The notes below the pieces were generated by a model. The model did no database searches and was not told the DNA's origin. It saw only the letters and a list, made by a program, of their open reading frames with translations. From assembly GCA_934630445.1 (NCBI GenBank), contig CAKTWY010000018.1, positions 1 to 21,378 of the forward strand: DNA of 21,378 bases. Reading direction: 5' to 3'. Positions 1 through 21,378 of the stretch are shown in pieces. Source of the stretch: an uncultured Eubacteriales bacterium. GTDB taxonomy: Bacteria > Bacillota > Clostridia > Oscillospirales > Butyricicoccaceae. Each line of letters starts with the position of its first letter. The stretch's first letter is position 1. Made by a program: the position numbers and the translations under genes.

Positions 1-1
1 C

Positions 2-448
2 ACGGATCTGGCTTTTCCGCTTTTCTATGCCGCACCATGGCTGCTGGACGAGCAGCCGGCGGCGGTTACGGCGGTCTTTGCCGGCGTGCTGGGCGCAGCG
101 GGTGAGGACAACGGAGCGGCGGTGCTGCGCTTCCCCTCCGGCGCGGTGTGCGTGGGCGAGAGCTCGTACGTTTCGCATGCCTCACCCTTTGCGCTGGAGC
201 TGTACGGCGAGGGGGGAACCTTCCTTGCCGGCGGTGCGGACGGCAGCATGCGTATCGACTGCGGTCAAGGGTGGCAGGAGGCTGCGCCCGAACCGGCGCT
301 TCCGTCTCCGGAGGCGGACTGGGTGCGCGCTGTGCGCGAGGGGAACACGCCGCTGTTCGGCCTGAGCGCGGGGCTCGCGGCCGCGCGCATGATGGATGCG
401 GCGTACGCGTCCATGCGCGAAAAAAGGACCATTGAACTGATTGGGTAA
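2..448 (+). CDS. Gfo/Idh/MocA-family oxidoreductase, C-terminal part (5' end lies outside the window)
   Basis: The frame is open from the window edge, in the same frame as ORF 86..448, and ends at TAA 446-448. The translated C-terminal region (…AVLRFPSGAVCVGESSYVSHASPFALELYGEGGTFLAGG…MRID…) resembles the C-terminal alpha/beta domain of Gfo/Idh/MocA dehydrogenases. Recognised by eye only. Confidence 0.5.
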   Translation, partial: TDLAFPLFYAAPWLLDEQPAAVTAVFAGVLGAAGEDNGAAVLRFPSGAVCVGESSYVSHASPFALELYGEGGTFLAGGADGSMRIDCGQGWQEAAPEPALPSPEADWVRAVREGNTPLFGLSAGLAAARMMDAAYASMREKRTIELIG

Positions 449-490
449 AACGCCCCGGCTTACCGGGGGCAGGAAAGAAGGAGCATACTG

Positions 491-1510
491 ATGAAATTAG
501 GCATTGAGTTCAATCACGGCTTCCGCTTGGAAGGCGAGGGGCTGGAGGACATGCTCCTGCGCGCCAGGGCGATGGGCGCGCAGGGCGGGCAGTTTAAAAA
601 TCCGACCTACATCTCGCCGACGCTCGACTACGGCGAGCTGCACGCAGCGGCGGACACAGCGCGGGATCTCGGCATGTACCTTGTCGCGGGCCTTGGACGT
701 ATCAACCCCTACAACACCTCGGAAGCGCCGGAGTTTTGGGCACTCGGCGGCGGAAGCTACAAAAAGGGATGCGAGCGCATCATCGCCGCCTGCGCGGAGA
801 TGGGCAGCCATCATCTTGTCTCGCAGACTGCAGGCTGGCGCGGCTGGGCGCAGCCGTACAACACCGACCGCTTCCGTGAGGATGTGACTTGGCGTGAGCA
901 GCTCGAGGCGACGAAGCGCTTTCTGCGTTCCCTCGCGCCGGCGCTCAGGCATTATGGATCGACCATTGCGGTCGAGACGCATGAGGAGATCACCTCCTTT
1001 GAGGTGCTAGAGCTGATTGAAGACGTGGGCGACGACGTTGTGAGCGCAGCGCTCGACACCGCGAATGTCACCTCCCGCGGGGAGGACCCTGTCGCGGCGG
1101 CGCGCAGGCTTGGCCCTGCGATCCGCCAGCTCCACGCGAAGGACTGCCTGTTCCTGCGCAATGAGAAGGGCCTGGTGCGCAATATCCGCCCCGCAGGCGA
1201 CGGCGTGCTCGATTTTTCAGCCATCGCCGCCATTGTGGCGGAGAACAGCCCTGACGCGCTCTGGAATGTGGAAGATCATATGGGCGAGATGTTCATCGAA
1301 TATAAAGACGAGGCATGGCGCGCCGCGCATCCCGATCTGCAGATGGACGAGATCGCAGCGCTGGAGCGCATGGCCGATGCAAGCGCGCAAAAAATTGCGT
1401 CCGGCGCGATCACCGCACCGGACGTGTATGAAAAAATCCCGTATGAAATGATGTGCATCCCGCGCATTGAGCGCGCGCTGCACTATCTGCGCCCCATCGT
1501 GGCGCGCTGA
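491..1510 (+). CDS. sugar phosphate isomerase/epimerase (xylose-isomerase-like TIM-barrel family)
   Basis: 339-aa ORF with ATG at 491 and a GAAGGAG ribosome-binding site 5 bp upstream. The overall pattern (…LGIEF…, …IAVETHEE…, acidic and His residues spaced as in AP-endonuclease-2/xylose-isomerase-like TIM barrels) supports the family call. It is 43 bp downstream of the oxidoreductase gene on the same strand, so the two are probably co-transcribed. Confidence 0.65.
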   Translation: MKLGIEFNHGFRLEGEGLEDMLLRARAMGAQGGQFKNPTYISPTLDYGELHAAADTARDLGMYLVAGLGRINPYNTSEAPEFWALGGGSYKKGCERIIAACAEMGSHHLVSQTAGWRGWAQPYNTDRFREDVTWREQLEATKRFLRSLAPALRHYGSTIAVETHEEITSFEVLELIEDVGDDVVSAALDTANVTSRGEDPVAAARRLGPAIRQLHAKDCLFLRNEKGLVRNIRPAGDGVLDFSAIAAIVAENSPDALWNVEDHMGEMFIEYKDEAWRAAHPDLQMDEIAALERMADASAQKIASGAITAPDVYEKIPYEMMCIPRIERALHYLRPIVAR

Positions 1511-1520
1511 AGGCGGAGAG

Positions 1521-2528
1521 CTATGCCCTGCGCGTGCTTGCGCGCGCAGTGAGCACGGCCGGGAGCAGGACGTGTACCGGCGGTGAGGCAAGATTGCCGA
1601 TGCGCGCGAGCAGCAGCGACGCGGCATACGCGCCCATGTCGAACAGTGGGAGCGCCATCGTTGTGAGCGGCGGCGCGGTATGCTCGCATACGGCGCTGCC
1701 AGACAGGCCCATCACACCGAGCTGCCGTCCAACACACAGGCCTGCGCCCAGGGCCGCTTCCATTGCGGTGACAGCCATCAGGTCGCTTGTCAGAAAAAGC
1801 GCGTCCGGCCGATCCTCCCGCGCGAGAAGGCGCAGCACCGCCGCGCGGCAGTCGGCCTGCGCAAAGCGCCCGATGCGGACGACGCCGTCTGGCACAACAA
1901 GCCCGCCGCCGCTTTGCACCGTGTGAAGGAATGCCGTGAGGCACTGCTCTTCAAAGAGGTTCGGCTTTTCACCCATGCTGCCGTAGAGGAAGGCAAACCG
2001 GCGGTAGCCCTGCGCAAGCAGGTGCTCGGCCGCGCGCTTGCCGACGGCGTAGTGGTCGTAGCCGACGCTGTCGAGCGTGTCGAGGTGCGAGTCGATCGCG
2101 ACGATATGGCGCGCCGCCCGGCCCAGAAGCACCGCATCGTCGCCGGAAAGTTCGTGCATCATGAGAAAGCCGTCCAGCGGCGGGCAGTCCATACCTTCGA
2201 GCGCGGCGAGCGCATCGTTGGCTGCCTGAAAGCGCGTGATCGACGCGCCGCATTTTGAAAGCTCCGCCTGCGCGCCCTCCAGAATCGCCAGGAACGACGG
2301 ATCTCCCAGGCCCTCGACTGTGATATTGAGGATGGTTCCGATCACGGGCGCGGCCTTGGACGCGTGCCGGCTGCGCTTCAGCGGCAGATATCCAAGCGCA
2401 TTGATCGCGGCCCAGACGCGGCGGCGCGTTTCTTCCGTCACGGAAAAGCCGTCGTCCGCGTTGATAATGCGCGACACCGTCGCGGGGGAAACGCCCGCGC
2501 GGCGCGCAACATCTCTGATATTGGCCAT
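1521..2528 (-). CDS. LacI-family transcriptional regulator
   Basis: 335-aa ORF. The N-terminus MANIRDVARRAGVSPATVSRIIN is a canonical LacI/GalR helix-turn-helix, followed by a periplasmic-binding-protein-like sugar-binding fold. AGGAGG sits 7 nt upstream of the ATG at 2528 on the minus strand. Confidence 0.85.
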   Translation of the reverse strand: MANIRDVARRAGVSPATVSRIINADDGFSVTEETRRRVWAAINALGYLPLKRSRHASKAAPVIGTILNITVEGLGDPSFLAILEGAQAELSKCGASITRFQAANDALAALEGMDCPPLDGFLMMHELSGDDAVLLGRAARHIVAIDSHLDTLDSVGYDHYAVGKRAAEHLLAQGYRRFAFLYGSMGEKPNLFEEQCLTAFLHTVQSGGGLVVPDGVVRIGRFAQADCRAAVLRLLAREDRPDALFLTSDLMAVTAMEAALGAGLCVGRQLGVMGLSGSAVCEHTAPPLTTMALPLFDMGAYAASLLLARIGNLASPPVHVLLPAVLTARASTRRA

Positions 2529-2663
2529 GGCGGCGCCTCCTTAAACAGCACGCGCCCGCGTGCATCGTATTTTACGCACTAAAATTCCATGAAACCGGGG
2601 ATTCACTCCCCGGTTTCATACCCAGAGCCGCCGCGCTCGGCGGCAACCGACCCCTGTAAACCA

Positions 2664-2685
2664 AAACAAGTGCGAGCACTTGTTT
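2664..2685. promoter_or_regulatory. 22-bp palindrome AAACAAGTGC-GA-GCACTTGTTT: candidate LacI-family operator
   Basis: 10-bp perfect inverted arms around a 2-bp centre. It lies in the divergent intergenic region between the LacI gene and the amidohydrolase operon, 5 bp upstream of a TATTAT -10-like hexamer (2691-2696). Size and symmetry are typical of LacI/GalR operators. Confidence 0.5.
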
Positions 2686-2765
2686 GAATCTATTATACCG
2701 CCTGCCGCGAAAAGCCGCAAGCCCCGTTTCGGGGCGCGCTCCGGCGGGATGAAAGGAAGCTGAAC

Positions 2766-4169
2766 GTGGAAAAGCAATTGTTGTCAGGCGCATATCTCAT
2801 CTCCATGGATCCGGCCCGCTCGGTTCATAAAGGCTGGGGCGTTGTGATCGCGGACGATCGGATCGAAGAGACGGGGCCGGTGGAAAAGCTGCGGGAAAAA
2901 CACCCCGACGCCAGGGAGGAACATTTTGAAGACTGCCTGCTGCTGCCGGGCTTCATCGACTGCGGCGGTTTTGCAGGCATGCAGCTTTTCAAAGGCGCGG
3001 CGCAGACGAGCGCACGCCGGCGCGAGGTGATCGAGCGCTATTGGCGCACGGCGGACGATGCGCCGTGGGAGGAGGAGGGCGAGCTTTGCGGCGCGGCGCG
3101 ATTGCAGTGCGGCGTCACGACCGGGGCTGTGAATTTCCCCGGTGCGGGCGAAATGGATCAGCACGCGTACTTCCGCGGCATATCGCGCTATCTCGCCGGT
3201 TATAGCCGCACGGGCGCGCAGCCTGTCGCGGGCGTCGGCCTGGCGCAGGCGGAGGCCGCGCCTGCACTCGGGCAGTTCCTTGCCCTTCTGCGCGGGATGG
3301 ATCTTTCCGTGCGCGTCTATCTCGAGCGGCTGATCGTATCGAACAAGGGTTTTTCCCGCGCGACGGATGCAAACTTTTCCGGCCTGACGGAGGATGATCT
3401 GCGCACGTTTGCGGCGGCACGTGAACTTTCACAGCGCTATCTTTGCGGCGTGACGGCAAACGCCTTTGGCAATGACGTGGCCATCCTGATGCAGGCCGGC
3501 GAGACGCTCCGGGGCATAGGGGCGCTGCTGCAGCTGTGCACGGACATGAATTATGCGGAAGTGCGCCGTATCGCGGAAGATGGCGCGGCGGTCGCGCACA
3601 TGCCGCGCGAGACGATCCGCTACTGTCCGTTCTCCGAGTTTCTGGAGGCGGGTGCGACGTGTGCGGTCATGTCCGACGCGCCGTTCACCGGCGGAAGTTT
3701 CGATATGCTGCAGGCTGTTCGACGCGCGCAGATGATCGAGCAGCTGCGTTTTGATGATTTTTACTGTCTGCCCGCTGGGCGGCAGCTGGAACTCATTACC
3801 ATCGACGCTGCGCGCGCGCTGGGCCTGGAACGGAAAATCGGCTCGCTTGAAGCGGGCAAGCGGGCCGATCTCGTGCTCGTGCGCATGGATCTGCCGCGCA
3901 CTGTGCCGTATGAAGATATGCCCCTGCACCGATTGATGATCGACGCCAATGCCAGACAGATCACCCGCGTGTATGTCGCCGGCGCGTGCGCGGTGCTGGA
4001 TGGGCGGCCGCTGTACGGCGCGTATGCCTCGCTGCCGGAGCGCACGCAGGAAGCGGCGCTGCGTGCGCGCGCGGCATCGGGCATCGAGTCGCTCACGCCG
4101 CCGGATGCATACGGCAGCCCTTACTGCGGATATGCATACGGCAAAAGTACGGCAGAGGAGGCGAGATAA
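2766..4169 (+). CDS. amidohydrolase-superfamily protein (divergent; the canonical N-terminal HxH metal motif is replaced by DCGG)
   Basis: GTG start at 2766 with a GAAAGGAAG ribosome-binding site. The N-terminus (AYLISMDP…GVVIADDRIEE…LLLPGFIDCGG) follows the chlorohydrolase/deaminase-type amidohydrolase pattern but lacks the HxH. It retains VAHMP and SDAP motifs and the C-terminal GSLEAGKRADLVLV signature. Stop TAA 4167-4169. Confidence 0.7.
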   Translation: MEKQLLSGAYLISMDPARSVHKGWGVVIADDRIEETGPVEKLREKHPDAREEHFEDCLLLPGFIDCGGFAGMQLFKGAAQTSARRREVIERYWRTADDAPWEEEGELCGAARLQCGVTTGAVNFPGAGEMDQHAYFRGISRYLAGYSRTGAQPVAGVGLAQAEAAPALGQFLALLRGMDLSVRVYLERLIVSNKGFSRATDANFSGLTEDDLRTFAAARELSQRYLCGVTANAFGNDVAILMQAGETLRGIGALLQLCTDMNYAEVRRIAEDGAAVAHMPRETIRYCPFSEFLEAGATCAVMSDAPFTGGSFDMLQAVRRAQMIEQLRFDDFYCLPAGRQLELITIDAARALGLERKIGSLEAGKRADLVLVRMDLPRTVPYEDMPLHRLMIDANARQITRVYVAGACAVLDGRPLYGAYASLPERTQEAALRARAASGIESLTPPDAYGSPYCGYAYGKSTAEEAR

Positions 4170-4170
4170 G

Positions 4171-5619
4171 ATGGAAGACTTGATTTTGACAGGCGGAACC
4201 GTTGTCACGATGGACGGCGCGCACCGCGTCATCCCCGGCGGCGCAGTGGCGGTGAAGGACGGGCGCATCACCGCTGTCGGCACGGCGGAGCAGCTGGCGG
4301 CGCTCGACGCCGCGCGCGTTGTGCGCACGGAGGGGAAAATCGTCCTCCCGGGCCTCATCAACTGCCACTCGCACGCCGGCCACTGCATCGTCGGCAAGCT
4401 CGAAACGGACAGCATGTACCGCTGGTGGCCGATGCTGATCGAGGTGTATGAAAATTATGCGGACGCGGCCTTCTGGCATGCGGACGGAGCGCTGCACGCA
4501 TGCGCAGCGCTCAGGAACGGCATCACCACGTCCGTCAATGTCATGGGCAGCACCCCGATGGGCGACTGCCCTGAGATACCGGCCAGCCACGCCGCGGGCT
4601 ATGCCGGGGTCGGCGGGCGCGAAATCCTCGGCGTCGGCATCCCGCATGCGGAGACGTACCCCAAGACCTATACCCGCTGGAAGAATGGAAAGCGCGCAGC
4701 GCTCCGTGCCGGAGTCGACGATATGCTTGCCGGAACGGAGGAGGCGCTGAAAACCGTGCATAACGCGCACGGGGGCCTCACGCAGGTGTTCGTCACGCCG
4801 CATCAGCAGCTGATGGGGCACGAACCGGGGGAGAAAAATCCCGCGAACCTCACCAGGCTGACGCAGCTGGAACTGGATATCAACCGCAAGGTGCGCGCGC
4901 TGGCCAGAAAATACGCCACACAGGTGTATACCGACACTTATGGCGGCTGGGTGACGCTTGCCTATACGGACAAGGAGAATATGCTCCTGGGGGAGGACGT
5001 GCTCATTGGGATGGAGCATGTCGCCGCGACGGACTACCGCGAGGTGCAGATTATCGCCGAGACCGGCACCAAGGTCTATTACACGAGCGAGGGCCTTTAT
5101 AAGCGTGTGCCGGTCAGCGAGCTGATGGCGCTGGGCGTACCGGTATCGATCACGACGAACGGCTGCGCGCCGCGCACGACGCTCGACCTTCTGGAAGCGC
5201 TGCGCCGCGCCGTGCTTGCCGAGCGGATCTTTCACGACGATGCAGCGTATCTGCACGCGGCCAGGGCGCTCGCCTGCGTCACGACCGACGCGGCGCGCTG
5301 CATCGGCCGGGCGCACGACCTGGGGTCGCTGGAAGCGGGCAAGTGCGCGGATATCGCAGTCCTTGACGCGTCGCGCGCGGACATGCTGCCGCTGACAGAC
5401 CCGCTCTCGCGCATCGTGACGAACGCCGCGGGCGGCGACTTCTGCATGACGATCGTCGGCGGCAAAGTCGTCTTTGAAGACGGCACGATCCGCACGGTCG
5501 ATGAGCGCGATGTTCTGCGCGAGGCGGATGAAGTGCATGCGCGCATGGTGCGCGACCTGAAGCTGGAGGATTACGCCTGCAAGCCCATCTGGGGCAAGAC
5601 GCGCATGGAATTTATCTGA
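4171..5619 (+). CDS. amidohydrolase-superfamily protein (chlorohydrolase/deaminase-like; HxH present)
   Basis: ATG at 4171, one nucleotide after the upstream stop, with a GAGGAGG ribosome-binding site. Protein features are MEDLILTGGTVVTMDG…, GRITAVG, PGLINCHSHAGH (HxH) and a C-terminal GSLEAGKCADIAVLD. The annotated upstream extension of this ORF (3949..) overlaps the previous gene and is Arg-rich junk. Confidence 0.75.
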   Translation: MEDLILTGGTVVTMDGAHRVIPGGAVAVKDGRITAVGTAEQLAALDAARVVRTEGKIVLPGLINCHSHAGHCIVGKLETDSMYRWWPMLIEVYENYADAAFWHADGALHACAALRNGITTSVNVMGSTPMGDCPEIPASHAAGYAGVGGREILGVGIPHAETYPKTYTRWKNGKRAALRAGVDDMLAGTEEALKTVHNAHGGLTQVFVTPHQQLMGHEPGEKNPANLTRLTQLELDINRKVRALARKYATQVYTDTYGGWVTLAYTDKENMLLGEDVLIGMEHVAATDYREVQIIAETGTKVYYTSEGLYKRVPVSELMALGVPVSITTNGCAPRTTLDLLEALRRAVLAERIFHDDAAYLHAARALACVTTDAARCIGRAHDLGSLEAGKCADIAVLDASRADMLPLTDPLSRIVTNAAGGDFCMTIVGGKVVFEDGTIRTVDERDVLREADEVHARMVRDLKLEDYACKPIWGKTRMEFI

Positions 5620-6112
5620 GATTGACTGAGCAGCCGACACAGCTGTTCCTCTCGCGCGCCCGCGGCTGTGAAAACGTGCGGAAATATTCCGCGAGCAGGG
5701 CGATAAACTGGCTGTTTGTCGGCCGTTCATTCAAATCTGAATGTGTCAGTTCAGAGAACAGACCTTGCCCGCCAGTGAGCCAGATGCGCTCAATTGCGTG
5801 GCGCATTGCGCGTTCGATGTTGAAGGATGCAGTGTCGTGGCGCTTTGCAAGCGGCGGGTAGATATCCTTTGTAATGTTCACAGGCGCCGGACTGTGCTCG
5901 AGATACAGAGCGACGGCCTGGCAAAGATAGACGTATCCCTTCCGGTGCGGAGAGAGACCAAGTTGGGTCAGCACGGAGGCGATTTGCGCGTCCAGGGAAG
6001 AGTCGCACGCGTCAGGCGCGGCATCTTCCCAGGCGCGCTCTTTTTTATCCTGCAGGGTGATGGTCAGAATGGTGCCGTTGCCGATCTCCAGCTGAAATAT
6101 CTTGCCCTCCAT
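5612..6112 (-). CDS. Spo0A C-terminal (DNA-binding, 0A-box-binding) domain protein with no receiver domain
   Basis: 166-aa ORF. Residues about 55-166 (GYVYLCQAVALYLEH…ITKDIYPPLAKRHDTASFNIERAMRHAIERIW…ERPTNSQFIALLAEYF) align by eye with the B. subtilis Spo0A C-domain (GYLYLREAI…[32 protein letters not shown]…KPTNSEFIAMVADKL). The N-terminal 50 aa have no resemblance to a CheY-like receiver. GGAAGGGG ribosome-binding site 8 nt upstream of the ATG. Confidence 0.7.
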   Translation of the reverse strand: MEGKIFQLEIGNGTILTITLQDKKERAWEDAAPDACDSSLDAQIASVLTQLGLSPHRKGYVYLCQAVALYLEHSPAPVNITKDIYPPLAKRHDTASFNIERAMRHAIERIWLTGGQGLFSELTHSDLNERPTNSQFIALLAEYFRTFSQPRARERNSCVGCSVNLR

Positions 6113-6180
6113 GAGATTGCCCCTTCCAAAAATGGTAATAATTCTTCTGATTATTCCATTTTTTTGTAAAATATGTTATT

Positions 6181-6208
6181 ATTCTATCGGCAGCCGGGAA
6201 AAAGTCAA
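6181..6208 (-). promoter_or_regulatory. candidate sigma-A promoter for the Spo0A_C gene (-35 TTGACT, 16 bp, -10 TAGAAT on the minus strand)
   Basis: Plus-strand agtcaa (6203-6208) and attcta (6181-6186) give TTGACT-N16-TAGAAT on the minus strand, about 70 nt upstream of the start codon, in an AT-rich divergent region. Confidence 0.4.
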
Positions 6209-6219
6209 GCATTTCATTC

Positions 6220-6226
6220 TGTCGAA
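6220..6226. promoter_or_regulatory. perfect Spo0A '0A box' heptamer TGTCGAA
   Basis: Exact match to the 0A-box consensus (TGNCGAA), 12 bp upstream of the candidate -35 of the Spo0A_C-like gene and 36 bp upstream of the XRE regulator start. The same 7-mer also occurs once by chance inside the LacI coding sequence (1637-1643), so the motif alone is not statistically significant. Confidence 0.3.
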
Positions 6227-6261
6227 AATTTCCAAAATTGGAAGATTGGAAGGAAATGAAC

Positions 6262-6987
6262 ATGCTGTACAGAAAATTAAAGGTCATCATGCACGACAGG
6301 GGATACACTTATGACGATCTGGCCCGTTTAAGCGGTGTTCCGCTGGCAACGCTGACGAAGATCGGCAGCGGCGTAACGCGTAATCCCGGCTTTGAAACAA
6401 TGGAGCGCATCGCACGCACACTGCGCTGCTCGCTGGACGAGTTTTCCGAAGCGGAGCCGATGATCCCCTATGGCTACGAGAGCTATGTCAGCCGGGGCCT
6501 TCAGCTTCCTTCGAATATGAGGGAGTACATAAGATTTCTGATCGATATCGAATTCGACCGGATGACGTATCTGCGTTCGCATGACTATCTGGAGGTAAAA
6601 TGCTTTGAATTTACGACCTTTGCGCGCGGACGCGGGGAATACGCCAGCCGGATTATTACAAATGTTGCCGTTGAGAAAACGCCTGAGGCACGCTTATGCA
6701 CGTTTGGCATCCGTGTCAATACGGATCTGTGGCGGCCGAAGTTTTCCCGCGGCGCGCTCCTGGGGTTTCATTATGACGATACGTACAAGCCCAGACAGGG
6801 GGAGATATGGGCGATGCTCTGTAAGGGCATGGTCACGATTGGACGGTTTTACAGGCAGGATGATGGATTTATGCTGCGCGCCTTCCGCGATAAAGGAGGA
6901 GACGAGCAGTGGACTGCGCCGAACGAGGTCAAGGGCCTGGGAAAATTCATCGGCGTTCTGAAAGAATGGCATGGTGCGCCGGAATAG
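6262..6987 (+). CDS. XRE-family (Cro/C1 HTH_3) transcriptional regulator with an approximately 160-aa C-terminal domain of unknown function
   Basis: MLYRKLKVIMHDRGYTYDDLARLSGVPLATLTKIGSGVTRNP…ERIARTLRCSLDEF is a typical XRE helix-turn-helix. The ATG at 6262 has a GGAAGG ribosome-binding site 8 nt upstream; in-frame ATGs at 6238 and 6256 lack proper spacing. The C-terminal half has beta-rich character but no LexA-like Ser/Lys dyad recognisable by eye. Confidence 0.7.
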   Translation: MLYRKLKVIMHDRGYTYDDLARLSGVPLATLTKIGSGVTRNPGFETMERIARTLRCSLDEFSEAEPMIPYGYESYVSRGLQLPSNMREYIRFLIDIEFDRMTYLRSHDYLEVKCFEFTTFARGRGEYASRIITNVAVEKTPEARLCTFGIRVNTDLWRPKFSRGALLGFHYDDTYKPRQGEIWAMLCKGMVTIGRFYRQDDGFMLRAFRDKGGDEQWTAPNEVKGLGKFIGVLKEWHGAPE

Positions 6988-7036
6988 CACCGCACATTTC
7001 AATCGGTATTTTTCGCAAGTTTTTTATCAGTTGTTA

Positions 7037-7065
7037 TTGACATATGTCCATAATTCTGCTATTGT
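7037..7065 (+). promoter_or_regulatory. sigma-A-type promoter: -35 TTGACA, 17 bp, extended -10 TGcTATTGT
   Basis: Consensus TTGACA at 7037-7042, 17-bp spacer, a TG dinucleotide at 7057-7058 and TATTGT at 7060-7065. It sits 28 bp upstream of the DUF134 start codon. Confidence 0.5.
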
Positions 7066-7092
7066 GATGGCGTATCATAAAGGGGGAAAGAA

Positions 7093-7494
7093 ATGGCAAG
7101 GCCGCAGAAATGCAGATGTATCTGCTCAATGCCGAAGACAAGCATGTTTTTTCCGGCGGACGGCGATGGCAGCGCCGGGTGTGTGGTCCTCGGACTCGAC
7201 GAGTACGAAGTCATACGCCTGCTCGATCTGGAGCATTTTTCACAGGAGCGGTGTGCAAAGCGGATGAATATTGCGCGCACAACGGTTACACGGATGTACG
7301 ATACCGCGCGGGAGAAAATTGCAGAGGCGCTTGTAGGCGGTAAGCGCCTTGTCATTGACGGAGGGAATATCATGGTCTGCAAGCGTATGAAGCCGGAATG
7401 CCGGAACGAGCCCCACTGCTGTCACAGGGATGCTGCGTCGGCGGATACGCAGCGGACCGATCCGAAAAACGAGTGTAAAGGAGAAGGAAGATGA
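7093..7494 (+). CDS. DUF134/UPF0251-family predicted DNA-binding protein, Cys-rich
   Basis: The N-terminal MARPQKCRCI… is the hallmark start of DUF134 proteins. A sigma-70 region-4-like helix-turn-helix follows (…EYEVIRLLDLEHFSQERCAKRMNIARTTVTRMYDTAREKIAEAL…). Cysteines cluster at C7/C9/C11/C30 and in the C-terminal CKRMKPECRNEPHCCH. AAAGGGGGAAAG ribosome-binding site. The stop TGA overlaps the next start codon (ATGA). Confidence 0.7.
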   Translation: MARPQKCRCICSMPKTSMFFPADGDGSAGCVVLGLDEYEVIRLLDLEHFSQERCAKRMNIARTTVTRMYDTAREKIAEALVGGKRLVIDGGNIMVCKRMKPECRNEPHCCHRDAASADTQRTDPKNECKGEGR

Positions 7495-10073
7495 AAGTAC
7501 TCATCATCGGCGGTGTCGCCGCAGGAACAAAAACCGCGGCAAAGCTGAAACGCGAAGACCGCGATGCCGACGTGACGCTCATTACGAAGAGCCGCGATAT
7601 CTCCTACGCGGGCTGCGGCCTGCCGTACTACATAGGCGGCGTGATTGAGGACAGGGAAGAGCTGATCGTCAACACACCGGAAAAGTATCAGGCGCTTACA
7701 GGCGTAAATGTGCGCACTGGCCGCGAGGCTGTCGTGCTCGATGCACAGGAAAAATCGGTGTTGGCGAAAAATCTCACCACGGACGAGCAGGAGCGCTACG
7801 CTTACGACAAGCTGGTCATTGCCGTGGGTGCGTCCGCCGTGCTGCCGCCTGTCGAGGGAATTGATCTGCAGGGTGTTTTTTCGCTCCGTACGCCGGACGA
7901 TGCGATTGCCGCGCGCGATTATGTGAAAGGCAGCGGCGTCAGGCGTGCTGTCGTTATAGGCGGGGGCTTTATCGGCCTTGAGGCCGCGGAAAATTTGAAA
8001 GCACAGGGCGTGCTTGTCACGGTGGTGGATTTTGCATCGCAGATCATGCCCGGCGTGTTCGACGCCGAGATGGCGGACTATGTCAGCCGTCATCTGCAGA
8101 AAAACGGCGTGCGCGTCGTGACCGGTGCGCGCGTCGAGGCACTGCTCGGAGAGGGGCGCGTGGGCGCGGTGCGTACCACGGCGGGCACATTCCCCTGCGA
8201 TATGGCGGTCATGGCGGTCGGTATCCGGCCGAACACAGCGTTTTTGCAGGGGAGCGGCCTGGCGATGGAAAAGGGCGCGATCCTTGTCGACGAATATCTG
8301 CGCACGAATCTGGCTGATGTGTACGCGGCGGGCGACTGTGCGCTTGTGAAAAACCGCCTGACGGGCGATACGCAGTATGCGCCTATGGGATCGAGTGCGA
8401 ATCTCGAGGGGCGCACGCTCGCGCAGGTGCTTGCAGGGCGGGATAAACGCTTTTCAGGTGTCCTTGGAACGGGGATCGTAAAGCTGCCGGAGCTGAATTG
8501 CGGCAGAACAGGTTTGACGGAGAGCGCCGCGCGCGCTGCGGGCTATGATGTGGAAACGGTGCTCGCCGTAACGGACGACAAAGCGCATTATTATCCGGGC
8601 ACAGCGCTCTTTATGACAAAGCTGATCGCCGAGCGCAGGAGCCGCAGACTCCTCGGTGCGCAGGTCCTCGGTGCGGGCGCGGTGGACAAGATGGTCGATA
8701 TTGCCGTGCTTGCCATCTCCATGGGAGCGGCGCTGGAGGACCTTGAAAATCTCGACTTCGCCTACGCTCCGCCTTTTTCGACGGCCATCCACCCGTTTGT
8801 ACAGGCGGTCTATATTTTGCAGAATAAGATGGACGGCGCGCTCGCGAGCATGACGCCGGCCGAGTATCTGGCCGGAAAGGCCGAAGGTTACCGCGTGATC
8901 GACGTTGCGCAGGCGCCGAAAATTCCGGGCGCGACGTTTGTGAATCTCAGTGCTGTCAACGGGCCGATCGAAGGCGTCGGAAAGGATGAAAAGCTGCTGC
9001 TCGTATGCAACAGGGGAAAACGCGCGTACTTTCTGCAAAACCGCCTGAAACATTACGGCTACAAAAATACCGTGGTGCTTGAAGGGGCGACAGTCTTTAA
9101 CGAAGTACGCGTGGCGGGCGCGGTCTCGGCTGTTTCAGACGCAGATATCACGCGGGTGAAGGCGCTCGGCTTTCTGCGCGATAAGACGACGCCTGACTGC
9201 TTCAACGCGCGCGTCATCACACGAAACGGCAAGATCACGGCTGAAGAGAGCCGCGCCATCAGTGAGGCCGCCGAGCGCTTCGGAAGCGGCGAAATCGCCA
9301 TGACCTCGCGCCTGACGATCGAGATACAGGCTGTGCCGTATGCGAACATCGAACCGCTCAGGTCCTTCCTCGCGCAGGCGGGGCTGGAAACGGGCGGAAC
9401 GGGGTCGAAGGTACGCCCGGTCGTCTCCTGCAAGGGCACGACCTGCCAGTATGGCCTTATCGACACCTTCTCCCTCTCGGAAGAGATCCACGAGCGGTTT
9501 TATCACGGCTACGCCGGGGTAAAGCTGCCGCATAAATTTAAAATCGCCGTGGGCGGGTGCCCGAACAACTGCGTAAAGCCCGATCTGAACGACCTGGGAA
9601 TCATCGGGCAGAAGGTGCCGCAGATGGATCTGAGTCTTTGCCGCGGCTGCAGGGTATGTCAGGTGGAAAACGCCTGTCCGATCAAGGCGGCCAGGGTTCA
9701 GGACGGAAAACTCGTCATCGATGCCGGTGCGTGCAACCACTGCGGACGCTGCATCGGAAAATGTCCGTTCAAGGCGGTCGAGCGCTTCGTTGCCGGCTAC
9801 CGGATCTATATCGGCGGCAGATGGGGCAAGCGTGTGGCGCACGGACGGTATCTCGACCGGGTCTTCACGGACAGGAGCGAGGTGCTCGATGTGGTCGAAA
9901 AGGCGATCCTCCTTTTCCGCGAGCAGGGGATTACCGGCGAGCGCTTCGCCGATACGATCGCGCGCCTTGGCTTTGACGCCGTGCAGGAGGAGCTGCTGCG
10001 GAACGATCTTCTCGCGCGCAAAGAGGAAAACATCGCCGCGCAGAAGCACCTCAAAGGCGGCGCCACATGCTGA
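7491..10073 (+). CDS. 860-aa three-domain fusion: CoA-disulfide reductase/NADH oxidase-like flavoprotein + rhodanese + siroheme sulfite-reductase-like domain (AsrC/DsrB-type) with a 2x[4Fe-4S] ferredoxin insert
   Basis: Residues 1-440 have the GxGxxG FAD site (MKVLIIGGVAAGT), the single redox Cys motif SYAGCGLPYY and a second Rossmann fold (VVIGGGFIGLE), as in the CoADR/Nox/Npr family. Residues about 450-545 are a rhodanese domain with a CNRGKR active-site loop. Residues about 550-860 carry a nitrite/sulfite-reductase ferredoxin-like half-domain, then CKGTTC…GGCPNNC (siroheme-[4Fe-4S] Cys ligands), then CRGCRVCQVENACP and CNHCGRCIGKCP (two ferredoxin-type clusters). It is translationally coupled to the DUF134 gene. 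Confidence 0.8.
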   Translation: MKVLIIGGVAAGTKTAAKLKREDRDADVTLITKSRDISYAGCGLPYYIGGVIEDREELIVNTPEKYQALTGVNVRTGREAVVLDAQEKSVLAKNLTTDEQERYAYDKLVIAVGASAVLPPVEGIDLQGVFSLRTPDDAIAARDYVKGSGVRRAVVIGGGFIGLEAAENLKAQGVLVTVVDFASQIMPGVFDAEMADYVSRHLQKNGVRVVTGARVEALLGEGRVGAVRTTAGTFPCDMAVMAVGIRPNTAFLQGSGLAMEKGAILVDEYLRTNLADVYAAGDCALVKNRLTGDTQYAPMGSSANLEGRTLAQVLAGRDKRFSGVLGTGIVKLPELNCGRTGLTESAARAAGYDVETVLAVTDDKAHYYPGTALFMTKLIAERRSRRLLGAQVLGAGAVDKMVDIAVLAISMGAALEDLENLDFAYAPPFSTAIHPFVQAVYILQNKMDGALASMTPAEYLAGKAEGYRVIDVAQAPKIPGATFVNLSAVNGPIEGVGKDEKLLLVCNRGKRAYFLQNRLKHYGYKNTVVLEGATVFNEVRVAGAVSAVSDADITRVKALGFLRDKTTPDCFNARVITRNGKITAEESRAISEAAERFGSGEIAMTSRLTIEIQAVPYANIEPLRSFLAQAGLETGGTGSKVRPVVSCKGTTCQYGLIDTFSLSEEIHERFYHGYAGVKLPHKFKIAVGGCPNNCVKPDLNDLGIIGQKVPQMDLSLCRGCRVCQVENACPIKAARVQDGKLVIDAGACNHCGRCIGKCPFKAVERFVAGYRIYIGGRWGKRVAHGRYLDRVFTDRSEVLDVVEKAILLFREQGITGERFADTIARLGFDAVQEELLRNDLLARKEENIAAQKHLKGGATC

Positions 10074-10113
10074 CAAAGGGCGCGTGCAGATGATAGCAGC
10101 GGGATAAAGCGGA

Positions 10114-10153
10114 AAGATGCCCTTCTGCATGTTTGCAGAAGGGCATCTTTTTT
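10114..10153 (+). terminator. Rho-independent terminator
   Basis: AGATGCCCTTCTGCA / TGCAGAAGGGGCATCT stem (15 bp with a 1-nt bulge), a 4-nt loop and a TTTTTT run, 40 bp after the stop of the fusion gene. Confidence 0.8.
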
Positions 10154-10269
10154 GTATTTTGCCGCGAGAATGTACTGACAAAAGGCGGCTTGCGGAAAAG
10201 CAGAACACAGAGCATTTTATGTATAGAACATGCGCACTGGATGAAGTGACGCGCACCCTTCACGCGCGG

Positions 10270-10275
10270 TATAAT
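10270..10275 (+). promoter_or_regulatory. consensus -10 hexamer TATAAT upstream of the URO-D-like gene (-35 is weak, GTGACG)
   Basis: TATAAT at 10270-10275, about 54 bp upstream of the ATG at 10329. No good -35 is present, so this is tentative. Confidence 0.3.
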
Positions 10276-10328
10276 CCATTTATAACACAGTCTGCGAAGT
10301 GCCGCAGCTGAAAAGAGGAGGAGAGCCA

Positions 10329-11558
10329 ATGTTCACCGATGCAGAGCGGAGCATCCTGCGCGAGCTCGCGCAAAAGCAGCTGGAAGCGGCGCACAGTTCC
10401 AAAAACCTCGAGCGTGTCGCGCTCTGGAAACGCCATAACGCCCTCAAAGGCGAGCGGCCGGTGCTGCATATTGAAATAAATACGTTTGAAGACGAGGTGA
10501 TCGGGCCGCGGTTAAAATGTGCAGATCCTGTAGCGCGGGAAATTGAGGCGCGTCTGTGGCGCAGCATGATCAACCTGACTGAATTTGACGACGACAAGGT
10601 CGTGCCGGATTATTACGGCATATCCCAGGAATACGACTATCAGCCCCTCGGCTTCGAGATCCGTATGCATCACGCTGCAGACGGAGGGCTTGGGCACCAG
10701 TTCGAGCATCAGATCAGCGACCTTAAAGAAGAATTCTCCAAACTCGGTACATCGCGCTTTATCCCGCGCGACGCCGCATTCCATGCGCATTTTGACGCGG
10801 CGCAGGATGTGATCGGCGACATCCTGCCGGTGCGCAGGGTGATGCCGTCTCTGTATGCAACGCCTACGCAGGACATTGTGCATATCATGGGGCTTGAAAA
10901 CATGCTTTACGCGCTCTACGACTATCCTGAGGAGCTCAGACAGATGATCGAGCGCATTGCCGACGGATATATCGCGCATTTCGATATGCTGGAAAAAAAC
11001 GGTCTGCTGCTTCCCACGACGGGCTTTGAGGAGACGAATCAGGGTTCGCTGAGCTTTACGGATGAACTCCCGCACGAAGGGCCGGTTACGGTCGGACAGG
11101 TGTGGGGATTTATGGATTCGCAGGAGACGGTCGGCGTATCCAAAGAGATGTTTGAAGAACTCATCTTCCCTGCGTATTACCGCGTGGGGTCGCGCTTCGG
11201 GCTGCTGTCGTACGGATGCTGCGAGCCGGTCGACCCGGTGTGGGAGTTGCTCAGCCGCTTTCAAAACCTGAGAAAGGTTTCTGTATCCGCATGGGCCGAC
11301 GAGGAGAAAATGGGCGGGTACCTTGCGGGGAGCAGGACCATTTACCAGCGAAAGCCGAGCCCGAATTACCTCGGCGTCGGAACAACGTTCGACGAAGACG
11401 GCTGGCGTGCGCATATCGAACAAACGCTGCGCTGCGCGAAGGACTGCAAGCTCGAGTTCACCGTGCGCGACGTGTACACGATCAACAGCGATATCGGCAA
11501 GGTCTGCCGCGCGGTAGAGATCATGCGCGAGTCGATTGCACGGCTGTGGAACGCGTGA
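10329..11558 (+). CDS. hypothetical protein, possibly uroporphyrinogen-decarboxylase (URO-D)-like methyltransferase/decarboxylase fold
   Basis: ATG at 10329 has an AGAGGAGGAGA ribosome-binding site 8 nt upstream; the earlier in-frame ATG at 10299 has none. The segment …MGLENMLYALYDYPEELRQMIERIADGYIAHFDMLEKNG… resembles the conserved middle region of URO-D/MtaA-family proteins. Weak, by-eye assignment. Confidence 0.45.
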   Translation: MFTDAERSILRELAQKQLEAAHSSKNLERVALWKRHNALKGERPVLHIEINTFEDEVIGPRLKCADPVAREIEARLWRSMINLTEFDDDKVVPDYYGISQEYDYQPLGFEIRMHHAADGGLGHQFEHQISDLKEEFSKLGTSRFIPRDAAFHAHFDAAQDVIGDILPVRRVMPSLYATPTQDIVHIMGLENMLYALYDYPEELRQMIERIADGYIAHFDMLEKNGLLLPTTGFEETNQGSLSFTDELPHEGPVTVGQVWGFMDSQETVGVSKEMFEELIFPAYYRVGSRFGLLSYGCCEPVDPVWELLSRFQNLRKVSVSAWADEEKMGGYLAGSRTIYQRKPSPNYLGVGTTFDEDGWRAHIEQTLRCAKDCKLEFTVRDVYTINSDIGKVCRAVEIMRESIARLWNA

Positions 11559-11588
11559 CAGCAGCTGGAGCGTCAGCAAAGAAAAAAA

Positions 11589-11625
11589 TCCCCGCGTCCG
11601 AAATATACGGACGCGGGGATTTTTT
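11589..11625. terminator. bidirectional Rho-independent terminator shared by convergent genes
   Basis: Perfect 12-bp stem TCCCCGCGTCCG / CGGACGCGGGGA with a 7-nt loop, flanked by AAAAAAA on the left and TTTTTT on the right. It lies between the URO-D-like gene (+) and the AraC gene (-). Confidence 0.85.
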
Positions 11626-12457
11626 AAAAGCGCAGATTGCGGAATTCCGACGGCGTCATGGACAGGTTTTTGCGGAACGCGCGTGCAAAGTGTGACGCGC
11701 TGTGAAAACCGCACTGCTCGGCGATGCGTTCAATGGTATCGTCGGTTGAAAGAAGGAGCTCTTTTGCCTGCCGCAGACGATAGGAGAGAAGATACTCGTG
11801 CGGTGTACAGCCCGCATATTTCTTAAAGCTGCGGATGAAGTGCGAGATGCTCATACTGCATGCACGGGCCAGTGCGTCCAGTTCAAGCGGCTGGGCAAAA
11901 TGCGCCGCAATATAGCCCAGCGCCGGATAGAGGGCATGGTTGACAGAGGCTGCGTGCTGCTGCGTACAGGCCAGGCGGCTGAGGATGCGGTGGATGCCGA
12001 GCGACACAAGATGCTCGTTTACAAAAACACCCTGTGACTGAGTCAGGACATCTTCAAAGCTCCTGCGCAGCGCGGAAACCGCCTTGCCGGAAAAGACCAC
12101 CCCGAAGCGCTCGTTCAGATACTGCACATAGGCGCCGCTCCCCGCGCCGCTGAAGTGAAACCATAAGAAATCCACCTGGTCTGTGCAGTAATACCGGTGC
12201 GCGCGGCGGCAGTCGAGCAGGGCGATCTCGTCCGTGCGCGCGGTATAGCTGCGCCCCTGTGTCTCAATGTGCAGCGCGCCGCCGCAGACGTAGACCAGGA
12301 GCATCAGATCAAGCGAATCGCGCGCGACCTGATACGCGCTGTCACAATAGAAGTGCCCAAAATGCGGGCTGAAATAAAGCGCGCTCCTGGCAAAGTCCGA
12401 CGGGATGGAAAAATCCATAAAAGACGCCTGCGACACGCCCTTGTCGACGATTTTCAT
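11624..12457 (-). CDS. AraC-family transcriptional regulator (N-terminal cupin-like sensor domain plus C-terminal AraC helix-turn-helix)
   Basis: The C-terminal region …LDALARACSMSISHFIRSFKKYAGCTPHEYLLSYRLRQAKELLLSTDDTIERIAEQCGFHSASHFARAFRKNLSMTPSEFR is a canonical dual-HTH AraC domain. The start is taken at the internal ATG 12457 (MKIVDKG…, GGGAGGGG ribosome-binding site) rather than the ORF-track start at 12622, which would overlap the radical SAM gene. Confidence 0.8.
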   Translation of the reverse strand: MKIVDKGVSQASFMDFSIPSDFARSALYFSPHFGHFYCDSAYQVARDSLDLMLLVYVCGGALHIETQGRSYTARTDEIALLDCRRAHRYYCTDQVDFLWFHFSGAGSGAYVQYLNERFGVVFSGKAVSALRRSFEDVLTQSQGVFVNEHLVSLGIHRILSRLACTQQHAASVNHALYPALGYIAAHFAQPLELDALARACSMSISHFIRSFKKYAGCTPHEYLLSYRLRQAKELLLSTDDTIERIAEQCGFHSASHFARAFRKNLSMTPSEFRNLRF

Positions 12458-12557
12458 AAAACCCCTCCCGAAATGAAGTGCACAGACCCATGCGGCAAGC
12501 GGAGCGGACGGCGGTACAGCGGCGCCGTACCGCAAGAGGAGGAACTTGGTTATCCGG

Positions 12558-13424
12558 TCAAAACAGGCACAGCTGTGCCTGCTGCTGCACCTCAAACGCA
12601 TGCAGATACCGAAAAATTTCATCGTTATCGTGCAGCATGCCCGCGCTTTCGCAGCGGCGGTGGAACAGCCGCATCAGTTCACGGCTGTCGGGGCTGTCCA
12701 GCATATAGGCGCTGCCGTAGCGGCGGATGTACTCCGCCTTCAGACCGGGGAAATGCCGGTCAAGCTGCCGGTAAAAATATTCGCGGCTGCCCTCGCGTAG
12801 CGTTACCCCCATGCCAAAGCAAAGCACGCCCTTTACTCCGGCGCGCACGCAGCAGTCCAGAATCCCGTTCAGGTTTTCCGCCGTGTCATTTATAAACGGC
12901 AAGATCGGACACAGCCATACCACCGTGGGGATTCCGGCGCGCTGCAGCTGTTCCAGCGCCAGAACCCGTTCCTGCGTGGTGCTGACATTGGGCTCCAGCT
13001 TGCGGCAGAGCGCTTCGTCGTAAGTGGTCAGCGTCATCTGAACGACGCACTTGGCCTGCTCGTTGATCGCCTGCAGCAGATCCAGATCCCGCAGAACGCG
13101 GGCGGATTTTGTGATCAGCGTCACGCCGAAGCCATAGCGCCGGATGACCTCCAGCGCCTGCCGGGTGTGACGGAGATCCTCCTCCAGCGGTATATAAGGA
13201 TCGGTCATCGAACCCATGCCGATCATGCAGGGTCTGCGCTTGCGGCGCAGAGCATCTTCCAGCAGCGCGACGGCGTTCTCCTTGACCTCCACGTCTTCAA
13301 AGTCGTGCGCCATATGATAGCAGGCGCTGCGCGAATCGCAGTAGATGCACCCGTGCTGACAGCCGCGATACAGGTTCATGCCGTTTTTTGCAGAGAGGAT
13401 GCCCTTGGCTGTGACATAGTGCAT
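12558..13424 (-). CDS. radical SAM protein, spore-photoproduct-lyase-like / COG1533 'DNA repair photolyase' family
   Basis: LYRGCQHGCIYCDSR carries the CxxxCxxC radical SAM cluster motif in the arrangement typical of SplB-like proteins. The gene is 288 aa. Confidence 0.75.
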   Translation of the reverse strand: MHYVTAKGILSAKNGMNLYRGCQHGCIYCDSRSACYHMAHDFEDVEVKENAVALLEDALRRKRRPCMIGMGSMTDPYIPLEEDLRHTRQALEVIRRYGFGVTLITKSARVLRDLDLLQAINEQAKCVVQMTLTTYDEALCRKLEPNVSTTQERVLALEQLQRAGIPTVVWLCPILPFINDTAENLNGILDCCVRAGVKGVLCFGMGVTLREGSREYFYRQLDRHFPGLKAEYIRRYGSAYMLDSPDSRELMRLFHRRCESAGMLHDNDEIFRYLHAFEVQQQAQLCLF

Positions 13425-13437
13425 CGTGCGTCTCCTT

Positions 13438-13998
13438 TTATTTCAGCTGCAGGCCGTCGCGAAAGGCATTGCCGACCTTGCCGCCGAGCACCAGATAGGC
13501 GTTGTTCACCGGATCGAAGGTGATGGGCTGCAGTTTGGCAGGGTCGATCGTTCCGCTTTCACCGAGGACGCTTTCGTCTGCGCTGATGTTGACAATTTTC
13601 CCCACCAGACAGCCGGAGCCGGGGTCATAGCTGACGAGCGTGCACTCCGCCGCCAGGGGAAGCTCGTCGATCAGCGGAGCGTCTACAAATGCGGATTTTG
13701 TAACATGCAGGCCTGCGCGCGCAAGCTTATCGGGTACGTCGTTGGCGGAGACGACGCCGACATAGTCACACGCCACGACGTGGCCGGCATCGGCCATGCT
13801 GATTGTAAACGCCCCGCGCGAGAGAATGTTTTTCACCGTTTTATGTCCCGCGCTCAGGCACATGGATACCTGCGCGCCGCCGCTGATGCCGCCCCATGCG
13901 GCATTCATGGCGTCGGGGGTGCCGTCCTCCCCGTAGGTGGCGATGATGAAGACAGGCTGGGGATAAAGCCAGGGCTTGGAACCAAAATTCTTTCTCAT
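13438..13998 (-). CDS. flavin reductase-like (FMN-binding split-barrel) domain protein
   Basis: 186 aa. …PVFIIATYGEDGTPDAMNAAWGGISGGAQVSMCLSAGHKT… is typical of the flavin reductase/flavoredoxin family. It lies 13 bp upstream of the radical SAM gene on the same strand. Confidence 0.7.
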   Translation of the reverse strand: MRKNFGSKPWLYPQPVFIIATYGEDGTPDAMNAAWGGISGGAQVSMCLSAGHKTVKNILSRGAFTISMADAGHVVACDYVGVVSANDVPDKLARAGLHVTKSAFVDAPLIDELPLAAECTLVSYDPGSGCLVGKIVNISADESVLGESGTIDPAKLQPITFDPVNNAYLVLGGKVGNAFRDGLQLK

Positions 13999-14017
13999 AA
14001 TGCATTCCTCCGATTGT

Positions 14018-15226
14018 TTATGATTGATTGGCCAGCCATTTCATAGCGCAATATGCGTGGATGGCAGCGCCCTTTGATACGATGTCTTCGTTGAACACAA
14101 CTTTCTCATTGTGCATGGGTTTTCCGTACAGCGGGTTTTCCTGCTCGGTTCCAGCGCCAAGCAGCAGATAGACACAGGGCAGCTCATAGGTGTAGGAGGC
14201 GAAATCTTCCGAACCCATGCCGCCCTCATCCATGCGGTAAATGAATTTTTCTCCAAACAGCGCGCTGACAAAGCCGGCCATCTGCTCTGTCAGCTTCGGG
14301 TCATTGCGCAGGGGCGGGGCGGAGGAGATTTCTTCTACTGCTGCACTGCCGCGGAAGGCCGCCGCCGAGCCTTCGGCAATGGCCTTGATGCGTTGAAAGG
14401 CCCAGCCGGAAAGATCACGGTCAAAAGTGCGGATGGTACCCTCGATGACAACCTCCTGGGGGATGATATTGGGCGATTTGCCGCCGCTGAAGTGGCCGAT
14501 GGTCAGGGCGACGGGTGTTTTTGCCGGGATTTCCCGCGCGGTGATCTCCTGCAGTGCCAGATAAATATGGGCGGCGATGTTGATTGGATCGACACCTGTC
14601 TCCGGCATTGCACCGTGGCAGCCTGCGCCCTTTACGGTGATGCGAAACAGCGTACAGCCAGCCATAAAAATTCCACGTCCGCACAGCACCAGACCGGAGG
14701 GCGTGCCGGAGTTGACATGCAGTGCCAGACCTGCCTGCGGCGCGGGATTGTCCAGAATACCCGATACCAGCATGTTTTTCGCGCCGGTGAACCCTTCCTC
14801 GTCCGGTTGGAATACCAGCTTGACAGTGCCTTTGAGCTCACGTTTGTGTGCTTGCAGGAGCTTTGCCGCACCCAGCAGCATGGCTGCGTGCATGTCGTGT
14901 CCACAGGCATGCATGCAGCCGTTCTCTGACCTGAATTCCAGTTCCGTCTGTTCCGAAATCTTCAGTGCGTCCATGTCGGCGCGCAGCAGGATGCATCGGC
15001 CTGTATCCTCCCCGGTAACGGTGGCGACGATGCCGCTCTCACAAATCTCCTCCGGATGATAGCCCATTGCGGAAAGTCTGTGTTTTACATATTCTTTGGT
15101 TTTTGGCAGGCAGGAACCAGCCTCAGCATTTCGATGGATTTCCCGCCGGTCGGCAATGATTTCCTCTTTCAAATTTTCCGCCGCGCTCAGTATCTTTTGT
15201 GCATCCATGCTTACATCATACTCCAT
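14018..15226 (-). CDS. M20-family metallopeptidase/amidohydrolase (M20D, aminoacylase/hippurate-hydrolase-like)
   Basis: …MHACGHDMHAAMLLGAAKLL…LVFQPDEEG… contains the metal-binding His/Asp/Glu motifs of M20D amidohydrolases. The start could instead be ATG 15208 (MDAQK…), 2 nt after the upstream gene's stop, rather than 15226, which would overlap it by 16 nt. Confidence 0.8.
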   Translation of the reverse strand: MEYDVSMDAQKILSAAENLKEEIIADRREIHRNAEAGSCLPKTKEYVKHRLSAMGYHPEEICESGIVATVTGEDTGRCILLRADMDALKISEQTELEFRSENGCMHACGHDMHAAMLLGAAKLLQAHKRELKGTVKLVFQPDEEGFTGAKNMLVSGILDNPAPQAGLALHVNSGTPSGLVLCGRGIFMAGCTLFRITVKGAGCHGAMPETGVDPINIAAHIYLALQEITAREIPAKTPVALTIGHFSGGKSPNIIPQEVVIEGTIRTFDRDLSGWAFQRIKAIAEGSAAAFRGSAAVEEISSAPPLRNDPKLTEQMAGFVSALFGEKFIYRMDEGGMGSEDFASYTYELPCVYLLLGAGTEQENPLYGKPMHNEKVVFNEDIVSKGAAIHAYCAMKWLANQS

Positions 15227-15921
15227 TCAACACCGTATCTGTCAACCCATACCCGAAGAAATTCCAGCTGTTCAGGCGTGTGAAACCAGTGCTCGCCGTT
15301 TTTCATGACGGTAAGGCCGCAGCTGAAACGGCGGGCAAAGTCCGCCGCTGTATCCTGGTCGGTCAGATGATCCTGCCCGGCATACAGAATTTCGGTAGCT
15401 GTATTCCATTTGATAATGGGATGTGCTTTGGCATACTGCCAATACCGCCAGGAAAGGGTCTCGCCAAAGCTGGTGGGGATTTCGCCCTTTCGCTCCAGCT
15501 GCGCTGGGCTCACTTTCGCCCATTGCATCATATTCCCGATCAGTTTTCCCATATCCAGCACGGGAGATACCAACAAAGCCATTTCCGGCGGTGTGTCTGC
15601 GAAAGCGAGCATGGAAAACCACGCGCCCAGGCTGTTGGCCCGCAGCGCGATGTGCCCCCACCGCTGCCGCAGATACGCCATAACCTTGCGCAGTTCCGGC
15701 ACGGTGTGCCACGGATCAAAGCCGGGTCCGTCTCGCCGTGCACCGTGTCCGGGCAGATCGACGGCGAGCACTTGGGTGCCCCTGGGGCAGACAATACGGG
15801 CAAAATCCGCCCCTTCCTCCTTGCAGCCGCACTTGCCGTGGACGAACAGCCAGACGCGCTGCGCATCGTCGCCGTACAGTACGGCAGGGATCTGATCGAT
15901 GTAAAAAAACGCCTGCTTCAC
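15211..15921 (-). CDS. alpha/beta-hydrolase fold protein
   Basis: GTG start at 15921 with a GGAAGGA ribosome-binding site. LFVHGKCG…VDLPGHG… and the nucleophile elbow ANSLGAW (GxSxG-like), with a C-terminal His (GEHWFH). The start overlaps the upstream stop (GTGA). Confidence 0.65.
   Translation of the reverse strand: MKQAFFYIDQIPAVLYGDDAQRVWLFVHGKCGCKEEGADFARIVCPRGTQVLAVDLPGHGARRDGPGFDPWHTVPELRKVMAYLRQRWGHIALRANSLGAWFSMLAFADTPPEMALLVSPVLDMGKLIGNMMQWAKVSPAQLERKGEIPTSFGETLSWRYWQYAKAHPIIKWNTATEILYAGQDHLTDQDTAADFARRFSCGLTVMKNGEHWFHTPEQLEFLRVWVDRYGVEWSMM

Positions 15922-21378: not shown

What the first reader, a model, noticed from the sequence alone, without database searches (positions are those of the whole stretch)
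5612..6262. Receiver-less Spo0A-like regulator: Spo0A C-terminal DNA-binding domain behind a novel 50-aa N-terminus, with a 0A box at its own divergent promoter
From the sequence: the 166-aa protein aligns by eye over about 110 residues with the Spo0A effector domain, including the recognition-helix region ITKxxYPxxAK…ERAxRHAIE. It has no CheY-like receiver; the N-terminal 50 aa (MEGKIFQLEIGNGTILTITLQDKKERAWEDAAPDACDSSLDAQIASVLTQL) are unrelated. A perfect TGTCGAA 0A box lies 12 bp upstream of its candidate -35 and immediately upstream of a divergent XRE regulator gene.

From established knowledge: the isolated Spo0A C-domain binds DNA and activates transcription without phosphorylation, because the receiver domain is inhibitory. 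A naturally truncated paralog would therefore be a constitutively active, or differently gated, 0A-box binder that could rewire or interfere with the sporulation regulon.
Basis: partly seen in the sequence, partly recalled or inferred. Interest (0 to 1): 0.7.

Follow-up and report, generated by a model that had tools for sequence, protein, structure and literature searches.

The report
Receiver-less Spo0A-like regulator in repressor cassette

Summary
The gene is real. Window 5612-6112(-) encodes a 166-aa protein whose residues 44-143 span the whole Pfam Spo0A_C model (96 bits). Its predicted fold matches only Spo0A structures 1FC3 and 1LQ1. It has no receiver domain, and the window holds no receiver remnant.

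The kind is not rare or new. At least 7,999 protein clusters match, and about two thirds of the best 120 are Spo0A_C-only. 313 viral contigs carry relatives. Truncated phage spo0A, with the same "signal-independent" idea, was published in 2023.

The perfect TGTCGAA box exists at 6220-6226, but the window holds 2 copies against 2.6 expected. None of the seven other lineages with the homologous cassette has a 0A-like box between the genes.

What is conserved is a cassette. The Spo0A_C-like gene lies divergent from a CI/LexA-fold HTH protein (6262-6987) that has lost the protease Ser/Lys dyad. The two genes appear to use back-to-back promoters. A 14-bp palindrome, T[TA]CCA-N4-TGGA[AC], lies 8-18 nt before the repressor's start codon in all eight lineages, including Blautia, Lactonifactor and a [Clostridium] hylemonae-named cluster.

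My best reading is an output regulator gated by transcription rather than phosphorylation. Its targets, and which protein binds the palindrome, are unknown.

The parts
5612..6112 (-). Gene for the 166-aa receiver-less Spo0A_C-like protein. The stop codon is 5612-5614 and the ATG is 6110-6112. A GGAAGGGG ribosome-binding site lies 7 nt upstream of the ATG.
   Evidence: ORF and translation. Pfam Spo0A_C 96.4 bits. The cluster has 23 members; 12 of the 15 listed are 166 aa. The same gene is found in the 380-kb scaffold L001.
6053..6103 (-). Codons 4-20: the predicted N-terminal beta-hairpin (KIFQLEI-GNG-TILTITL). It is followed by a low-confidence linker at residues 21-38.
   Evidence: AlphaFold2 predicts strands at residues 4-10 and 14-20. 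Block-mean pLDDT is 82 and 89 for residues 1-20 and 54-60 for the linker. The motif is shared with P0018, P0024, P0053, P0069 and the Blautia, Lactonifactor and L120 proteins. It is absent from the 122-aa protein of the hylemonae-type locus.
5672..5998 (-). Codons 39-147: the six-helix Spo0A effector (DNA-binding) domain. The recognition helix is at residues 96-112 (nt 5777-5827) and contains FNIERAMRHAIE.
   Evidence: Block-mean pLDDT is 86-98 over this region. Foldseek matches 1FC3 and 1LQ1 with target-normalised TM 0.81-0.89. phmmer alignment to 1fc3_A and 1lq1_A. Invariant residues are G59, Y85, A89, E100, R104, P131 and N133.
6113..6261 (.). The 149-bp AT-rich (33% GC) divergent intergenic control region.
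   Evidence: Sequence and GC content. Homologous spacers of 115-142 bp share the same layout in the other lineages.
6181..6208 (-). Candidate sigma-A promoter of the Spo0A_C-like gene: TTGACT-16-TAGAAT.
   Evidence: Promoter scan gives 10 of 12 matches. At the equivalent position, Blautia, Lactonifactor and L089 have perfect TTGACA-17/18-TATAAT. No transcript data are available.
6220..6226 (+). It is probably incidental, and its GAA overlaps the -10-like GAAAAT (6224-6229) of the putative repressor-gene promoter.
   Evidence: The window has 2 copies against 2.58 expected. No TGNCGAA occurs in the spacers of the seven other cassette lineages.
6230..6243 (.). The conserved 14-bp palindrome TTCCAAAATTGGAA, a candidate operator. 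It lies 18 nt before the start codon of the XRE-type repressor gene.
   Evidence: The palindrome is present 8-18 nt before the XRE start in all eight Spo0A_C-paired lineages. It was the only motif shared by 7 of the 7 paired spacers scanned, where shuffles reached at most 3-4. In the window, matches with at most 1 mismatch occur only in this spacer.
6124..6137 (.). A second, imperfect copy of the palindrome (TTCCAAAAATGGTA). It overlaps the ribosome-binding site of the Spo0A_C-like gene and lies 106 bp centre-to-centre from the first copy.
   Evidence: It is seen only in the window species, so it may be chance or lineage-specific.
6262..6987 (+). Partner gene for a 241-aa protein with an XRE-type HTH, a helical linker and an S24/LexA-CI-like beta domain that lacks the catalytic Ser and Lys.
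   Evidence: HTH_26 at 46 bits; Peptidase_S24 at 19.4 bits, below the 23.3-bit cutoff. The AlphaFold model (pLDDT 81) matches lambda and 186 CI and LexA. In alignment A6 the Ser and Lys are replaced across the family (Lys by Gly in most members), while outgroups P0332 and P0334 keep both. It matches phrog_4, a phage repressor family, over residues 4-234.

Best explanation
The 166-aa protein is an intact stand-alone Spo0A effector-domain transcription factor. It is one member of a very large, experimentally uncharacterised class. It is not a broken spo0A.

In this organism it is half of a self-contained, chromosomally encoded two-gene regulatory cassette. Its partner, transcribed divergently, is a lambda-CI/LexA-fold HTH protein whose protease dyad is dead.

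The two genes appear to use back-to-back sigma-A promoters whose -35 elements overlap. A conserved 14-bp palindrome, T[TA]CCA-N4-TGGA[AC], sits at about the predicted transcription start of the repressor gene. That places it roughly 60 bp upstream of the predicted start of the Spo0A_C-like gene.

The most likely logic runs as follows. With no receiver domain, the activity of the Spo0A_C-like protein is set by how much of it is made. That amount is set at this shared control region by a protein bound to the palindrome, most conventionally the dimeric HTH partner. Once made, the protein binds DNA through its conserved helix-turn-helix and regulates targets elsewhere.

**Shown:** the domain content, the absence of a receiver, recurrence of the cassette in eight lineages, the conserved palindrome and layout, and loss of the dyad.

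**Inferred:** promoter use, who binds the palindrome, DNA binding by the protein, and its targets. The TGTCGAA box is most likely incidental.
For: **Domain and fold**
- Spo0A_C scores 96 bits over the full model.
- There is no receiver.
- The fold matches only 1FC3 and 1LQ1.
- HTH residues are invariant across 57 short homologues.

**Abundance of the class**
- 7,021 representative clusters have E <= 1e-3.
- At least 7,999 clusters have E <= 1e-10, and most of the top 120 are PF08769-only.
- 313 viral stretches encode relatives.

**The cassette**
- Homologous partners are 40-52% identical over their full length.
- They lie divergent from a Spo0A_C gene in the window/L001, L089-91, L093, L094-95, Lactonifactor (L097/98), three Blautia species (L099-101, L118), the hylemonae-type locus (L114/115) and L120/121.
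- Flanking genes differ between lineages.
- The partner family has only 23 clusters. It was not found in IMG/VR, and on plasmids only the HTH part matches.

**The control region**
- The palindrome is present in 8 of 8 paired lineages, and was the only motif shared by all seven paired spacers scanned.
- Near-consensus promoters with overlapping -35 elements recur across lineages.

**The partner**
- Its fold matches CI and LexA.
- The catalytic Ser and Lys are lost across the family.
Against: - There is no expression, binding or phenotype data for any member. Promoters are consensus matches only.
- The one partner lineage without a Spo0A_C gene (named Ruminococcus gauvreauii by its source; L116/117/119) pairs instead with a Y-family polymerase operon. 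It lacks the palindrome even though its HTH recognition helix (PLSTLSKITSG) is nearly identical to the Lactonifactor-type one. This hints that the palindrome may belong to the Spo0A_C-like protein rather than the HTH partner.
- In a rough neighbour-joining tree without support values, the window protein does not group with the other cassette proteins.
- A perfect 0A box in this particular 149-bp spacer has roughly a 2% chance expectation, so a lineage-specific role cannot be excluded.
- The genome could not be checked for a full-length spo0A.
Confidence: 0.55

Rival explanations
1. The protein is a constitutively active binder of canonical 0A boxes. It autoregulates through the TGTCGAA box at 6220-6226 and activates, or competes with Spo0A at, sporulation promoters.
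For: - A perfect TGTCGAA lies 11 nt upstream of the -35 of the gene's candidate promoter.
- My composition estimate gives about 0.016 for one copy in this spacer.
- ER..RH in the recognition helix is conserved.
- The isolated Spo0A DNA-binding domain binds legitimate targets without phosphorylation (PMC3485338).
- The same hypothesis has been raised for phage homologues (PMC10294663).
Against: - The box count in the window is at chance.
- 0 of 7 other cassette lineages have TGNCGAA in the spacer.
- Upstream of 22 non-redundant viral standalone genes there are 0 perfect boxes (0.45 expected), and 2 relaxed boxes against 1.7 expected.
- The residues aligned to Bsu S210 and R211 are F and N. Every cassette protein has S, N or A at position 211 instead of the usual R or K.
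- The region aligned to the Spo0A sigma-A-activating helix is diverged and is followed by a 3-residue deletion.
Confidence: 0.15
2. Retargeted specificity. The Spo0A_C-like protein itself binds the TTCCA-N4-TGGAA palindrome. It thereby shuts off the repressor gene and possibly stimulates its own promoter from about -60, giving a CI/Cro-like two-state switch. The N-terminal hairpin would serve dimerisation or docking onto the partner's dead protease cleft.
For: - The palindrome is present in all eight Spo0A_C-paired lineages. It is absent from the R. gauvreauii-type lineage, which has the partner but no Spo0A_C gene, although the partner's recognition helix is essentially unchanged.
- The half-site TGGAA shares T-GAA with the 3' part of TGTCGAA.
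- Cassette proteins uniformly lack R/K at position 211.
- The window has a second near-copy at the gene's own ribosome-binding site.
Against: - The absence rests on a single lineage.
- From general knowledge of Cro/CI-type repressors, a 14-bp palindrome with 5-bp arms at the repressor's own start site is the classic geometry for a dimeric XRE/CI-type HTH.
- From my memory of the 1LQ1 paper, the Spo0A domains there sit on tandem rather than inverted boxes.
- The hylemonae-type protein lacks the hairpin yet keeps the palindrome.
- No co-variation is available to assign the site to either protein.
Confidence: 0.22
3. A decaying leftover of a prophage or mobile-element immunity module (a CI-like repressor plus a phage-type truncated spo0A) with no present function.
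For: - PF08769 is enriched on gut Firmicutes mobile elements (PMC6907783) and is common in viral contigs.
- The partner matches phage repressor family phrog_4.
- The pair has slightly lower GC (54-57%) than the window as a whole (59%).
- Between two strains the gene differs at 4 synonymous and 6 nonsynonymous codons.
Against: - No phage, integrase or transposase genes occur in 21 kb.
- The partner is absent from IMG/VR.
- Both ORFs are intact in every lineage and in most listed cluster members.
- The DNA-binding residues and the operator are conserved across proteins only 31-52% identical.
Confidence: 0.06
4. The 3' fragment of a disrupted full-length spo0A.
For: None beyond the domain content.
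Against: - No receiver-domain similarity occurs in any frame of the window at E <= 10.
- The ORF has its own ATG, its own ribosome-binding site and an N-terminal motif conserved in relatives.
- The same 166-aa ORF is found in many assemblies.
- The same architecture is found in cultured Blautia and Lactonifactor genomes.
Confidence: 0.02

Closest known systems
Spo0A effector (C-terminal, trans-activation/DNA-binding) domain: Pfam PF08769, PDB 1FC3 and 1LQ1
   Same: The same six-helix fold (target-normalised TM 0.81-0.89, rmsd about 2 A, 38-41% identity). The full-length Pfam match. A conserved ITK..YP...A helix and the ER..RHAIE recognition-helix core.
   Different: - No CheY-like receiver and no phospho-acceptor.
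- F and N in place of the usual S and R/K at the positions aligned to Bsu 210 and 211.
- A 3-residue deletion after the helix aligned to the sigma-A-activating region, which 11 receiver-type relatives also have.
- An added N-terminal hairpin and a disordered tail.
- From memory, spo0A normally lies next to spoIVB; here the neighbours are an amidohydrolase gene and the XRE gene.
Truncated, receiver-less spo0A homologues of gut phages and mobile elements (Schwartz et al., mBio 2023, PMC10294663; Jiang et al. 2019, PMC6907783; PHROG families 37855 and 24603)
   Same: Effector domain only. The same proposal that activity would be independent of the phosphorelay. The window protein matches the PHROG families at E 4e-21 and 1e-17.
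   Different: - This one is chromosomal, with no phage or mobile-element genes within 21 kb.
- It is paired with a dedicated partner that was not found in viral contigs.
- In a rough tree, many phage and standalone copies sit close to canonical Spo0A, while the cassette proteins are far more diverged.
Lambda CI/Cro-type and LexA-type divergent repressor modules (HTH plus S24 domain; PDB 3BDN, 7JVT, 1JHH, 3K2Z)
   Same: The partner has the CI/LexA two-domain fold. It is transcribed divergently from a small regulator gene. A palindromic site lies at the repressor's own promoter, and the promoters are back-to-back.
   Different: - The catalytic Ser and Lys of the S24 domain are replaced throughout the family, so RecA-stimulated self-cleavage is unlikely.
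- The divergent gene encodes a Spo0A_C domain, not a Cro-type HTH.
- There is no prophage behind it.

Membership tests
Spo0A, the sporulation master response regulator (NCBIfam TIGR02875) | N-terminal CheY-like receiver domain with a phospho-acceptor Asp | tested here: not met
   TIGR02875 scores 84 bits against a cutoff of 200, matching model positions 134-257 only. No Response_reg hit. tblastn with six full-length Spo0A proteins matches only their residues from 118 onward.
Spo0A, the sporulation master response regulator (NCBIfam TIGR02875) | C-terminal Spo0A_C effector domain | tested here: met
   PF08769 at 96.4 bits, covering model positions 1-103 of 104. Fold match to 1FC3 and 1LQ1.
Spo0A, the sporulation master response regulator (NCBIfam TIGR02875) | Canonical recognition-helix signature (T-x-S-R/[11 protein letters not shown]) | tested here: inconclusive
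   E, R, R, H, A, I and E are kept. The positions aligned to Bsu S210 and R211 are F and N, whereas R or K is found at 211 in 63 of 67 receiver-type proteins. The roles of these residues in DNA contact are from my memory of the 1LQ1 paper and were not verified here.
Spo0A, the sporulation master response regulator (NCBIfam TIGR02875) | Sequence-specific binding to 0A boxes (TGTCGAA) and control of sporulation genes | not testable with these tools
   This needs EMSA, ChIP or genetics. The computational proxy, 0A boxes near the homologues, is negative.
Stand-alone (receiver-less) Spo0A_C proteins, including phage-encoded truncated spo0A | Spo0A_C as the only recognisable domain in a protein of about 110-200 aa | tested here: met
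   166 aa with a single Pfam family. The architecture is shared by about two thirds of the best 120 clusters.
Stand-alone (receiver-less) Spo0A_C proteins, including phage-encoded truncated spo0A | Carried on a phage or other mobile element | tested here: not met
   The neighbours are metabolic and housekeeping genes. The region is syntenic with the 380-kb scaffold L001. The partner is absent from IMG/VR, and on plasmids only its HTH matches.
CI/LexA-type self-cleaving repressors (for the partner gene 6262-6987) | N-terminal HTH plus a C-terminal S24-fold domain | tested here: met
   HTH_26 and HTH_3 hits. The model matches lambda and 186 CI and LexA.
CI/LexA-type self-cleaving repressors (for the partner gene 6262-6987) | Catalytic Ser-Lys dyad (G-[DS]-S-M-x-P ... 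K-R) | tested here: not met
   In alignment A6 the Ser position is L, V or F, and the Lys position is G in most members and never K. Outgroups P0332 and P0334 keep both. The Peptidase_S24 score is below Pfam's cutoff.
CI/Cro-like divergent genetic switch (for the cassette) | Palindromic operator(s) in a shared divergent promoter region | tested here: met
   The conserved T[TA]CCA-N4-TGGA[AC] palindrome is found in 8 of 8 paired lineages, with overlapping -35 elements. Protein binding itself was not tested.
CI/Cro-like divergent genetic switch (for the cassette) | Both regulators bind the shared operators with opposite outcomes | not testable with these tools
   This needs footprinting and reporter assays.

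The most novel reading that the evidence does not exclude
The cassette is a previously undescribed signalling unit in which a Spo0A effector domain has been uncoupled from both the phosphorelay and the 0A box. Under this reading it recognises the 14-bp palindrome TTCCA-N4-TGGAA. It forms a two-state switch with a catalytically dead CI/LexA-like partner, possibly through its N-terminal hairpin docking into the dead protease cleft. It would then control a non-sporulation programme in gut Clostridia.
Probability: 0.15. Interest if true: 0.7.

Novelty: new variant of a known kind. Interest (0 to 1): 0.4.

Why it matters
Receiver-less Spo0A domains are among the commonest "sporulation" genes on gut phages, mobile elements and chromosomes. 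I found no experimental study of any of them in the searchable literature. Whether they hijack, block or have left the sporulation network is an open question for gut-microbe transmission and phage-host biology.

This locus does not change the picture on its own. It does define a small, conserved, chromosomal subfamily with a dedicated partner and a clear candidate operator. The same cassette is present in cultured strains: Blautia producta DSM 2950 and Lactonifactor longoviformis DSM 17459. A partner cluster is also named [Clostridium] hylemonae by its source. That makes the question directly testable with standard binding and reporter assays.

Tried and rejected
1. **Close relatives in GTDB representative genomes.** A scan with the protein itself found nothing. 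Whether the genome also has a full-length spo0A could not be checked.
2. **Spacer conservation between strains.** The spacer is 99% identical, but the two strains are 98.98% identical over 16 kb. The comparison is uninformative.
3. **0A-box enrichment upstream of viral standalone Spo0A_C genes.** There is none. This is a weak test, because many of those genes may sit inside operons.
4. **An RNA hairpin reading of the palindrome (sequestering the ribosome-binding site).** The two arm variants seen (TACCA and TGGAC) break pairing instead of co-varying. The window gene also has a second ribosome-binding site outside the palindrome. I did not pursue this reading.
5. **A self-cleaving, SOS-responsive partner.** Rejected because the catalytic dyad is missing.
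6. **Synteny between the window and L094/L095.** The neighbours share Pfam family names but are not orthologous.
7. **Literature searches for the DNA-contact residues of Spo0A.** None gave the residue list. Statements about residue roles rest on memory.
8. **Other family searches.** Rfam found no RNA family in the window. PADLOC gave no defence-system membership.
9. **One motif script timed out** and was rerun in a faster form.

Full report

The ORF at 5612-6112(-) encodes 166 aa. Pfam Spo0A_C (PF08769) matches residues 44-143 across essentially the whole model (positions 1-103 of 104, 96.4 bits, E 1.2e-27).

The full-length Spo0A equivalog TIGR02875 reaches only 84 bits against a cutoff of 200, and aligns only to its C-terminal part, positions 134-257. 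Sequence search of the PDB finds only the Spo0A effector-domain entries 1FC3 and 1LQ1 (E about 1e-20).

An AlphaFold2 model built on 30 homologues has mean pLDDT 86. It has four parts:
- a beta-hairpin at residues 4-20 (block-mean pLDDT 82 and 89 over residues 1-20);
- a low-confidence linker at residues 21-38;
- six helices at residues 39-147 (block-mean pLDDT 86-98);
- a disordered tail at residues 148-166.

Foldseek against the PDB returns only 1FC3 and 1LQ1 with E <= 0.001 (target-normalised TM 0.81-0.89, rmsd about 2 A).

tblastn of six full-length Spo0A proteins against the window matches only their residues from 118 onward, at this gene. No receiver-like stretch appears anywhere at E <= 10. 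The gene is therefore a genuine receiver-less Spo0A_C protein, not a fragment.

The same 166-aa protein recurs in many assemblies. Its cluster has 23 members at 90% identity or more, and 12 of the 15 listed are 166 aa. It also sits in a 380-kb human-gut scaffold that is 98.98% identical to the window over 16 kb.

**2. The 0A box**

TGTCGAA is at 6220-6226(+). It lies 11 nt upstream of a promoter-like TTGACT-16-TAGAAT on the minus strand and 35 nt upstream of the XRE start codon.

The window has two copies of the heptamer against 2.58 expected, and 73 of 100 shuffles have at least two. For this one 149-bp, 33%-GC spacer, my composition estimate is about 0.016. That is nominally suggestive, so I tested it comparatively (section 4).

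**3. How unusual is the kind?**

It is not unusual.
- An exhaustive phmmer search of 1.84 billion representative proteins gives 7,021 clusters at E <= 1e-3. Among the best 150, sixty are 205 aa or shorter.
- A profile search of the 90%-identity collection saturates at 7,999 of 8,000 scored candidates with E <= 1e-10. About two thirds of the best 120 carry PF08769 alone (147-202 aa), and one third carry PF00072 plus PF08769.
- In IMG/VR, 313 stretches encode relatives. Of the 80 kept, 67 passed my standalone filter: under 205 aa, not cut at the 5' end, and with at least 150 nt upstream.
- Fourteen uncultured gut phage records in GenBank carry relatives.
- PHROGs has two matching families of unknown function.

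The literature already covers the idea. Schwartz et al. [quoted passage not shown] Jiang et al. (2019, PMC6907783) found PF08769 enriched on gut Firmicutes mobile elements. I found no experimental characterisation of any standalone member.

**4. What is specific to this locus: a conserved two-gene cassette**

The divergent gene at 6262-6987(+) encodes a 241-aa protein. It has an XRE-type HTH (HTH_26, 46 bits) and a sub-threshold Peptidase_S24 hit (19.4 bits against a cutoff of 23.3). Its AlphaFold model (pLDDT 81) matches lambda CI, 186 CI and LexA.

Looking up relatives of the Spo0A_C-like protein showed that homologous partners recur. They are 40-52% identical over their full length and lie divergent from a Spo0A_C gene in each of these loci:
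- P0024 (L089-91), P0042 (L094/95) and P0053 (L093);
- Lactonifactor sp. and L. longoviformis DSM 17459;
- Blautia celeris, B. hominis and B. producta DSM 2950;
- a locus whose partner cluster is named [Clostridium] hylemonae by its source (L114/115);
- L118 and L120/121.

That makes eight lineages with different flanking genes.

The partner family is small, with 23 clusters in 5.8 billion proteins. It was not found in IMG/VR. On plasmids only its HTH matches.

One member of the Spo0A_C subfamily, P0018, has no such partner next to it.

One partner lineage, named Ruminococcus gauvreauii by its source, has no Spo0A_C gene. Its divergent neighbour is instead a Y-family polymerase operon preceded by GAACACTTGTTC. 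From memory, this matches the Gram-positive LexA (Cheo) box.

In the partner alignment, the S24 nucleophile Ser and the general-base Lys are replaced in every family member. For example, GSSMEP becomes TDLWRP or DDVLEP, and LKRL becomes IGRF in most members. Two distant outgroups keep both residues. The partner is therefore a CI/LexA-fold protein that has lost the means for canonical self-cleavage.

**5. The control region**

Comparing the spacers gave four results.

1. No TGNCGAA box occurs in the spacer of any other lineage.
2. A 14-bp palindrome, T[TA]CCA-N4-TGGA[AC], is present in all eight paired lineages, 8-18 nt before the partner's start codon. The copies are:
   - window, TTCCAAAATTGGAA at 6230-6243;
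   - Blautia, TTCCATATTTGGAA;
   - L093, TTCCAGATATGGAA;
   - L094, TTCCAAATTTGGAC;
   - Lactonifactor and L089, TACCAAATATGGAA;
   - hylemonae-type, TTCCAAAAATGGAA;
   - L120, TTCCAAATTTGGAA.
3. An unbiased k-mer scan finds it as the only motif shared by 7 of the 7 paired spacers scanned (11-mers with at most 1 mismatch). Shuffled spacers reach at most 3-4.
4. In the 21-kb window, matches with at most one mismatch occur twice, both inside the spacer, against 0.51 expected. The second copy, at 6124-6137, overlaps the ribosome-binding site of the Spo0A_C-like gene.

The promoter-like elements share a common layout.
- The Spo0A_C-like genes have near-consensus sigma-A promoters: perfect TTGACA-17/18-TATAAT in Blautia, Lactonifactor and L089, and TTGACT-16-TAGAAT in the window.
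- The -35 of each overlaps a -35-like element for the partner on the other strand.
- The partner's -10-like element abuts the palindrome.

This places the palindrome at about the partner's predicted transcription start, and about 60 bp upstream of the predicted start of the Spo0A_C-like gene. All of this is inferred from consensus matches.

In the window, the GAA of the "0A box" overlaps the -10-like GAAAAT. That element sits where I read TAAAAT- or TATTAT-like -10 elements in the other lineages. The simplest account of the box is therefore coincidence.

**6. Who binds the palindrome?**

This is unresolved.

A 14-bp palindrome at a repressor's own start site is the classic geometry for a dimeric XRE/CI HTH. 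That makes the partner the default candidate.

Against this, the gauvreauii-type partner has a nearly identical recognition helix (PLSTLSKITSG) but no such palindrome and no Spo0A_C neighbour. This fits the alternative that the Spo0A_C-like protein binds it.

All cassette proteins carry S, N or A at the position aligned to Bsu R211. That position is R or K in 63 of 67 receiver-type and 105 of 127 standalone proteins. The window protein also has F at the position aligned to S210. A shifted specificity is therefore conceivable. I could not verify the contact roles of these residues.

**7. Mechanism I commit to**

The protein is an output transcription factor whose activity is set by its synthesis, not by phosphorylation. 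Synthesis is controlled at the shared divergent promoter region through the palindrome, most likely by the CI/LexA-like partner. The signal that acts on the partner is unknown, because its protease dyad is dead.

The hairpin may mediate dimerisation or contact with the partner. That is speculation, and the hylemonae-type protein lacks the hairpin.

The targets are unknown. Invariant HTH residues across 57 homologues argue that DNA binding is retained.

**8. Context**

The remaining genes in the window are ordinary chromosomal genes:
- amidohydrolases and a LacI-family regulator;
- DUF134 and a CoA-disulfide-reductase/sulfite-reductase-like fusion;
- an AraC-family regulator, a radical SAM protein and an M20 peptidase;
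- a glyoxalase, YjbR, RlaP, an SPFH protein and a WYL/WCX protein.

There are no integrase, transposase or phage structural genes. No Rfam family is present, and there is no PADLOC membership.

The GC content of the pair (54-57%) is slightly below that of the window (59%).

**9. Verdict**

The 0A-box autoregulation idea is not supported.

The class is common and has already been noted in print, so by itself this is a new member of a known kind. The conserved partner cassette, the operator and the diverged recognition helix define a distinct variant that I did not find described. It is present in culturable strains, which makes it a practical entry point to an untested protein class.

Noticed in passing
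Proteins P0003, P0004, P0005, P0006, P0007 and P0008; not in the window: After the near-identical P0001, the best phmmer hits to the window protein are 394-849-aa proteins with 3-5 separate Spo0A_C-matching stretches. These are apparent tandem arrays of Spo0A effector domains in one polypeptide, an architecture I have not seen described.
   Followed up: no
L116:2475-4729, L117 and L119 (loci of the partner cluster named Ruminococcus gauvreauii by its source): Here the partner-family HTH protein is divergent from a Y-family DNA polymerase (IMS) operon instead of a Spo0A_C gene. The spacer contains GAACACTTGTTC, which from memory matches the Gram-positive LexA (Cheo) box, and a different palindrome (CCTGTAAATGCAGG) before the HTH gene. 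This suggests the partner family descends from SOS-cassette repressors.
   Followed up: partly
window 17670-21375 (-): A run of genes on the minus strand: a 313-aa protein with no Pfam hit, an RlaP nucleotidyltransferase (PF10127, 303 bits), a 503-aa SPFH/Band-7 protein, and the C-terminal part of a WYL/WCX regulator. This may be an RNA-repair or stress island. The set gave no PADLOC hit except a weak one for the WYL domain.
   Followed up: partly
window 7093-10073 (+): A DUF134 gene is followed by an 860-aa fusion of a pyridine-nucleotide-disulfide oxidoreductase (with a weak rhodanese-like match) to a nitrite/sulfite-reductase 4Fe-4S domain. It lies immediately downstream of the partner gene, and the same arrangement is present in L001.
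   Followed up: no
window 5612-5619: The 3' ends of the Spo0A_C-like gene (-) and the convergent amidohydrolase gene (+, ending at 5619) overlap by 8 nt. No terminator-like site was found between them. The overlapping C-terminal tail of the Spo0A_C-like protein (residues 148-166) is predicted to be disordered and is not conserved in relatives.
   Followed up: partly
L094:6001-6429 versus L095:2327-2755; L095:2883-2896 and L096:655-668: The identical cassette protein P0042 has the same left flank but different right flanks in two assemblies. In L095 and L096, a perfect TTCCANNNNTGGAA copy lies 128 bp downstream of the Spo0A_C stop codon, near the point where the flanks diverge.
   Followed up: no
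window 5612-6112 versus L001: Between two strains that are 99% identical overall, the Spo0A_C-like gene differs at 4 synonymous and 6 nonsynonymous codons. The flanking amidohydrolase genes differ at 12 and 5, and at 13 and 4. The numbers are too small to interpret, but they are compatible with relaxed or diversifying selection.
   Followed up: partly
L085:5803-6000 (locus of P0018): This subfamily member has no adjacent HTH partner. By eye it still has a consensus-like TTGACA-17-TATAAT promoter upstream, and it has no palindrome. It sits among teichoic-acid and cell-wall genes.
   Followed up: no

Follow-up and report, generated by a model that had tools for sequence, protein, structure and literature searches.

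A predicted NADH-dependent siroheme reductase fused to a rhodanese domain in a two-gene operon of gut Clostridia

[quoted passage not shown] Electrons are transferred from the flavin over Fe-S clusters to the siroheme within this single chain, and according to a 2022 Fsr structure preprint no other sulfite reductase is fused to the module that supplies its electrons. In AsrABC of Salmonella and Clostridium the corresponding functions are divided over three subunits, AsrA (Fe-S), AsrB (FAD/[2Fe-2S]) and AsrC, the last of which is assigned to the group III Dsr-LPs and also contains a ferredoxin insert (PMC3448663). In NirB, the large subunit of NADH-nitrite reductase, a Pyr_redox_2 flavoprotein lies N-terminal to NIR_SIR_ferr and NIR_SIR and is bridged to them by a BFD-like [2Fe-2S] domain. 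Enzymes of the Npsr, CoADR-RHD and CoA-persulfide reductase type (3nta, 3icr, 6pfz, 8a56) stop after the rhodanese domain; in other CoADR-RHD proteins the sulfur carriers TusA or DsrE are found at the equivalent C-terminal position. A rhodanese-NirA/Sir fusion is on record for Halobacteria (PMC11237513), and for fermentative Halanaerobium a thiosulfate-to-sulfide route consisting of a rhodanese and the anaerobic sulfite reductase was proposed (PMC5497025). In a review on sulfide in the gut from June 2026, only DsrAB and AsrABC are listed.

The window analyzed here, i.e., the whole stretch of 21,378 nucleotides from contig CAKTWY010000018.1 of an uncultured Eubacteriales bacterium, encodes an 860-aa protein which carries the database name 'FAD-dependent oxidoreductase'. 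Like Fsr, it unites on one chain a flavin input module and a group III siroheme domain into which a two-[4Fe-4S] ferredoxin is inserted. The input module of Fsr, however, is FrhB-like, F420H2-dependent and provided with three extra [4Fe-4S] clusters, whereas that of the fusion is of the CoADR/Npsr type, probably NADH-dependent, and has no such clusters. Moreover, Fsr is archaeal and contains neither a rhodanese domain nor a redox Cys. Compared to the Npsr and CoADR-RHD enzymes, the fusion extends beyond the rhodanese domain into the siroheme reductase domain. With AsrABC it would share the NADH donor and the product, but homologs of AsrA or AsrB are missing. In contrast to the fusion, NirB lacks a redox Cys, a rhodanese domain and the two-cluster insert. 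A literature search found no paper describing or assaying the fusion protein, in line with the initial annotation, in which the architecture was taken to be undescribed. For the joining of a flavoprotein donor to a siroheme module as such, NirB and Fsr are precedents that had been left unnamed. It is proposed, with a probability of roughly 0.55, that the large product of the operon is a soluble siroheme reductase, probably a homodimer, which uses NADH to convert sulfite to H2S and is likely to act on thiosulfate or sulfane sulfur as well.

Operon layout and domain architecture

Two open reading frames sharing an ATGA overlap were found on the forward strand (Table 1), and both are preceded by a separate Shine-Dalgarno sequence, the DUF134 gene by GGGGG (7082-7086) and the 860-aa gene by AAGGAG (7478-7483). 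In the promoter scan the TTGACA-17-TATTGT site with its upstream TG scored 10 of 12 positions, and four promoter-like sites were present in the scanned region compared to 1.4 expected in shuffles. The terminator stem (stem-loop at 10111-10152) contains 8 GC pairs and is followed by the T run. The single promoter, the overlap and the single terminator that had been read initially were thus each seen in the sequence scans, and the DUF134 gene and the large fusion gene form a real two-gene operon.

Table 1. Features of the operon (positions in the window; aa, residues of the encoded protein).
Feature	Position	Strand	Details
Candidate DUF134 operator TTATTGACATATGTCCATAA	7034..7053	+	conserved palindromic element
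Sigma-70-type promoter	7037..7065	+	-35 TTGACA (7037-7042), 17-nt spacer, extended -10 TG-n-TATTGT (7060-7065)
DUF134/UPF0251 gene, 133 aa	7093..7494	+	PF02001, E 9e-22
Fusion gene, 860 aa	7491..10073	+
Flavoprotein module, aa 1-445	7491..8825	+	FAD and NADH Rossmann folds, Cys42, D180, dimerization domain
Rhodanese domain, aa ~450-540	8838..9110	+	catalytic Cys506, six-residue loop C-x-x-G-K-R
Siroheme sulfite/nitrite-reductase domain, aa ~548-840	9132..10010	+	group III Dsr-LP / Fsr-C type
Inserted 2x[4Fe-4S] ferredoxin, aa 712-765	9624-9785	+	Fer4, 8 invariant Cys
C-terminal tail, aa 841-860	10011..10073	+	ends KGGATC-COOH, then stop codon
Intrinsic terminator	10111..10162	+	19-bp stem, 4-nt loop, T run

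The domain order flavoprotein, rhodanese and siroheme domain with ferredoxin, as proposed initially, was recovered by the Pfam scan, the PDB alignment and the fold match. Pyr_redox_2 was identified at aa 1-287 (E 5e-64), in place of the N-terminal FrhB-type F420H2-oxidase module of Fsr, and Pyr_redox_dim at aa 335-433. The redox Cys of the predicted single-Cys flavoprotein, C42, lies in SYAGCGLPY (aa 38-46; S-[FY]-x-x-C motif) and is conserved in all 81 members. The Rossmann glycines G7/G12 and G157/G162 (GxGxxG, for FAD and NAD(P)H) are invariant. Since position 180 is D or E in all 81 members, NADH would be the favored donor.

The Pfam Rhodanese match (aa 469-532) scored 20.6 bits, slightly below the cut-off of 22.2. 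It was accepted because the PDB alignment to CoADR-RHD enzymes extends to aa 536, because Foldseek superimposed the protein on 8a56, 3ict and 6pfz with a TM(target) of 0.89-0.92 over ∼540 columns, and because a 44% identical homolog, P0122, reached 48 bits and passed the cut-off. The CNRGKR loop recognized earlier was located at aa 506-511, with C506 conserved in 81/81 and R511 in 80/81 members. Residues 1-540 are 34-37% identical to 3nta, 3icr, 6pfz and 8a56. They adopt the same fold with the rhodanese domain in the same place, and both the S-x-x-x-C redox Cys and the Cys of the rhodanese are found in them. The NCBIfam equivalogs for CoA-disulfide reductase stayed below their cut-offs (NF007123, 408.5 of 458 bits; TIGR03385, 400.6 of 578.8 bits). 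By sequence and fold, this part of the protein is a flavoprotein of the CoA-persulfide-reductase/Npsr type to which a rhodanese domain is attached.

In the C-terminal part, NIR_SIR_ferr (aa 571-628; 44.2 bits, cut-off 24) and NIR_SIR (aa 638-835; E 4e-31, 108 bits, cut-off 27) were identified. The predicted siroheme Cys pattern is present as CKGTTC (aa 647-652) and GGCPNNC (aa 688-694), and the Cys residues of the siroheme-coupled [4Fe-4S] cluster, C647, C652, C690 and C694, are all invariant and align to the Cys428/Cys434 pair and the CPNxC motif of Fsr. The first pair is spaced C-X4-C, as compared to C-X5-C in Fsr, which is a counterpoint to a sulfite reductase; the X4 spacing also occurs in close standalone SIR homologs. 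The ferredoxin insert, likewise predicted, was matched by Fer4 at aa 712-763 and has eight invariant Cys in the arrangement C-x2-C-x2-C-x5-C-P and C-x2-C-x2-C-x3-C-P. Among named families the closest to this domain is Fsr-C, with ∼255 residues aligned (E 5e-37), including the cluster Cys, Arg423, Lys460 and Lys462. Thus, the siroheme domain of the initial annotation stands, but its designation as AsrC/DsrB-like does not, as the NCBIfam cut-offs were missed by a wide margin (AsrC model TIGR02912, 98.7 of 324 bits; dsrB, 84 of 341.5; dsrA, 80 of 393). The last ∼300 residues are best described as a putative Fsr-C/AsrC-type siroheme-[4Fe-4S] domain.

Candidates for anion binding are R574/R578, R642, K682 and K684. 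In Fsr the anion is bound by R355, R423, K460 and K462 (2022 Fsr structure preprint), and R642, K682 and K684 align to the last three of these. The alignment starts only at aa 573-580, and the counterpart of R355 probably is the R574/R578 position (R-x-x-x-R-x-G), just beyond the printed alignment. R574 is found in 81/81 and R578 in 77/81 members. These residues bear on a possible reading of the protein as an NADH-dependent reductase of nitrite or hydroxylamine, an analog of NirB serving detoxification or as electron sink, with the rhodanese domain as a structural remnant. Such a role is suggested by the JGI name 'NAD(P)H-nitrite reductase large subunit', by the match of the NirB model TIGR02374 to the N-terminal flavoprotein (222.8 bits), and by the activity of Fsr and other sulfite reductases on nitrite, group II Fsr being a nitrite reductase. 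However, R642, at the position of Fsr Arg423, is Arg in 81/81 members and Arg is also found at the inferred Arg355 position, whereas both arginines are replaced in group II Fsr. Furthermore, the NirB score falls far short of the equivalog cut-off of 578 bits, Pfam detected no BFD-like [2Fe-2S] domain, no nitrate or nitrite genes were found among the neighbors of the fusion, and the invariant Cys506, Cys42 and tail Cys would be superfluous for a nitrite reductase. A nitrite or hydroxylamine reductase is therefore improbable.

Conservation of the fusion and of its terminal Cys

All 80 genomes that were retained, from gut Lachnospiraceae and Oscillospirales and with cultured strains among them, contain the fusion, and its length of ∼860 aa is strictly kept in two clostridial orders. 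Across 81 full-length homologs its catalytic residues and terminal Cys are invariant (numbering of the window protein), R511 and R578 being nearly so. The fusion is common in gut Clostridia, yet apparently unstudied, and hydrogen sulfide produced by it may so far have been overlooked. In one locus pair (L089/L090) the protein is split into a 545-aa CoADR-RHD and, after a gap of 119 nt, a 317-aa SIR ending in SGGATC; because the separate genes remain adjacent, the flavoprotein-rhodanese and siroheme modules probably belong together. In the AF2 model of the 860-aa protein, which has a modest inter-domain confidence (pTM 0.63), a very short linker joins the rhodanese domain to the SIR domain.

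Regulators, genes for the synthesis of siroheme and genes for the transport of iron or chelates recur as neighbors of the fusion. In one clade siroheme-synthesis genes adjoin the fusion: hemA is the first or second gene downstream in 10 of the 81 loci and the immediate neighbor in 8 of these. After it come sirC (precorrin-2 dehydrogenase/ferrochelatase), in 7 loci, and hemC, in 5, which supports the use of siroheme. No genes for sulfur uptake or assimilation were found among the -1/+1 neighbors or the window genes scanned (1-15.2 kb), a point against the function proposed here.

The C-terminal tail, with pLDDT values below 50 at aa 852-860 of the AF2 model, is predicted to be flexible. Its motif GGA[T/S]C with the terminal Cys860 is present in 81/81 members, including P0122. 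Besides the fusion, the split SIR gene beside CoADR-RHD and P0129, in which SIR is fused to a C_GCAxxG_C_C domain, have the tail. The standalone SIR P0130/P0427, without a thiol-redox neighbor gene, does not; the tail thus tracks with a thiol-redox partner module. The GGATC tail, the split-gene version and the commonness of the fusion did not appear in the initial annotation.

Proposed function of the fusion protein

Judged by its domains and conserved residues, NADH-driven reduction of sulfite to H2S is the most likely function. FAD would be reduced by NADH and electrons would pass via the ferredoxin insert to the siroheme, as in Fsr. Because C42, C506 and C860 are invariant in 81/81 members, thiol chemistry beyond electron input seems to be retained. 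A thiol relay may run from Cys42, probably via bound CoA, over Cys506 to Cys860 and handle zero-valent sulfur. In one option, the rhodanese would split thiosulfate, the persulfide being reduced by NADH and the sulfite by the siroheme. Alternatively, the tail Cys could take partly reduced sulfur off the siroheme and deliver it to the persulfide reductase. The latter resembles DsrC in the DsrAB system, where a flexible Cys arm could likewise reach the siroheme, but the analogy is purely functional: sequence homology to DsrC is lacking, the Pfam scan detected no DsrC family, the tail has one Cys instead of two and is part of the reductase chain itself, and a soluble NADH flavoprotein, not the membrane complex DsrMKJOP, would act as the reductant.

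Neither the Pfam scan nor the conservation revealed an evident Fe-S or [2Fe-2S] cluster bridging the FAD and the ferredoxin insert. Elsewhere such a bridge is provided by the [2Fe-2S] domain in NirB, by AsrA and AsrB in AsrABC and by the three extra clusters in Fsr, and the electron path from FAD to siroheme is therefore a putative one. It is possible, although doubtful, that two chemically separate enzymes reside on one chain, an NADH-dependent CoA-persulfide/polysulfide reductase and a ferredoxin- or flavodoxin-dependent sulfite reductase, with NADH not feeding the siroheme and an external donor reducing the ferredoxin insert. The fusion would then serve co-expression only, or the persulfide reductase would clear sulfane by-products of the siroheme site. 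Besides the missing bridge, this agrees with the standalone SIR P0130/P0427, which has no flavoprotein neighbor, so that this domain can presumably work with an external donor, and with P0129, in which the SIR-plus-tail module is coupled to a non-flavin domain. The CoADR-type flavoproteins characterized so far act as two-electron reductases of disulfides or persulfides, and none is known to donate to Fe-S clusters. On the other hand, the strict conservation of the fusion and its length across both orders, the adjacency of the split genes, the very short rhodanese-SIR linker and the co-variation of the tail with its partner module argue for physical cooperation, short of proving electron transfer.

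As a point against the reading as a sulfite reductase, standalone Dsr-LPs do not confer sulfite reduction on methanogens (PMC3448663). CoADR-RHD modules are often fused to TusA or DsrE and sometimes to histidine-kinase domains, which would fit a role in sulfur trafficking, in the oxidative direction from persulfide or sulfide to sulfite, or as a sensor, instead of sulfide production. Oxidation of sulfide to sulfite with NAD+ is, however, strongly endergonic by the standard redox potentials, the hosts are strict fermentative anaerobes and the full catalytic residue set is conserved, making this role very improbable.

The DUF134 gene and a candidate operator

The 133-aa protein was matched by PF02001 with 78 bits (cut-off 27 bits) and weakly by Sigma70_r4_2. 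Its helix-turn-helix at aa ∼35-82 resembles sigma region 4 and the DeoR DNA-binding domain (profile match to 7bhy, E 3.5e-5), and solved structures matched the AF2 model (pLDDT 78.6) by this element only. The protein contains 10 cysteines, both termini being Cys-rich, and C11, C54, C96, C103, C109 and C110 are invariant in 34 homologs.

The core of the candidate operator, TTGACATATGTYCA, is an imperfect palindrome with the center ACATATGT, overlapping the -35. DUF134 loci have a common 14-nt palindromic element over the -35: when up to two mismatches are allowed, it occurs 5' of DUF134 in 19 independent related loci that carry this gene and extend far enough upstream. Loci without DUF134 had no copy on the forward strand; in two of them a reverse-strand match with two mismatches lies ∼510-534 nt upstream. 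One such site was found in the window, compared to 0.14 expected by chance. The conserved element strengthens the regulatory link in DUF134 loci. In the present lineage, the Cys-rich protein may bind the palindrome over the -35 and control the operon in response to a redox, iron or sulfur signal.

The regulator suggested initially is thus supported by its sigma-70-like helix-turn-helix, its cysteines and an operator-like element, but it is not a constant partner of the fusion gene. DUF134 lies immediately 5' of the fusion gene in 15 of 75 loci and nearby in a few more; altogether, no more than about one-fifth to one-quarter of the loci have it ahead of the fusion. In about ten other loci the position upstream of the fusion is occupied by a LysR-type regulator.

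Domain composition and active-site residues of the fusion protein

Comparison of the 860-aa fusion protein with solved structures showed that residues 1-536 align with NADH-dependent persulfide reductases (Npsr) and with CoA-disulfide reductase-rhodanese proteins (CoADR-RHD), with E values of 1e-101 to 1e-79 (6pfz, 8a56, 3icr, 3nta). The AlphaFold model of the fusion (pLDDT 82.9, pTM 0.63) could be superposed over ~540 columns on the E. faecalis CoA-persulfide reductase, the B. anthracis CoADR-RHD and the A. fulgidus Npsr, with TM(target) values of 0.89-0.92. Since this superposition takes in the rhodanese domain, the rhodanese claimed in the initial annotation is real, although its Pfam score was sub-threshold; in P0122, a 44% identical homologue, the domain scored 48 bits.

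Conservation was analyzed in 81 aligned sequences with 43-75% identity, made up of the protein of the window, 78 full-length homologues from the loci that were fetched, and a pair of divergent cluster representatives. Cys42 of the SYAGC motif, Cys506 of the rhodanese loop, Cys647, Cys652, Cys690, Cys694, the eight cysteines of the ferredoxin insert, Arg574, Arg642, Lys682 and Lys684 were invariant (81/81). Position 180, the NADH-preference position, was acidic in every sequence, and Arg511 of the rhodanese loop was present in 80 of the 81.

The Fsr (F420-dependent sulfite reductase) structure paper describes four sulfite-binding residues, namely Arg355, Arg423, Lys460 and Lys462. In a residue-level alignment to Fsr, Arg642, Lys682 and Lys684 of the fusion correspond to the last three of these, and Arg355, located just ahead of the printed alignment, is probably Arg574 or Arg578. 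Unlike group II Fsr, the nitrite-reducing type in which both arginines are lost (Fsr structure paper), the fusion retains the aligned Arg642 and an arginine at the inferred position of the other. Under the classification of Susanti and Mukhopadhyay (PMC3448663), which places Fsr-C and AsrC in the same class, the siroheme sulfite/nitrite reductase (SIR) domain, with all four basic residues, is by its sequence a group III Dsr-LP. The first Cys pair of the fusion is C-X4-C (CKGTTC) instead of the C-X5-C of Fsr; the X4 spacing is common to close standalone SIR homologues. At the sequence level, no hallmark of a sulfite reductase is lacking in the fusion. Membership in the CoA-disulfide reductase, NirB, AsrC, DsrA and DsrB families was ruled out, as the scores stayed below all NCBIfam equivalog cut-offs.

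Features of the window, of the fusion protein and of related loci
Feature	Position	Strand	Details
Spo0A_C-only ORF	window 5612-6112	-	166 aa, no receiver domain; kept in near-identical contig L002
Upstream element	window 7034-7053		TTATTGACATATGTYCATAA
Promoter	7037-7065		TTGACA-17-TATTGT, TG in front; promoter scan
Shine-Dalgarno, DUF134 gene	7082-7086		GGGGG
DUF134 gene	7093-7494	+	133-aa ORF
Shine-Dalgarno, fusion gene	7478-7483		AAGGAG, within 3' end of DUF134 gene
Fusion gene	7491-10073	+	860-aa ORF
Terminator	10111-10152		19-bp stem; same scan as promoter
419-aa ORF	window 10299-11558	+	directly past terminator; no Pfam match at E <=1e-3; also called in L002 (409 aa)
Pyr_redox_2	aa 1-287		Pfam
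Pyr_redox_dim	aa 335-433		Pfam
Rhodanese	aa 469-532		Pfam, marginal
NIR_SIR_ferr	aa 571-628		Pfam
NIR_SIR	aa 638-835		Pfam; broken by Fer4 at aa 712-763
Upstream element at DUF134	L001, L008, L014-L017, L021, L023, L028, L030, L032-L035, L040, L041, L044, L083, L087		related loci
DUF134 homologue in Christensenella	L085 4001-6264		upstream of 43-aa ORF and YgiQ-type radical SAM gene; no fusion
Siroheme-synthesis genes (examples)	L060 6592-7725; L053 7737-9513		directly downstream of fusion
Uptake system	L096 4647-8278; L097 2295-5926; L087 7074-8378; L006 2845-3819; L052 7571-8596		Peripla_BP_2/FecCD/ABC ATPase
Split version	L089 5001-7710; L090 1949-4658		adjacent genes, divergent LysR upstream, feoAB downstream
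P0129 gene	L091 and L092, 5001-6356		451 aa

Distribution and gene neighbourhood

A protein search gave thousands of matches, of which the best 120 clusters (90% identity) were inspected. Nearly all of these were proteins of 860 aa with 71-75% identity to the query, one being its 99% twin, and the names, where given, include "FAD-dependent oxidoreductase". One homologue, P0002, has 1060 aa as called, 200 residues more than the otherwise near-constant length. When one genome per GTDB species was scanned with peptide patterns of the SIR domain, at least 595 loci were found to encode a relative. Standalone SIR proteins may be among them, so that at least 80 species genomes can be counted firmly as carriers of the fusion: all 80 retained loci encode it, 77 of them in full and three truncated by the end of a contig, with 61-75% identity. 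The hosts among the Lachnospiraceae include Blautia, Mediterraneibacter, Sellimonas intestinalis, Faecalicatena orotica DSM 1287, Eisenbergiella tayi DSM 26961 and Hungatella, and those among the Oscillospirales Clostridium leptum DSM 753 (75%, the best match among the retained loci), Gemmiger, Acutalibacter, Neglectibacter and Pseudoflavonifractor gallinarum. The gene is found in many dominant fermentative Clostridia, among them cultured strains of C. leptum, S. intestinalis, F. orotica, E. tayi and P. gallinarum. The family is common, yet narrow in sequence: a library clustered at 50% identity contained just two full-length clusters.

No sulfur-related gene was found in the flanks of the operon within the window (1-15.2 kb scanned), which, besides the ORFs in the table, contain genes for a radical SAM protein and for two regulators, of the XRE/S24-like and AraC types. 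Among 141 flanking genes of the related loci no sulfur-assimilation context was found, and genes for sulfate, sulfite or thiosulfate transport or for cysteine synthesis were not recurrent. A LysR-type regulator occurred in 10 loci (mostly at -1). In a clade of Eisenbergiella-like Lachnospiraceae (L046-L062), hemA, sirC and hemC directly follow the fusion gene; in total, hemA was found at +1 in 8 loci and at +2 in 2 more, sirC (precorrin-2 dehydrogenase/sirohydrochlorin ferrochelatase) in 7 loci (mostly +2) and hemC in 5 (+3). That genes for siroheme synthesis adjoin the fusion indirectly supports genuine siroheme binding by the C-terminal domain.

Genes for a Peripla_BP_2 binding protein (6-7 loci, +1), a FecCD permease (4 loci, +2) and an ABC ATPase (10 loci, mostly +2/+3) were also observed. 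Together they form an uptake system of the iron-chelate, haem or cobalamin type 3' of the SIR or fusion gene, and in L096 and L097 it begins with a start codon that overlaps the stop codon of the SIR gene. The system could supply iron or tetrapyrrole for the cofactors.

The DUF134 gene and its candidate operator

The two co-directional ORFs overlap by the four bases ATGA. With this overlap, the promoter and the terminator all found, the operon layout described in the initial annotation is correct. The small protein belongs to DUF134/UPF0251 by Pfam, and C11, C54, C96, C103, C109 and C110 were invariant in 34 close homologues. For its helix-turn-helix, matches were found to the DeoR DNA-binding domain and to sigma-70 region 4, and the remainder of the protein has no counterpart among solved structures.

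The DUF134 gene lies immediately upstream of the fusion in 15 of the 75 loci whose upstream DNA is long enough (between 12 and 16 under different ORF calls), and an obligate partnership was therefore rejected. The subfamily is not tied to a single target either, since in L085 the neighbour of its Christensenella member is a YgiQ-type radical SAM gene and not the fusion.

When the 160 nt ahead of DUF134 were compared across 22 loci, a common element, TTATTGACATATGTTCATAA, was recognised in flanks that otherwise did not align. Within it, a 14-nt core, TTGACATATGTYCA, forms an imperfect palindrome with the centre ACATATGT, and the element overlaps the -35 region upstream of those DUF134 genes that precede the fusion. 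In the window, the core at 7037-7050 consists of the -35 hexamer and the following 8 nt and is the sole match, compared to 0.14 expected by chance. With up to two mismatches, the core precedes DUF134 in the window and in a further 19 independent loci among the relatives, all with the DUF134-fusion order and enough upstream DNA. A second copy of the element occurs ~20 nt upstream in some loci. No copy of the core on the + strand could be identified upstream of the fusion among loci without DUF134; in two of these, L036 and L045, a reverse-strand match with 2 mismatches lies ~510-534 nt upstream. The core was also absent in L009, where DUF134 sits 2 kb upstream of the fusion, and at the Christensenella gene.

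TTATTGACATATGTCCATAA is named as candidate target DNA of DUF134, and there is good comparative evidence for a predicted autoregulated, DUF134-controlled operon. No literature on DUF134 function was found, and this uncharacterised family would gain its first target operon together with a candidate first binding site.

The C-terminal Cys tail and the proposed sulfur chemistry

All 81 sequences end in G-G-A-(T/S)-C-COOH. This end is also kept in P0122, and the 15 residues ahead of it are variable. Since the last nine residues have a pLDDT below 50, the tail is predicted to be a flexible arm with the invariant Cys860 at its tip. The tail was not mentioned in the initial annotation.

In a split version of the system (L089/L090), a divergent LysR gene is followed by genes for a 545-aa CoADR-RHD with 59% identity to residues 1-540 of the fusion and, after a 119-nt gap, for a 317-aa SIR protein with the C-terminus SGGATC, and by feoAB. 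The closest standalone SIR proteins without a flavoprotein neighbour, P0130/P0427, are 65% identical, end differently and have no tail. P0129, which belongs to a cluster of 18 members and also has no flavoprotein neighbour, combines a 'putative redox-active' Cys-rich domain (C_GCAxxG_C_C) with SIR and the GGATC tail. Other CoADR-RHD proteins carry TusA, TusA and DsrE, or a second rhodanese at the corresponding C-terminal position. Together with the invariant Cys42, Cys506 and Cys860, the split pair, the tail distribution and the fusions to sulfur carriers show, at the level of sequence comparison, that the flavoprotein module is more than a diaphorase; these comparisons also show thiol-based sulfur chemistry under selection, with the tail accompanying a thiol-redox partner.

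The alignments show the parts of the protein and their conservation, and the mechanism proposed for them has three steps. In step (a), NADH would reduce FAD. In step (b), the two-cluster insert would carry electrons to the siroheme by analogy with Fsr, in which the electron relay is completed by dimerisation (Fsr structure paper). In step (c), zero-valent sulfur would be handled by a chain of Cys42 (probably via bound CoA), Cys506 and Cys860. Step (b), the path from flavin to siroheme, is the weak point, because no bridging cluster is present between the flavin and the insert, and because no CoADR-type flavoprotein is known to donate single electrons. Owing to this weakness, the main rival explanation, which both points favour, is that the siroheme domain is fed by ferredoxin and fused to an NADH persulfide reductase.

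Two routes can be envisaged for step (c). Thiosulfate could be split by the rhodanese into a Cys506 persulfide and sulfite, the former being reduced by NADH and the latter by the siroheme; such a two-step scheme, with the rhodanese and Asr as separate proteins, was proposed, with proteomics support, in Halanaerobium (PMC5497025). In a DsrC-like route, the tail cysteine would take partly reduced sulfur off the siroheme and the persulfide reductase would complete the reduction. The full reading, to which we give a chance of about one in four, is that the working principles of DsrAB, of DsrC and of a system that reduces DsrC are united in a single soluble polypeptide. It would be an NADH-driven thiosulfate/sulfite-to-sulfide reductase in which zero-valent sulfur travels on the rhodanese Cys and the invariant C-terminal Cys arm, back and forth between the siroheme pocket and the CoA-persulfide-reductase site, and in which the flavin in addition supplies the Fe-S chain. 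In some lineages a DUF134 repressor of a new, Cys-rich kind (Fe-S or metal) would control it by binding over the -35. Given the many abundant gut Lachnospiraceae and Oscillospirales with the gene, such an enzyme would constitute a major uncounted intestinal H2S route.

Literature searches yielded no description of this fusion, in agreement with the initial annotation, which had not recognised the architecture as a described one. Neither the parts nor the principle of fusing a siroheme reductase to its donor is new, with Fsr and NirB as examples, and a 2024 survey contains an uncharacterised rhodanese-NirA/Sir fusion from Halobacteria (PMC11237513). Interest is added by the prevalence in the gut and by a thiol relay that is invariant yet unexplained. 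A 2026 review on sulfide in the gut (PMC13232883) credits H2S formation from sulfite only to AsrABC and to the DsrAB of a few sulfate or taurine respirers. Because the AsrC model score of the fusion is far under the cut-off, surveys at the AsrC/DsrA/DsrB trusted cut-offs would miss it. If the enzyme is active, the list of gut sulfide producers has to be revised, each sulfite offers fermenters a sink for 3 NADH, Fsr is joined by a second natural donor-fused sulfite reductase, and the thiol relay may reveal a DsrC-free handling of sulfur intermediates.

Two further CoADR-RHD proteins, P0146 and P0175, carry an N-terminal HisKA/HATPase_c histidine-kinase module, an architecture that suggests persulfide or redox sensing on the same flavoprotein scaffold.
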